DNA of 64,000 nt from Dehalococcoidia bacterium (GTDB taxonomy: Bacteria > Chloroflexota > Dehalococcoidia > Lucifugimonadales > JAGWBF01), in NCBI GenBank assembly GCA_965224415.1, contig CBDCZB010000004.1:667070-731069 (forward strand). Direction: 5' to 3'. Position 1 is the first letter of the stretch. Each line of letters begins with the position of its first letter. Positions 1 to 64,000 of the stretch are shown here, one piece after another. A program made the position numbers and the translations under genes. The notes beneath the pieces are model-generated. The model saw only the letters and a list, made by a program, of their open reading frames with translations, made no database searches and had not been told where the DNA came from.

Positions 1-565
1 CGACTTTGACACCGGCGGCCTCCTCGGCCGCCTCAAGCTCGTCGGGATAGACCGGCTCTCCAGCGTCCAGCCATTCCTTGCCCTTGAGCGCTGCGATGTC
101 GAGAAGGACTCCGCGGGTGATTACGCCGTCCTTGGCGTTCTCCACGCCTCCGGCAGTGGCCTTCTTCTGGACGCCCACCATTGACGCTGGCTTGCCGTTG
201 TACATCTTGCCGTCCCAGAACATGTGGCACAGGCTGTCCAAGTGAGTGATGGTGTAGCCGTGGAACGCCAGCCCGAGAAAGTCGGAGGCGCCCCCCGGCC
301 CCTTTTCCGGGGCGGTGTCGCCGGAGTTCGACATATAATGGATGGGAGGAATCCCCATGAGGTCTGTACTGAGTTCAGGGATGATGGGCCGTGAAGCGCT
401 GACCGATATCCCTTCACGCACCAACGCCGCCGCCTGGGCCCGTTTCGCCGGGGTAATAAAATTCAGGGTCCCCAATTCGTCGTCCGGACCCCAACGGCCC
501 CAGTTCGAGTATTTCTGCATCCAGCTCAATACTTCATCTTCGGTCGGAATGTGTCTGTCAGCCAT
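1..565 (-). CDS. cyclase-family protein (arylformamidase / kynurenine-formamidase-like); the 3' end runs off the window
   Basis: Own minus-strand translation from ATG at 565: MADRHIPTEDEVLSWMQKYSNWGRWGPDDELGTLNFITPAKRAQ...HGYTITHLDSLCHMFWDGKMYNG. GGAGG lies 8 nt upstream. It is absent from the ORF track because there is no stop inside the window. Confidence 0.7.
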   Translation of the reverse strand, partial: MADRHIPTEDEVLSWMQKYSNWGRWGPDDELGTLNFITPAKRAQAAALVREGISVSASRPIIPELSTDLMGIPPIHYMSNSGDTAPEKGPGGASDFLGLAFHGYTITHLDSLCHMFWDGKMYNGKPASMVGVQKKATAGGVENAKDGVITRGVLLDIAALKGKEWLDAGEPVYPDELEAAEEAAGVKV

Positions 566-730
566 AGAAAGCGCCTCCGTTCAGGGAAGATTTCTCAGGG
601 CGGGCATGGGCGCCCGGTCTCGGCGTATCATATTCGATAGGCTTCGTATGGACAAGGGGCGGCCTTTGGAGCCCGCTCCTATCCGATCAAGGGGCTGCTC
701 AATGGGCTTTTGAATGGCTGGTTATGGATG

Positions 731-760
731 GGGTAGGGGCGACCGGCCGGTTGCCCCTAC
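731..760. repeat. palindromic repeat family B (GGGTAGGGGCGACCGGCCGGTTGCCCCTAC)
   Basis: 27/30 identical to 38248-38277. The core is the palindrome GCGACCGGCCGGT(C/T)GC. Confidence 0.7.
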
Positions 761-801
761 AAACGTCGATGGTTCCGTGCGCACTGGATTACATAACAAC
801 C

Positions 802-1953
802 TTAGCGCAATGCCCGGAAGAAGTTCTTGACGTCGTCTGCCAGCATCTGAGGCTTCTCTATGGCCGCGAAGTGGCCTCCGCTGGGCATTTCAGTCCATTG
901 CTGCACGTTCAAATGGCGCTCGGCGAACTCCCTGGGAGGTTGGGATATCTCCTTGGGGAAGATGGCCAGGGCGCAGGGAACGGTGACGCCGGTCCCCGGC
1001 TCATAGGACCAGGGGTTGTAGTTGTTCTCGTAGTAGAGGCGCACCGACGAGTTGATGGTCTGAGTGACCCAGTAGATGGTGACGTTAGTAAGGAGTTCGT
1101 CCTTGGTGTACACGCTCTCCACGTCGCCGTTGCAGTCGCTCCACGTACGCCACTTCTCCACTATCCACGCCGCAAGCCCGGCGGGGGAGTCGTTCAGGCC
1201 ATAGCTCAACGTCTGGGGTTTGGTGCCCTGGATGTGGGCGTACCCGCCTTCGTTCCTCTGCCAGTCCTCCCGACGGGCCAGAAGGGCCTTCTCCGCGTCG
1301 GACAAGGGCCTAGAACCGGGTCCCAGATAGGGGACGGCGGTGCCCAAGGAGGTGGAGTGGATGCCAATGAGCTGATCGGGGAACGCGTAACCCATGCGCA
1401 CGGTGATGTTGGCGCCCCAGTCACCGCCCTGGGCGCCGTAACGCTGATAGCCCAGGTTCTCGGTCATTAGCTTGTTCCAGAGTTCCGCGATGCGGGCCAC
1501 ATTCATGCCCCTCTCCCGGGTCTGGTCGGAGAAGCCGTAGCCCGGCATGGAAGGAACTATGACATCGAAGGCGTCGGCGGGGTCGCCGCCGTTGGCTCCG
1601 GGGTCGGACAACAACGGGATGAGCTTCAGTATTTCAAAAATGGAACTGGGCCAACCATGAGTGACGATGATGGGAATCGGGTTGGGGCCATTTCCCTTGA
1701 CGTGATAGAAGTGGATGCCCATTCCCTCGACCTCGGTCCGGAACTGAGGGAACGAGTTGAGGTAAGCCTCCTGGGCCCGCCAGTCGAACCCAGTCCGCCA
1801 GTACTCCACCAATTCTTTAATGTAGTCCAGGTTGGAGCCGTAGTCCCAACCCGAGCCGGGGATTTCGTCGGGCCACCGGGTCCGGGCCAACCGGTCTTTA
1901 AGGTCTGCCAAAGTTTCGTCGGGAACCTGGACCTCGAATGGGGTCACGGCCAT
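802..1953 (-). CDS. epoxide hydrolase (alpha/beta hydrolase with EH N-terminal domain)
   Basis: 383-aa ORF. N-terminal FEVQVPDETLADLKDRLARTRWPDE matches the EH N-domain. HGWPSS oxyanion motif and GGDWGA nucleophile elbow are present. Confidence 0.85.
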   Translation of the reverse strand: MAVTPFEVQVPDETLADLKDRLARTRWPDEIPGSGWDYGSNLDYIKELVEYWRTGFDWRAQEAYLNSFPQFRTEVEGMGIHFYHVKGNGPNPIPIIVTHGWPSSIFEILKLIPLLSDPGANGGDPADAFDVIVPSMPGYGFSDQTRERGMNVARIAELWNKLMTENLGYQRYGAQGGDWGANITVRMGYAFPDQLIGIHSTSLGTAVPYLGPGSRPLSDAEKALLARREDWQRNEGGYAHIQGTKPQTLSYGLNDSPAGLAAWIVEKWRTWSDCNGDVESVYTKDELLTNVTIYWVTQTINSSVRLYYENNYNPWSYEPGTGVTVPCALAIFPKEISQPPREFAERHLNVQQWTEMPSGGHFAAIEKPQMLADDVKNFFRALR

Positions 1954-2193
1954 CTTTCACCTTCCATTTTTGGGGAAATTCTACCACGACGGGGCGGAGG
2001 ACGTTTTTCTGGACGGAGGTTCGCACAACATATGTTATGTTGACATGATGCCTGGGGATTGGCTGACATAACTGTTTTTGAACCGAATTACATAATGGGA
2101 ATCGACGGAGAGAGGCGTTTTCCGCCGTCGACATGGAAGGAGTCGGAAGGTCTGTGAAAAGCGCCGGAGATTTCGACTTCCCTGGTTCCAGCC

Positions 2194-3339
2194 TCAGCCG
2201 GAGTGCGGTGTCGATGGAGTGGACTGCCATTCCGCCGGAGGCAGCACTCCCTGGGCCAAAAGCTGGCACTCTATCTCTTCCAGCAAGCCGTCGAGGTTCC
2301 ACGCCTTGAGGGCCGACACCAACACGACTGGCCCGGTCGATGCGACGCCGGGGATTTCCGGCGGCCGGGCGCCGTTGGGCGAGTCCGTTAGCAGGTCCAT
2401 CTTGTTCACCACGAGGACCCGGGGCTTGTGGTCCAGGTCCAACTCCTTGAGGGTCTGCTCCACCACCTCCGCCTGCTCCGGGGCCTTTGGCTGAGCAACG
2501 TCGATGATGTGGAGCAGTAGGTCGGCTTCCCTTAGCTCTTCCAAGGTGGCCCGGAACGCGTCGACCACCGTCGGGGGGAGCTTATGGATGAAGCCCACCG
2601 TATCGGTGAGCAGAGCTTGCCTCCCGCCGGGAAAGTAAATGCGCCGGGTCACCGGGTCCAGGGTGGAGAAGAGTCGGTCCTGCACTTTGACGCCGCCGCC
2701 GCTGACGGCGTTGAAGAGGGAACTCTTTCCCGCGTTGGTGTATCCCACCATCGAGACTACCGGTAGCCGGGCCTGCTTCCTGCGGCTCATGTAGGACTCT
2801 CGCCGCTTACTGACGTTTTGAAGCTCAAGCTCCAGCCGTTGAATCCGCCTCCTGATGAGACGGCGGTCCGTCTCTAGCTGGGTCTCACCAGGGCCGCGAG
2901 TGCCTATGCCGCCTCCCAGACGTTCGAGGTGGGACCACTGGCCTACGAGGCGCGGCAGCAGGTACTGGTGCTGGGCAAGCTCCACCTGAAGCTGGCCTTC
3001 TCTGGTGGACGCCTGGCGGGAGAATATGTCCAGAATCAGCGCGGTGCGGTCGATTACTTTCGCCCTGAGGGCGTTCTCAAGGTTGCGCTGCTGGGTGGGG
3101 GTCAGTTCGTCGTCAAAGACGACCGTGTCGGACTCGGAAGTGATGACCAGGTCTTTGAGTTCTTCCAGCTTGCCGGAGCCCAGGTAATGGTGGGTCGGCC
3201 TGTCCAGCCTCTGGCTGACCCTTCCCACCACTTCCACGCCAGCCGTATCGGCCAGAAATTCAAGCTCCCGCAAAGAGTCTTGCAGGTCCCACAGCGCAGG
3301 ACCCTTCTTGAGTTCGATCCCTACGAGGACGACTCGTTC
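2194..3339 (-). CDS. hflX: GTPase HflX (start codon unresolved; the ORF track starts at TTG 3273)
   Basis: GYTNAGKSSLFN P-loop, DTVGF and NKMD motifs. HflX N-domain similarity (ERVVLVGIELKKGP...LRELEFLADTAGVE) continues upstream of the track start to about 3339. Confidence 0.85.
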   Translation of the reverse strand, partial: ERVVLVGIELKKGPALWDLQDSLRELEFLADTAGVEVVGRVSQRLDRPTHHYLGSGKLEELKDLVITSESDTVVFDDELTPTQQRNLENALRAKVIDRTALILDIFSRQASTREGQLQVELAQHQYLLPRLVGQWSHLERLGGGIGTRGPGETQLETDRRLIRRRIQRLELELQNVSKRRESYMSRRKQARLPVVSMVGYTNAGKSSLFNAVSGGGVKVQDRLFSTLDPVTRRIYFPGGRQALLTDTVGFIHKLPPTVVDAFRATLEELREADLLLHIIDVAQPKAPEQAEVVEQTLKELDLDHKPRVLVVNKMDLLTDSPNGARPPEIPGVASTGPVVLVSALKAWNLDGLLEEIECQLLAQGVLPPAEWQSTPSTPHSG

Positions 3340-3387
3340 GACGGGAGGTCCGGTGGATTCGGGTGACCTGGGTATCGGCTTGGGCTC

Positions 3388-4572
3388 CTATGACCCCGAC
3401 GGCGGGGGTATTTCCCAAGATGCCAGGCGTTCCACGCCAGCATCGACGCGTTCGTCGGGCGTAGTCAATGAGAATCTTATGTAACCTTCTCCGTACCTGC
3501 CATAGCTGGAACCGGGGGTGACTACGATGGTCTTCTCATCCAGCAGCCGGGCGGCGAACTCGGCTGACGTGTACCCCTCAGGCACCTTGGCCCAGACGTA
3601 GAGGCAAGCCTTGGGCGGAATCACCTTGAGCCCGATGCGGTTCAGCACGGCGCAGAGCTTGTCCCTGCGCCGCTGGTAAATGGCGTTGTTTGAGGCTATG
3701 GCGTCCTGGGGTCCGGTGAGGGCCTCCATCGCCATCTCCTGTATGGCTTGGGGTATGCCGGAGTCCAGGTTGGCCTTGATTTGGAAAAGGGCCTTGATCA
3801 TGTCGGCGTTTCCCACTGCCATGCCGAAACGCCATCCGGTCATGTTGAAGCACTTGGAGAGGGAGTGGAACTCCATCCCGACCTCTTTCGCGCCGTCCAC
3901 TTCCAGGAAGCTGGCCGCCCTGTATCCGTCGTAGACGACCTCGCTGTAGGCGGCGTCGTGGAGAATGGCCACGTCGTATTGCCGGGCGAAGTCGACGACC
4001 TTCTTATAGTAGTCGATGTCCGCCACGCCGGAGGTGGGGTTGTTGGGGTAGTTCAGCCACATGATCTTGGCTTCCCTGGCCACCTCCGAGGGAATCTCGT
4101 CCAGTTCAGGGAGCCATCCATTCTCCTCTTTCAGGGGCATCGTGTAGCTCTGGGCGCCGGAGAACATGGTGCCCACACCGTAGACGGGGTACGCTGGGTC
4201 GGGAATCAACGCCACGTCGCCCGGATCGAGGAAAGCGAAGGCCACGTGGCCGATTCCTTCCTTCGCGCCTATTAAGGGCAGCGTCTCCGTGGCGCCATCC
4301 ACTTCGACTCCGAAGGTATTCCGATACCATGTAGCTATGGCGCCCCGGCATTCCGGAAGGCCGTCGGACTCCGGATAGCGGTGGTTGGCCGGGGTGTGGG
4401 AGGCGCTTATCAGCCTGTCTATGACGTTGTCCGGCGTGGGAATGTCGGGGTCGCCTATGCCAAAGGTGACCACGTCCTCGCCGGCGGCCCGTTTTTCGGC
4501 CAATATCCTGGAAATTTCGACAAAGGGATAGGGCGCCAGCTTTCCCAGACGTTCGGAGAACTTTGCGGTCAT
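3388..4572 (-). CDS. dapL: LL-diaminopimelate aminotransferase (DapL-type class I aminotransferase)
   Basis: YPFVEISRIL...FGIGDPDIPTP...NHRYPESDG...NYPNNPTS...SLSKCFNMTGWRFG motifs. The gene is adjacent to dapF. Confidence 0.85.
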   Translation of the reverse strand: MTAKFSERLGKLAPYPFVEISRILAEKRAAGEDVVTFGIGDPDIPTPDNVIDRLISASHTPANHRYPESDGLPECRGAIATWYRNTFGVEVDGATETLPLIGAKEGIGHVAFAFLDPGDVALIPDPAYPVYGVGTMFSGAQSYTMPLKEENGWLPELDEIPSEVAREAKIMWLNYPNNPTSGVADIDYYKKVVDFARQYDVAILHDAAYSEVVYDGYRAASFLEVDGAKEVGMEFHSLSKCFNMTGWRFGMAVGNADMIKALFQIKANLDSGIPQAIQEMAMEALTGPQDAIASNNAIYQRRRDKLCAVLNRIGLKVIPPKACLYVWAKVPEGYTSAEFAARLLDEKTIVVTPGSSYGRYGEGYIRFSLTTPDERVDAGVERLASWEIPPPSGS

Positions 4573-4602
4573 TAGTCTATTGCTCCATTCATGAATAAAA
4601 GG

Positions 4603-5484
4603 CTATTCAGGCTCCGCCCATTCACCTTCGAAGACCTCTACCGCCGGGCCTTCCATGTAGACGTCGCCCCTACCCGCCCAGCTTATGTTCAACATTCCGC
4701 CGGGAAGCTTTATGTCAACAAATTCTTCCGTGTGCCCCAGGAGGTATGACGCCACGCCTATTGCGCTGGCCCCGGAGCCGCAAGCCAGGGTTTCGCCGGA
4801 GCCCCGCTCCCAGACGCGGGCGTCGAGGGAGTGTTTGTTGCGGATGTTCACTATCTCAAAGTTCACCCTGTTGGGAAACATTGAATGGTGTTCGACCTGT
4901 GGCCCGACGGAGTGAAGGGGAAACTCTTCTACGGGCTGGTCTATGAACGCCACGGCGTGGGGGTTGCCCATTGAAATGAAACTCAGGTTGAGGGCCGCTC
5001 CTCCTATCTCAACAGGGAACTCCAGCACGGGCGAGTCCGACGACCCTCCCACCGAGGCCGGAAGGTCCACCGGCACGTCCGCAGGAGCGAAGATGGGTTC
5101 GCCCATTGCCACGCGCGCTCCGACGATTTGGCCCCTGTCCTTGATGACCTGCACAGTCCTGACACCGGCCAGGGTTTCGATGGAGATGCCTTCCGTGGAG
5201 GGCTGGGCTATCTTCCTGTCGATGACGTACTTGGCCACACAACGTATCCCGTTGCCGCACATCTCTCCTTCGGAGCCGTCAACGTTGAAGATGCGCATCC
5301 TCAGCTGGGCCACGTCAGAGTTCTGGATGACAATCACGCCGTCGCCGCCCACTCCGAAATGGCGGTCGCTCATAGCCACCGACAACGACGCCCAGTCCCG
5401 CTCCATGTCGCGGGCGTCAACGTATACGTAGTCGTTGCCCGCTCCCTGCATTTTGGTGAATTTCACTGCGTTGTCCTTCGCCAA
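4603..5484 (-). CDS. dapF: diaminopimelate epimerase
   Basis: FTKMQGAGNDYVYVD and the two catalytic Cys motifs (GNGIRC, ACGSGA). Confidence 0.9.
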   Translation of the reverse strand: MAKDNAVKFTKMQGAGNDYVYVDARDMERDWASLSVAMSDRHFGVGGDGVIVIQNSDVAQLRMRIFNVDGSEGEMCGNGIRCVAKYVIDRKIAQPSTEGISIETLAGVRTVQVIKDRGQIVGARVAMGEPIFAPADVPVDLPASVGGSSDSPVLEFPVEIGGAALNLSFISMGNPHAVAFIDQPVEEFPLHSVGPQVEHHSMFPNRVNFEIVNIRNKHSLDARVWERGSGETLACGSGASAIGVASYLLGHTEEFVDIKLPGGMLNISWAGRGDVYMEGPAVEVFEGEWAEPE

Positions 5485-5506
5485 GGCGTCTATATGTGGG
5501 TCGCCG

Positions 5507-6490
5507 CTATTGTACCATCCGCGTCCGACTTAAGAAATTGTCCGCCAAGAGCATCGCTTTCCCGACGGCGTCCGCGTGACCCCCGCGCCCATCTGTCCCC
5601 TCCGACGCGGGAGCCACTGACGGCGCCACGTCCAACCAATGTATGCGCGAGTCCTCAAGGTTGAACCAGTTGTACTGTTGGCGTGCGAACCTGTGGGTCC
5701 TGGTCTTGATGCGTGCCGCCGATGCTTCCAAGGACATCTGTCCAGCCAGATAGACGCCCATCTCCTTGTAGCCAACGCCGGACATGGAGGGGAGGTCCCA
5801 GGAGTAGCCTCTTCGCACTAGATTCGCCGCCTCGGACGCCAAGCCGTCGTCCACCATGCGGTCTACTCTGTCGTCTATCATACGGTATAGCTGTTTGCGT
5901 TCCGCTGTCAGTCCAATCACCAGCGCGTTGTCTGAGACGGCCTCTTTACGTTCCGTCTCAGTGTCAGTCCCGCCGATGGCGCGATGGATTTCCAATGCCC
6001 TGATTACCCGGCGGGTGTTGCGCGTGTCGATGCGTCCGGCGGATGCGGGGTCTGCCCGTTCAAGCAGTTTATGTAAAGCCTCAGCCCCCTGCTTTGCCGC
6101 CAACTCCTCCAATTCACTCCGGAGTTCAGGATTAGGAGGGACGCGCGACACCTTCCAGTTTTCGAGCAACGCCCAGATATACTGGCCTGTCCCTCCGACG
6201 ATTATCGGCAGACGACCCTCTGACCTAACTGACGCAATGCTCTGCCGGGCGCACCGCAGGAACTCGGCCAGGCCAAAGTCCTGGTCGGGGTACAGGATGT
6301 CTATAAGGTGGTGGGGCGTCTTGGCCCGTTGCTCGGAGGTGGGTTTGGCTGTGCCCACGTCCATGAACCGGTAGACCTGCCGCGAGTCGGCGCTGACTAT
6401 CTCGCCGTCGAACTCTTCAGCCAGGCGTATTCCCAGTTCTGTCTTGCCCGTTGCAGTGGGCCCCAGGACGACTATGAGCCTTTCGTCCAT
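5507..6490 (-). CDS. miaA: tRNA dimethylallyltransferase
   Basis: VVLGPTATGKTELGIRLA P-loop, SADSRQVYRFMDVGTAKP and PHHLID motifs. Confidence 0.9.
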   Translation of the reverse strand: MDERLIVVLGPTATGKTELGIRLAEEFDGEIVSADSRQVYRFMDVGTAKPTSEQRAKTPHHLIDILYPDQDFGLAEFLRCARQSIASVRSEGRLPIIVGGTGQYIWALLENWKVSRVPPNPELRSELEELAAKQGAEALHKLLERADPASAGRIDTRNTRRVIRALEIHRAIGGTDTETERKEAVSDNALVIGLTAERKQLYRMIDDRVDRMVDDGLASEAANLVRRGYSWDLPSMSGVGYKEMGVYLAGQMSLEASAARIKTRTHRFARQQYNWFNLEDSRIHWLDVAPSVAPASEGTDGRGGHADAVGKAMLLADNFLSRTRMVQ

Positions 6491-6498
6491 CGAGCCGG

Positions 6499-7263
6499 TC
6501 AGGCGGACTTGGCGGCGGCGATGACTTTCACTATGGCGGCAAACTGGTCAGCTCGGAGGCTCGCGCCGCCAACCAAGCCGCCGTGTATCACGTCCTGGCT
6601 TACGAAACCGTCGATGTTGTCGGGGTTCGCGCTTCCGCCGTAGAGAAGCGGAGTCTGGGAGGCCGTCTGGGCGCCGTACAGGTCTTCCAGCGTTTTGAGA
6701 ATGGCGCCGCCCATGATCTCGGAGGCCGTTTCAGGCGTGGCCGACACTCCAGTGCCTATGGCCCATACGGGTTCGTAGGCCACGACCAGCCCTCCCGATG
6801 GAGACACTCCGTCGAGGCCCGCCTTCACCTGATTCCCGACTACCTCACTGGCTTTCCCGTCTTCACGCTGCTGCAGGGTCTCACCGACGCAGAGAATGGG
6901 GACCAGTCCGGCGTCCACGGCGGCTTTGACCTTTAGGTTAATGAGACTGTCGTCCTCTCCGAAAAGCTGGCGCCGCTCCGAGTGGCCCAGGATGACATAC
7001 CTGCATATTCCGGCAATCATGCCGGGGGCCACCTCTCCTGTGAAGGCGCCGCTGGCTTGGTGGTGCATGTTCTGGGCGCCGACCATCACATTACTGCCTT
7101 CCAACGCTTCCGCCACCGACGCCAGAGACACGAAGGGAGGGCACACCAGTACGTCCACGCCGGTTATTCCATCCACCGCCTCTTTCACAGCCTCGGCAAG
7201 GGCCACGGCCTCGTCTATGGTGGTGTTCATTTTCCAGTTTCCGGCTGCCAAAGGAACGGGCAT
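6499..7263 (-). CDS. tpiA: triosephosphate isomerase
   Basis: AGNWKMN, ILGHSERR, AYEPVWAIGTG and GGASL motifs. Confidence 0.95.
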   Translation of the reverse strand: MPVPLAAGNWKMNTTIDEAVALAEAVKEAVDGITGVDVLVCPPFVSLASVAEALEGSNVMVGAQNMHHQASGAFTGEVAPGMIAGICRYVILGHSERRQLFGEDDSLINLKVKAAVDAGLVPILCVGETLQQREDGKASEVVGNQVKAGLDGVSPSGGLVVAYEPVWAIGTGVSATPETASEIMGGAILKTLEDLYGAQTASQTPLLYGGSANPDNIDGFVSQDVIHGGLVGGASLRADQFAAIVKVIAAAKSA

Positions 7264-7285
7264 GGTGAAACTCCCGAATCAGAAA

Positions 7286-8491
7286 CTAGGGTCCGAATTT
7301 AGCCAGCTTGCCCGCGTGGGCCAGCCCCAGAAGCATTACGTTGACGGCGGGCATTCTTCCCAGGGACCCGTTGGCAAAAGCCCGCTCTGAGAAGGCGTCC
7401 ACACCTTCTCCCAGCGTGTAGGCCGACCACAGCGAGAAGGGCACCGGGTGCCAGCTGTGGGCCGCCATGATGGCCGGTGTGGAGTGGTCGCCTGCAACCA
7501 TGAGCACGTCGGGCTTCATGTCCCGCAGGCGGGGAATGTAAGAGTCCAGGTCCTCCAGGGCCTTCACCTTGCCCTCGAAGTTGCCGTCCTCTCCGGCGGC
7601 GTCCGCCGGTTTGTAATGGATGTAGAAAAAGTCGTGGCCGTCGTAGTTCTCTTCCAGCGTGTCCAGCTCGTCGCCAAAAGTCCTGCCCGTAGGAATGACT
7701 TTCATGCCGACGATTTGGGCCAGCCCACGGTACATGGGGTACGCGGCGATGGCCGCCGGATTCAGCCTAAAGGCATCGCCCATAGAGGGCAGATGTGGAA
7801 GGCTCGAGAATCCCCTAAGAAGGACCATGTTTGCGCGCTCCTCATTGTTGAGGACGCTGCGCGCCTGAGACACGAAGCTGCGCACGATAGCGGCTGTCTT
7901 CTCCGCGTTCTCTTCAAGGGCATACGCCTCAACGTCGGGAACGCCTATGCGCTGTGGGTCGGTCTCGGAGACAGACTCGCTCAGTCCCTCTCCCCTGAGA
8001 TGCAGTACGAACCGGTATCCTTCTACCGGATAAACCCGCAGGTCGACGCCTTCCATCTCGATTTTGTCCAGCTCGGCGCAGAGGGGTATGGTCACTTCGG
8101 AGGGGACGCGTCCGGCCCGCCTGTCCACCAGGTTCCCCTGGGCGTCCACGGTGCAGAAGTTGCCTCTGGCGCACACGTCGCCTTCCCTGAGGTCCACCTC
8201 GATTCCCAGACCCTCAAGGGCGCCGCGTCCTATAAGATATTCCGTAGGCTCGTACCCGAACAAAGCGAGATGCCCCGGGCCGGAGCCGGGAGCCACTCCA
8301 GGCATGACCGGGACAGTCAGTCCGCAAGCGCTCTCCGACGCAAGGGCGTCCAAGTTGGGAGTCCGAGCCGTCTCCAACTCCGACAGCTTAGTGTCGGGAT
8401 GGGGAAGGCCTCCAAGCCCATCGGCCACCAGCATCACGATCTTGGAATCGGTTGTCTGGAAAGAGTCCTTCAAGACCTCCAGGTTGACCAT
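7286..8491 (-). CDS. apgM: 2,3-bisphosphoglycerate-independent phosphoglycerate mutase, archaeal (ApgM) type
   Basis: 401 aa. VADGLGG, GSGPGHLALFGY and MVAGDHSTP motifs. It lies between pgk and tpiA. Confidence 0.85.
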   Translation of the reverse strand: MVNLEVLKDSFQTTDSKIVMLVADGLGGLPHPDTKLSELETARTPNLDALASESACGLTVPVMPGVAPGSGPGHLALFGYEPTEYLIGRGALEGLGIEVDLREGDVCARGNFCTVDAQGNLVDRRAGRVPSEVTIPLCAELDKIEMEGVDLRVYPVEGYRFVLHLRGEGLSESVSETDPQRIGVPDVEAYALEENAEKTAAIVRSFVSQARSVLNNEERANMVLLRGFSSLPHLPSMGDAFRLNPAAIAAYPMYRGLAQIVGMKVIPTGRTFGDELDTLEENYDGHDFFYIHYKPADAAGEDGNFEGKVKALEDLDSYIPRLRDMKPDVLMVAGDHSTPAIMAAHSWHPVPFSLWSAYTLGEGVDAFSERAFANGSLGRMPAVNVMLLGLAHAGKLAKFGP

Positions 8492-8537
8492 CCGCCCTCC
8501 TTCGTACGATTACGCCGTCGGACCCAACCGGTCCAGT

Positions 8538-9737
8538 TTAAGAGTCTTTGTCGAGAATGGCCGCGATGCCGGGCAGCTCCTTGCCCTCCAGAAACTCCAG
8601 GGACGCCCCGCCGCCAGTGGACACGTGGGTCATGCTGTCCTGTATGGCCATTTCCTCGACGGCTTCTGCTGTAGAACCTCCGCCCACGATGGTTGCGGCT
8701 TTAGCCTCGGCAAGCGCCTGTCCTACTTTACGGGTGCCGTGGGAGAAGGGCTCGAACTCGAACACTCCCATAGGTCCGTTCCAGATGACGGTCCCGCACT
8801 CTTTGAGTCCCTGGGCGAATTCGACGGCGCTGACCTGTCCGATATCCAAGGCGTAGCTGTTCTCTGGGATGTCATCCACTCCCACGTTCTTTACTCCTCC
8901 GGCGTCGGCGGAGACTTCATCGGCCACCACCATGTCCGAGGGCAGATGGACCTCCACGCCCAACTGTCCCGCCCGTTCCAGGATTTGGGAGGCGAACTCC
9001 AACCTGTCCTCCTCCACTCTCGAGGCCCCTACCGAACGTCCCTGGGCCTTGAGGAAGGTCACGGCCATTCCCCCGCCGATGAACAGCCGGTCTATCTTGT
9101 CGATCAGATTTTCCAGCACCATGATTTTATCGCTGACCTTGGCTCCTCCCATCAGAGCCGCCAAGGGGCGTTCGGGAGCTTCCAACGCTCGCCCCATGTT
9201 CTCCAACTCAGCCTTGACCAGCTCCCCTGCGACGGTGGGCAGATATTGGGGGACGCCCACCACGGACGCATGGGCCCTGTGGGCTACTGCGAAGGCGTCC
9301 ATGACGAAAATGTCCGCCAACGCAGCCAGGGACTTGGCGAACTCAGGTTCGGCGCTTTCCTCGCCCGAATGGAAGCGCAGGTTCTCCAGCATGATGATTT
9401 CGCCCGGAGACATAGCTGATACGGCATCTTCTACCCCGGTTCCTACACAGTCGTCCAGAGACTTGACGGGGAGCCCCATCAGCGCGGAAAGTCTCTCTGC
9501 CACCGGCCCCATTCTCAGGCCTTCCACGACCTGACCCTTAGGTCTACCGAGGTGGGAACAGAGGACCAGCTTGCAGCCGCTCCCGTGGAGACGCTGAAGC
9601 GTGGGGAGAGTAGCCCTCAGCCTGTGGTCGTATTGCGGGAGAAACTCAATGCCCTGCTCTATTGGCACGTTGAAGTCCACCCGTACCAACACCGTCTTCC
9701 CGTCTACATTTATGTCATCTAGGGTCTTCTTCGCCAT
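8538..9737 (-). CDS. pgk: phosphoglycerate kinase
   Basis: VRVDFNVP, SHLGRPKG, GGAKVSDKI and STGGGASLEFLEGK motifs. Confidence 0.95.
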   Translation of the reverse strand: MAKKTLDDINVDGKTVLVRVDFNVPIEQGIEFLPQYDHRLRATLPTLQRLHGSGCKLVLCSHLGRPKGQVVEGLRMGPVAERLSALMGLPVKSLDDCVGTGVEDAVSAMSPGEIIMLENLRFHSGEESAEPEFAKSLAALADIFVMDAFAVAHRAHASVVGVPQYLPTVAGELVKAELENMGRALEAPERPLAALMGGAKVSDKIMVLENLIDKIDRLFIGGGMAVTFLKAQGRSVGASRVEEDRLEFASQILERAGQLGVEVHLPSDMVVADEVSADAGGVKNVGVDDIPENSYALDIGQVSAVEFAQGLKECGTVIWNGPMGVFEFEPFSHGTRKVGQALAEAKAATIVGGGSTAEAVEEMAIQDSMTHVSTGGGASLEFLEGKELPGIAAILDKDS

Positions 9738-9740
9738 CGG

Positions 9741-10763
9741 TCACCGGCAAAGGTCTCGGATATGCTGGGCGATGAGGCCCACTTGCTCCCGGCCCGACTC
9801 CGTGAGTTCCATGCCGTCCAACGCCGCCAGAGCTTCGCGGCAAAGTTCCTCCACCTTCTCCTGGCAACGGTCCTTGGCGGACAGGCCGTTGAGTATCTCA
9901 CCTATTTTCTGGACGTCGGGCGCCTCAAGCACTCGCTTGAAGTAGAGGGTCCCCAACTCCCGCTTGACGGAAAGCTCCGCCGTCTCCAACACTAGCACCA
10001 CCGGAAACAACTTCTTCTTATTCAAGGTGTGGCTCGGAACGCTCCCTGTCCCGCCGGACCACAACTCTGCTGCGTCCTGCTGGATTTGCCAGGCAGTCCC
10101 CAAACGGGCGCCGCATGTCCCGAAGGCCGCCACTCCTTCATTGGACCCACCCCCGCACATAGCTCCCAGGGACATGGCCAGACCCGTTAGCGCTCCTGCC
10201 TTCAACTCAGCCATCTTTAGGTATGAGGCGACACCAACATCCAGCCGTTCCTGGAACACCAGGTCTTGGTGCTGCCCCTCAAACATGTCCAGACACGACT
10301 TGTCCAACGTCCGCAGCGCCGCAAGGGTCTGGTCCGCGGGGGCGCCGTTGTCCGCCATGCGCATGAGGGCCAACCGAGCAATAGCGTGCATTCCGTCGCC
10401 GGCGTTTATCGCCTGGCCCGGCCCCCATATCCACCACAACGACTCGCGAGAGCCTCTGTTGGGATTGCCCGACTGAATGTCCTCGTGTATCAGGGAGAAG
10501 TTGTACACCAACTCCACGGCAGCCGCTGCGGGAAGGGCGGGCATAAAGTCCCCTGATAGGGACTCGCACGCTGCCAGGCACATCATCGGATGCAGGCAGT
10601 GGCGGATTGAAGCCGTTGTGGGGTTCCCGTGCTGGTCCATCCAGCCCATCTGGTAATGGAACATGTTGTGGAGGAGTCCTTCTTGGCCGGAGAAGACCGC
10701 CTTTATCTCCTCGTCCAGAAGCTCCCGGCGGCCGGGTGTCAAGAGGTCCAGGGGACTGGCCAT
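9741..10763 (-). CDS. polyprenyl-synthetase-fold protein with degenerate Asp-rich motifs
   Basis: The trans-isoprenyl diphosphate synthase scaffold is recognisable (AAAVELVYNFSLIHEDI..., AINAGDGMH, FEGQHQDL, KAGAL, LGTAWQIQQD). The FARM reads HEDIQSGN and the SARM reads QQDAAE. Confidence 0.6.
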   Translation of the reverse strand: MASPLDLLTPGRRELLDEEIKAVFSGQEGLLHNMFHYQMGWMDQHGNPTTASIRHCLHPMMCLAACESLSGDFMPALPAAAAVELVYNFSLIHEDIQSGNPNRGSRESLWWIWGPGQAINAGDGMHAIARLALMRMADNGAPADQTLAALRTLDKSCLDMFEGQHQDLVFQERLDVGVASYLKMAELKAGALTGLAMSLGAMCGGGSNEGVAAFGTCGARLGTAWQIQQDAAELWSGGTGSVPSHTLNKKKLFPVVLVLETAELSVKRELGTLYFKRVLEAPDVQKIGEILNGLSAKDRCQEKVEELCREALAALDGMELTESGREQVGLIAQHIRDLCR

Positions 10764-10769
10764 GTCGCG

Positions 10770-11225
10770 CTATGAACCGCTCTTCTTGGCGGACTCTATG
10801 GCGCCGATCTTGTCTACCCGGCGCGAGTGGCGTCCGCCTTCGAATTCGGCCTCCAAGTACGCTTTGACCGTTTCAATGGCCGACAATTCTCCCACAAGTC
10901 CGCTTCCGATGCACACCACGTTGGAGTCGTTGTGCTCCCTGGCCATTCGGGCGCTGAGTGCATCAACGCACACCGCCGCACGGACTCCAGGCACCTTGTT
11001 CGCAGCTATGCTCATGCCGTTTCCGGTTCCGCATATCAGCACACCGCGGGCGGCCTTCGCCTTACTCACTGCTCTGGCGACCTTTTCCGCATAGTCGGGG
11101 TAGTCCACCGCGTCGTCGTCATAGCAACCCATGTCGTCGGGTTCGTGGCCCAACTCTCGAATCATGTCTATCAGGGACTGCTTCAGGGCAAATCCCCTGT
11201 GGTCGCTTCCTATGGCTATCCGCAC
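10770..11225 (-). CDS. rpiB: ribose-5-phosphate isomerase B
   Basis: MRIAIGSDHRGF, ICGTGNGMSIAANK and NDSNVVCIGS motifs. Confidence 0.9.
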   Translation of the reverse strand: MRIAIGSDHRGFALKQSLIDMIRELGHEPDDMGCYDDDAVDYPDYAEKVARAVSKAKAARGVLICGTGNGMSIAANKVPGVRAAVCVDALSARMAREHNDSNVVCIGSGLVGELSAIETVKAYLEAEFEGGRHSRRVDKIGAIESAKKSGS

Positions 11226-11243
11226 GCCGCTCCCTCCATACTC

Positions 11244-11915
11244 TTAAGCCACTTCAACAGACTCTGCGATCGCATCTTCTATCGCCTCCACGGTCAATGC
11301 GCCCGCACGGATTAAGCGCGGCCGTTCTCCGGTGAGGTCGATGACGGTTGAAGGCTGGCCTATCGGCGCCGGCCCTCCGTCGATTACGCAGTCAACCAGG
11401 TCTCCCAGCGCTCTTCTAACGTCCTCCACAGTTGCAGGGTCAGAGCCGCCCGTAGGATTGGCGCTGGTGCCGGTTATGGGGCATCCAAGGCGTCGGACCA
11501 ACTCCTGAGGGACCGGATGGTCGGGCATCCGCACTGCCACAGTTCCTCGCCCTCCAGTCACAACATCGGGTGTGTCAGGACCTGCCAGTACCACCAGCGT
11601 AAGGGGGCCGGGCCAGAAGGCTTCCATGAGAATTTCAGCCCTCGGGTTCAGCCTTAAGGCCACCTGCTCCACTCCAGGCGGGGAGGCCACGAGGAGCGGC
11701 AGGGCGGCGTTGCGAGGCCGTCCTTTTATGTCAAACACTCTCTCCACTGCTTCCAGGTCATTGAAGCCGGCGCCAAGGCCGTAGAGGGTGTCCGTCGGAT
11801 AGGCCACAACGCCGTGGTTCTTCAGGACTTCCACGCCTGTTTCCACAGCTTCCGAAAGACCGGAGCAGGCGTCATAGACGAGGGTTATCGGCGCTCTGGA
11901 CTTGACCCGTGACAT
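11244..11915 (-). CDS. tsaC: L-threonylcarbamoyladenylate synthase (TsaC/YwlC/Sua5 family, short form)
   Basis: VVAYPTDTLYGLGA, KGRPRNAALP, FWPGPLT and TSANPTG motifs. Confidence 0.85.
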   Translation of the reverse strand: MSRVKSRAPITLVYDACSGLSEAVETGVEVLKNHGVVAYPTDTLYGLGAGFNDLEAVERVFDIKGRPRNAALPLLVASPPGVEQVALRLNPRAEILMEAFWPGPLTLVVLAGPDTPDVVTGGRGTVAVRMPDHPVPQELVRRLGCPITGTSANPTGGSDPATVEDVRRALGDLVDCVIDGGPAPIGQPSTVIDLTGERPRLIRAGALTVEAIEDAIAESVEVA

Positions 11916-12012
11916 GTGTGAGAATCAACCGCGTTCCGAGTTTAATCCTGCCTTGACTGAGTATAGCACAGGCGCTATCTTGGGTCGAATTGTCCGGAGG
12001 CGGAAGGGAAGT

Positions 12013-13677
12013 ATGGCGGCGAGGGACAACGCTTCAAGCCACCGTGTAGCCACCAGCGACCACCTGGAAGTGTCCACCTACCTGGAAATCGCCCGCAAGG
12101 AAAGCGGCGCTTCCGACCCGGAGTCATCCCCTATAGGCGTCGGCGAGGGCGTCGTAATCGTAGATTTCGGTTCCCAGTACAGCCGCCTGATTGCCCGTCG
12201 GGTCCGCGAACTCAAAGTCTACTGCGAGATAGTCAGCCCCGACTCCGAATGGGAACAGGTCGCCGGCATCAACCCGAAGGGCGTGATCCTTTCGGGTGGA
12301 CCGGCCAGCGTCTACGACGAAGGCGCTCCGCTGGCCCCCGCCTGGGTGTATGACCGATCGCTGCCCGTCCTGGGGATTTGCTACGGGATGCAGGTGCTTG
12401 TGCACCAACTGGGAGGCAAAGTGGCCCCAGGTCTCAAACAGGAATTCGGCCACTCAGTCCTTCACCAGAACGTAGCCGACTCCCCCTTGTTCTCCGACCT
12501 GCCCAACTCCATGCCCGTTTGGATGAGCCACGGGGACAGGATAGAAGAGGCTCCCCCTGGCTTCTCGCCCCTGGGCTACACCGACAACTCACCCATCGCG
12601 GTTATGGGAAGCGGTTCGCGAATATTCGGCCTGCAGTTTCACCCTGAGGTGGTCCACACTCCCAATGGCAAGACCATCTTAGAGAACTTCCTCTATAAGG
12701 TGTGCGGCTGCCAAGAGTCCTGGACTCCCCTGAATTTCGTTAAGGAGTCGGTGGAGACCATCAAGAGTCAGGTGGGCGACGGTAAGGTGATATGCGCCTT
12801 GTCCGGTGGTGTGGACTCCGCGGTCACAGCTACGCTGGTCCACCATGCCGTTGGAAGCCAGCTGACCTGCATATTCGTCAACAACGGGCTGCTCAGGCTG
12901 GAAGAGCCTGAACGCGTGCTCAACACCTTCAGGCGGAACATGGACCTGAACCTGCTGTACATCGACGCCTCAGACCGGTTCGTAAACAAGCTGGCCGGAG
13001 TCATCGACCCGGAACAAAAGCGGCGCACAGTGGGCGAGGAGTTCATCCACGTCTTCGAGGAAGCCGCCAACGAGATAGAGAACACCCAGTTTCTAGCCCA
13101 GGGCACCCTCTACCCCGACGTGATTGAGAGCAGGACCCCCGAGAACACCGCCGCAGCACGCATAAAGACGCATCACAACGTCGGCGGGCTGCCTGAAAAC
13201 ATGCGTCTGAAGCTGGTGGAACCCCTTCGTTACCTCTTCAAGGACGAGGTTAGAGAAGTAGGGTTGGCCTTGGGTCTGCCGGAAGAGATGGTGAACCGCC
13301 AGCCCTTCCCGGGGCCGGGCCTGGCCATCCGAATCATCGGCGAGGTGACCCCTGAGAAGTTGGATACGCTGCGCGCATGCGACTGGATCGTCATCGACGA
13401 GGTCAAGAACGCAAACCTGTATCACCAGCTTTGGCAGAGCTTCGCAGTGCTTACGGACAGCAAGAGCGTGGGAGTGATGGGAGACTACCGCACCTACAAC
13501 CACGTTGTGGCCATACGTGCAGTCAGCAGCGAGGACGCCATGACGGCCGACTGGGTGCGCCTTCCCTACGACGTGCTGTCCAAAATCTCCAACCGAATTG
13601 TCAACGAGGTGCCCGGAGTCAACCGGGTGGTCTACGACATCACCAGCAAGCCGCCGGGTACCATAGAATGGGAGTAG
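12013..13677 (+). CDS. guaA: GMP synthase (glutamine-hydrolysing)
   Basis: GATase part (VDFGSQYSRLIARRVRE, ICYGMQ) and ATP-PPase part (SGGVDS), ending with GTIEWE. ATG 12013 with GGAAGGGAAG upstream is preferred over the track start 11902, which overlaps the divergent tsaC. Confidence 0.9.
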   Translation: MAARDNASSHRVATSDHLEVSTYLEIARKESGASDPESSPIGVGEGVVIVDFGSQYSRLIARRVRELKVYCEIVSPDSEWEQVAGINPKGVILSGGPASVYDEGAPLAPAWVYDRSLPVLGICYGMQVLVHQLGGKVAPGLKQEFGHSVLHQNVADSPLFSDLPNSMPVWMSHGDRIEEAPPGFSPLGYTDNSPIAVMGSGSRIFGLQFHPEVVHTPNGKTILENFLYKVCGCQESWTPLNFVKESVETIKSQVGDGKVICALSGGVDSAVTATLVHHAVGSQLTCIFVNNGLLRLEEPERVLNTFRRNMDLNLLYIDASDRFVNKLAGVIDPEQKRRTVGEEFIHVFEEAANEIENTQFLAQGTLYPDVIESRTPENTAAARIKTHHNVGGLPENMRLKLVEPLRYLFKDEVREVGLALGLPEEMVNRQPFPGPGLAIRIIGEVTPEKLDTLRACDWIVIDEVKNANLYHQLWQSFAVLTDSKSVGVMGDYRTYNHVVAIRAVSSEDAMTADWVRLPYDVLSKISNRIVNEVPGVNRVVYDITSKPPGTIEWE

Positions 13678-13730
13678 CGCCTCCGCTGATCGGAATCACG
13701 TCCGGTCACACGCCCTCCGAGGGGCGGTAG

Positions 13731-14984
13731 GTGAAGGTCCTCGTCATTGGTTCGGGGGCCCGGGAGCACGCTCTGGCCTGGGTTCTGTCCAAAAGCCCAA
13801 AAGTGGACCAGGTGTACTCCGCTCCAGGGACAGTCTCCCATTCCACTGGTTTGGGCGGGGTTCCCGACGATCCTGTCGAGATGGCCAACGTAGCAGCGGC
13901 CTATGCCATCGATCTCACGGTAGTTGGGCCGGAGACTCCCCTCGCGGCGGGAATCGTTGACCACTTCCGCCAGAGGAACCTGCCCATATTCGGCCCCACT
14001 CAGGCCGCGGCCCGTCTCGAGTCCAGCAAGTCCTTTGCCCGGCATCTAATGTTGACCCATTCCATCCCAAGCCCCGATTTCGTGATATTCGACGAATACA
14101 ACGCCGCCCGGAACTTCTTGATGAAGTACCGGCGTCCCGTCGTGGTCAAGGCCGACGGCCTGGCCGCGGGCAAGGGCGTGTTCGTATGTTCGAACCGAGA
14201 CCAGGCCCTCGGCGCCTTGGACGAGTGCATGGTCAACCGCACCTTCGGCTCAGCCGGTGACGTGGTTGTATTCGAGGAATGGCTTGAGGGACAGGAGGTC
14301 AGCGTATTCGCCTTCACCGACGGCGAGCACATATCCTCCCTGACGGCCGCCTGCGACTATAAGCGGGTTGGAGACGGCGACCAAGGCCCAAACACGGGAG
14401 GCATGGGAGCATACAGTCCGCCGAAGTTCTGGAACGCCGATATGGAGGACACAGTCCGGCGGCAAATAATGGAACCAGTGGTGAGGGCCATGGCTCTTGA
14501 AGGGATTCCATATCAGGGCGCCCTCTACGCGGGGCTTATGCTGACCAAGGACGGCCCCAAGGTGTTGGAGTTCAACTGCCGGTTGGGAGACCCGGAGGCT
14601 CAGGTCATATTGCCCAGGCTGGTGACCGACCCGGTGGACGTTATGTTGGCCTGCATCGAAGGCGCAGTGGACCGGTTGTCACTGGAATGGGCCGAATCTG
14701 CTACAGTTGGCGTGGTCAAGGCTTCCGGAGGCTATCCCGGCTTCTACAAGATAGGCTACCCCGTGTGGGGTCTGGACGCAGTGGACGATGACGCCCTGGT
14801 GTTCCAGGGCGGCGCCAAGACCGTGGACGGACCTCACGGCCCCATCACCTTGACCACTGGCGGCCGGGTCATGACGGTGGTCGGATCGGGAGAAACCCTT
14901 AAGGAAGCCAGTACCCACGCTTATGACAACGCCCGGAGAATCACGTTTCGCGGCGAACACTATCGGTCTGATATAGGCTTATAA
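13731..14984 (+). CDS. purD: phosphoribosylamine-glycine ligase
   Basis: GTG start after GAGGGG. MKVLVIGSGAREHALAW and ATP-grasp motifs. Confidence 0.95.
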   Translation: MKVLVIGSGAREHALAWVLSKSPKVDQVYSAPGTVSHSTGLGGVPDDPVEMANVAAAYAIDLTVVGPETPLAAGIVDHFRQRNLPIFGPTQAAARLESSKSFARHLMLTHSIPSPDFVIFDEYNAARNFLMKYRRPVVVKADGLAAGKGVFVCSNRDQALGALDECMVNRTFGSAGDVVVFEEWLEGQEVSVFAFTDGEHISSLTAACDYKRVGDGDQGPNTGGMGAYSPPKFWNADMEDTVRRQIMEPVVRAMALEGIPYQGALYAGLMLTKDGPKVLEFNCRLGDPEAQVILPRLVTDPVDVMLACIEGAVDRLSLEWAESATVGVVKASGGYPGFYKIGYPVWGLDAVDDDALVFQGGAKTVDGPHGPITLTTGGRVMTVVGSGETLKEASTHAYDNARRITFRGEHYRSDIGL

Positions 14985-15032
14985 AAGTCGTAATAGCAGC
15001 AATTTTATATCCAGAATTTGGGAGGTCGTAAA

Positions 15033-15491
15033 ATGCCTCTAGTGAGCATCATCATGGGAAGCCCGACGGACGAACCCTTTGCACAAGAGACCGCCAAGGT
15101 CTTGGAGGACCTCTCAATTGACCATGAGCTGAGGGTGATGTCGGCCCACCGCAACCCCGACCGCCTAAGAGAATACGTCACCGAGGCCCCAAGCCGCGGG
15201 ACAGAAGTGTTCATCGCCGCAGCGGGGGGAGCGGCGGCCCTGCCCGGCGCCGTCTCTGCCCACACCACCAAGCCGGTCATAGGCGTGCCCCTGGCCACCA
15301 GCGAACTCAAGGGAATAGACGCCTTGATGGCCATAGCCCAGATGCCTCCGGGAGTGCCTGTCGGTTGCGTAGCCGTGGGTTCATGGGGCGCCCGGAACGC
15401 AGCCTTCCTCGCCGCCTCAATTCTGGGCCTGAAATATGATAAAATCAGGGAAGCTTATGAGGACTACCGGAAACGACAGCGGGAGAGATAA
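15033..15491 (+). CDS. purE: N5-carboxyaminoimidazole ribonucleotide mutase
   Basis: VSIIMGSPTD, SAHRNPD and AAGGAAALPG motifs. ATG 15033 lies 8 nt after GGGAGG. Confidence 0.9.
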   Translation: MPLVSIIMGSPTDEPFAQETAKVLEDLSIDHELRVMSAHRNPDRLREYVTEAPSRGTEVFIAAAGGAAALPGAVSAHTTKPVIGVPLATSELKGIDALMAIAQMPPGVPVGCVAVGSWGARNAAFLAASILGLKYDKIREAYEDYRKRQRER

Positions 15492-16242
15492 AACGGGCGC
15501 CTCATCATACCTAACAACCAACGGACACCGCCCCGCTGTCATTTGCGATTTCGACGAGACAACAGCCGTCGAAAACGTGGCTCATCTGATCCTTAGTCAG
15601 TCCCCCGGGGCGACGTCCTGGCAGGACCTGCGCACTCAGTCCCAGTCCAACGACATCAGCTTCAGGGAATACCAGGAGGAGTCCTTTCGCAAGGCCGGGA
15701 TGGATCTGGAACAGATGCAGGACCTGGTAAGGCAAAACGCCACCCTGCGCTCCCATTTCAAAGAGCTATCCCAGCTCTGCCAATCCCACAACATACCCCT
15801 GGCCATAGTGACCGTGGGGCTGGACTTCTACGTGGACGCGCTTCTGGACAGGGAGGAGCTCGGCCACATACCCCGCTACTCCGCCTCTACTTCCTTCTCC
15901 GTCGACGGCATCGATTTCGACTACCCCCATTGCTGGGACGGGACCGGAGCGTCCAACCGGGAGACGTGCAGCCGATGGGGAACGTGCAAGTGCTCGGTGG
16001 TCAATGCCTACAAGCGGATGGGTCATAGCGTCATTTACGTCGGAGACGGCGTGTCCGACTATTGCCCTGCGTCGATAGCCGACTTCGTGTTCGCAAGAAG
16101 CCTCCTAGCCGAGGTCTGCAAAGACAAGGGCCTCCTACACGCCGAATTCGAGGACTTCAAGGACGTTGCCGACGCCATTCAGGCCGCAATGGACGCCGGG
16201 ATGACTCGACAAGGCCCTTGTGGGGAGGGAGAGGCGCGATGA
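15436..16242 (+). CDS. HAD-IB family phosphatase (MtnX / phosphoserine-phosphatase-like)
   Basis: DxDxT motif (ICDFDETT), TVGLDFYV and YVGDGVSDYCPA. The start (15436 or 15457) overlaps the purE 3' end. The stop overlaps the purB ATG (ATGA at 16239-16242). Confidence 0.6.
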   Translation: MIKSGKLMRTTGNDSGRDKTGASSYLTTNGHRPAVICDFDETTAVENVAHLILSQSPGATSWQDLRTQSQSNDISFREYQEESFRKAGMDLEQMQDLVRQNATLRSHFKELSQLCQSHNIPLAIVTVGLDFYVDALLDREELGHIPRYSASTSFSVDGIDFDYPHCWDGTGASNRETCSRWGTCKCSVVNAYKRMGHSVIYVGDGVSDYCPASIADFVFARSLLAEVCKDKGLLHAEFEDFKDVADAIQAAMDAGMTRQGPCGEGEAR

Positions 16243-17573
16243 TAGAAAGATACTCCCGGCCAAGAATGAAGGCCGTATGGTCCGACGAGAACAAGTACGG
16301 CAAGTGGATGCAGGTGGAGCTTGCCGTCTGCGAGGCGTGGACGGAAGCCGGTGTAATACCACTGGAGGACATGGAAGCACTCCGGGGCGCGCGCTATAAC
16401 CATAGCCGCATGGAAGAGATATTCGAGAGGACACGCCACGACGTGACCGCCTTCCTACAGTCGGTGACGGAGGGTCTTGGGGACGAGGGCCGCTGGCTCC
16501 ATTTGGGCATGACCTCCAGCGACATGCTGGACACGGCACTGAGCATGCAGATGGTGGAGGCCGGGCAGATATTGAAGGAAGACCTGGAGTCCCTCTCGGA
16601 AGCCGTTAGGACCCAGGCATTGGCTCACAAAGACACTCCGATGATGGGGCGCACCCACGGAGTCCACGCGGAACCCATAACCTTCGGTCTCAAGCTGGCC
16701 CTATGGTGGGACGAAGTGCGGCGCCACAGCGAAAGGCTGGACCAGGCCATCGAATCAATCAGAGTGGGCAAAATATCGGGCGCCGTGGGGACCCACGCGA
16801 CCATACCGCCGGACGTGGAAGAAAAGGTCTGCGCACGCCTGGGCCTTAACACGGCCCCTGTATCCAGCCAGATCATCCAACGGGACCGTCATGCCCACTT
16901 CATCACCACATTGGCTCTTATAGCGGCGTCCCTGGAGAAGTTCGCAACCGAAGTCCGCTCTCTCCAGCGCACCGAGGTGCGGGAGGCCGAGGAACCGTTT
17001 GGTGAAGGTCAGACAGGCTCGTCGTCCATGCCCCACAAGCGCAACCCGGAGCTTTCCGAGCGAGTGTGCGGCCTGGCCCGCCTCATTCGGGGCCACAGCG
17101 TGACAGCCCTGGAAAATGTCGCCCTCTGGCACGAGAGGGACATCAGCCACTCGTCCGCCGAACGTCTGATAATCCCGGACTCCTGCCTGGCTCTGGACTA
17201 CATACTCGACCTCTTCACCGGAGTGGTCAAAGGCCTGAGAGTCCACCCGGAGCGGATGCTGGAGAACATGGAGAGCGCCCGCGGGCTGCTCTTCAGCCAG
17301 CGGACCATGCTGGCCCTCATCGAAAAGGGGCTTCCCAGGGAAAAGGCCTATGCGATAGTGCAGAGGCACGCCATGCCAAGCTGGGACGAGGGGCTGGACT
17401 TCCGACAGCTGGTCAAGGCCGACCCGGAGGTGGCCTCCCGGCTTTCACCCGAAGAACTGGCGGACATTTTCGACTATGGATACTATCTGAGGTACGTGGA
17501 CGAGACCTTTCAGCGTGTGGGACTGGCGGCCCAAAAAGTCGGGGCTGGCCAGGCGGTGGAGGAGCAGCGATGA
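16239..17573 (+). CDS. purB: adenylosuccinate lyase
   Basis: [20 protein letters not shown] and the fumarate-lyase signature [11 protein letters not shown]. The true ATG is at 16239, internal to the longer track ORF. Confidence 0.95.
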
Positions 17574-18478
17574 TCATAGAGGCGGAGCTTCCCAACAGGC
17601 TCTATCGGGGAAAAGTGCGGGATACGTTCGACCTGGGCGACGGGCTGATGCTTATGGTCGCCACTGACAGGATTTCCGCCTTTGACGTGGTGCTGCCCAA
17701 CGGCATACCAAACAAGGGCCTGGTGCTGTCCCGCATTTCGGACTTCTGGTTTCATCGCACTAAGTCCGTAGTGGACAACCACCTTGTCGGGATGGCGGAC
17801 GACCCTGCAGCCGTCGCAAGTGTTGGCTCAGACACTGGAATCCTTGTGGACCTGGACCCGGAAATCGCTCGGCAGGCCATGATTGTCAAGCGGGCCAAAC
17901 GAATCGACGTCGAGTGCATCGTCAGGGGATACCTGGCCGGATCGGCCTGGTCCGAATACCGCAGGCAGGGCACGGTCTGGGGCGACAAGCTGCCTGAAGG
18001 AATGGTGGAAGGAGCCGTCCTCCCGGAAGCCATTTTCACCCCCACTACCAAGGCCGAAGAGGGCCACGACGAGAACATGAGCCGCCAGGAAGTGGCCGAC
18101 ATGGTGGGAAAGGAGACGGCGGACCGGCTGGAAGCCCTGAGTTTGGCCGTCTACAATCACGCCCACGACTACGCCAGGGAGAGGGGAATAATCCTGGTGG
18201 ACACCAAGATGGAGTTCGGCATCCTCGACGGTGAGCTCATCCTAATCGACGAGCTGCTGACGCCAGACTCGTCCAGGTTTTGGGACGCCCAGGGCTACGT
18301 GCCCGGGAAGTCACTGCCCAACTTCGACAAGCAGTTCGTCAGGGACTGGTTGGACGCCCAAGGCTGGGACCATGAGCCTCCGGCCCCCAACTTGCCCGAC
18401 GACGTAGTAGAACACACCAGCCGCCGGTACCTGGAGGCCTATCGCAGGCTGACAGGCCAGGACTTGGCTGCCAATTAA
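17570..18478 (+). CDS. purC: phosphoribosylaminoimidazole-succinocarboxamide synthase
   Basis: LYRGKVRDTFDL, ATDRISAFD and LIDELLTPDSSRFW motifs. The ATG overlaps the purB stop (ATGA). Confidence 0.95.
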   Translation: MIIEAELPNRLYRGKVRDTFDLGDGLMLMVATDRISAFDVVLPNGIPNKGLVLSRISDFWFHRTKSVVDNHLVGMADDPAAVASVGSDTGILVDLDPEIARQAMIVKRAKRIDVECIVRGYLAGSAWSEYRRQGTVWGDKLPEGMVEGAVLPEAIFTPTTKAEEGHDENMSRQEVADMVGKETADRLEALSLAVYNHAHDYARERGIILVDTKMEFGILDGELILIDELLTPDSSRFWDAQGYVPGKSLPNFDKQFVRDWLDAQGWDHEPPAPNLPDDVVEHTSRRYLEAYRRLTGQDLAAN

Positions 18479-18495
18479 ATTAGGAGACACCCAGA

Positions 18496-19227
18496 TTGCC
18501 GGAATCGAGAAGACGCCGCCGCCCTAGGGGAGGTCCGGCGAGGAGCCAAAGGAGCAAGGCCCAGGAACAGGCGCCGCCAGGTTTCGGGACTAGAACCGTC
18601 CAGAAGCTGGGGATAAGGCCCAGGGTTTGGCGTCGAATGCGACGGTGGGTGTATCTGGCGTCGGCGGGCCTCATCGCCGCTCTGGTGATACTCAGCTTCG
18701 GCCTGACCTCTTTCCCCGCCGGCGGTAGGGCGGGGTCGTCCGCCGGAGGCCCCACTAAACCAGAGGAAGGCATTGGCACAATCTACGCGGACGAGGGCGC
18801 CGTTCACGTTAACGAGCCCACGTCAGTGGTGTACACCACCGTTCCGCCCCACTCTGGCAACCATTGGCCCCAGTGGGCGGATTGTGGAGTCTACACCAAC
18901 GAGCTGCCCGACGAGCGCATAGTCCACAACCTGGAGCACGGCCAGATTGTCATCAGCTATAATCTCCCGAACCCTGACGACGTCGCCCAGCTTGTAGCTC
19001 TAACCAAGGAATTGGAGGAATTCGACTTTTGGGGAATCCTCCGTCCCTACTCCAAGCTCGCCGAGGGGAAGGTCGGAATGTCAGCCTGGACCGTGATTGA
19101 CGTGATGGACGGCGTGGACGAGGAGCGCATCACACGATTCTATGACGAGTACTACCGCAACAGGTTCAGCAACGAGACCCAGAGCATCGGCAGGGGAATA
19201 CCTTGCGGATCCACCATGGGCAGTTAG
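18496..19227 (+). CDS. DUF3105-like membrane-anchored protein
   Basis: TTG start 8 nt after AGGAGA, a basic N-terminus, one TM helix (WVYLASAGLIAALVILSF), then PPHSGNHWPQWADCGVY...VHNLEHGQIVISYN. Confidence 0.7.
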   Translation: MPESRRRRRPRGGPARSQRSKAQEQAPPGFGTRTVQKLGIRPRVWRRMRRWVYLASAGLIAALVILSFGLTSFPAGGRAGSSAGGPTKPEEGIGTIYADEGAVHVNEPTSVVYTTVPPHSGNHWPQWADCGVYTNELPDERIVHNLEHGQIVISYNLPNPDDVAQLVALTKELEEFDFWGILRPYSKLAEGKVGMSAWTVIDVMDGVDEERITRFYDEYYRNRFSNETQSIGRGIPCGSTMGS

Positions 19228-19231
19228 CCGG

Positions 19232-19495
19232 ATGTTCATAGCCCGCATATACGTCTCCTTGAAACCCACTGTTAACGACCCTCAGGGGCTGACCGTACAA
19301 AGCAGTCTGAAGACCCTGGGATTCGACGGCGTCGAAAGCGTAAAGGTGGGAAAATACCTGGAGGTGAAGCTGGACGGAGAGGACCGGGACACAGCCCAAC
19401 GCGCGGTAGACGAGATGTGCGGCAAACTGCTGGCCAACCCGGTCATAGAGCAATACTCCTTCGAACTTGAAGACCTGGGGGCCGAAGGCCCCTAG
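19232..19495 (+). CDS. purS: phosphoribosylformylglycinamidine synthase subunit PurS
   Basis: 87 aa: MFIARIYVSLKPTVNDPQGLTVQSSLKTLGF...ANPVIEQYSFE. The start is internal to the track ORF. Confidence 0.85.
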   Translation: MFIARIYVSLKPTVNDPQGLTVQSSLKTLGFDGVESVKVGKYLEVKLDGEDRDTAQRAVDEMCGKLLANPVIEQYSFELEDLGAEGP

Positions 19496-19527
19496 CGGAC
19501 CCGACGGCTCACCCGATCCGTTCCCCC

Positions 19528-27574: not shown

Positions 27575-30043
27575 ATGAACCGCAACTCCAGGGCTAAGAA
27601 ATACGAGGTCTCCCCGGACAACCTGTGTTGGCAGTGCGACACTGCGGACATGGACTTCGAGTTCACCGACGAACTCTCACCCCTCCAGAACATCATAGGG
27701 CAGGACAGGGCCTTGGGCGCCATCAAGTTCGGCCTTGAGCTGGACAAGCCGGGATACAACATCTTCGTCACCGGGCTTACGGGCACCGGTAGAACGTCGG
27801 CCATCAAAGCCCACCTGGAATCCATGACCCAGCAAAGACGCGACCAGGGAGTCATCTCTTCCCTGTCGGACTGGTGTTATGTAAACAACTTCGAAGAACC
27901 CGACTGCCCCAGAATCCTGCGCCTCACCCCAGGCGCCGGAAAAAGTTTGTCCCAAGCCATGGACGACCTGCTCAAGGCCCTCAGGGAGGAACTTCCCAAA
28001 GCGTTCAACAGCGAGGAGTACACCGAGCGGCGAAAGCAACTGGAGGAGCAGGGCAGAGCCAGGCATCAGCAGGAAATCAGAGAACTGGAAGAGAAGGCCC
28101 ACGGCTCCAGCTTTGCGCTCCGAATCACCCCAACGGGAGCGAACCTGTTCCCTATCTCAGCCGATGGCCAGCCCATTTCCCCGGAGCAGTTTCGTAGTCT
28201 GGACCAAGCAGTTAGGACGTCCATAGAAGAGACCCGCGTCCGCCTGATGCAGGAAGTCCAGGACCGGATGGAAAGCATCCGGGCAATCGATAAGGACACC
28301 CAGGAAAAGGTCGCCGCCCTCGACCGGGAAGTGGGCGAGTCGTCCCTGGGAGAGCTGTTCAGGCCGCTGGGCAGGGAGTTCGTGGGCTCGGAGGACGTGG
28401 CGGTGTTCTTGGCGGGATTGAAGGCATACAGCCTGGGGAACCTCGGGCTGTTTTCCGAGGAGGACCCACAGAACCGAGGCGAGGCAAGCCAGACCTTTTC
28501 GCAACCGCCGCCGAACCAGGGAGACCCCTACATCGCCTTCAGAGTCAACGTGATGGTGGACAACTCTGCAAAGGACCAGGCGCCCATCGTCATTGAATCC
28601 AACCCCAACTGGGTGAACCTGTTCGGCTCCATCGACCGGCGGGCTTTCATGGGAGCCTACTTCAGCGACCACACCATGCTCAAACCCGGTGCGGTCCATA
28701 GAGCCAACGGCGGATACCTGGTCCTGAACGCCAGAGACCTCATGATGAACCCAGGAGTCTGGGAAGGACTGAAACGGGTCATTCGGAACAGGGAGGCGCG
28801 CCTGGAAGACCCGGCCGTCCAGGCCGGCATGATGACGCCCCAAGGTCTCAGGCCCGATTCGATCCCCTGGGACGGCAAGGTGGTGGTGACGGGCGACGAA
28901 ACCGTCTACCGTACCCTCTCCACCTACGACCGGGACGACTTCCGGGAGATGTTCAAGGTCAAGGCCGAGTTCGACTCCCAAATTGACCTGTCCGATGAAA
29001 GCGTGGCCGACTACTGCTCCTTCATTCACAGCGCCTGTCATGATGAGGGGTTGCTCCACTGCGACCGCACCGGAGCAGCCCGAATCGTAGAGTTCGGGGC
29101 GCGTCTGGCGGCTGACCAGACCAAGCTCTCGACCAGGTTCGGGCTGGTCAAAGACCTGCTGATAGAGTCGGACTATTGGGCCCGGCAGGACGGAGCGGAT
29201 AGGGTATCCGGCGCCCACGTGAAGACGGCCATAGACCGCAAGATGCACAGGCTGAATTTGATGGAGGAGCGATTAAGGGAGCTGATCTCGGACGGGACCA
29301 TCATGGTCGACCTGTCGGGAGAAGTCGTAGGTCAGGTCAACGGGCTGGCCGTTTACGACCTGGGCGACTTCAGCTTCGGAAGGCCGTCGCGAATCACGGC
29401 CCGGACCTACGCCGGAAGAAGCGGCGTCATCAACATCGAGCGGGAAGCTCAGCTCAGCGGGCGCATCCACGACAAGGGAGTCTTGATTCTGAGCGGCTAT
29501 CTGGGTTCCAAATTCGCCCAGGACATGCCCCTCGCCCTGTCCGCCAGCCTGTCTTTCGAGCAGTCCTACGAGGGAGTGGACGGCGACAGCGCGTCCTCCA
29601 CGGAGCTTTACGCCATCCTGTCCAGCCTTGCCGACGTCCCCATTGCCCAGGGCATCGCCGTCACCGGTTCCGTCAACCAGAGAGGCGAGATACAGCCCAT
29701 CGGCGGCGTGAACGAAAAGGTTGAGGGGTTCTTCGCCCTGTGCCGCATGAAGGGGCTCACCGGGGAGCAGGGAGTGATCGTTCCCCACCAGAACGTGAAG
29801 AACCTGATGCTTCGAGAGGACGTGGTCGACTCCATACAGAGAGGCGATTTCCACATCTACGCCGTAAAGACCATAGACGAGGGCATCGAAGCGCTCACGG
29901 GCATCGAAGCTGGAGAGCGAATTCCCGAGTCAGGTTATCCCGAGGGGACGGTCAACTGTCGGGTCCAGAAGCGTCTGACCGAACTGGCGGGAGTGTTCAA
30001 GAGCTTCTACTCCGGCATGGCCCCCGACACGTCCAACGAATAG
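27575..30043 (+). CDS. LonC-like protease (degenerate AAA-like domain plus Lon S16 protease domain)
   Basis: The P-loop reads GLTGTGRTS (Arg replaces the Walker A Lys; codon AGA at 27791-27793). The Walker B position reads LVLNARD. The C-terminal Ser-Lys dyad context is GDSASS...GGVNEKVEG. ATG 27575 lies 6 nt after GGAGAG. Confidence 0.8.
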   Translation: MNRNSRAKKYEVSPDNLCWQCDTADMDFEFTDELSPLQNIIGQDRALGAIKFGLELDKPGYNIFVTGLTGTGRTSAIKAHLESMTQQRRDQGVISSLSDWCYVNNFEEPDCPRILRLTPGAGKSLSQAMDDLLKALREELPKAFNSEEYTERRKQLEEQGRARHQQEIRELEEKAHGSSFALRITPTGANLFPISADGQPISPEQFRSLDQAVRTSIEETRVRLMQEVQDRMESIRAIDKDTQEKVAALDREVGESSLGELFRPLGREFVGSEDVAVFLAGLKAYSLGNLGLFSEEDPQNRGEASQTFSQPPPNQGDPYIAFRVNVMVDNSAKDQAPIVIESNPNWVNLFGSIDRRAFMGAYFSDHTMLKPGAVHRANGGYLVLNARDLMMNPGVWEGLKRVIRNREARLEDPAVQAGMMTPQGLRPDSIPWDGKVVVTGDETVYRTLSTYDRDDFREMFKVKAEFDSQIDLSDESVADYCSFIHSACHDEGLLHCDRTGAARIVEFGARLAADQTKLSTRFGLVKDLLIESDYWARQDGADRVSGAHVKTAIDRKMHRLNLMEERLRELISDGTIMVDLSGEVVGQVNGLAVYDLGDFSFGRPSRITARTYAGRSGVINIEREAQLSGRIHDKGVLILSGYLGSKFAQDMPLALSASLSFEQSYEGVDGDSASSTELYAILSSLADVPIAQGIAVTGSVNQRGEIQPIGGVNEKVEGFFALCRMKGLTGEQGVIVPHQNVKNLMLREDVVDSIQRGDFHIYAVKTIDEGIEALTGIEAGERIPESGYPEGTVNCRVQKRLTELAGVFKSFYSGMAPDTSNE

Positions 30044-30105
30044 CCCACAATCCGTCCCCAATCTCGTTGGGCCTCCGACTACCCAGGCGTTAATATGTCT
30101 TTGCT

Positions 30106-30426
30106 ATGCCAATTTCCTATATGGAATTGCTTAAGCTTCGGTTTGACCATATATCGTCATCCGAGGCGGCGACTATCCTTGGAATCACTCCGTCAGCCGT
30201 GTCCCGCCTGACCCGCGAGGGCAAGATATCCGGAGTCAAAATCGGCGGCGTATACCTAATCCCACGCATCGCCGTCCAAGAATATGCCAAGGAGCACGAG
30301 CCCCGACGGGGCCGCCCAAGGAAAAAACGCCGCTACACGAGACGCTCAATTTCCCCCTCCGGTCCGGCAGAGGGCAAGGGGCCGCCTCAGCAATCGTTAC
30401 AGCCAACCGCCGGGACCTCGGACTAA
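30106..30426 (+). CDS. excisionase/MerR-type helix-turn-helix protein with a basic AT-hook-like tail
   Basis: ILGITPSAVSRLTREGKISGVKIGGVYLIP HTH, followed by PRRGRPRKKRRYTRR. Confidence 0.6.
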   Translation: MPISYMELLKLRFDHISSSEAATILGITPSAVSRLTREGKISGVKIGGVYLIPRIAVQEYAKEHEPRRGRPRKKRRYTRRSISPSGPAEGKGPPQQSLQPTAGTSD

Positions 30427-31241
30427 GCCAAGGGCGGGTGCAGCACACCTCGAAACAAATGCTCCCCGCAGCCGTCCCCATCTCCCGGCAGTGAGAGCAC
30501 GTCTACAACGAACCCGGCTTCCCGTATCAATGCGTTCCACGTGGCGATGAAAAACAGCCCGCTGCGGTGGAGGTCGCACTCCACCCTCTGAACGCCTCCC
30601 TCGGTGATGGTGTATACGAACAGGCTTTCGACGACGGTATCCGATGGGTCGGAGTCGTTCAGGCGTTCCTCGATGCTCACCACTGGGTCGCCGGGGCGTC
30701 GAGGAGGGCGAGCAGGCCATCGCAGCACCTTCCCGGCCTTGAAGGTGTCCCGCACGAGGTCTGGCGCCGTCAACAGCAGTCCGCCCGGCCTCAGATGAAC
30801 CCTTGCGGTGGTGAATACGGCCCGCAGGTCGTCTTCCGTCAACATGTAGGCAATGGCGTCATGTACCAGAACGGCGTCGAACTTCCGGCCGAGCCGCACC
30901 GACCTCATGTCGCCCAGGTGATGCTCCACGCCGGGGTTCAAGCGACGGGAGTGGTCCAGCATACGCGGCGAGATGTCCACAGCCGTCGCTTGGAAGTCGG
31001 CAGTGAGATGGGAAAGGTTGTGCCCGCCCCCAACGCCTAATTCCAGGACACTATGCCGCCCGTCGCCCAGTTTTTCCCGGATGGCGCGACGCCAATGCAG
31101 GGCTTCCTCGGCGTAGTCCTCCGAGGGGCTGATGATGGGCCAGAGGTAGGCCAACTCGTCGTATAACCGGACCCCGTCCAGGACGCCGGAACTCAGAGCC
31201 CCTATTTCAGCGGACCAAACGCTCTCAGGCCTTGACGCCAT
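30423..31241 (-). CDS. class I SAM-dependent methyltransferase
   Basis: VLELGVGGGHN motif I and AVDISPRML. It lies immediately downstream of the CitE-like gene, with a 1-nt gap. Confidence 0.75.
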   Translation of the reverse strand: MASRPESVWSAEIGALSSGVLDGVRLYDELAYLWPIISPSEDYAEEALHWRRAIREKLGDGRHSVLELGVGGGHNLSHLTADFQATAVDISPRMLDHSRRLNPGVEHHLGDMRSVRLGRKFDAVLVHDAIAYMLTEDDLRAVFTTARVHLRPGGLLLTAPDLVRDTFKAGKVLRWPARPPRRPGDPVVSIEERLNDSDPSDTVVESLFVYTITEGGVQRVECDLHRSGLFFIATWNALIREAGFVVDVLSLPGDGDGCGEHLFRGVLHPPLA

Positions 31242-31242
31242 T

Positions 31243-32142
31243 CTAGCTGACCAGTCCCAACGCCCGGGCCAAGTCCAGCATGGCGCGGGCCGTCTGTTCG
31301 TGGGCTATGTCCACCATGTTCCCCTTGTAGGTGACGGCGGCGCCGCCCTGGGCACGCTGCTCCTCCATTGCCTGTACCAGACCCTGCCATTCGGCTATCT
31401 CATCGGCGCTGGGAGTAAACACCTCATTGACTACCGGGACATGGTAGGGGTGAATCAGGTGCATTCCCACGTAGCCGATCTCTTTGGCTCGCTGGGCGTG
31501 GCCGCGCAAGCCGTCCAGGTCTTGTATGTCGAACCAGCCGCCGGTGATGGGATACGCCACTCCTGCGGCCCGCGAGTCCAAAAGCACCTTGGAGCGTATA
31601 AAAAGCGTCTCCATGCCTCCGGGCGTCCACTGGTACCCCAGAGCGCGGGATGTATCGCCGCCTCTGCCCCCGCTGGCGCCCATGTGGGCGACTCTGGGAG
31701 AGGCCTTAGCTACGTCGTAGGCTTGCCTTAGTCCATCGGCCGTCTCAAGCGAGGGGTCTATGAAGGTCTTGCCCACCTGAGAGCCGGCCCGGCTTTCGAA
31801 GAGCTTCAACAGAACGTCGGCCTCCACAACGTCGGCTGGGCCCGTCACCTTGGGCAGGATGACGCCATACAGCTCGTTGCAGGCGATGGCCTCGATGTCG
31901 TCGGCGGTCATTCCAGTGCTGAGTTCGTTTACTCGAACGAAGAGGGTCTGTCCAGCGGCTCCCAGCTCCTTCAGCATCTTCCCGACCAAGGCCCTGGCCT
32001 CGGCCTTCTCCTGGAGGGGCACCGAGTCTTCCAAGTCCAGTATCAGCGCGTCGGCGCCGTATTTCGGGGCCTTCCGCATCCAGTCTTCTTTGTTGCCGGG
32101 CACGAACAGCACGGAACGCAGGGGCTTGGCTTTGAAGCTCAT
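31243..32142 (-). CDS. HpcH/HpaI-CitE family (acyl-CoA) lyase, malyl-CoA/citryl-CoA lyase-like
   Basis: RSVLFVPGNKEDWMRKAPKYGADALILDLEDSV. The likely start is MSFKAKPL at 32142. Confidence 0.8.
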   Translation of the reverse strand: MSFKAKPLRSVLFVPGNKEDWMRKAPKYGADALILDLEDSVPLQEKAEARALVGKMLKELGAAGQTLFVRVNELSTGMTADDIEAIACNELYGVILPKVTGPADVVEADVLLKLFESRAGSQVGKTFIDPSLETADGLRQAYDVAKASPRVAHMGASGGRGGDTSRALGYQWTPGGMETLFIRSKVLLDSRAAGVAYPITGGWFDIQDLDGLRGHAQRAKEIGYVGMHLIHPYHVPVVNEVFTPSADEIAEWQGLVQAMEEQRAQGGAAVTYKGNMVDIAHEQTARAMLDLARALGLVS

Positions 32143-32249
32143 GATGTGACTCCGTCGATAAGTTGATCGGGCAGTCCTGTAGTTTCGCATTATAGCAGGA
32201 CTCTTATTCGGTGGCGGCCTATCGCCGTCCAGCGAGCCAGTGCGTGGGT

Positions 32250-32275
32250 GGTTCGACGGGCTCACCACGAACGGG
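32250..32275. repeat. repeat family C fragment (GGTTCGACGGGCTCACCACGAACGGG)
   Basis: 24/26 identical to 38367-38392. Confidence 0.65.
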
Positions 32276-32385
32276 CTAGGCTACGGCGATCTGGGGGCGA
32301 ATTGACGGCGCTCCACACTCTGGTTGACCGCCGAATACCAGCAACGGATAATGGGGGCCGAAACCCTAATTCATAGGAGGCTCAC

Positions 32386-33141
32386 ATGGGCAGACTTGAC
32401 GGAAGGGTGGCCATAGTAACCGGCGGCGCGGCTGGAATGGGCGCCGCAACCTGCCGCCTGTTCGCTAAAGAGGGCTGCAAGGTCGGCATCGGAGACCGCA
32501 ACCAAGAACTCGGCCAACAGATGGAGGCGGAGATCAACGAGGCTGGCGGGGAAGCCGTCTACCTCACTCTCGACGTTACCAGTGAAGACTCGTGGCAGAA
32601 CGCCGTGAACGCGATGGTCTCCAAGTACGGCAAGCTGGACATCCTAGTCAACTTCGCCGGCATAAGTTCGACAATTTACAAGGACGACTTCGACGGCGAC
32701 GCCTGGGACCAGTACATGTTGATAAACGCTAAGGGCCCCTTCCTGGGCACGAAGTACTGCGTCCCGAAGCTCAAGGAACAGGGCGGCGGATCAATCGTAA
32801 ACGTATCGTCCATCAACGGCCTGGTGGGAACGGCACACGGCCACCCTGGATACAACGCTTCCAAGGCCGCCCTCCGCCTCTACACCAAGGCCATGGCCGC
32901 ACGGTTGGGAGTGGACAACATACGGGTGAACTCCATCCACCCCGGCCGCATGCCTCCCATGACGACCGGCGACCCCGGACCGTACTGGGAGCGCAACGAA
33001 GAAGCGATGAAGGCCATACCCCTCAGGCGGGCGGGCACCAGAGAGGAAGCGGCCAACGTCGCTCTCTTCCTGGCCTCCGACGACTCCTCCTACATAACCG
33101 GCGCCGAGCTGGTGGTGGATGGAGGCTGGACGGCGGTCTAA
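32386..33141 (+). CDS. SDR-family oxidoreductase
   Basis: VAIVTGGAAGMG, NFAGI and the YNASKAAL catalytic motif. Confidence 0.9.
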   Translation: MGRLDGRVAIVTGGAAGMGAATCRLFAKEGCKVGIGDRNQELGQQMEAEINEAGGEAVYLTLDVTSEDSWQNAVNAMVSKYGKLDILVNFAGISSTIYKDDFDGDAWDQYMLINAKGPFLGTKYCVPKLKEQGGGSIVNVSSINGLVGTAHGHPGYNASKAALRLYTKAMAARLGVDNIRVNSIHPGRMPPMTTGDPGPYWERNEEAMKAIPLRRAGTREEAANVALFLASDDSSYITGAELVVDGGWTAV

Positions 33142-33185
33142 CCGGCGGCGACACGAACGAAAGTTGAGAGACCCGCTCGGACCTA

Positions 33186-34407
33186 GTATTCGGCCAATCT
33201 GGCATTGTCAGTTAGTACGTGAGCCCAGACAGGATGCTACCTTGGGGATAGACGAAGGGTTGTGGGATGTGAGGTGGTCATGGTGCAGGAGAAGTACGGA
33301 GTCCGGCTGGCAACACAGGAAAAGGGACGGCTCAGGAAGATGATCAGGGCTGGGAGGAGTTCCGCACAGGCGATTACCCGGGCCCGCATCCTGATCAAGA
33401 TAGATGAGGGCTGGACCGCCCCCCAGGTGGCCACCGCACTGGACGTGTCGGAGCGGACCGTGTTCCGCACCAAGCGGCGGTATGCCGAGGAAGGACTGGA
33501 CGAGGTGCTGAGGCACCATAACCAGGTCAACCGGCCCAGAAAGGTGGATGAAAGGGTGGAGGCCCACCTGATAGCCTTGGCCTGCAGCCCGGTGCCCGAC
33601 GGTCATGACCACTGGACCATGCGGGCCCTGGCGGGCAAGGTGGTGGAGTTGGGATTGGTGGAGTCTTTATCTCCCGAGACGGTCCGCCTGCGGCTAAAAA
33701 AAACACGCTCAAGCCGTGGCTCAAGAAACAATGGTGCATCCCCAAGGTAGGTGGAGAGTTCGTGGCGGCCATGGAGGACGTGCTGGATCTCTACGCCGAG
33801 CCCTACGATCCGCAGAGGCCGGTGGTCTGCTTTGACGAGACCTCCACCCAGTTGCTGGCCGACGTGAGGGAACCGCTGCCGGCAAAGCCTGGGAGGCCGA
33901 GGCGTGAGGACTACGAATACCAGCGGGGAGGGACGCGCAACCTGTTCCTCACCTGTGAGCCTCGCCGGGGCTGGCGCCACGTGGCGATAACCCGGCAACG
34001 CACCATGCAGGACTTCGCTCAGCAGATGCGGTGGCTGGTGGATGAGGCCTACCCCGATGTCCCGGTGATTCGGCTGGTTCTCGACAATCTGAACACGCAT
34101 CGGATGGCCTCGCTTTACGAGACTTTCCCGGCGGCCGAGGCCCGGCGCATCGCCAAGCGGCTGGAGTTGCACCACACTCCCAAGCACGGAAGCTGGCTGA
34201 ATATGGCGGAGATCGAGTTCAGCGTGCTGGCCCGGGCCTGCCTGCGCGGACGCAACGGAGATGAGGACAGCCTGGAAAGAGCCGTCAGCGCCTGCGTGTC
34301 AGAGCGGAACGCGATAGGAGCTACCATTAACTGGCGGTTCACTGCCCAAGACGCCAGACGCAAACTCCATCGCCTCTATCCCTGCCAATCCTGATTTGGT
34401 TCAGTAC
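33186..34407 (+). mobile_element. IS630-family insertion sequence (1222 bp) flanked by a TA duplication
   Basis: TA at 33184-33185 and 34408-34409. Imperfect terminal inverted repeats GTATTCGGCCAATCTGGCATTG and (rc) GTACTGAACCAAATCAGGATTG. The internal transposase is DDE (IS630/Tc1-like). Confidence 0.8.
33262..34394 (+). CDS. IS630-family transposase, two frames joined by a -1 shift on an A8 run (33696-33703)
   Basis: orfA carries the HTH. In the -1 frame the text reads LKKNTLKPWLKKQWCIPKVGGEFVAAMEDVLDLY, the family hallmark. orfB carries FDETS...LDNLNTH...WLNMAEIEF (DD34E). Confidence 0.8.
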
Positions 34408-34468
34408 TAGCGGGTCTCTTCTTTATGTCATTTTATGTCATCACGCCCTATGGACTGGCGTGTCGCCT

Positions 34469-34477
34469 TGCTATACT
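34469..34477 (+). promoter_or_regulatory. extended -10 promoter element TGCTATACT upstream of the VOC gene
   Basis: TGnTATACT lies 49 nt upstream of ATG 34526. Confidence 0.35.
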
Positions 34478-34525
34478 CACCAAACTCCGAAGCGGCGAGC
34501 CTAAAGAAAGCTACAGGAGACATCG

Positions 34526-34945
34526 ATGACACTCAACATATATCTAAACTTCAAAGGGAATTGCCGGGAGGCATTCGAATTCTACAAATCCGTCTTCGGG
34601 GGAGAGTTCCAGATATTCGAAACCTTCAAGAACGGCCCCCCTGACATGGGCATCCCAGAGGAAGAGTTGGACGACGTGATGCACGTGTCTTACCCAATCG
34701 GGTCCAGCATTCTTATGGGGAGCGACACCCCGGACCAATTCGGCCCGACTCAGTTTGGCAACAACTTCTCGATTTCGTACTCATCCACGACCAAGGAAGA
34801 GACGGAGGAGCTATTCGCCAAGATGTCCGAAGGCGGCGTAGTGACTATGCCCCTCAAGGACATGTTCTGGGGAGCCTATTTCGGTTCTTGCACCGACAAA
34901 TTCGGGATCAACTGGCAGTTCAGCTGTGAGCATCAGGCGGAGTAG
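34526..34945 (+). CDS. VOC/glyoxalase-fold protein (PhnB-like)
   Basis: MTLNIYLNFKGNCREAFEFYKSVFGG...MFWGAYFGSCTDKFGINWQF. Confidence 0.75.
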   Translation: MTLNIYLNFKGNCREAFEFYKSVFGGEFQIFETFKNGPPDMGIPEEELDDVMHVSYPIGSSILMGSDTPDQFGPTQFGNNFSISYSSTTKEETEELFAKMSEGGVVTMPLKDMFWGAYFGSCTDKFGINWQFSCEHQAE

Positions 34946-35047
34946 TCTTATTCTCCCTCCGTTGCCTTGACGCTGACCGCGCGTTCCCCCGTTAGTGGGG
35001 AAATTGGAACGTGGGTGGGGACCCGACTATAGCAGCGCCGAGTGCGG

Positions 35048-36205
35048 CTACCACTGGACGAACATGGGCATGACCACGTGGACGTAGTCGTCCGAGTCCA
35101 CCGGCTTGAACACCCCAGGACTTGACGGCGACGTAGTCTCCAGGGCCATCTTGCCCCGTTCCAGCACTTGCAGCACGTCCAGAAGGTACTTGCTGTTGAA
35201 GGCGATTTTCGACTCGCCCCCAGAAATAAGCATGTCCACTTCGTCTTCATTGTCGCCCAGTTCCTCGGCTCTGGCGGAAATGACCACCTTGCCGGGCGCC
35301 CCCTCTTCGCCGGAGGGCTCGGTTTCGCCGTCCAACGGCGACATCTGCAACTTGATGATTCCGCTGCCGTCTCTGGCGAAAATGGAGGTGGTGCGGGCGG
35401 CACGAAGGAAGGTCTGCAAGTCGAACACCGCCCGGGTGTTGTAGTTCTGCGGTATAAGCTGGGAATAGTTCGGGAAAGTGCCCTGAATCAGCTGGGACAC
35501 TAGCTCCGCGCCGTCCAGCTTGAAGAGGACCTGCCCCCTAGCCGGAGTCATAACCATCTCGATGGGGTCCGTCTGGTCGCCCAGCAGCCTGTTGACCTCG
35601 TTGAGGGTCCGCGCGGGAAGAATCAGGTTGATCGGGTCTTCTATGGGCTCCAACAGGTCTCCGTGGTGCACGGCCAACCTGAAACCGTCCGCCGCCGCCA
35701 TCGTGAACCTGGAACCTTCCAACTCCAGCTTCACTCCTGTCAAGACCGGCCTGGACTCCTCGGTGGCCGCTGCGAAGACCACATGGTTGACGGCTGTCCT
35801 AAGGGACTGGGGATCAAGCTTGGCTCCAACACCCTCCTCAACGGTGGGTATAGGAGGAAAGTCGCCGACGTCAGTCCCGTTTATGTGGGCCTGGGACCTC
35901 ATGCAACTGAGGTGCAGGCTCTTGGGCGCCGTCGTAGCATTCAGGTCGATGCGGTCCGACGGTAAGGAGCTTACAAGCTCAGTGAGAAGTCTGGCCGGAA
36001 CGGTGATGGACCCCTCGTCCTCGACCATGGCCCCAATCCAGGTTGTTATGGCTATTTCCAGGTTGGTCGCCGACAGCTTCAGCATCGACTGGTCTGTGGC
36101 GATAAGGACGTTTTGCGTGATGGGGAGGGTTGTGCGAGTAGCCACCGCCCTGCCCACCGTTGCGAGACCCCTGTTAAGGTTCTCTTGTAAACACGATACT
36201 CTCAT
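35048..36205 (-). CDS. dnaN: DNA polymerase III beta sliding clamp
   Basis: MRVSCLQENLNRGLATVGRAV...LPITQNVLI...; three-domain length, C-terminal PMFVQW. The start is 36205 or 36211. Confidence 0.9.
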   Translation of the reverse strand: MRVSCLQENLNRGLATVGRAVATRTTLPITQNVLIATDQSMLKLSATNLEIAITTWIGAMVEDEGSITVPARLLTELVSSLPSDRIDLNATTAPKSLHLSCMRSQAHINGTDVGDFPPIPTVEEGVGAKLDPQSLRTAVNHVVFAAATEESRPVLTGVKLELEGSRFTMAAADGFRLAVHHGDLLEPIEDPINLILPARTLNEVNRLLGDQTDPIEMVMTPARGQVLFKLDGAELVSQLIQGTFPNYSQLIPQNYNTRAVFDLQTFLRAARTTSIFARDGSGIIKLQMSPLDGETEPSGEEGAPGKVVISARAEELGDNEDEVDMLISGGESKIAFNSKYLLDVLQVLERGKMALETTSPSSPGVFKPVDSDDYVHVVMPMFVQW

Positions 36206-36234
36206 TCCCATCCCGCCCCTCGTAGAGTGGCAGT

Positions 36235-36263
36235 AGTATAATGGCCGCCCCATACAGCGTCAA
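36235..36263 (-). promoter_or_regulatory. sigma70-like promoter of dnaN (TTGACG-17-TATACT)
   Basis: The minus strand reads TTGACGctgtatggggcggccatTATACT. The -10 ends about 30 nt before the ATG. Confidence 0.45.
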
Positions 36264-36300
36264 CGCCGGAGCCTAGATAGGACTCCAAGGCAAAAAACTA

Positions 36301-36323
36301 GGCCCGGAACGGCGTTCCGGGCC
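36301..36323. terminator. bidirectional intrinsic terminator hairpin
   Basis: GGCCCGGAAC-ggc-GTTCCGGGCC, flanked by A6 on the left and T4 on the right. It lies just downstream of the minus-strand cupredoxin gene. Confidence 0.6.
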
Positions 36324-36350
36324 TTTTCCATACGCCTAAATCATGCCGGT

Positions 36351-36881
36351 CTACTGGACGACGAAGTCTCCGAACATGGTGGGGTTGTGTCCGGGGAAGG
36401 TGCAAACGAACTGGTACGATCCCGAAGCGGGCGCTTCGAAGTTGATTGACTCGGAATTGCCCGGGTCCAGCAGATTAGTGTTGGCCAGGATCCTCGGGTC
36501 GTCAGGTATCCATCCTTTGTCAGGGCCCGCTGCAGCACCTAAGTTCGTTATGTCGTCCTTGGAGCCCGCCTCTACCAATGCCCAGTTGTGCTGCTGCGTG
36601 GTGGAAACGTTGTCCAGCGTCAGGGTCACCTGGGAGCCGGCGGCGACTGTGAAAGACCCCTCTGTGTATTTCAACTCGTCTCCCTGTACGCTTATGGACA
36701 GGCTGACCGGGCCTCCGGTCGGGGCCTGAGTTGTTTCCTGGTCAGGCGGAGTGGCCTGACCTCCCGAAACGGGGGTTGGGGTCTGGGTGGGCGCCCTGGT
36801 GGCGGTGGGTTCAGGTTCGCCGCCGCCGCACGCCGCCGCGATCAGCGCCGCCGCGCTGAACAGGGCCATGATGATGAGCAT
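36351..36881 (-). CDS. blue-copper cupredoxin (azurin/auracyanin-like) lipoprotein
   Basis: Lipobox LIAAACGG, a PT-rich linker, and type-1 Cu ligands in CTFPGHNPTM plus an upstream His. Confidence 0.8.
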   Translation of the reverse strand: MLIIMALFSAAALIAAACGGGEPEPTATRAPTQTPTPVSGGQATPPDQETTQAPTGGPVSLSISVQGDELKYTEGSFTVAAGSQVTLTLDNVSTTQQHNWALVEAGSKDDITNLGAAAGPDKGWIPDDPRILANTNLLDPGNSESINFEAPASGSYQFVCTFPGHNPTMFGDFVVQ

Positions 36882-37014
36882 CCTTTTCTTCACAGGCGTT
36901 CCCTCGCATACAAAACAATTGGCCCCGGAGGGCCGCATGTTAATTTGATCCCATTTGATTCTAAGGTGTCGTATTTTAAGGTGTCAAACCATTGAATCCG
37001 AGAGCCGGGCTACG

Positions 37015-37239
37015 TCAACTGACGCGCTTCACCTCCAGGGTCTCGCCCGGGGCCAACGCAACTCGCCTTACATTTATCCCCAGCTTGAGCAGCCAATACC
37101 CGAGAGTCGCCTTGCTTACGCCCAGGTCTTGAGCTGTAAGTGAAAGCCCTTTTTCATTCACCATCTCAGGAAGCAGCTTTTCCAGAGGTCTCTGGTGGTC
37201 CCCCTCAACCCTTAACATCAACTTGGTCTTCCGGGCCAT
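37015..37239 (-). CDS. small helix-turn-helix protein (74 aa), function unknown
   Basis: The LTAQDLGVSKATLGYWLLKLGI segment looks like an HTH. There is an AT-rich promoter region upstream. Confidence 0.45.
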   Translation of the reverse strand: MARKTKLMLRVEGDHQRPLEKLLPEMVNEKGLSLTAQDLGVSKATLGYWLLKLGINVRRVALAPGETLEVKRVS

Positions 37240-37378
37240 TTCAACCTCCTTGGTAATTTGGGGGCAGTTTGGGCGCCTGATGTAGAGAGTAGCGCCGTGT
37301 GTAACAGGGCGTCAATAGTTACATAAATATTTTTAAACAAATTTAAGACTTTTATAGAACACCCTGATTTCAAGCGGA

Positions 37379-37873
37379 TTATAGCAGGTCGGACACCGCA
37401 ATTCCAACGCTTGTAAGGCCAGTTACGACAATTCCTGCGATGATTGCTCCCAACGCTATAGGGGGAAAAGCGCGTCTGAAAGGCATGTCGAAAGCCCAAG
37501 CCGCAAGGCATCCGGTCCACACGCCGGTAAGCGGCAACGGCACGGCCACAAGCGCGGTCAGGGCCAGTGGACCGTAACGCTCGAACCTCTCGGAATGGCT
37601 CTCCCGAAGCCTGCGGCTCCTCCATATCAAAAGCGAACCTATGGGATTTCGAAAGCTGGTCAGGACCCGTCCTATCCTCGGCAGCGCCAGCAGCCAGAAT
37701 ATTCCTGGGACAATGTTCCCCAACACAGCGATAGGCAGTACCGCGAACCAGGGGAGGCCATATCCCTGCACCCCTACAAGAGGAATAGTGTAAGACTCCA
37801 CGGCCAGCGGTATTGCACAGCGAAGCTCGCAAACAGGAGCCATGCTCCATAGGAATGTAAAAATGTAATCCAT
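37379..37873 (-). CDS. small multidrug export protein family (COG2426-like) membrane protein
   Basis: APVCELRCAIPLAV near the N-terminus, four hydrophobic segments, and PLPLTGVWTG. Confidence 0.7.
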   Translation of the reverse strand: MDYIFTFLWSMAPVCELRCAIPLAVESYTIPLVGVQGYGLPWFAVLPIAVLGNIVPGIFWLLALPRIGRVLTSFRNPIGSLLIWRSRRLRESHSERFERYGPLALTALVAVPLPLTGVWTGCLAAWAFDMPFRRAFPPIALGAIIAGIVVTGLTSVGIAVSDLL

Positions 37874-38160
37874 TATGTAATCCGTTCAGCTTCCCCTTTG
37901 AACCCCTACTGCGTGTCTTATGTCTACCTGACTGCATCCGATATAAATGTAATTATGTAATGCACGCAGACGCCTATTTTCACCCTCATGTCTCCTGGGG
38001 GTAATATAATGGAAACCAAGAATACGACGCTCCGACCGTTTAGTAAACGCGAGTCGGGGAAATAAGGGCAGGGTTTTTACTATGCCGGCTGGCAGCTCCT
38101 ACCCCTTACCGTCTGGTACTGGAAAGTTGAGATGAAGAGTAGGCAACCGGGATCCATACC

Positions 38161-38396
38161 CGCCATTCCGGCCTGTGCCGGAATCCAGGGCCGCCGGGTG
38201 TCTCGCAACGGCGTCTCCGATGGCTTCCAACTGGTTGTTTGTAGTTGGGTACAGGCGACCGGCCGGTCGCCCCTACACCAGGCCAGGGCCATGTCCCCGT
38301 CATTCCGGCGGAGGCCGGAATCCAGGGAAGCCCTCCCTCCGTTCGGCATGAGCTTGTCGAAGGGCGGTTCGACTGGCACACCACGAACGGGGCGAA
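38161..38396. repeat. cluster of REP/MITE-like palindromic elements (families A, B, A, C)
   Basis: Family A: CATTCCGGC-nnnn-GCCGGAATCCAGGG at 38164-38190 and 38301-38327. Family B: 38248-38277. Family C: GTTCGGCATGAGCTTGTCGAAGGGCGGTTCGACTGGCACACCACGAACGGGGCGAAC at 38341-38396. Confidence 0.75.
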
Positions 38397-38442
38397 CAAG
38401 CCATCTAACAATCGAACGACATTGGTATGAAGGCTGCGCCGG

Positions 38443-39087
38443 ATGAGTTCACTGGACGCTCCCGACGAGATGCGCCTGGGACTCCTCGCCTCCCACGGAG
38501 GGTCCAACTTGCAGGCCATCGTAGATTCCACTAAATCTGGCGCCCTTGACGCCCGGGTCGCCGTCGTGGTCTCCAACAACTCCGACTCCCGTGCCCTAGA
38601 GCGTGCCGCTAAGGAGGGGATTCCCGCTTTCCACCTCAGCCGCAGCGCCCACCCGGACCCCGAGGAGCTGGACTTGGCCATTCTCCATGTCCTGAGAGAG
38701 CATGACGTGAACCTGGTGGCGCTGGCCGGATACATGAAGAAGCTAGGCCCGGCCGTCCTCGGCGCCTACCGCAGGAGAATTCTGAACGTACACCCAGCCC
38801 TGCTTCCAAGATATGGAGGCCGGGGAATGTACGGCATGAGGGTCCACGAGTCCGTGATAAAGTCCGGCGATTCCATAACGGGCGTCACAGTCCACCTGGT
38901 TGACGAGGAATACGACCAGGGGCCCATAGTCGCCCAGGTACAGGTTCCTGTGTTGAGGGACGACACCGCAGACACCCTTGCCCACCGGGTCTTGCAGACA
39001 GAGCACAGGTTCTACTCAGAGGTTTTGGGCAGGATACGGTCAGGCAACATCGATCTCGACTGTCTGACGGGCGTTTACTCCGGTTGA
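38443..39087 (+). CDS. purN: phosphoribosylglycinamide formyltransferase
   Basis: LLASHGGSNLQAI, LAGYMK and NVHPALLPRYGG motifs. Confidence 0.9.
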   Translation: MSSLDAPDEMRLGLLASHGGSNLQAIVDSTKSGALDARVAVVVSNNSDSRALERAAKEGIPAFHLSRSAHPDPEELDLAILHVLREHDVNLVALAGYMKKLGPAVLGAYRRRILNVHPALLPRYGGRGMYGMRVHESVIKSGDSITGVTVHLVDEEYDQGPIVAQVQVPVLRDDTADTLAHRVLQTEHRFYSEVLGRIRSGNIDLDCLTGVYSG

Positions 39088-39144
39088 CACCACCGACACC
39101 GCTGGATATTCTGGGCCTAGATTTCGGTCCCTTGAGGAGCGGTC

Positions 39145-40662
39145 ATGTCATACGAAGCGGCGGCAACGTTGGTGGACCTGCTGGACAGGGGTAGGACCCA
39201 TTCTCCGGCGATTACAGTCCCCGAGGGTCCAACCCTCACTTATGCAGACCTCAGGAAACAGGTGTATGGCCTGACTGAGCAGTTGGACTCCATCGGACTG
39301 GGAAAGGGTGACCGCGTAGCCATCGCTTTGCCCAACAGGCTGGAGACAATTGTGTCTTTCCTTGCGGTCTCATCAATCGCCACCGCAGCTCCATTGAATC
39401 CAGCCTACAAAGAAGACGAGTTCCGCTTCTACATGGAGGACACCGGAGCCCGCGCCCTGATAACCCCGGCTGACGGCGGCGAGGAGGCAAGGCGGGCCGC
39501 CCCTGAGTCTACAATCCAGCTGACCATAGAGACGGACGAAGCGGGCAAGGTCAGTCTGAGAGAGCTTGAACCAGGGCGCTCCTCCCGCATACGTCCGAAA
39601 CCTGACGACGTAGCCCTGGTGCTCCACACCTCCGGAACCACAAGCCGACCCAAGCGGGTTCCCTTGTCCCACAGGAACCTGACCGTCTCCGTGAGCAACG
39701 TAGCCGAGACCTACCAGCTTGGAGCCGGAGACGTATCACTGTGCGTCATGCCCCTGTTTCACGTCCATGGTCTGGTGGCGTCCACTCTCGCCACCCTGTT
39801 CACCGGCGGGACTATAGTGATTCCCCCCAGGTTCAACGCCCTCGGATTCTGGAAGCTCGTAGAGGACTACGGAGTCACGTGGTATTCGGCGGTGCCCTCC
39901 ATGCACCAGACGCTGCTGAACCGGGCCAAGTCCAGGTCCCGGTCGGAGATTCCGGCTGGTGGGAGCGGCCTCCGGTTCATCCGTTCCTGCAGCTCGGCCC
40001 TGTCCCCGTCAACCATGCTGGAGATGGAGGATCATTTCGGGACTCCAGTCCTCGAGGCCTATGGGATGACCGAGGCCGCCCATCAGATGGCCTCCAATCC
40101 GCTGCCTGACGAGAAGCGCGTTCCAGGCTCTGTAGGCCGTGGAACGGGCGTTTCCGTATCCATCATGGATGAGGAGGGCAACCTGCTGTCCGAAGGGTCT
40201 CAGGGCGAAGTCGTCATCCAGGGCACCAACGTCATTGATGGCTACGAGGACAACCCTGAGGCCAACGCCTCTTCCTTCACCAACGGTTGGTTCAGGACCG
40301 GAGATGAGGGCGTGATAGACTCCGACGGTTATCTCAAGTTGGTGGGCCGAATCAAGGAGCTGATCAACCGGAGCGGCGAGAAGATCGCTCCCATCGAAAT
40401 CGACGAGGTCCTGCTCACCCACCCGGCGGTGGCCGAGGCCGTGGCTTTCGGAATTCCCCACGACGTGCACGGCGAGGAGCCCTCAGCGGCTGTGGTCCTC
40501 AGCGGAGAGGCCACCCAGGCGGAACTTGTTTCCCACTGTAGAGCGCATCTGGCGGCCTTCAAGTGCCCTAGGACCATACACATCGTCCAGGAGATTCCAC
40601 GCACCGCTACAGGCAAAGTCCAGAGAAGGCTGGTGGCTGAGGCCGTAGCCGCCAGCGCCTAG
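39145..40662 (+). CDS. AMP-dependent acyl-CoA synthetase/ligase (oxalate/short-acid CoA ligase-like)
   Basis: LHTSGTTSRPKRV AMP-binding motif, plus GWFRTGDEG and GKVQRR. Confidence 0.85.
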   Translation: MSYEAAATLVDLLDRGRTHSPAITVPEGPTLTYADLRKQVYGLTEQLDSIGLGKGDRVAIALPNRLETIVSFLAVSSIATAAPLNPAYKEDEFRFYMEDTGARALITPADGGEEARRAAPESTIQLTIETDEAGKVSLRELEPGRSSRIRPKPDDVALVLHTSGTTSRPKRVPLSHRNLTVSVSNVAETYQLGAGDVSLCVMPLFHVHGLVASTLATLFTGGTIVIPPRFNALGFWKLVEDYGVTWYSAVPSMHQTLLNRAKSRSRSEIPAGGSGLRFIRSCSSALSPSTMLEMEDHFGTPVLEAYGMTEAAHQMASNPLPDEKRVPGSVGRGTGVSVSIMDEEGNLLSEGSQGEVVIQGTNVIDGYEDNPEANASSFTNGWFRTGDEGVIDSDGYLKLVGRIKELINRSGEKIAPIEIDEVLLTHPAVAEAVAFGIPHDVHGEEPSAAVVLSGEATQAELVSHCRAHLAAFKCPRTIHIVQEIPRTATGKVQRRLVAEAVAASA

Positions 40663-40697
40663 CCAGTGACGCTGGAACTCCTCACAGGGCCTTTCCC

Positions 40698-41684
40698 ATG
40701 AAGTTCGCCATAGTAGGGGCCGGGGCCATTGGAGCCTACATCGGGGCCAAGCTTCACCGATCCGGCCAGGATGTCCACCTCATAGCTCGCGGCCCCCACC
40801 TGGCCGCGATGCAGTCCAACGGCGTCAGGGTGACCGGGTCCGACGAGGATTTCACCGTCCATCCCAACGCCACGGGCGACCCCACAGAAATCGGTTGCGT
40901 CGATTATGTAATCTTGACGGTGAAGGCCCACGGCCTGAAGGAAGTGGCCCGTATCCTGGAACCGTTGTTGGGCGCTGATACGGCCATCGTATCGACCCAG
41001 AACGGCATACCCTGGTGGTATTTCCACGGCATGGGGCCTGAGTGGGAGGGGATGCGGTTGGAGAGCGTTGACCCCGGCGGAGTCGTTTCGGCGGCCATAG
41101 ACCCCCGACGCGTCATAGGCTGCATAGTCTACCCAGCCACGGTGGTGTCAGAACCGGGAGTGATCAGGCACGTCGAAGGGGACAGGCTCACGCTGGGTGA
41201 ACCAGACGGCTCTGAGACCGCCCGCACTCAGGACCTGGCGGCCGCTTTCAGTGGAGCGGGGTTCAAATGCCGCGTCCGCAAGGACATCCGAAACGAGCTA
41301 TGGGTAAAGCTGCTGGGGAATCTGGTGTTCAACCCGGTCAGCGCTTTGACTGGTGCAACGCTGGAGGAGATGGCCATTCACCCGGACGCCGCTCAACTGG
41401 CCCGGTGCGTCATGCAGGAGGCCGACGCAGTGGCGGAGGCCCTCGGGGTCAAGATGCCGGTGTCCATCGACCGGAGAATGGCCGGAGCCGAGAAGGTGGG
41501 CGCCCACAAGACTTCCATGCTCCAGGACCTGGAGGCGGGCCGCCCCATGGAGATAGGCGCCTTAGTAGGATCGGTAGTGGAACTGGGCGAGATGCTGGAC
41601 GTGACCATGCCCCACACCAGGTCGGTCTACGCATGCGCCAAGCTGCTGTCCCAGGTGCGGGAATCCAGGACCTCAGCGTCCTGA
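40698..41684 (+). CDS. 2-dehydropantoate 2-reductase family (PanE/ApbA) oxidoreductase
   Basis: MKFAIVGAGAIGAYIG, VKAHGL and KTSMLQDLEAGRPMEI motifs. Confidence 0.8.
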   Translation: MKFAIVGAGAIGAYIGAKLHRSGQDVHLIARGPHLAAMQSNGVRVTGSDEDFTVHPNATGDPTEIGCVDYVILTVKAHGLKEVARILEPLLGADTAIVSTQNGIPWWYFHGMGPEWEGMRLESVDPGGVVSAAIDPRRVIGCIVYPATVVSEPGVIRHVEGDRLTLGEPDGSETARTQDLAAAFSGAGFKCRVRKDIRNELWVKLLGNLVFNPVSALTGATLEEMAIHPDAAQLARCVMQEADAVAEALGVKMPVSIDRRMAGAEKVGAHKTSMLQDLEAGRPMEIGALVGSVVELGEMLDVTMPHTRSVYACAKLLSQVRESRTSAS

Positions 41685-41718
41685 ACCATCAATATTCCAA
41701 AGTTGTTAGAGGTTTCTT

Positions 41719-42063
41719 ATGCCTACGCCTACGCCGGAGAACATAGACCTGGGCGGCAAAGCAGGTCAGGGGATTCGCATAGATTGGAGCGACGGCCACA
41801 GGAGCGTCTATCCCAACCGGCTGCTGCGCCTTGCGTGCCCCTGCGCTCATTGCGTCGAGGAAATGACTGGACGCCCCCTTCTGGACCCGGACTCCGTGTC
41901 CAAAAACGTCATGGCCGTAGACCACATGATGATCGGCGCCTATGCCGTGGAGTTCCTGTGGAGCGACACCCACTACACCGGACTCTACACCTACGAGCTG
42001 CTAAGAAGCCTCTGCTCTTGCATGTCCTGCCTGGCCGCCGGGAACCAGCCCAAGGACGGCTAG
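41719..42063 (+). CDS. DUF971 (gamma-butyrobetaine hydroxylase N-terminal-like) protein
   Basis: IRIDWSDGHRSVYPNRLLRLACPCAHC...YAVEFLWSDTHYTGLYTYELLR. Confidence 0.7.
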   Translation: MPTPTPENIDLGGKAGQGIRIDWSDGHRSVYPNRLLRLACPCAHCVEEMTGRPLLDPDSVSKNVMAVDHMMIGAYAVEFLWSDTHYTGLYTYELLRSLCSCMSCLAAGNQPKDG

Positions 42064-42078
42064 GGCCGTTAGGTGTGG

Positions 42079-42297
42079 TTAGGACGCGTCGGGCTTGTCG
42101 GAGCCGGGTTGCGCCGTGGGTTTGCCGGCCTTGAAGAATCCCCCGTAACGGCCGTCCTTGAACGCAAACGCTGACAGCTGGCGCTCACCAGCGCCGCCGC
42201 ACGTCGGGCATTCGGCAGGCTCATCCATACGGGACACCGGCCGCATGGACTCAAACTTCGAGCCACACTCAGCGCAGACGTATTCGTAGATGGGCAT
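42079..42297 (-). CDS. FmdB-family zinc-ribbon protein
   Basis: MPIYEYVCAECGSKFE...CPTCGG (CxxC...CxxC). Confidence 0.75.
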   Translation of the reverse strand: MPIYEYVCAECGSKFESMRPVSRMDEPAECPTCGGAGERQLSAFAFKDGRYGGFFKAGKPTAQPGSDKPDAS

Positions 42298-42308
42298 GAT
42301 TTCCCCGG

Positions 42309-42512
42309 CTAGTCGTGATACTCGGTGTGCCGCTCTTTAGCGCTGCCCATGTAGTAGTGGCCCTCGTACTTGAACCCGAACATCTCCACCTGGCGTTCGC
42401 CCGTTGAGGCGCCACAGTCGGGGCACTCGATGGGTTCGTTCCTCTGGGACATGGGACGCATCTTGTCGAACTTCACGTCGCAAGGCTCGCAGTAATATTC
42501 GTAGACAGGCAT
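42309..42512 (-). CDS. FmdB-family zinc-ribbon protein (tandem paralogue)
   Basis: MPVYEYYCEPCDVKFD...CPDCGA. Confidence 0.75.
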   Translation of the reverse strand: MPVYEYYCEPCDVKFDKMRPMSQRNEPIECPDCGASTGERQVEMFGFKYEGHYYMGSAKERHTEYHD

Positions 42513-42544
42513 AGCTCCTCCGCTGCAGATGGAAACGTTTCAGG

Positions 42545-43765
42545 CTATATCACGCCATCCGTCTCTAGTTGGGTTACGTCGTCTTCAGAGTAGCCCAGAA
42601 GCCCCGTCAGCGCTTCTCGGTTGTGCTGTCCGAGGGTTGGGGCGGGCCGGAACTCTTCGGCGCCGTCGTTGCGGCCAACGAACTTGATAGGGTTTCCGGG
42701 CATCTTGTAGGTACCCACCACCGGGTGTTCGGCCTCCACCAGCATGTTCCTGTGGACGACCTGGGCGTCGGCAAAGGCGTCAGCGATGTCATTCACTGGA
42801 GCGATGGGCGCCACGTCCCCTAGCAGGTCTATCCATTCCTGCTGCGGCCTGGTTACGAACGCCTTCTCCAGGGCCAGTTTTAGCTCCGGCCAGTTCTTCT
42901 GTCTGCCTGCCAGAGTGATGAACCTATCGTCATCGACGAGATGTTGGCACCCGTCTACCAGAACGGCCAACTGCCTGGCAAGCTCCTCGTAGAACTTCTG
43001 TGTCGCGCAGTGAATCTGCACGTACTTCCCGTCGCTGGTCTTGAAGGCGCCGTTGGGTAGGTTGGCGGACTGGACCGAGCCGCCCGCCGTGGGCACCCTT
43101 CCGCCGCCCAAGTACGTCTCCGACAAGTGCCCTTGGAAGGTCAATAGAATATCCAGCAGGCTGAGGTCCAGGCGTTGGCCCTCTCCGGTGCGTTCACGGG
43201 CCAGCAGCGCCGACAATACGCCCACCGCGGCGCCGTAGCCGCCTCCGATGTCCGTCACGGCGAAGCCCATCACGGCGGGGTCTCCTCCAGGCTCTCCGGT
43301 GACGCTCATGGCGCCCGACAGGGCCTGCACCACCGAGTCGAAAGCCGGGCGGTCCCGGTACGGGCCGTCTCTCCCGAACCCGGAAACGGAGCAGCAGACG
43401 ATGGTCGGGTTGATCTTGCGGACTGTCTCGTAATCGACTCCCAGACGCTCTGTGACGCCCGGACGGAAGTTGTCCAGCACCACGTCGGAGATGCGCACCA
43501 GATCGTAGAAGACAGCCCGACCGCGCTCGGAGCGCAGGTCCAGGGTGAGGCCCTCCTTGTTCCGGTTGAAGGTCATGTAGTAGTGGCTCTCACCCTTGGT
43601 GAAGGTGGTGCCCATGCCCCTGGAGGCCTCTCCCGTCCTGGGCGGCTCCACTTTTATGACCTGGGCGCCCAGGTCAGCCAGAAGCCTGGTTGACATAGGC
43701 CCAGCCAGGGCCTGGGACAGGTCCAGGACCCGAATTCCGCCTAGGGGACCCCCCGCTTTCGACAC
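42545..43765 (-). CDS. family III CoA-transferase (CaiB/BaiF/Frc-like)
   Basis: GIRVLDLSQALAGPMSTRLLADLGAQVIKVE, followed by a DNFRPG motif. Confidence 0.9.
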   Translation of the reverse strand: MSKAGGPLGGIRVLDLSQALAGPMSTRLLADLGAQVIKVEPPRTGEASRGMGTTFTKGESHYYMTFNRNKEGLTLDLRSERGRAVFYDLVRISDVVLDNFRPGVTERLGVDYETVRKINPTIVCCSVSGFGRDGPYRDRPAFDSVVQALSGAMSVTGEPGGDPAVMGFAVTDIGGGYGAAVGVLSALLARERTGEGQRLDLSLLDILLTFQGHLSETYLGGGRVPTAGGSVQSANLPNGAFKTSDGKYVQIHCATQKFYEELARQLAVLVDGCQHLVDDDRFITLAGRQKNWPELKLALEKAFVTRPQQEWIDLLGDVAPIAPVNDIADAFADAQVVHRNMLVEAEHPVVGTYKMPGNPIKFVGRNDGAEEFRPAPTLGQHNREALTGLLGYSEDDVTQLETDGVI

Positions 43766-43771
43766 CGGGGC

Positions 43772-45163
43772 CTACACTGCGGTCAGATTGGACAAGACGC
43801 GGATGTCGTCCACGCTTTCCAGGGACTCGACGACTTTGATGATTTCCTCTTGTCGCTCGGAAGAAATGACCGTCTGGGTCAACGTGCGGAACTTGTCTTT
43901 CAACTCGTCCCAACTAAGGGGGTTCTGCGGGTCTCCCTTAGGGTATTCCACGTCCGAACGCACCGTGCGTCCGTCCTTGGTGTCTATCTCTACCCAGGAG
44001 GGCCATTTGCTGGGGTAGTCCACTTCAAGAGCCGGGTCTTCCACACACTCGGTGCGGGCCATCAAGTCCTTTATGCCCGGGTCGTCCAGCATCTCCTGGG
44101 TGTATTCGTTCAGGGAAACCTTACCGTGGGTTAAGGCCACCGCGGCGCTGAAGGGCATGGAGAACTGGGCGTCCACCAGGGTCTTGGGGTTTTTCTTGTA
44201 GTCCACAGGGTTGGCCACAATGTCCATTCCGGCTTCCAACATCCCCACCCTTATCCTCTCCACGTCCGAGGTAGTCAGGCCGTGGTCAGCGACCAGCTCC
44301 AGTATGCCGTCGATGGGTCCCTGGTTGTAGCGGCAGCAGGAATGGGGCTTGATGCTGGTCTTGTCTATGTAATACCAGTCCCCCAGGCCGTCGGACACGT
44401 CGTTGTGGTCCACGTCGTCGGAGTAGGCGTGGAGGAACCCGCTCTTGCCCTCCAGTATCTCCATAGGGCCCGTGTAGCCCTCTTTGGCCAATGTAGCTGC
44501 CACCACGCCGTTGTGGGCCGCCCAGCCGGGGTGCATCCGCTTGGTCCAAGCGCCGTCGGCCAGGTATTGGTGGGAACCAGCCGCCTGGCTGCCCGCTATT
44601 CCCATGGACCACGCGGTGTGAAGGGCGTCCAGCTTGTAGAGATGGGCGCCTATGAGCGCCGCTCCGAATGTGCCGCAGGTGCCCGTGGGATGGAAGCCCC
44701 GGCCGTAGTGCTTGCGAGGGTCCAAAGCGTAGCCGAGCCGCACCATCAGATCATATCCAGCCGTAACGGCGGCGATGAGGTCCCGACCGCTTACCGGAGT
44801 CATGTCGCCACAGGCGAACGCGGCGGGATATGCCACGGCTCCGGGGTGCATGGAGGCGTCGTTGGCCGTGTCGTCCATCTCCAGGCTGTGGGCGGCGCAC
44901 CCATTGGCCAGGGCGGCGTACTGGGGCAACACCTTCTTGGACGTTCCTGCCACCACGCCGTTTCCTGGGCCGCTGAGGATGTCCACGCCCCGCTGCATCA
45001 CCTCGGAGGAATCGCTGACCGCGCCCCGGAGGGCCATAGCGAGGTAGTCCAGGCAGAAGTACTTCGCCGAGTCCACGGTTTCCGGCGACAGGTCTTCATA
45101 GCTGAGTTCCGAGTAGAATTTAGCCAGGTCTCTAGTGAGGTCGGGTCCGACGGTCTGGGCCAT
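43772..45163 (-). CDS. MmgE/PrpD-family dehydratase/isomerase
   Basis: 463 aa with typical PrpD N- and C-domain text (LDYLAMALRG, HSLEMDD, HPGAV). Confidence 0.9.
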   Translation of the reverse strand: MAQTVGPDLTRDLAKFYSELSYEDLSPETVDSAKYFCLDYLAMALRGAVSDSSEVMQRGVDILSGPGNGVVAGTSKKVLPQYAALANGCAAHSLEMDDTANDASMHPGAVAYPAAFACGDMTPVSGRDLIAAVTAGYDLMVRLGYALDPRKHYGRGFHPTGTCGTFGAALIGAHLYKLDALHTAWSMGIAGSQAAGSHQYLADGAWTKRMHPGWAAHNGVVAATLAKEGYTGPMEILEGKSGFLHAYSDDVDHNDVSDGLGDWYYIDKTSIKPHSCCRYNQGPIDGILELVADHGLTTSDVERIRVGMLEAGMDIVANPVDYKKNPKTLVDAQFSMPFSAAVALTHGKVSLNEYTQEMLDDPGIKDLMARTECVEDPALEVDYPSKWPSWVEIDTKDGRTVRSDVEYPKGDPQNPLSWDELKDKFRTLTQTVISSERQEEIIKVVESLESVDDIRVLSNLTAV

Positions 45164-45228
45164 GAAATCCCCCTTAATATTGTCTTTATACCGCCATTTT
45201 CACGCCTAATTCACAGTCAGCCAAAGGC

Positions 45229-46026
45229 GTGAAGCCAAGGCGGCCCAATGTGCTAATATCTTATACGACCCCTAGGGCAGTGGCAAGGATTCCCGTGTCT
45301 AAGCATCTTATTTCCGTATCCGTCGTAACGGCCACATACAACGAGCGGCCCAATATAGGACCCTTGTACCGGGCTGTCCGCGAGGCCCTGGAACCGGCGT
45401 GGGACTTCGAACTGATTGTCGTGGACGACAACTCGCCCGACGGCACGTCCGAGGAGGTGGCCGGTCTGGCCGAGAAGGACGACCGGGTGCGGCTTGTCAG
45501 CAGGCCTGCCAAGCTGGGGCTGGCCAGCGCCTTGGCCGACGGGTTTCGGGCGGCTAAGGGAGACTGCTGGGTGATGATGGACGCAGACCTCTCTCACCGC
45601 CCTCAAGACATCCCTCGACTGCTGGAAGCCTTGTCCAAGGCGCCAATAGCCATAGGCTCCCGTTATGTAAAATATGGAGGCACGGAGAATTGGCCCATAC
45701 ACCGGTGTTGGGGCAGCAAGCTGGCGTCAGCGTTGGGCAGAACTGTGGTCGGGCTGCCTGTCAGAGACCTCACGTCGGGCTACGCGGCTTTTAGGCGGGA
45801 CTTGATGGCCGCGACCATGCCACACCTTGACCCTCGGGGGTTCAAGTTCCTGCTGGACGTGCTGGCCCGAAACCGGGGCGTCAGTGTGGAGGAAGTCCCC
45901 ATCGTATTCGTAGACCGTACGCAGGGTAAGTCCAAGTTCGGCGCCGGGGAGATAGTCGCCTTCTTCAAGCAATGCTGGAGATTGAGGAGACAAAGAAGCC
46001 GGAATACTGAGAAGGAGCAGCTATGA
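45229..46026 (+). CDS. GT2 polyprenol-phosphate mannosyl/glucosyl-transferase (Dpm1-like)
   Basis: SVVTATYNERPNI, VVDDNSPDGT, MDADLSH and GSRY motifs. The start is uncertain (45229 or GTG 45295). Confidence 0.85.
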   Translation: MKPRRPNVLISYTTPRAVARIPVSKHLISVSVVTATYNERPNIGPLYRAVREALEPAWDFELIVVDDNSPDGTSEEVAGLAEKDDRVRLVSRPAKLGLASALADGFRAAKGDCWVMMDADLSHRPQDIPRLLEALSKAPIAIGSRYVKYGGTENWPIHRCWGSKLASALGRTVVGLPVRDLTSGYAAFRRDLMAATMPHLDPRGFKFLLDVLARNRGVSVEEVPIVFVDRTQGKSKFGAGEIVAFFKQCWRLRRQRSRNTEKEQL

Positions 46027-47021
46027 AAATCGCCTTTTCACCTCCATACGTGGTAGATGCACCCGTAGACGTAACGCCACTGGCAAAGCTGGGCGAGTCC
46101 CTGGGATTCGAGTCGATATGGTTCGGGGAGCATCCCGTGATGCCCACCGCCGTCGCCGACCCCGAATACGTTAAGGGACCCACGCCGTGGACCGGTTCCG
46201 TTGGAATCACCGACGAGGTCCTCAAGAAGTACAACCTGGAACCGGGAGAGGCCGCGGAACGCCGACCCTGGCCCGGATGGCGCGGCTCTCCCGACGGGAC
46301 CGTCCCCCAATGGATAGGGCACATGATGGACCCCTTCGTGGCCTTGGCCCAAGCCGGGGCCGTGACCACGACGCTGGGGCTGGGCACGGCCATCTGCCTC
46401 GTTCCCGAAAGACACCCCGTTCACACCGCAAAGGAGGTGGCCACCCTGGACCAGCTGTCCAAGGGAAGGTTCCTGTTCGGCATAGGCTCAGGCATCTTCC
46501 GGGAAGAAGTGGAAATCATGGGAGGAAACTTTGACCGGCGGTGGGGCCAGACCAAAGAGGCCATCATGGCCATGAAGAACATCTGGACCACCGACGTCTC
46601 GGAGTTTCACGGCAGACACTATGACTTCCCGCCCTTCTGGTGCTATCCGAAACCCTACCAGAAGCCCCACCCTCCTATTATCCTGGGCGGCAGGGCTGAG
46701 CGGATTTTCCAGCGCATCGTGGACTATGGAGACGGCTGGCACGCCAGCCGATGCAGGCCTGAGACCGTCCGCGAGGGTCGGACAAAGCTGGACGAGCTTG
46801 CCCTGAAGGCCGGGCGCGACCCCAAAAGCATAGAGATCATGATTTCCCTGGGCGGTCACCGTTTCGACTATCCTATGCCCGACCGGGAGACCCTGAAGAC
46901 CTACGAGGAGGCGGGAACGGACCGGGTTGTGGTGCTCATGCCCGGTTCAGACGTCCCCGGCACACCCACTGACGTCGTGGCCGAAGAAATGGAAAAGTTC
47001 GCCAGGCAGACGCTGTTGTAA
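46023..47021 (+). CDS. LLM-class (luciferase-like) oxidoreductase, probably F420-dependent
   Basis: LGFESIWFGEHPVMP and RFLFGIGSG motifs. The ATG overlaps the GT2 stop (ATGA). Confidence 0.8.
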   Translation: MKIAFSPPYVVDAPVDVTPLAKLGESLGFESIWFGEHPVMPTAVADPEYVKGPTPWTGSVGITDEVLKKYNLEPGEAAERRPWPGWRGSPDGTVPQWIGHMMDPFVALAQAGAVTTTLGLGTAICLVPERHPVHTAKEVATLDQLSKGRFLFGIGSGIFREEVEIMGGNFDRRWGQTKEAIMAMKNIWTTDVSEFHGRHYDFPPFWCYPKPYQKPHPPIILGGRAERIFQRIVDYGDGWHASRCRPETVREGRTKLDELALKAGRDPKSIEIMISLGGHRFDYPMPDRETLKTYEEAGTDRVVVLMPGSDVPGTPTDVVAEEMEKFARQTLL

Positions 47022-47113
47022 CTCCCTGGCAATTCTTCTAATTTGACATCCATTAAGGGGGATACCATAATCGCGAAAACGGCCCCGAACCATCTCAGGA
47101 CAGGGAGGTTGGC

Positions 47114-48103
47114 ATGACTTCAAGCAAACCTAAAGTAGCCTTTTTGGCAGGCCCGATGTATGGGCGTACGGCCGGACCCAGGTTTATAGAAGGCGCGCCG
47201 GACGACATCGAGGCCTTCATCATCGACTACGCCCTATCCGACCAGGAGAAGATCGGCCTTTGCAAGGACGTTGAGGCCCTGATGTTGTTGTCCGAACCCT
47301 ACGACTTCGAGTTTCTCCGATCATGCCCGTCCATCAAACTCATCCAGTCCTTCAGCGCAGGCAACGATTTGCTGGACCTGCGGAAATTGGCCGAAATAGG
47401 GATACCGGTGGCCAGCAACGGCGGCTCAAACGCCATCACCGTTGCCGAGCACACCATCGGGCTGATGGTATCGATATGCCGAAACATGATGAGCATGTGG
47501 AACAGCACCACGGTGGAGCGCAAGTGGCGGTCGGCGGTGACGCCCCGCGTCAACATGGAAATCACCGGCAAGACGGTTGGTCTGGTGGGTCTGGGACCCA
47601 TCGGCGGCAACGTGGCCAGACTGCTCCGGGGCTTTGACGTGGACACAATCTTCTACGACGTGGCAGAAGTGTCCGCCGAGCGTCAGGCGCAGTTGCAGGC
47701 CCGTCCAGTCGCGTTCGACGAAGTGTTCCGGCTGTCGGACATCGTGTCCCTCCACGTCCCCCTGAGCTCCAGGACCCGCAAGCTGGTGGGAGCGAGAGAA
47801 CTGGGAATGATGAAGCCCTCGGCCTACCTAATCAACACCTGCCGCGGCGGCGTGGTGGACGAGCAAGCCCTCTATGAGACCCTGAAGGACGGGAGGATAG
47901 CGGGCGCCGGTCTGGACGTGCTGGAAGAGGAGCCTACGCCGCCCGACAACCCCCTGTTCGACCTGCCCAACGTCATCATCACCCCCCATTCGGCCGCGGG
48001 CAGCAGGGAGAGTTCAGCACGCAGCGTGGCCTTCTGCTACGGGAACGTCAAGCGCTCCCTGGCCGGAGAACAACCGGAGTCCCTGATAACCTCGGTGGAT
48101 TAG
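47114..48103 (+). CDS. D-isomer-specific 2-hydroxyacid dehydrogenase
   Basis: GLVGLGPIGGNVARL NAD motif, plus NTCRGGVVDE and ITPHSAA. Confidence 0.85.
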   Translation: MTSSKPKVAFLAGPMYGRTAGPRFIEGAPDDIEAFIIDYALSDQEKIGLCKDVEALMLLSEPYDFEFLRSCPSIKLIQSFSAGNDLLDLRKLAEIGIPVASNGGSNAITVAEHTIGLMVSICRNMMSMWNSTTVERKWRSAVTPRVNMEITGKTVGLVGLGPIGGNVARLLRGFDVDTIFYDVAEVSAERQAQLQARPVAFDEVFRLSDIVSLHVPLSSRTRKLVGARELGMMKPSAYLINTCRGGVVDEQALYETLKDGRIAGAGLDVLEEEPTPPDNPLFDLPNVIITPHSAAGSRESSARSVAFCYGNVKRSLAGEQPESLITSVD

Positions 48104-48149
48104 TCCAGCCAGCTTCTGACAGGACACTTCGGGAATCGAGCTAGGTGCA

Positions 48150-48479
48150 TTAGGGTCCAAATACCGCCCGTCGCAACGTGTCGTTGAGCCGTGTCTGCCA
48201 TCCCTTCCCACTCTGTCGGAAATGGTCTGCCAGGTCCGAATCGAGTCGGATGGAGAGAAGTTTCTTAGTTGGAGCTTTCTGCCTGCCCCTCGTTCGATGA
48301 AAGCTCTCAACAACGTGTGGGACGACTTCACTGGCCGGTCGAGCCTGTTTGAACCACTCTTCGTCTAGCTCGAACGTATCCGGGTCGGCGGCGATGCCGG
48401 CCTGGATTGCGGCTTCTTCGCCGTATTTTGCGGCAATCTCGTCAAACGTCATACCAGTTATATCAGGTCGTTTGGGCAT
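48150..48479 (-). CDS. brnA: BrnA-type antitoxin (ribbon-helix-helix)
   Basis: MPKRPDITGMTFDE...KKLLSIRLDSDLADHFRQSGKGWQTRLNDTLR. The start is internal to the track ORF. Confidence 0.75.
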   Translation of the reverse strand: MPKRPDITGMTFDEIAAKYGEEAAIQAGIAADPDTFELDEEWFKQARPASEVVPHVVESFHRTRGRQKAPTKKLLSIRLDSDLADHFRQSGKGWQTRLNDTLRRAVFGP

Positions 48480-48727
48480 GAACTTCCTCTTCTCGCTGAT
48501 TGGCCCTGCGCAGACTGATGATTCGTATAACGTCGCCACGCTCCGTAAACACAAGGACGTGGAGCCGTCCATTGATTCGGCCATATGCTATGGTACGAAG
48601 TTCACCGTGCCTTTCATTCTGTCGAAGGAGCGCAGTGTCCCAATCAAAATGATAAACGGCCTCGAAAGCAACTCCGTGCTTTGCATGATTAGAGCTTCCT
48701 TATGGCTTCGTCCCACTCGTACTCAAT
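48463..48727 (-). pseudogene. brnT: BrnT-type toxin gene, disrupted (no start codon plus one frameshift)
   Basis: One frame gives IEYEWDEAIRKL-stop (48727-48689). A second frame gives SSNHAKHGVAFEAV...RIISLRRANQREEE (48699-48466). Together they rebuild a BrnT-like protein only if 1 nt near 48692 is skipped. ATT occupies the expected ATG position. Confidence 0.6.
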
Positions 48728-48828
48728 GCCTTTATTATATCGACAATTTGGTGTCTGGTAAATTGGTCCACCTTACTCCACTGGGATGAACCTTTCGAGT
48801 GTTGGAGGCGGATGGATATGCTTGGTAT

Positions 48829-48857
48829 TTGACAAAGTGTTGTGAACGTCCTAAAAA
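48829..48857 (+). promoter_or_regulatory. sigma70-like promoter upstream of tRNA-Thr (TTGACA-17-TAAAAA)
   Basis: TTGACAaagtgttgtgaacgtccTAAAAA ends 24 nt before the tRNA 5' end. Confidence 0.4.
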
Positions 48858-48881
48858 GACGCTACATTTAACTAACTAGCC

Positions 48882-48956
48882 GCCGACGTAGCTCAGTGGT
48901 AGAGCAGCGGTTTCGTAAACCGCAGGCCGTGGGTTCGAATCCCACCGTCGGCTCCA
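48882..48956 (+). tRNA. tRNA-Thr (anticodon CGU), CCA encoded
   Basis: Hand-folded cloverleaf: acceptor GCCGACG/CGTCGGC, D arm GCTC/GAGC, anticodon arm GCGGT-TTCGTAA-ACCGC, T arm GTGGG-TTCGAAT-CCCAC. G1-C72 and C2-G71 are present. Confidence 0.9.
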
Positions 48957-49030
48957 TCCCCTGGCTAAAGACACTTCCCAAATTAGCCGCTATAATAGGC
49001 GACGGAGTTGGCGGTTAAGCCGCCGTAGAT

Positions 49031-50041
49031 ATGGCACAAGACACAAAAAAGCCTTTGCTGGAGGTCAACAACCTCCACACATATTTCTTCAACCGCCGCG
49101 GCATCGCCAAAGCCGTTGACGGAATCACCTTCTCCGTGTCCGAAGGGGAGACGCTGGGCATAGTCGGCGAGTCCGGCTGCGGCAAGTCAATGACCGCCTT
49201 GTCGATCCTGAGACTTATTCCCAGACCGGCGGCGCGAATCGTTGACGGCGAGGTGCTGCTGGAAGGGGAGAACCTCCTGGAGAAGACGGAGAAGGAGATG
49301 CGGGAAGTCCGCGGGCGGCGCATCTCAATGATTCTTCAGGACCCCCAAACATCCCTGAACCCCGTGTTCACCATCGGCAATCAACTGGTGGAGGCGCTGA
49401 GGACACACAACCGCCAGGGCGGCTCCCACAAGAGCATGGTGAACCAGGCGGTGGAGGCGCTCAGAGGCGTGAAGATCGCCGCTCCAGAACGCCGTATGGA
49501 CGACTACCCCCACCAGATGAGCGGCGGCATGAAGCAGCGTGTGGTGGGCGCCATCGGACTGTCCTCCTACCCCAAGGTGATCATAGCCGACGAACCCACT
49601 ACGGCCCTAGACGTGACCATCCAGCTCCAGTACCTGCGTCTCCTCAAAGACATACAGGCGGAAACCGGTCTCGCCATCATCTTCATCACCCACGACTTCG
49701 GCATCGTGGCCCGGATGTGCGACCGCGTGGCCGTGATGTATGCGGGCCGCATAGTCGAGAGCGCTGACGTCAGGGACCTGTTCAACAAACCAAGCCACCC
49801 CTACACCCAGGCCCTCATAGCCTCGGTGCCCCAGATGGAACGAACCGAGAGGCTCTTCTCCATTGAAGGACAACCTCCTGCGTTGTACGACCTGCCGCCG
49901 GGGTGCAGGTTCGCCCCCCGCTGCATATACGCCCAGCAACGCTGTCATGACGAATACCCGCAGTCACACCTCGTCTCCGATGACCACACTGCCAACTGTT
50001 GGATGCTCCATCCTTCCTGGGAAGAACCAACCGGCGAATAG
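49031..50041 (+). CDS. peptide/nickel-type ABC transporter ATP-binding protein (OppD/DppD-like)
   Basis: GESGCGKS, LSGGMKQR and IIADEPTTALD motifs, plus the C-terminal oligopeptide domain (PSHPYT). Confidence 0.9.
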   Translation: MAQDTKKPLLEVNNLHTYFFNRRGIAKAVDGITFSVSEGETLGIVGESGCGKSMTALSILRLIPRPAARIVDGEVLLEGENLLEKTEKEMREVRGRRISMILQDPQTSLNPVFTIGNQLVEALRTHNRQGGSHKSMVNQAVEALRGVKIAAPERRMDDYPHQMSGGMKQRVVGAIGLSSYPKVIIADEPTTALDVTIQLQYLRLLKDIQAETGLAIIFITHDFGIVARMCDRVAVMYAGRIVESADVRDLFNKPSHPYTQALIASVPQMERTERLFSIEGQPPALYDLPPGCRFAPRCIYAQQRCHDEYPQSHLVSDDHTANCWMLHPSWEEPTGE

Positions 50042-50043
50042 AC

Positions 50044-51018
50044 ATGCAACAAGAAGACCTTATTCGAGTCGAGGACCTCAAGAAGCACTTCCCGGTGACC
50101 CGCGGCTTGGTGTTCATGAAGACCATCGGCCACGTCCAGGCGGTGGACGGCATCAGCTTTTCCATCGGACACGGGGAGACGTTGGGACTGGTGGGAGAGT
50201 CCGGCTGTGGCAAGACCACGACTGCCAAGCTAATGCTGAAGCTGGAGACGCCGACTGAAGGGCGCATTTTGCTGGAGGGACAAGACATCCAGGGCTTCAA
50301 AGGCCAGGAGCTCAAGGATTTCCGCACTGAGGTGCAGGCCGTGTTCCAGGACCCCTGGTCGTCACTCAGCCCCAGGATGAAGGTCAAGGACATCGTAGCC
50401 GAAGCCCTAGTGGTGAACCGCAAAGTCTCACAGGATGAGAAGGTCAGGCGGGTCGCCGAGGTGCTGGATCAGGTCGGCCTTCATAGCGAGCAGGCCAACC
50501 TGTACCCCCACGAATTCAGCGGAGGGCAGCGTCAGCGGGTGGCGGTCGCCTCAGCCCTGGCTTCTTATCCCAAACTGATAATCCTGGACGAGCCGGTGTC
50601 GGCGCTGGACGTGTCCATCAGGGCCCAGGTGATGAATCTGCTGGTGGACCTGCAGAAGGAGACGGGGGTGGCCTACCTCCTGGTGGCCCACAACCTGGCC
50701 ACCGTGAGGTACATGGCCCACGTCACCGCTGTGATGTACCTGGGGAAAATCGTGGAGCACGGTCCCACCGAGGAGCTCTACCAGGAACCGTTGCACCCCT
50801 ACACCAAGGCCTTATTCTCGGCAGCTCTGCCGTCCCACCCCGACACCGTCCGGGAAGAAATCGTCCTGGAGGGCGAGGTGCCCTCTCCCATCAATCCCCC
50901 CTCAGGCTGCCGCTTCAACCCCAGGTGCCCAATGGCCTTCGATAGGTGCTCAGTAGACGTCCCTGTCCTCAAGGACATGGGCAATGGCCACAACGTGGCC
51001 TGCCACCTCTACGACTAA
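50044..51018 (+). CDS. peptide/nickel-type ABC transporter ATP-binding protein (OppF/DppF-like)
   Basis: GESGCGKTT, FSGGQRQR, ILDEPVSALD and HPYTKAL motifs. Confidence 0.9.
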   Translation: MQQEDLIRVEDLKKHFPVTRGLVFMKTIGHVQAVDGISFSIGHGETLGLVGESGCGKTTTAKLMLKLETPTEGRILLEGQDIQGFKGQELKDFRTEVQAVFQDPWSSLSPRMKVKDIVAEALVVNRKVSQDEKVRRVAEVLDQVGLHSEQANLYPHEFSGGQRQRVAVASALASYPKLIILDEPVSALDVSIRAQVMNLLVDLQKETGVAYLLVAHNLATVRYMAHVTAVMYLGKIVEHGPTEELYQEPLHPYTKALFSAALPSHPDTVREEIVLEGEVPSPINPPSGCRFNPRCPMAFDRCSVDVPVLKDMGNGHNVACHLYD

Positions 51019-51145
51019 GCCGCCAGCGGGCGCCCTCGCCTTCGACCTGCCACAGTTTCGAGTCCAACCCACCCACTATTTGCATTCCTATGCCTTCCCC
51101 ATCGCACATCTCAAACTGTCAACAGGTCAACGCAAATAACAGCAT

Positions 51146-51188
51146 CGAGGGCGGGCATTCGGCCTTTGCGACCCGATGCCCGCCCTCG
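51146..51188. terminator. strong stem-loop between convergent genes (13-bp perfect stem)
   Basis: CGAGGGCGGGCAT-17 nt-ATGCCCGCCCTCG between oppF-like (+) and the SBP gene (-). Confidence 0.6.
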
Positions 51189-51214
51189 TAATGGAGCGCC
51201 GTTTAGTTTTCGGG

Positions 51215-53317
51215 CTAATTCTTGACTGCGACCGTGTATTCCAGGTCTCTGATTCCCCACACGCCGGAAGTTATGTGGTCCTCCACGACGGTGGGGTCCA
51301 CGGTGAACAGGGTGGGCAGGTGGAACAGGGGCATGAACGCATACTCTTCAAACACTACGTCTCCCATATCCTGAAGAATCTCGTGCCTCCTGTCCAGGTC
51401 CGTCACCGTTGACAGCTCCTCGTAGAGGGTGTCGATGGTGTCATTCTCGAAGAACTGGCAGCAGAAGTTGACCAGTTCTCGCCCGCTGTAGAGATATATC
51501 TGGGCGTTGCTCGGCTCCTCCCATCGGCCAGCGTTGTCCATCCAGGCCACGCCTCCCCAAGACGCAGTCCTGAAGGCCGCGTTGTAGCTGGCGTGCTCCC
51601 TGACTTCCGTTCCATCGTCGACCGGTATGCCGATTTCCTTCCAGTAGTTGAAGATGGCTTGTGCGACCTCAGGACCCTGCGGGAAGTTAGGCTGTAAACC
51701 TATCAGGAACAACACCTTGGACCAGTCCAATGGCTGTCCGATTTCCGCCTCGGCTTCCTTCAGAAGTTCTTTGGCCCGTTCTGGGTCGTAGCCGTACTTC
51801 TCCTCGAACCGCTCTTCCCACTCAGGGTTCCACCCGCGGATGGTGGGGTGGAAGGGATGCACGTAGGCCAGCTCACCTTTGCCGCCCAGTATCGTTTTCA
51901 AGATTGTCTGTCGGTCCACGGCCCGGTTCAGAGCCTCTCTGACTTTCTTATTGATCCAGGGCACCTCAGTCGCCGGGTGGAATGTGTCAGAGAAGGGCAG
52001 GTCTGGAAAAGCTCCTGTCCTCTTGCCCACAAACTTATCGGGATAGAAGGTCCCGCCGTAGAGCAGGTAGGGGTTCGAGTGCGGAATCTTGGAAGGAATG
52101 GAAATCATCCCGCCGGCGACGGCAGTGCGCTCCAAGTCCGGCGGCAACAGGGTCATGTGGATCTGACCGGATAGGAGCTCGGCCATCCGGGTGGCGGCCT
52201 CTTTGACGTTGAAAATTTGCACCTCGTCGAAGTCCGGGTTCACCCTCCAGTGTTCGTAGGGTGTTCGTTCGTGGAGGACATAGGCGCCGGACTCCCGCAC
52301 CACATATTGATAGGGGCCTGTGCCTACGGGACTGGTCGCCACAGCGGCGTCTCCCCCGACGTCCAGGTGGTCCTTGCTAAATACGTAGGTGGTGTTCCGG
52401 TTGCTCAGTATCCAATCAAAGTTGATGGTGGGCTCCGCCAGGTGGAATATCACAGTATGGTCGTCTACTACTTCCAGGTTCGGGATTACCTGGTTGTTCC
52501 ACAGAGCCTTCCGTGTCGACTGAGACTCATCCCGAGCCTCATGTACCAGCGTCTCCACCAGGTCTGCGCTGCTGAACTCACCAAAGTCCTTGTGGAACTT
52601 GACTCCCTGGCGCAGATTGAATGTCCAGGTCATCTTGTCGGCGCTGGCCTCCCAGGACTCGGCCAGCATTGGCTCCATTTGTCCCAACTCATCGTACCGC
52701 ACCAGCGCCTCGTACATGTGAACGTATTGGGGCTGATTGAACGACGACGAGCGAGTCGGGTCGTTGGACTCTACGTTTATGTCGGTGGCGACCAACAGCC
52801 TCTCTACGACGGGACTCATCATCATCATGGATTCGTCTGGCGTTGGCTCGGGAGTGGCCGTGGGAGGTATCTGGGCCACGGCCTCGGACACCGCCCGCTG
52901 GACGCCTTCGTCAACAGCGGTCCGTATCGCCGCTTCCACCTGTTCGACGGTCAGGCCCTCCGGAATCTCGGAAATGGCCTGGGCCACAATGGACTGCACC
53001 TCCTCAGCGGACAGTCCCTCGGGGATGTTGGCGATTGCAGAGGACACTATGGCCTGCACATCCTCCGAGGATAGGCCTTCAGGGATGTCGATGCCCTTAA
53101 TCCCATCGTCTACGATGCCTCGGATGCTCTGAGTCAGAGCCTCGAAGTCAACCGGCGTCGGAGTGGGCTGAGGCGTGGAGGTCGGAGACGGGGTGTTCGT
53201 GGCAGGTGGCGGTGGTGTCGCTCCGTCGCCTCCGCAGGCTCCTGCTATTAGAAACACCAACGCCAGAACCAGGGTCATGGTCCCCAGGGGATTCCGGAAA
53301 ATAGACTGTATCGTCAT
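51215..53317 (-). CDS. family-5 (peptide/nickel-type) ABC substrate-binding lipoprotein with an extended repeat-bearing N-terminus
   Basis: Signal peptide plus lipobox LIAGACGG, a PT linker, three 20-aa repeats, then the SBP_bac_5-like body. ATG 53317 follows GGAGGGAG. Confidence 0.85.
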   Translation of the reverse strand: MTIQSIFRNPLGTMTLVLALVFLIAGACGGDGATPPPPATNTPSPTSTPQPTPTPVDFEALTQSIRGIVDDGIKGIDIPEGLSSEDVQAIVSSAIANIPEGLSAEEVQSIVAQAISEIPEGLTVEQVEAAIRTAVDEGVQRAVSEAVAQIPPTATPEPTPDESMMMMSPVVERLLVATDINVESNDPTRSSSFNQPQYVHMYEALVRYDELGQMEPMLAESWEASADKMTWTFNLRQGVKFHKDFGEFSSADLVETLVHEARDESQSTRKALWNNQVIPNLEVVDDHTVIFHLAEPTINFDWILSNRNTTYVFSKDHLDVGGDAAVATSPVGTGPYQYVVRESGAYVLHERTPYEHWRVNPDFDEVQIFNVKEAATRMAELLSGQIHMTLLPPDLERTAVAGGMISIPSKIPHSNPYLLYGGTFYPDKFVGKRTGAFPDLPFSDTFHPATEVPWINKKVREALNRAVDRQTILKTILGGKGELAYVHPFHPTIRGWNPEWEERFEEKYGYDPERAKELLKEAEAEIGQPLDWSKVLFLIGLQPNFPQGPEVAQAIFNYWKEIGIPVDDGTEVREHASYNAAFRTASWGGVAWMDNAGRWEEPSNAQIYLYSGRELVNFCCQFFENDTIDTLYEELSTVTDLDRRHEILQDMGDVVFEEYAFMPLFHLPTLFTVDPTVVEDHITSGVWGIRDLEYTVAVKN

Positions 53318-53479
53318 TGCTCCCTCCATTAAACGTGGCACACTTAACGCGTTACTGCCATGGACCGCCGGTAGGCTTATTATGGAGCGTCGGTGGGGAG
53401 AGGGTTCTACTCCACGGTTGGGCGACGCTCCCCGTTAACTCTCAGTGGCTATATGTGGAACGAATAGCAATTGGGCTAT
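53318..53479 (-). promoter_or_regulatory. conserved 5' leader of SBP gene 1 (candidate cis-regulatory RNA)
   Basis: The core at 53384-53433 is shared with 61596-61645. See findings. Confidence 0.5.
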
Positions 53480-53508
53480 AAATTACGCCAACTTGACTAC
53501 CTTGTCAA
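53480..53508 (-). promoter_or_regulatory. sigma70-like promoter TTGACA-17-TAATTT of SBP gene 1
   Basis: The minus strand reads TTGACAaggtagtcaagttggcgTAATTT, nearly identical to the promoter at 61692-61720. Confidence 0.55.
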
Positions 53509-53625
53509 CCTGACAACGCGATTCGGTAATTCTCGAACATTCTCAAATGTGCGGTCGGATTACGAGCGTCGCAAAGGCGCCGAACCTGTCAATTAGTCTC
53601 GGTTGGGGTTCGGTCCAATTGGGGA

Positions 53626-54510
53626 CTAGGCGTTGGGCAAGCTGACGCCGGGGACATTAACCTGTATTCGGAAAAGGGCCCGTGGAGTGGTAATGAAGAG
53701 GGTCTTCCAATCATCACCGCCCCAGCCGCAGTTGGTGGTCTGGCCTCCCGTTACAATGGTGCCCAGATGCTTGCCGGACGAATCGAGAACCCAGACGCCG
53801 CCAGGTCCGACGCAGTATAGATTGCCCTGCACGTCCACCTTTATACCGTCAGGGACTCCAGGCAGGTCGCTCTCGAACGTCTGAAGGACCCGTTCAGTCT
53901 CCAGGTCCAGCAACCCCAAGTTGTTCACGTTGAAAGCTCGGAGGCGCCGTCCCCAGGTCTCTACGATATAGAGGACTTTCTCATCAGGGGAAAACGCCAG
54001 TCCGTTAGGGTAAATGAAGTCACCCACGAGCAAAGTAATGTTCCCTAGGTCCGCCGACACTCGATATACCCCGGAGCAGTCCATTTCGAGTTCTTCCGGC
54101 GGCACGCCCCTGTTTGGGTCGGTGAAGTAGATGCTCCCGTCGGACTTGACCGCCACGTCGTTGGGCCGGTTCAACCGGGCGCTCTTGTATCTGTTGGCAA
54201 CAACGGTGACGTCGCCAGCGGGCTCTAGTCGGGTGACCCTCCGGCTGGCGTGTTCACATGCTATCAGGCGGCCGTGTGTATCACGAGTGAGGCCATTAGC
54301 CTCATTGGTGGGTTTGTGGAATTCCGTGACACCCCCTTCGGGCATCCACTTCATGCGGCGATCGCCTCGTACATCGCTAAACAGGAGGCAGCTTTCCTCT
54401 TGAAGCCATAGGGGGCCCTCGGCCAGCTGGTATCCTGAGCTCAACTCCTCAACCTCTTGTTCGGGATCCAGAAGACGGTCTAGCTCGGGAGAAACACGTT
54501 GGATGGACAT
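53626..54510 (-). CDS. SMP-30/gluconolactonase/LRE-family lactonase
   Basis: LAEGPLW, FSD, NGL, PNDVAV and PDGIKVD beta-propeller motifs. The likely start is MSIQRVSPEL at 54510. Confidence 0.85.
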   Translation of the reverse strand: MSIQRVSPELDRLLDPEQEVEELSSGYQLAEGPLWLQEESCLLFSDVRGDRRMKWMPEGGVTEFHKPTNEANGLTRDTHGRLIACEHASRRVTRLEPAGDVTVVANRYKSARLNRPNDVAVKSDGSIYFTDPNRGVPPEELEMDCSGVYRVSADLGNITLLVGDFIYPNGLAFSPDEKVLYIVETWGRRLRAFNVNNLGLLDLETERVLQTFESDLPGVPDGIKVDVQGNLYCVGPGGVWVLDSSGKHLGTIVTGGQTTNCGWGGDDWKTLFITTPRALFRIQVNVPGVSLPNA

Positions 54511-54799
54511 TCTCGCCTCCTTTGTCGAGGCATCCCTGGAATCACGCACGGCAGCCCGGTGCGGGCGCGGCGCGCGGGGGTGTGAGGGACGATAGCATAC
54601 TCCAAGACGTTGCATCAACTTCCGGTCCGCTGTCTGAATTTCACCTGGCCAGCCCCGTTACGCCACAAGGTTGAACGTCAAGTGCGGCGGACCGGATCAT
54701 TCGATTGTGCGGCCCGATTGCATTGCTCTATAATGGCGTCGATTTCACACTGCCGGCCACGCGAGGACGAACCTGTCCATTAGAGAGGAGAGTATCGTT

Positions 54800-55960
54800 A
54801 TGGCGCTTCCTGAAAGAATGAAGTTCGGAATCTTCCTTGGACCCTACCATCCTATGAACGACAATCCCACCGTGGCCTTCCAGAGGGACCTGGAGTTGGT
54901 CCAGTGGCTGGACGACCTGGCTTTCGATGAGGCGTATATCGGTGAACACCACAGCGGAGGCTGGGAAACCATCTCCTCCCCGGAGGTCTTCATTGCCGCT
55001 CTGGCCGACCGGACCAAGTCAATCAAACTGGGCACGGGCGTGCTGAGCCTTCCCTACCATCACCCCCTGATGGCGGCAAACAGGCTCGTGCTTCTCGACC
55101 ACATTACCCGGGGCCGATTGATGATCGGCGTAGGCCCGGGAGGCCTCAACGCCGACGCATACATGATGGGCATTGACACCACCGTTCAGAGAGCGAGGAT
55201 GGAAGAGGCCCTAGGTGTTCTCATCCGGCTGTTCACCGAAACGGAGCCCATCAGCCATGAAAGCGATTGGTTCAAGCTACAGGACGCCCATCTGCAGGTC
55301 CGCCCCTACCAGCGTCCTCATCCCCCCATCGCGGTGTCGTCGATACATTCTCCCGCCGGGGTTGCGTTGGCAGGGAAGCATGGGACGTCGGTCCTGTCCA
55401 TGAGCATAGACCAGGACACCGACCTCTCCTACCAATGGGGCATAGCGGAGGAGTCCGCTGCCCGGCACGGACAAACGGTGCGGCGCGAGAACTGGCGGAT
55501 GGTGATGCCGGTGCACGTGGCGGAAACCCGGCAGCAGGCTTTTGATGACATCCGTTCCACCGCCGGAATCTACCAGAGAGAGTACCTGGAGCATACGCTC
55601 ACCCTCCAGATAGGCGACACGCCCATCGACAGGATCGTAGAGGAAATGTCCGAATCGGGTTCGTGGATTGTGGGCAGTCCCGACGACTGCATTCGCATGA
55701 TCCATCATCTGGACGAACGGAGCGGAGGGTTTGGCGGCCTGCTTGTCCAGGGCATCGACTGGGCCCCCAGGCAGAGGATACTTAACAGCTACGAACTGAT
55801 AGCCAGATACGTTGCGCCCCAGTTTCAGAATGGCCTCGTAGGGCTCGAGACTTCGAACCGGTGGTCCCAGGAACGCGCCCCGGATTTCATCTCCATGCGG
55901 GATAAAGCCAACGAGAGAGCCCAGGAAGACTACCGGAAGCGGGCCCAGGCCACGGCCTAG
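54800..55960 (+). CDS. LLM-class flavin-dependent monooxygenase (LimB / type II Baeyer-Villiger-like)
   Basis: MKFGIFLGPYHP...FDEAYIGEHHSGGWE...LGTGVLSLPYHHP. Confidence 0.8.
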   Translation: MALPERMKFGIFLGPYHPMNDNPTVAFQRDLELVQWLDDLAFDEAYIGEHHSGGWETISSPEVFIAALADRTKSIKLGTGVLSLPYHHPLMAANRLVLLDHITRGRLMIGVGPGGLNADAYMMGIDTTVQRARMEEALGVLIRLFTETEPISHESDWFKLQDAHLQVRPYQRPHPPIAVSSIHSPAGVALAGKHGTSVLSMSIDQDTDLSYQWGIAEESAARHGQTVRRENWRMVMPVHVAETRQQAFDDIRSTAGIYQREYLEHTLTLQIGDTPIDRIVEEMSESGSWIVGSPDDCIRMIHHLDERSGGFGGLLVQGIDWAPRQRILNSYELIARYVAPQFQNGLVGLETSNRWSQERAPDFISMRDKANERAQEDYRKRAQATA

Positions 55961-55989
55961 CCCGGCAGACCTCTGGACGGTGACGCGAG

Positions 55990-56949
55990 ATGCAGGGCTA
56001 CATACTGAAACGGGTCCTCCTCTTTATTCCCACAGCGTTCCTTGTCGTCACGCTGGTCTTTATAATCCTGCGGCTGGTTCCCGGAGACCCTGCAATCAAC
56101 AAGCTAGCGGGATTCGGGGGGCTTCAGGAGTACACCAATGATGACCTGGCGAGGATGCGGTCCAAGCTGGGCACCGACGTTCCCCTGATCACCCAGTACG
56201 GGAAGTGGCTTTGGGGTGTGGTGCAACTCGACTTCGGGGACTCGTTCACCTTCGAGACTCCAGTGTGGACCGACGTGAAGCAGAAGTTCCCTATCACCCT
56301 CGAGTTGACGGTGGTCGCCCTGTTGATTTCGGGCGTAGTGGCCGTCCCACTGGGGGTGCTGTCGGCCGTCAACCAGGACACGTGGCCGGACTATGCTGGG
56401 CGTATGTTAACCATCGGCGGCATCGCTTTGCCGAATTTCTGGATTGGGGTCTTAGTAGTCTATTTCCTCTCGAACTATTTCAATTGGCTGCCTCCCTTAG
56501 ACTACACCGACTTGTGGAAAGACCCTCTTAAAAATCTTCAACAGATTATCTTTCCAGCCTTAGTCCTGGCCATGAGCAACATGGCCTACATAGCTCGGTT
56601 AACCCGCTCAGCCACCCTGGAGGTGTTCCGGGAAGACTACATCCGCACTGCCCGGGCCAAAGGGCTTACGGACCGAGCCGTCATCTGGCGCCACACTTTG
56701 AAGAACGCTATGCTGCCCGTCATTACCGTCTCCGGCATTCAGTTCGGAACCCTCATGGGCGGAACCGTGATTATTGAGAAAATCTTCAACATACCGGGAA
56801 TGGGAAGTCTCCTGATAAACGCCATTCAAACGCGGGACTATCCTCAAGTCCAGGCCATCGTAATAATCATCACTGTGTTGATCCTGGCGCTGAACCTGAT
56901 AGTGGACGTACTCTACGCGTGGCTTAACCCGCGAATCAGGTACGCCTGA
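55990..56949 (+). CDS. ABC transporter permease (DppB/OppB-like)
   Basis: YILKRVLLFIPTAFLV N-terminus and EDYIRTARAKGL EAA loop. Confidence 0.9.
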   Translation: MQGYILKRVLLFIPTAFLVVTLVFIILRLVPGDPAINKLAGFGGLQEYTNDDLARMRSKLGTDVPLITQYGKWLWGVVQLDFGDSFTFETPVWTDVKQKFPITLELTVVALLISGVVAVPLGVLSAVNQDTWPDYAGRMLTIGGIALPNFWIGVLVVYFLSNYFNWLPPLDYTDLWKDPLKNLQQIIFPALVLAMSNMAYIARLTRSATLEVFREDYIRTARAKGLTDRAVIWRHTLKNAMLPVITVSGIQFGTLMGGTVIIEKIFNIPGMGSLLINAIQTRDYPQVQAIVIIITVLILALNLIVDVLYAWLNPRIRYA

Positions 56950-56978
56950 TGGCGGAGAGTACGAGGCGTTGATATGCG

Positions 56979-57917
56979 ATGAATGAGCAAATTGAAGCCC
57001 AAGAGGCGTTGCGAGGGCGGAGCCTGGACGGCCTCCGTCCAAAACTTCAGGTCTGGCGCTACATCTTTCATTTTGCCAGAACGAAACCCCTCGGTGCGGT
57101 TGGAGCCGCGGTTGCCATTCTCCTGATAATCGTTGCGATATTCGCCCCTCAGATACGGACCCAAGACCCCTATATAATCGACTACACGGCCCCCTACGCC
57201 TCTCCCAGCAGCGAAATGCTGTTCGGAGGCGATGAACTGGGCAGAGACGTGTTCAGCAGGCTCGTTACGGGATCCAGGATATCCCTGCGAGTCGGGCTGA
57301 TTAGCGCCTTTGCCGGCTGCACCATAGGAATGCTGATCGGGCTGGCCAGCGCCTATTATGGAGGAGTAGCCGACTTGCTGGTGCAGAGGTTGGTAGACGC
57401 CATGATAGCCTTCCCGTATCTGGTCCTGGCCATAGCGCTGATGGCGGCGTTGGCCACAACCGAATTGCCTCTTCTGGAGGACCCCATCAACAAGGTGATC
57501 CTTGCGCTGACCATATTATTCATTCCCATCACTATAAGGATCGTGCGCTCTCAAGGACTGGCCATCAAGGAAATGGACTACGTCCTCGCCGCCAGGGCCG
57601 TCGGGGCCGGGACCGCACGCATCATACTGCGCCACATGGCCCCCAACGTGGTGGCCATCTGGATCGTAGCCGTCACCTTCAACATGGCCATAGCCATCAT
57701 TGCGGAGGCGTCCCTCAGCTTCCTGGGAGTGGGCGCCGGACCTGAAGTCCCGTCGTGGGGCAGCATGCTCAATGGGGCCACCAAGAAGTATGTCGGCGTT
57801 GGCCCCTGGCTGGCGGTCTTTCCCGGGCTGGCGATAGCCATCGTAGTGTACTCCTGGAACCTGCTGGGTGACGCACTGCGTGACGTATTGGACCCGCGGC
57901 TCCGAGGCAGCAGCTAG
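56979..57917 (+). CDS. ABC transporter permease (DppC/OppC-like)
   Basis: GGDELGRDVFSR and EMDYVLAARAVGA EAA loop. Confidence 0.9.
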   Translation: MNEQIEAQEALRGRSLDGLRPKLQVWRYIFHFARTKPLGAVGAAVAILLIIVAIFAPQIRTQDPYIIDYTAPYASPSSEMLFGGDELGRDVFSRLVTGSRISLRVGLISAFAGCTIGMLIGLASAYYGGVADLLVQRLVDAMIAFPYLVLAIALMAALATTELPLLEDPINKVILALTILFIPITIRIVRSQGLAIKEMDYVLAARAVGAGTARIILRHMAPNVVAIWIVAVTFNMAIAIIAEASLSFLGVGAGPEVPSWGSMLNGATKKYVGVGPWLAVFPGLAIAIVVYSWNLLGDALRDVLDPRLRGSS

Positions 57918-57971
57918 ACACTCGGTCCGATTCCCAGCCTTAACGGGGTGTTCCCCATTCAATCACCCATC

Positions 57972-58493
57972 TTAGAAGGGTGGCTTGTAGCCGTAGTGGT
58001 CACAGGCGTCAGCTAGGTGGATAGCCGCAGTGACCGTCAGGTCTTCCACCGCTTCGTAAGCTACTGCCCAAAGAGCGTAGCTTCTGGCTTCGAGTTCTGG
58101 TTCGTCAGCCTTGCTGAAATACTTGTCGTAGAGAATCGCCATCTTCTCGACGTTCTCCAGCAATATCGGCTCCGGGAGATGGGGTATCACGTCCGGCTCC
58201 ACTCGGCTTCCACCAGAGGGGTCTTCTATTACGACAGTCCACCAGCGACAGCCAACAGCACCTAGAGAAGGCTTAGACGTCGGCGAAGGAGTATAGGTCG
58301 GTCTTGGAGTCGGTGTTGGCCTTCCGGTGGTTCGAGTAGCCTCTTCTCTGCCTCTAGCTAGAGAGGTACGCATGTCGTTTGTGGTTACGGTGAATGTCAG
58401 CGAGAGGTTCGGAGTGGGTGTCACGTTGGTTGTGCATCCCGTCAGCAGAATGGTCACCACTATCGGTAACCAAAGGTGGTTGTGGCTGTACAC
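57972..58493 (-). CDS. hypothetical lipoprotein (orphan)
   Basis: GTG 58493 lies 7 nt after GGGGGAG. Signal peptide with lipobox ILLTGC and a PT-rich linker. I recognise no family. The track ORF extends to 58577. Confidence 0.4.
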   Translation of the reverse strand: MYSHNHLWLPIVVTILLTGCTTNVTPTPNLSLTFTVTTNDMRTSLARGREEATRTTGRPTPTPRPTYTPSPTSKPSLGAVGCRWWTVVIEDPSGGSRVEPDVIPHLPEPILLENVEKMAILYDKYFSKADEPELEARSYALWAVAYEAVEDLTVTAAIHLADACDHYGYKPPF

Positions 58494-58663
58494 CGGTGCT
58501 CCCCCACGGGATAAGGATCGCGGGTTACAACCACAGCAACCGACAACCAGCAGCCATGGGGGAGCATATCGCTCCACGTCCTTAATTCCAGAAGCCTGCT
58601 ATGAAAACAGGACGATGCCAGTTGCTGTGGTTAACACCAGTATGCTCAGTAGTTGCTACGGTT

Positions 58664-59074
58664 TCAACAGACCTTCCAGAGTGGCCCGAGGATTCTTCCC
58701 AGCATAGCGATTCTCAGTGACATAGTTAGTTGTTCCACGAGGTGAGTACGTACCCAGCGTTCATGAATCCTGGCAAACTGGTCGCGACTCCTCCCATACA
58801 AGTGTCGTCTCTCTGGTGGAGGGATGAGAGCTTTCAGTCCCACGATGTTACCGGCTTCGTTGACTAGTCTCCACCACTTGCCCATGAGGTAGGCTGGTGG
58901 CTCCCACTCAGACGACGTAGGAACGTAAACCGTCTCGACTACCTTACCCATATGCATCTTGGTGGTTATCTCGGTTCCGTGCATCGAGAACGCTCCGTCA
59001 ATGGCTTTGTAGCCAGGGCCGTCGGAGAGAATCTCCCGACTGATACGTATCTTGTTGGGGTCAGGCATTACCAT
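58664..59074 (-). CDS. hypothetical protein (orphan)
   Basis: ATG 59074 lies 8 nt after AAGGA. I recognise no motifs. Confidence 0.4.
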   Translation of the reverse strand: MVMPDPNKIRISREILSDGPGYKAIDGAFSMHGTEITTKMHMGKVVETVYVPTSSEWEPPAYLMGKWWRLVNEAGNIVGLKALIPPPERRHLYGRSRDQFARIHERWVRTHLVEQLTMSLRIAMLGRILGPLWKVC

Positions 59075-59496
59075 CGTGTCTGTCCTTACGTAGCAGTCCC
59101 TCACCAGAGAGGGACTGATGAGGGACTGCTTAGTGTGTCAGGTTCTAGAGGAGGGTCAACAATTGGTCCCGTCCTGGATGACTTGTCTGTGTTTGCTGTA
59201 GTAGACGCCGTTAGCTAACATCCAATGGCTGCTGTCGGACTTGTAAGTGCCATTCTCACAAGGACCATCGGCGACGGCTTTCACAGAAACCTTATCTCGT
59301 TCTTCTCGGTAGCCAGGAGAACCGAAGGGCCACCACCAACAGATTTGCCCGACGCACTCGGCCTGATATATCTTGACGCTGGCTCCGATGGCAGATGGCC
59401 TGAATCCATTGGGACAAAACGTAGTCGCGACAGCATCAATCGTGCCGGGTTCGTGAAGCGACTTGTGAGCCCCGCTGAGTCTGCCTTTACAATTTT

Positions 59497-59505
59497 AGTA
59501 TACCA
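59497..59505 (-). promoter_or_regulatory. extended -10 element TGGTATACT
   Basis: The minus strand reads ggaTGGTATACTaaaattg, directly downstream of the terminator-like hairpin at 59552-59596. Confidence 0.35.
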
Positions 59506-59551
59506 TCCAAAGTATAGAGACAACGTCATCCGTTCATGCCGCTGCCACAAA

Positions 59552-59596
59552 GAAACCCCCTAGACCCCTCATCGAACGGGGCCCAGGGGGTGTTTC
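59552..59596 (-). terminator. intrinsic terminator-like hairpin downstream of SBP gene 2
   Basis: The minus strand reads GAAACACCCCCT...AGGGGGTTTC followed by TTTG, with an inner GGGGCCCC/GGGG-CCCC stem. Confidence 0.45.
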
Positions 59597-59670
59597 CTTG
59601 GTTCTAGGTGAGCTTTTGGCAGCCGCCTGTTAAAACGGGGACTGCCCTCCCCGGCGCTACTGTCCAGGAC

Positions 59671-61548
59671 TTAGTTGCACGCGGGATCGCACCAGATATG
59701 GTCCCACTTGGTGTATGTGCTCAGAACACCTGGGACCTGGAGGCCCTGTATCACGTTGTCGACGATAAAGGCCTGCTGAACGTACCACAGATTGGGGTGA
59801 GAGCTGTCCTCCACGAGCAGGTTGTTGGCCATCAAGGCCAGCTCACGCTGCCTGGCGATGTCAGACGTCGATGCAAGCTCGGCCCACAGTTTATCGGCCT
59901 CCTCGTTATAGACTCCGGTTCGAGTGGTGTGGTCTCTGTTTCCAGCTGAGTAATTCCCGACTGATACGTCGGGGATGGGCGGGCTGGCGCTCTGGGCTAT
60001 CATGAAGATCTCGTAGTCTCGTTGGTCCATCTGGGTGTTCCCCACGTTGAACTCGACTGCGTTGACGGTCACCTCCCAGCCAAGGTATTCCCTCAATTGC
60101 TGCTGCATCATCAGCGCTTCCTCACAGTAGTCGACAACCTTTTGACAGCCTATGCTGAGTTCGCTGCCTGGGCCAAGGCCAAGCCCCTGGAAAATCCTCT
60201 GGGCTTCAGCGATGTCGTCAGGATGTTTTTCGCCGTTCAACTCTCGGTATCCTGGCATATCCGCAACCAGCTCGCAGTCGAAGCTCCATGTGTAGCCGCA
60301 GGGAAGGGGAGTGCCTAACTTGTACGCCCCGCCGCTTAGAATTTGTATCATGGGCTGCCGGTGGACGACCAAGTGCAGAGCTCGCCGGGCCTCGGGGGTG
60401 TTCCAGGGTTCCCTGTCTGCATTCATGATAAAGCCAGTCACCCAGGAAGGGCCGGCGTAGTGGACGATCGCCTGGTCTGCCAACTCTTCTTCCAGTTGCT
60501 TGGCCTCGGTGATGGAAAGGCCTGCGTTGATAGTGGTGGTCATTAGGACTTGGCGCGTCTTGTAAGCCGCTGCTATCGTGCCTTTGTCAATAATGATGAA
60601 CTGGGAAACGCCGTCAAGCCACGGCGTGTTTTCCCTCCAGTAGTCGTCGTTCCTTTCCCAGTGAGTAGCTACGTCCCTCTCGAACCTGTCCAACTTGTAG
60701 GGCCCCGTGCCATTGAGAGTTTCGGGGAAGGCGAACTTGTGCAACTGCCCTTCCTCGGCGTACTTCTTTTGCATGATGGGGAACACATTCCTACCGAATA
60801 GGTTGAGGAAGAACGGCCCGGGCCTGCTGAGCCTGAATTGCAGGGTGTTTTCATCCAGGGCCACAATGTCCTCATTGTAGTTCTCGAAGTAGGGCAGCAG
60901 TTTCTGGCCGTCGCCGGAAGCAACCCCGTTAGTCTCTTCCCGCACTAGGGCTACGTCACTGAGATCCGGGGCAATCTTGGCCGTAAGGCTGAACAAAATG
61001 TCGTCCATGATCAGAGGGTCGCCGTTATGGAACGTTACGCCCTCGCGAATGTTGAAGGTGTAGATGCGGCCGTCTTCCGAAATCTCCCAGCTTTCAGCGA
61101 GGTCCTCTCTTAAGTCAAGTGGGTCTTCGGTGAGGGGATCGTACTCCACAACCTGACTCACGAGACCGGCGAGGTGGAGCTGTACACCGTAAGTGGTGCC
61201 CGGGCCCAGAACGAATACGGTCTCCGGCCCGACGTTCATGTGCATGGGAACGACGCCGCCCATCTTGCCCATCATGGCAGGAGCCTCCGTCGGGGCAGGG
61301 GCGGATGTCGGCGTGGCAGCCGCAGTGGCCACAGGAGCCGTAGTTGCAGCAGGGGCTTCTGTGGCTTCTGGAGCCTCCGTGGCGGCAGGAGCTGTCGTAG
61401 CTGTGGGAACCGTGGTGGCGACCGGAGCCGTAGTGGAGGTCGGAGCCGGCTCATCCCCGCCCCCGCAAGCGCCTGCTATTAGAAACACCAGCGCCAGAGA
61501 CAGGACCATTATCCCCATGGGGGCCCGGAACATAGACCGAATCGTCAT
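59671..61548 (-). CDS. family-5 ABC substrate-binding lipoprotein (paralogue of 51215..53317)
   Basis: The signal peptide MTIRSMFRAPMGIMVLSLALVFLIAGACGG is nearly identical to SBP 1. An A/T/P-rich linker of about 60 aa is followed by the SBP_bac_5-like body. Confidence 0.85.
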   Translation of the reverse strand: MTIRSMFRAPMGIMVLSLALVFLIAGACGGGDEPAPTSTTAPVATTVPTATTAPAATEAPEATEAPAATTAPVATAAATPTSAPAPTEAPAMMGKMGGVVPMHMNVGPETVFVLGPGTTYGVQLHLAGLVSQVVEYDPLTEDPLDLREDLAESWEISEDGRIYTFNIREGVTFHNGDPLIMDDILFSLTAKIAPDLSDVALVREETNGVASGDGQKLLPYFENYNEDIVALDENTLQFRLSRPGPFFLNLFGRNVFPIMQKKYAEEGQLHKFAFPETLNGTGPYKLDRFERDVATHWERNDDYWRENTPWLDGVSQFIIIDKGTIAAAYKTRQVLMTTTINAGLSITEAKQLEEELADQAIVHYAGPSWVTGFIMNADREPWNTPEARRALHLVVHRQPMIQILSGGAYKLGTPLPCGYTWSFDCELVADMPGYRELNGEKHPDDIAEAQRIFQGLGLGPGSELSIGCQKVVDYCEEALMMQQQLREYLGWEVTVNAVEFNVGNTQMDQRDYEIFMIAQSASPPIPDVSVGNYSAGNRDHTTRTGVYNEEADKLWAELASTSDIARQRELALMANNLLVEDSSHPNLWYVQQAFIVDNVIQGLQVPGVLSTYTKWDHIWCDPACN

Positions 61549-61691
61549 TACTCCCTCCAACAATAAATACCACGCGTTTAACGCACTGCCATCACGGAGC
61601 ATCGGTGGGGAGGAGGTCTATGTCCCGGGTTGGGCCACGCTCCCCGCCAACTCGCAATCGCCGTGGATACACCCGATATCAATCGCAATAT
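61549..61691 (-). promoter_or_regulatory. conserved 5' leader of SBP gene 2 (candidate cis-regulatory RNA)
   Basis: The core at 61596-61645 is shared with 53384-53433. The SD is GGAGGGAG. Confidence 0.5.
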
Positions 61692-61720
61692 AAAGTACGC
61701 CTACTTGATTGCCTTGTCAA
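61692..61720 (-). promoter_or_regulatory. sigma70-like promoter TTGACA-17-TACTTT of SBP gene 2
   Basis: The minus strand reads TTGACAaggcaatcaagtaggcgTACTTT. Confidence 0.55.
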
Positions 61721-61803
61721 CTTAACTGTGCCGATTCGGTAGCTGTCGAACACTATGAAACAGCGCACGCTCAACGACATTGCAGTCTACCCCACGGAGC
61801 CGT

Positions 61804-61831
61804 CCTGGGTCCTGGCCTCCGCTGGGATGAC
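61804..61831. repeat. decayed copy of repeat family A (reverse orientation)
   Basis: The reverse complement GTCATCCCAGCGGAGGCCAGGACCCAGG matches GTCATTCCGGCGGAGGCCGGAATCCAGG at 23/28 positions. The stem is eroded. Confidence 0.5.
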
Positions 61832-62030
61832 GGAGATTGGCCGATGAAGACTGACTGTACTCGGTCCCTCTTGCAGAAGAGAGTTGAGATAGGGATGATA
61901 CGACACTTCCGCCCGATGTCATCGTAGCAGTGTCTTTTGTCGGAGTCTAGAAACGGAGAAGGGGCCAGCTCATTGTGGAGCCGACCCCTTGCAACCAATC
62001 GTTCGTTGATCCGCCTCTGGGAAGGGCAGT

Positions 62031-62855
62031 TTACTGCTCGCCCATCTTGCGCTTCACCTTGGCCACGTACTCCAGCGCTCCGCGAGCCACCCACGACTGC
62101 CAGCCCATCTGGAAGTACCTGGCTCCCTTTTCTATGTAGTCTTCCACGTCTTCGTCGTTGACCAGGCATCCGGCCACCTTGCCTGCAGCCACGCACTTGG
62201 CTATGCAATCGTCGACAATCTTCTGCACGTCTGGATGATAACGCTGGCCGGCCATTCCCATGTCTTGTGACAGGTCGCCAGCCCCTATGAAGAAGGCATC
62301 CACGTGCTCCACGGTGAGAATCTCGTCGAAGTTCTTTATCCCCTCAACCTCTTCGATGAACAATATGACCGTGGTCTGTTCGTTGGACTTCGTGCGCGCG
62401 TCGGCTACGCCCACACCTTGGCGCCCCAGGTAGTCGCCGCGCCTTCCGATGGGGCCGTATTTGACCGACCTGACCACCGCCTCGGCCGCTTCCTTGGTCC
62501 TAACGTGGGGCACAGCCACGCCGTCACAGCCCGCATCCAGCACCCGCTGGATTATCCACGGGTCGTTGGGGACGCGAACAACGGAGCTAATCCCCCAAAG
62601 ATCGCAGGCCCTGGACATGTTCCCAAGGTCCTTCAGGGACAACACAGGCGGCGTGTGCTCCCACTCCATCCATATCCCCTCGAAACCGAATTGTCCCATG
62701 TAGTCCACCATCTCAGGTGTGCCTAATCCGTACAGAGTGGTGCCGCACTGGCCTTCTTGCAAAGCCTTCTTGAGCCTGTTGACTCGCCATTCCCGTACGG
62801 GCGGGGGGCTCCATACATTGAAGACTTCCGGGTCCGATGCGCCTTGCGTGGTCAT
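62031..62855 (-). CDS. HpcH/HpaI-family aldolase
   Basis: FEGIWMEWEH, VVRVPNDPWIIQRVLDAGCDGVAVPHV, and GDLS later in the protein. Confidence 0.85.
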   Translation of the reverse strand: MTTQGASDPEVFNVWSPPPVREWRVNRLKKALQEGQCGTTLYGLGTPEMVDYMGQFGFEGIWMEWEHTPPVLSLKDLGNMSRACDLWGISSVVRVPNDPWIIQRVLDAGCDGVAVPHVRTKEAAEAVVRSVKYGPIGRRGDYLGRQGVGVADARTKSNEQTTVILFIEEVEGIKNFDEILTVEHVDAFFIGAGDLSQDMGMAGQRYHPDVQKIVDDCIAKCVAAGKVAGCLVNDEDVEDYIEKGARYFQMGWQSWVARGALEYVAKVKRKMGEQ

Positions 62856-62920
62856 GAGTCTCCCTCCTTCATCTATTGGGGGTCTATCGGGCGTCTATTG
62901 GGGTCTGGAAACCCGCTCGT

Positions 62921-63988
62921 CTATATCTGCCGCAACCTGGGGTCCAGCTTGTCCCGGAGCCAGTCGCCCAGCAGGTTCATAGACAGCACAGTCAACACTA
63001 TAGCCAATCCTGGAAATAGGGAAACCCACCAAGCGGTCCGAATGATGAGGTCCCGCCCGTCGGAGACTATGTTCCCCCACGTCGGGTCCGGCTCCGGGAT
63101 CCCCAATCCCAGGAAGCTGAGTGAAGACTCGATTATGATGACGTAGCCGACCTGCAATGTGGCCAACACAACCAGGCTGTTGAAGATGTTGGGCAGGATG
63201 TACCTGGCCATGATCCGCACGTCAGAGCACCCCGCGACTCTGGCCCTGGCCACGAAGTCGTGGTGGGTGAGGCTCAAGGCCTCTCCTCGCACTAGCCGCG
63301 CGTACTGGGCCCACAGTGAACCCACTACCACGGAAATCAGAATGGTCATTCCCGGCTGGAAGACCACCACCAACACCAGGGCCACCAGGATTGCGGGCAG
63401 AGCGATGACCATGTCTATGAGCCTGGATATGATGTAGTCAACCCAACCGCCCAAGAATCCGGCCATAAGCCCAAGTGTGACGCCGATGGCTCCGGAACAG
63501 GCAATAACTATCAGGGATATGATCAGCGATATCCGAGCGCCGTAAATCATGCGGCTAAGCAAATCCCTGCCAAGGCCGTCCGTGCCAAACGGATAGGCCC
63601 AATCGCCGCCCACTCTATCCACTATCTGTATTTGGTCGCCTATGGCGAGGTCGGGCTTGAAGTCGAGGACCTGCCCCACAGCCGTGCCCTCGGTCAACTG
63701 CCTGGCGCTGGCAAGGGGAATCTGCGTCTGGCGGTCTTCGCGGTTTTCCACCCGCTCCACGACAGTCTTGGTTAGCACCTTTTGGCCCATCCATGCAGGC
63801 GGCGCCAGGCGATTGAACAGGTTCTGCTCCAGGGGGTCGTGGGGCGCAATCAGACCGGTGAAGGCGGCGGGAATGATTAGGACCAACGCCAGAACGATCA
63901 CGGGGAATACAGGGTATCGTCGGAAGACTCCAAGACCGAGCCTAACCCCTGGTAACGTTAATTGACGGCGGACCGGTAAGTTTGCCAT
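62921..63988 (-). CDS. ABC transporter permease (OppC-like with a long periplasmic N-terminal loop)
   Basis: GTDGLGRDLLSR and HHDFVARARVAGC EAA loop. 355 aa. Confidence 0.85.
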   Translation of the reverse strand: MANLPVRRQLTLPGVRLGLGVFRRYPVFPVIVLALVLIIPAAFTGLIAPHDPLEQNLFNRLAPPAWMGQKVLTKTVVERVENREDRQTQIPLASARQLTEGTAVGQVLDFKPDLAIGDQIQIVDRVGGDWAYPFGTDGLGRDLLSRMIYGARISLIISLIVIACSGAIGVTLGLMAGFLGGWVDYIISRLIDMVIALPAILVALVLVVVFQPGMTILISVVVGSLWAQYARLVRGEALSLTHHDFVARARVAGCSDVRIMARYILPNIFNSLVVLATLQVGYVIIIESSLSFLGLGIPEPDPTWGNIVSDGRDLIIRTAWWVSLFPGLAIVLTVLSMNLLGDWLRDKLDPRLRQI

Positions 63989-64000
63989 TCCGGAAAGGAC

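Follow-up and report, generated by a model that had tools for sequence, protein, structure and literature searches.

Members of the vlp and vsa lipoprotein families of Mycoplasma share their signal peptide and a conserved 5' region. Structured 5' UTR stabilisers and Shine-Dalgarno (SD)-like leader elements are known from the 5' stem-loops of ompA and from the STAB-SD of Bacillus thuringiensis cryIIIA. Borrelia burgdorferi has upstream homology box (UHB) lipoprotein gene families, OspE/OspF/Erp of cp32, whose paralogues "share similar promoter sequences" (PMC7002432).

The UHB-sharing Borrelia lipoprotein genes are the closest known phenomenon to the locus described here, which differs in gene class, organism, setting and leader hairpin. 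The locus belongs to a member of the Dehalococcoidia and was analysed in a stretch of 64,000 nt (64 kb; hereafter the window). As in Borrelia, divergent lipoprotein genes of one genome have a common promoter and 5' region; here the common region continues into the signal peptide. Its boundaries are discrete, and as in Borrelia there is recombination and mosaicism among the copies. A surface-antigen or prophage-plasmid setting was not found. The genes are chromosomal and encode ABC-transporter solute-binding proteins (SBPs) of a free-living member of the Dehalococcoidia, located in one supercluster, unlike the surface antigens encoded on Borrelia prophage plasmids. The cassette genes show no signs of antigenic or phase variation. 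The repeated unit also differs from the UHB in that it includes a conserved, covarying leader RNA hairpin, referred to below as the rod.

The leader can also be compared with those of ompA and cryIIIA STAB-SD. It is likewise long, with a hairpin near the 5' end and SD-like purine tracts far upstream, and the genes are expected to be highly expressed. However, there is no sequence relationship, and the SD-like tracts are here predicted to be paired within the rod. The repeated unit is probably a lineage-specific expression cassette of ~330 bp, with the leader rod predicted to act in cis on the mRNA.

Cassette architecture

Two SBP genes in the window, A and B, are each preceded by a copy of the cassette (Table 1). 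Their mature proteins are only 23% identical; the first 37 residues, which form a lipoprotein signal peptide, are identical at 26 of 37 positions (70%), and the underlying DNA includes one identical run of 20 nt. The shared unit of ~330 nt consists of a dyad (TTCGnnAnnTnnCGAA), a promoter-like element (TTGACA-17-TAMTTT), a leader of 140-165 nt, the SD GGAGGGAG and the lipoprotein signal peptide. In pairwise alignments, homology extends from ~15 nt 5' of the dyad to 2-3 codons past the lipobox Cys. Since it starts and ends at defined points, the repeated unit is a discrete cassette. The signal peptide, which was overlooked in the initial sequence-only reading, belongs to this unit, and the unit is a recombining cassette.

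Table 1. Features of the two cassette copies and their genes in the window.
Feature	Position	Strand	Details
SBP gene A	51215..53317	-	700 aa, SBP_bac_5; copy 1 (W1) upstream
SBP gene B	59671..61548	-	625 aa, SBP_bac_5; copy 2 (W2) upstream
Copy 1 dyad	53522..53537	-	TTCGAGAATTACCGAA; 12/16 positions symmetric; centre ~-57 from inferred transcription start
Copy 2 dyad	61735..61750	-	TTCGACAGCTACCGAA; TTCGGTA-n5-TCGAA
Copy 1 promoter-like element	53480..53508	-	TTGACA 53503-53508, 17-nt spacer, TAATTT 53480-53485
Copy 2 promoter-like element	61692..61720	-	TTGACA 61715-61720, 17 nt, TACTTT 61692-61697
Copy 1 hairpin P0	53448..53468	-	near 5' end, GCUAU...AUAGC; sequence differs between groups; weak support
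Copy 1 rod	53379..53446	-	P1 GAGAGU 53438-53443/ACGCUC 53385-53390; P2 GGGGAG 53428-53433/CUCCCC 53395-53400; variable apical loop
Copy 2 rod	61591..61658	-	P1 weakened, GCGAGU/AUGCUC; P2 GGGGAG/CUCCCC intact
Copy 1 linker	53328..53378	-	"long" allele, 51 nt; small hairpin GGCA...UGCC; mini-ORF ATGGCAGTAACGCGTTAA at 53344-53361
Copy 2 linker	61559..61590	-	"short" allele, 32 nt; hairpin GUGCGUUAAACGCGU, then U-rich tract
Copy 1 SD and start	53315..53327	-	GGAGGGAG 53320-53327; ATG 53315-53317
Copy 2 SD and start	61546..61558	-	GGAGGGAG 61551-61558; ATG 61546-61548
Copy 1 lipoprotein signal peptide	53222..53314	-	MTIQSIFRNPLGTMTLVLALVFLIAGAC-GG; cassette homology stops ~2-3 codons past Cys

The sequence-only reading had proposed that the same blocks recur upstream of both genes, with diverged sequence between them. 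Every block listed was found on the minus strand where it had been placed. A MAFFT alignment of the two copies alternates conserved blocks with diverged or gapped stretches, including a gap of 22 columns, so a recent duplication of uniform identity does not describe the pair. The proposed core of ~50 nt is also present in both copies: its halves, GGGGAGCGTSGCCCAACC and CTCCCCACCGAYGCTCC, have exactly two occurrences apiece, all of them free of mismatches.

Distribution and genomic setting

Copies in other genomes were gathered by pattern scans of GTDB genomes and by protein-guided look-ups. Including those in the window, there are 21 cassette copies in at least five relatives (four GTDB Dehalococcoidia MAGs, plus ENA contigs), all fronting SBP genes. 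The cassette is thus conserved outside the source genome. The SBPs fall into four groups by mature-protein identity: A (containing W1), B (containing W2), C (~58% identical to A) and D (~51% identical to A). Identity of the mature parts across groups is 23-58%. At least four paralogous family-5 SBP lipoprotein genes (A-D) bear the cassette, all within a single ABC-transporter supercluster found in a narrow clade of the Dehalococcoidia. Each genome has 3-4 copies.

Cassette genes encode SBP_bac_5 proteins, adjoin permeases and ATPases, and lie on chromosomal contigs. Several cassettes may occur at one locus, all in the same orientation: D then C in L224 and L090, and C, B then A in the syntenic ENA scaffold L081, which has three. 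Genes encoding permease, ATPase, aldolase, lactonase and monooxygenase are found between cassettes. In our reading of the scan output, W2 is followed by two terminator-like hairpins.

The distribution is narrow. In L001 (a paralogue of B, 56% identical) and L226 (an orthologue of A from a more distant relative, 76% identical), the upstream region and signal peptide are unrelated to the cassette; in P0003 (69% identical) the cassette is absent as judged from the signal peptide only. These three gave no extra leaders because their upstream regions are unrelated. A scan of JGI metagenomes yielded two chance matches and no cassette member. The exact core pattern has no match in GTDB genomes because the cores of the relatives differ. 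Among the matches listed for a looser promoter pattern there were chance ones in AT-rich genomes and no cassette member; a tighter promoter pattern recovered copies. A search with a signal-peptide profile for other protein families bearing the cassette returned a group D fragment and one weak match only. Literature searches found no description of the element.

Recombination among cassettes

A and B are the most distant proteins (23% identity), yet their cassettes are the most alike; the cassette of C, whose protein is ~58% identical to A, is more diverged. Nearest neighbours, judged by segment-wise similarity, shift from segment to segment between copies. In the A_L221 cassette, the stretch between dyad and P0 resembles B, and everything from the rod on resembles A. 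B_L092 has an R2-like 5' end and a W2-like 3' end, and the closest linker and signal-peptide DNA to that of A_L086 is found in B copies. Exactly the 6.6 kb found between the B and A cassettes of L081 are missing from L221, with the junction inside its hybrid cassette; recombination between direct repeats is expected to leave such a product. The incongruent segments and the 6.6 kb deletion therefore indicate that cassettes recombine. At the level of sequence comparison, recombination and mosaicism among the copies are demonstrable, and the description of the unit as a conserved, recombining cassette is well supported.

Promoter-like element and upstream dyad

A 33-nt promoter block, GTTGACAAGGnAnTCAAGTnGGCGTAnTTTATA, is found at 53477-53509 and 61689-61721; no occurrences are expected by chance, and it was matched in no shuffle. 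The arrangement proposed earlier (TTGACA, 17 nt, TAMTTT) is confirmed in both copies. The -35 matches TTGACA at 6/6 positions and the -10 matches at 3/6, keeping T1, A2 and T6. The element is below the threshold of a consensus promoter scanner, which does not call it because the -10 has just these three matches. The spacer is 17 nt long, or 18 nt in L086, group C and group D. None of the 19 tabulated copies departs from TTGACAA and TAnTTTATA; the additional copy L082 has TACCTTATA. It is this invariance of the hexamers that gives the candidate promoter its claim to function. Transcription would start ~7 nt past the -10, a position placed from the hexamers alone.

Upstream of the promoter-like element is the dyad. 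The sequence-only reading described it as a TTCGGTA-n5-TCGAA palindrome, and this sequence is indeed present 13 and 14 nt upstream of the -35 in the two copies. The pattern TTCGNNANNTNNCGAA matches twice in the 64 kb window, where 0.08 matches would be expected, and both are in cassettes; the dyad TTCGnnAnnTnnCGAA is likewise confined to the two cassettes within the window. The central tetramer is AATT in copy 1 and AGCT in copy 2. This is a symmetric change, so both copies remain palindromic. Among the 12 A and B cassettes, the dyad is intact in nine and degenerate in three (R1, L222 and L086); R1 and L222 are missing the left half-site. It is absent from group C and D cassettes. The dyad may be a putative transcription-factor site or UP-like site. 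No regulator gene was recognised near the cassettes.

Linker, SD and signal peptide

Between the rod and the SD is a linker which has two alleles among the relatives, one of 51 nt and one of 29-32 nt. Both are spread over groups A and B, and they account for the large gap in what had been described as blocks 3 and 5. The same SD, GGAGGGAG, was correctly noted upstream of both genes; it lies 2 nt from the ATG in each copy. The signal peptides MTIQSIFRNPLGTMTLVLALVFLIAGAC and MTIRSMFRAPMGIMVLSLALVFLIAGAC have a charged N-region, a hydrophobic H-region and a lipobox Cys, as lipoprotein signal peptides do, and we take them to fit the PROSITE-type lipobox [LIVMFWSTAG](2)-[LIVMFYSTAGCQ]-[AGS]-C.

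Two candidate features of the linker were rejected. The mini-ORF (ATG-GCA-GTn-(ACG)-CGT-TAA) is unlikely to encode a leader peptide: it has no SD, is missing in several copies and overlaps the P3 hairpin, and it is considered incidental. A conserved intrinsic-terminator attenuator was also ruled out, as the terminator-like signal is allele-specific. A terminator scan made a weak call (6 pairs, 3 of them G-C) in the short-linker allele (copy 2) only, and no terminator-like hairpin was found in long-linker, group C or group D leaders; attenuation is not a conserved feature, since the call is limited to the short-linker allele.

Leader RNA structure

RNAalifold, applied to 19 leaders, predicts a nested structure in which an outer helix P1 (GAGAGY/RCKCUC) encloses an inner helix P2 (GGGGAG/CUCCCC). 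The two helices can be extended to an interrupted rod of 16 pairs. An earlier suggestion was that GGGGAG pairs with CTCCCC, and this pairing stands as the inner helix of the comparatively favoured structure. P1 in W2 is weakened by an A-to-C change. Near the 5' end, P0 differs in sequence at the same position; in group C it is GCGUAU/AUACGC vs GCCUAU/AUAGGC.

The sequence-only reading had also proposed an overlapping helix of 9 bp, GGAGCGTCG/CGACGCTCC (in RNA, GGAGCGUCG/CGACGCUCC). The count of pairs was right, with nine in copy 1 and eight of nine in copy 2 (one G-U). However, this helix overlaps both P1 and P2 and is mutually exclusive with them, and pair counts across the homologues favour the rod. 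For P1 and P2, 83% of cells are paired, against 47-64% in slid controls; for the extended 16-pair rod the figure is 77%, against 45-53%; and for both the covariation is above that of all 500 shuffles, it being noted that the rod was derived from the scored sequences themselves, that these are few and closely related, and that the shuffle control of pair counts is not a probability. The 9-bp helix has 70% of cells paired in the 19 homologues, against 40-54% in slid controls, and shows no covariation, with 322 of the 500 shuffles scoring as high. On these counts it was rejected as the conserved structure.

Informative changes are seen at several positions of the rod, although they represent few independent events among close relatives. 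At pair 9-61, 11 copies have U-A, six have C-G and one has U-G, with variation even inside group D. Pair 10-60 is U-G in eight copies, C-G in six and U-A in two, and pair 12-58 is G-C in nine and A-U in six. Position 7-63 is an A.G mismatch in most copies and an A-U pair in group D; in L221, a change of A7 to C turns the mismatch into C-G. The spacing of the rod arms varies by at least 17 nt among copies.

In unconstrained folding of the core, the MFE structure is the rod in 15 of 19 cases. Fold z-scores against shuffles are negative for all 14 cores for which they were calculated (-0.3 to -4.5), and strongest in groups C and D. Individual sequences may fold otherwise: for the W1 core alone the 9-bp helix is the MFE structure, 4.4 kcal/mol better than the rod. 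Overall, the comparative analysis supports the interrupted 16-bp rod, rather than the 9-bp helix, as the predicted structure.

A covariance model (R1) scores copy 1 at 73.5 bits in the sense orientation vs 8.5 bits on the opposite strand, and copy 2 at 66.2 bits; antisense scores are 8-10 bits. The many G.U cells and the difference between strands (73 vs 8.5 bits) point to a sense RNA. The model found nothing credible in the 64 kb window beyond the two cassette copies, and a MITE- or REP-type repeat is ruled out because it matches just these two. The leader had not been recognised as a known riboswitch class, and Rfam 15 agrees, having no relevant match: at the gathering threshold the whole window contains a single tRNA, and searches of the two cassette regions at E values up to 10 return at most snoRNA noise, from the wrong strand. 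The rod may thus be regarded as a candidate new orphan leader hairpin motif with a putative function.

Possible functions of the leader

The sequence-only reading went on to suggest that the CTC(T/C)CCCC tract acts as an anti-SD, and that the leader forms the mutually exclusive helices of a translational riboregulator. In such a regulated riboregulator or riboswitch, a ligand, protein or sRNA would open the rod, and CUCCCC and CGCUCC would then sequester the SD GGAGGGAGC, or the reverse. The leader resembles SD-sequestering riboswitch platforms and orphan Rfam motifs in lying directly upstream of a transporter gene and in having a conserved hairpin, some covariation and SD-complementary pyrimidine tracts. 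On the 5' side of the rod the strands are purine-rich (GAGAG, GGGGAG) and resemble the SD, and those on the 3' side are pyrimidine-rich and complementary to it, an asymmetry which is present in all four groups; the stem sequence itself is conserved, beyond what pairing requires. CGCUCC has three candidate partners: GAGAGU, GGAGCG, and GGAGCR at the SD. In silico, blocking the 5' strand lets the SD pair with the rod 3' strand with a mean probability of 0.39 in groups A-C, and up to 0.87 in group B copies. The unconstrained full-leader folds of copy 2 and L089 already pair the SD with the rod 3' strand; in the W2 full-leader MFE the rod is broken in favour of this pairing.

Against this, the SD has no consistent partner across the full-leader folds. 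Duplexes of the SD region with the rod 3' strand have energies of -8 to -17 kcal/mol, equal to those of mononucleotide shuffles of the strand, whereas the rod's own pairing is far stronger at -18 to -30 kcal/mol. Mean predicted SD accessibility differs only modestly between leaders with the rod forced (0.47) and with its 5' strand blocked (0.36). Thermodynamics allow pairing of the SD in groups A, B and C, though it is not stronger than with shuffled strands, and in group D no pairing with the rod 3' strand appears in the predicted folds. A specific anti-SD interaction was rejected on the duplex energies, and the anti-SD role proposed for the tract is not supported. Nor are the mutually exclusive helices, as the 9-bp helix lacks covariation and SD pairing is at the level expected from base composition; a toggle is therefore possible but has no specific support. 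The rod is also unbranched, with its conservation in the stems; it lacks the conserved nucleotides that aptamers have in junctions or loops, and the apical loop is variable and is its least conserved part. Unlike riboswitch platforms, it is limited to a narrow clade and, as noted, has no match in Rfam. A regulated riboregulator is unlikely, and on present evidence a new riboswitch class is not revealed.

It is just as unlikely that the rod, instead of being a passive stabiliser, serves mainly to be recognised by an RNA-binding protein or by a double-strand-specific RNase, in processing or in autogenous or global post-transcriptional control. Stems that are 94-97% conserved, and in which the A.G (7-63) and C.A (13-57) mismatches are kept, resemble an irregular helix recognised by a protein, but the helices of group D are perfect, without mismatches. 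Direct reading of the sequences finds GGA in 13 of the 19 apical loops. GGA is the kind of motif bound by CsrA-type proteins, although in a loop of 20-30 nt it is common by chance, and no partner protein was identified in the window.

A broader proposal seems distinctly doubtful. Here the rod would be the sensor or recognition element of an undescribed post-transcriptional regulator in which a small molecule, an RNA-binding protein or an sRNA toggles the SD-mimic and anti-SD strands and so co-controls the translation of all SBPs of the supercluster; the cassette would be a portable front end moved by recombination onto new specificities.

Selection on the cassette

Four-fold degenerate sites of gene A are 0.48-0.54 identical to those of its orthologues R1, L222, L221 and L086, which is close to saturation. 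Identity over the 32 stem positions of the leader core is 0.94-0.97 among W1, orthologue R1 and L086. Other parts of the leader are less conserved in the same comparison: identity is 0.59-0.78 in the rod apical loop, which varies in both length and sequence, 0.38-0.75 in the P0 region and 0.27-0.59 in the linker. Stem identities of 94-97%, compared with ~50% at neutral sites, indicate purifying selection. Together with the invariance of the hexamers, they show that the blocks are constrained and not just young.

The least probable of the readings is that there is no RNA function at all, promoter, SD and signal peptide being needed, gene conversion homogenising what lies between them and the hairpin being incidental or a DNA-level operator: recombination between cassettes is demonstrable, the sampling is of one narrow clade and the pair-count shuffle control is not a probability, but conversion within a genome cannot yield 94-97% identical stems between genomes with ~50% identical four-fold sites and diverged loops and linkers, the variable arm spacing (at least 17 nt) is unsuited to a dyad operator, and the G.U pairs and strand-specific model score favour RNA.

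Proposed role and significance

In the preferred reading, that of an expression cassette with a cis-acting rod, the likeness of the copies would be kept by purifying selection on the promoter hexamers, leader stems and SD, and also by exchange between copies, through homologous recombination or gene conversion, inside genomes as well as across them. The leader is predicted to fold, in order, into a small 5' hairpin, the interrupted rod of ~16 bp and a small variable hairpin, followed by the SD; the inner rod helix would be GGGGAG/CUCCCC or an equivalent, capped by a variable loop. The cassette would set a common high level of expression for separately transcribed SBP genes.

In cis, the rod may act as a stable structured 5' UTR, contributing to mRNA stability or to insulation of the ribosome-binding site. 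By locking two SD-complementary pyrimidine tracts against SD-like purine tracts, it would leave the true ribosome-binding site open. It may additionally be a site for protein binding or processing. Conserved stems with a variable loop are compatible with several functions, and the stability or insulation role is put forward here as a candidate on the basis of the predicted fold.

If this reading holds, the locus is an example of natural modular exchange of gene front ends in an uncultured lineage that has been little studied. The promoter, the structured leader and the export signal would be swapped as one unit among SBPs of unrelated specificity. As direct repeats, the cassettes would cause whole transporter modules to be deleted and, presumably, duplicated. 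The hybrid cassettes, the two linker alleles and the weakened and perfect rods provide a natural "mutant series" for the candidate leader RNA motif, and for Chloroflexota the cassette itself offers a compact candidate module for expression and secretion.

Observed and probable deletions at the SBP cassette

The cassette is the front end of about 330 nt which carries the dyad, promoter-like element, leader, SD and lipoprotein signal peptide of SBP genes. Locus L221 has a hybrid B/A cassette; the 6.6 kb found between the B and A cassettes of the syntenic scaffold L081, comprising the B SBP, two permeases, a luciferase-like monooxygenase and a lactonase, is missing. The locus is a naturally occurring example of deletion between direct repeats. 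At locus L086, a group C-type promoter and about 14 nt of leader run straight into the terminal ~60 codons of an SBP gene. The arrangement has the look of an SBP pseudogene that has lost its interior but kept the cassette front.

Coordinates of features in the window and in relatives' loci
Feature	Location	Strand	Details
Promoter-SBP fusion	L086:2032-2073 and downstream (contig CBDEGP010000002.1)		3' end: ...RDMEYIVTVKNR-stop
Hybrid B/A cassette	L221:2811-3003		compared with L081:9524-16336
Mini-ORF	53344-53361; 61578-61592	minus	ATG GCA GTn (ACG) CGT TAA; MAV(T)R-stop
SBP A protein repeat	~52930-53090 (residues ~78-130)	minus	IPEGL(S/T)xE(E/Q)VQ(A/S)IV
SBP B linker repeat	61280-61434		3 copies x 65 nt, 66-77% identical
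Terminator-like hairpins	~59560-59670	minus	GGGGAGGGCAGUCCCCGUUUU; CCCCCUGGGCCCC...GGGGUCUAGGGGGUUUCUUU
SBP B end to convergent permease	57918-59670		~1.7 kb
ORFs in that interval	57972-58577; 58664-59104; 59225-59563	minus; minus; plus	no Pfam or NCBIfam match
Palindromic repeat pairs	38159-38195 / 38296-38332; 731-761 / 38247-38277; 32246-32275 / 38362-38391		e.g. CCCGYCATTCCGGC..GCCGGAATCCAGGG; GGGTA..GGCGACCGGCCGGT.GCCCCTACA
tRNA gene	48882-48953	plus	77.7 bits
ORF with BrnA antitoxin domain	48150-48584	minus	adjoins transporter ATPase genes

Leader and protein features

A mini-ORF is found in the leader linker of both window copies, as it is in most of the relatives with a short linker. 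It lacks an SD, overlaps the small hairpin and is absent from several copies; it is probably incidental.

Both SBP proteins contain internal repeats. In SBP A, the stretch that separates the signal peptide/linker from the SBP domain includes a motif of about 20 residues three times in tandem. Group C proteins and L001, a paralogue of B, have related modules; the shorter A orthologues (624-632 aa) lack them. In SBP B, the Thr/Ala/Pro-rich linker is encoded by a tandem repeat recognisable at the DNA level.

Surroundings of SBP B

The SBP B stop codon is directly followed by a pair of terminator-like hairpins and their U runs, which suggests that the gene is monocistronic; the scanner made no call for either hairpin. 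The interval separating SBP B from the convergent permease may be an insertion, since the corresponding interval in L081 is only ~200 nt. Elsewhere in the window, short palindromic elements are repeated and resemble REP-type intergenic repeats.

Genes A and B differ in their divergence across genomes. Between the window, OZ244780.1 and OZ240207.1, identity at 4-fold sites is 0.91-0.92 for gene B, whereas for the same genome pairs it is only 0.74-0.78 for gene A. This hints that gene B was recently exchanged laterally, or that local rates are very different.
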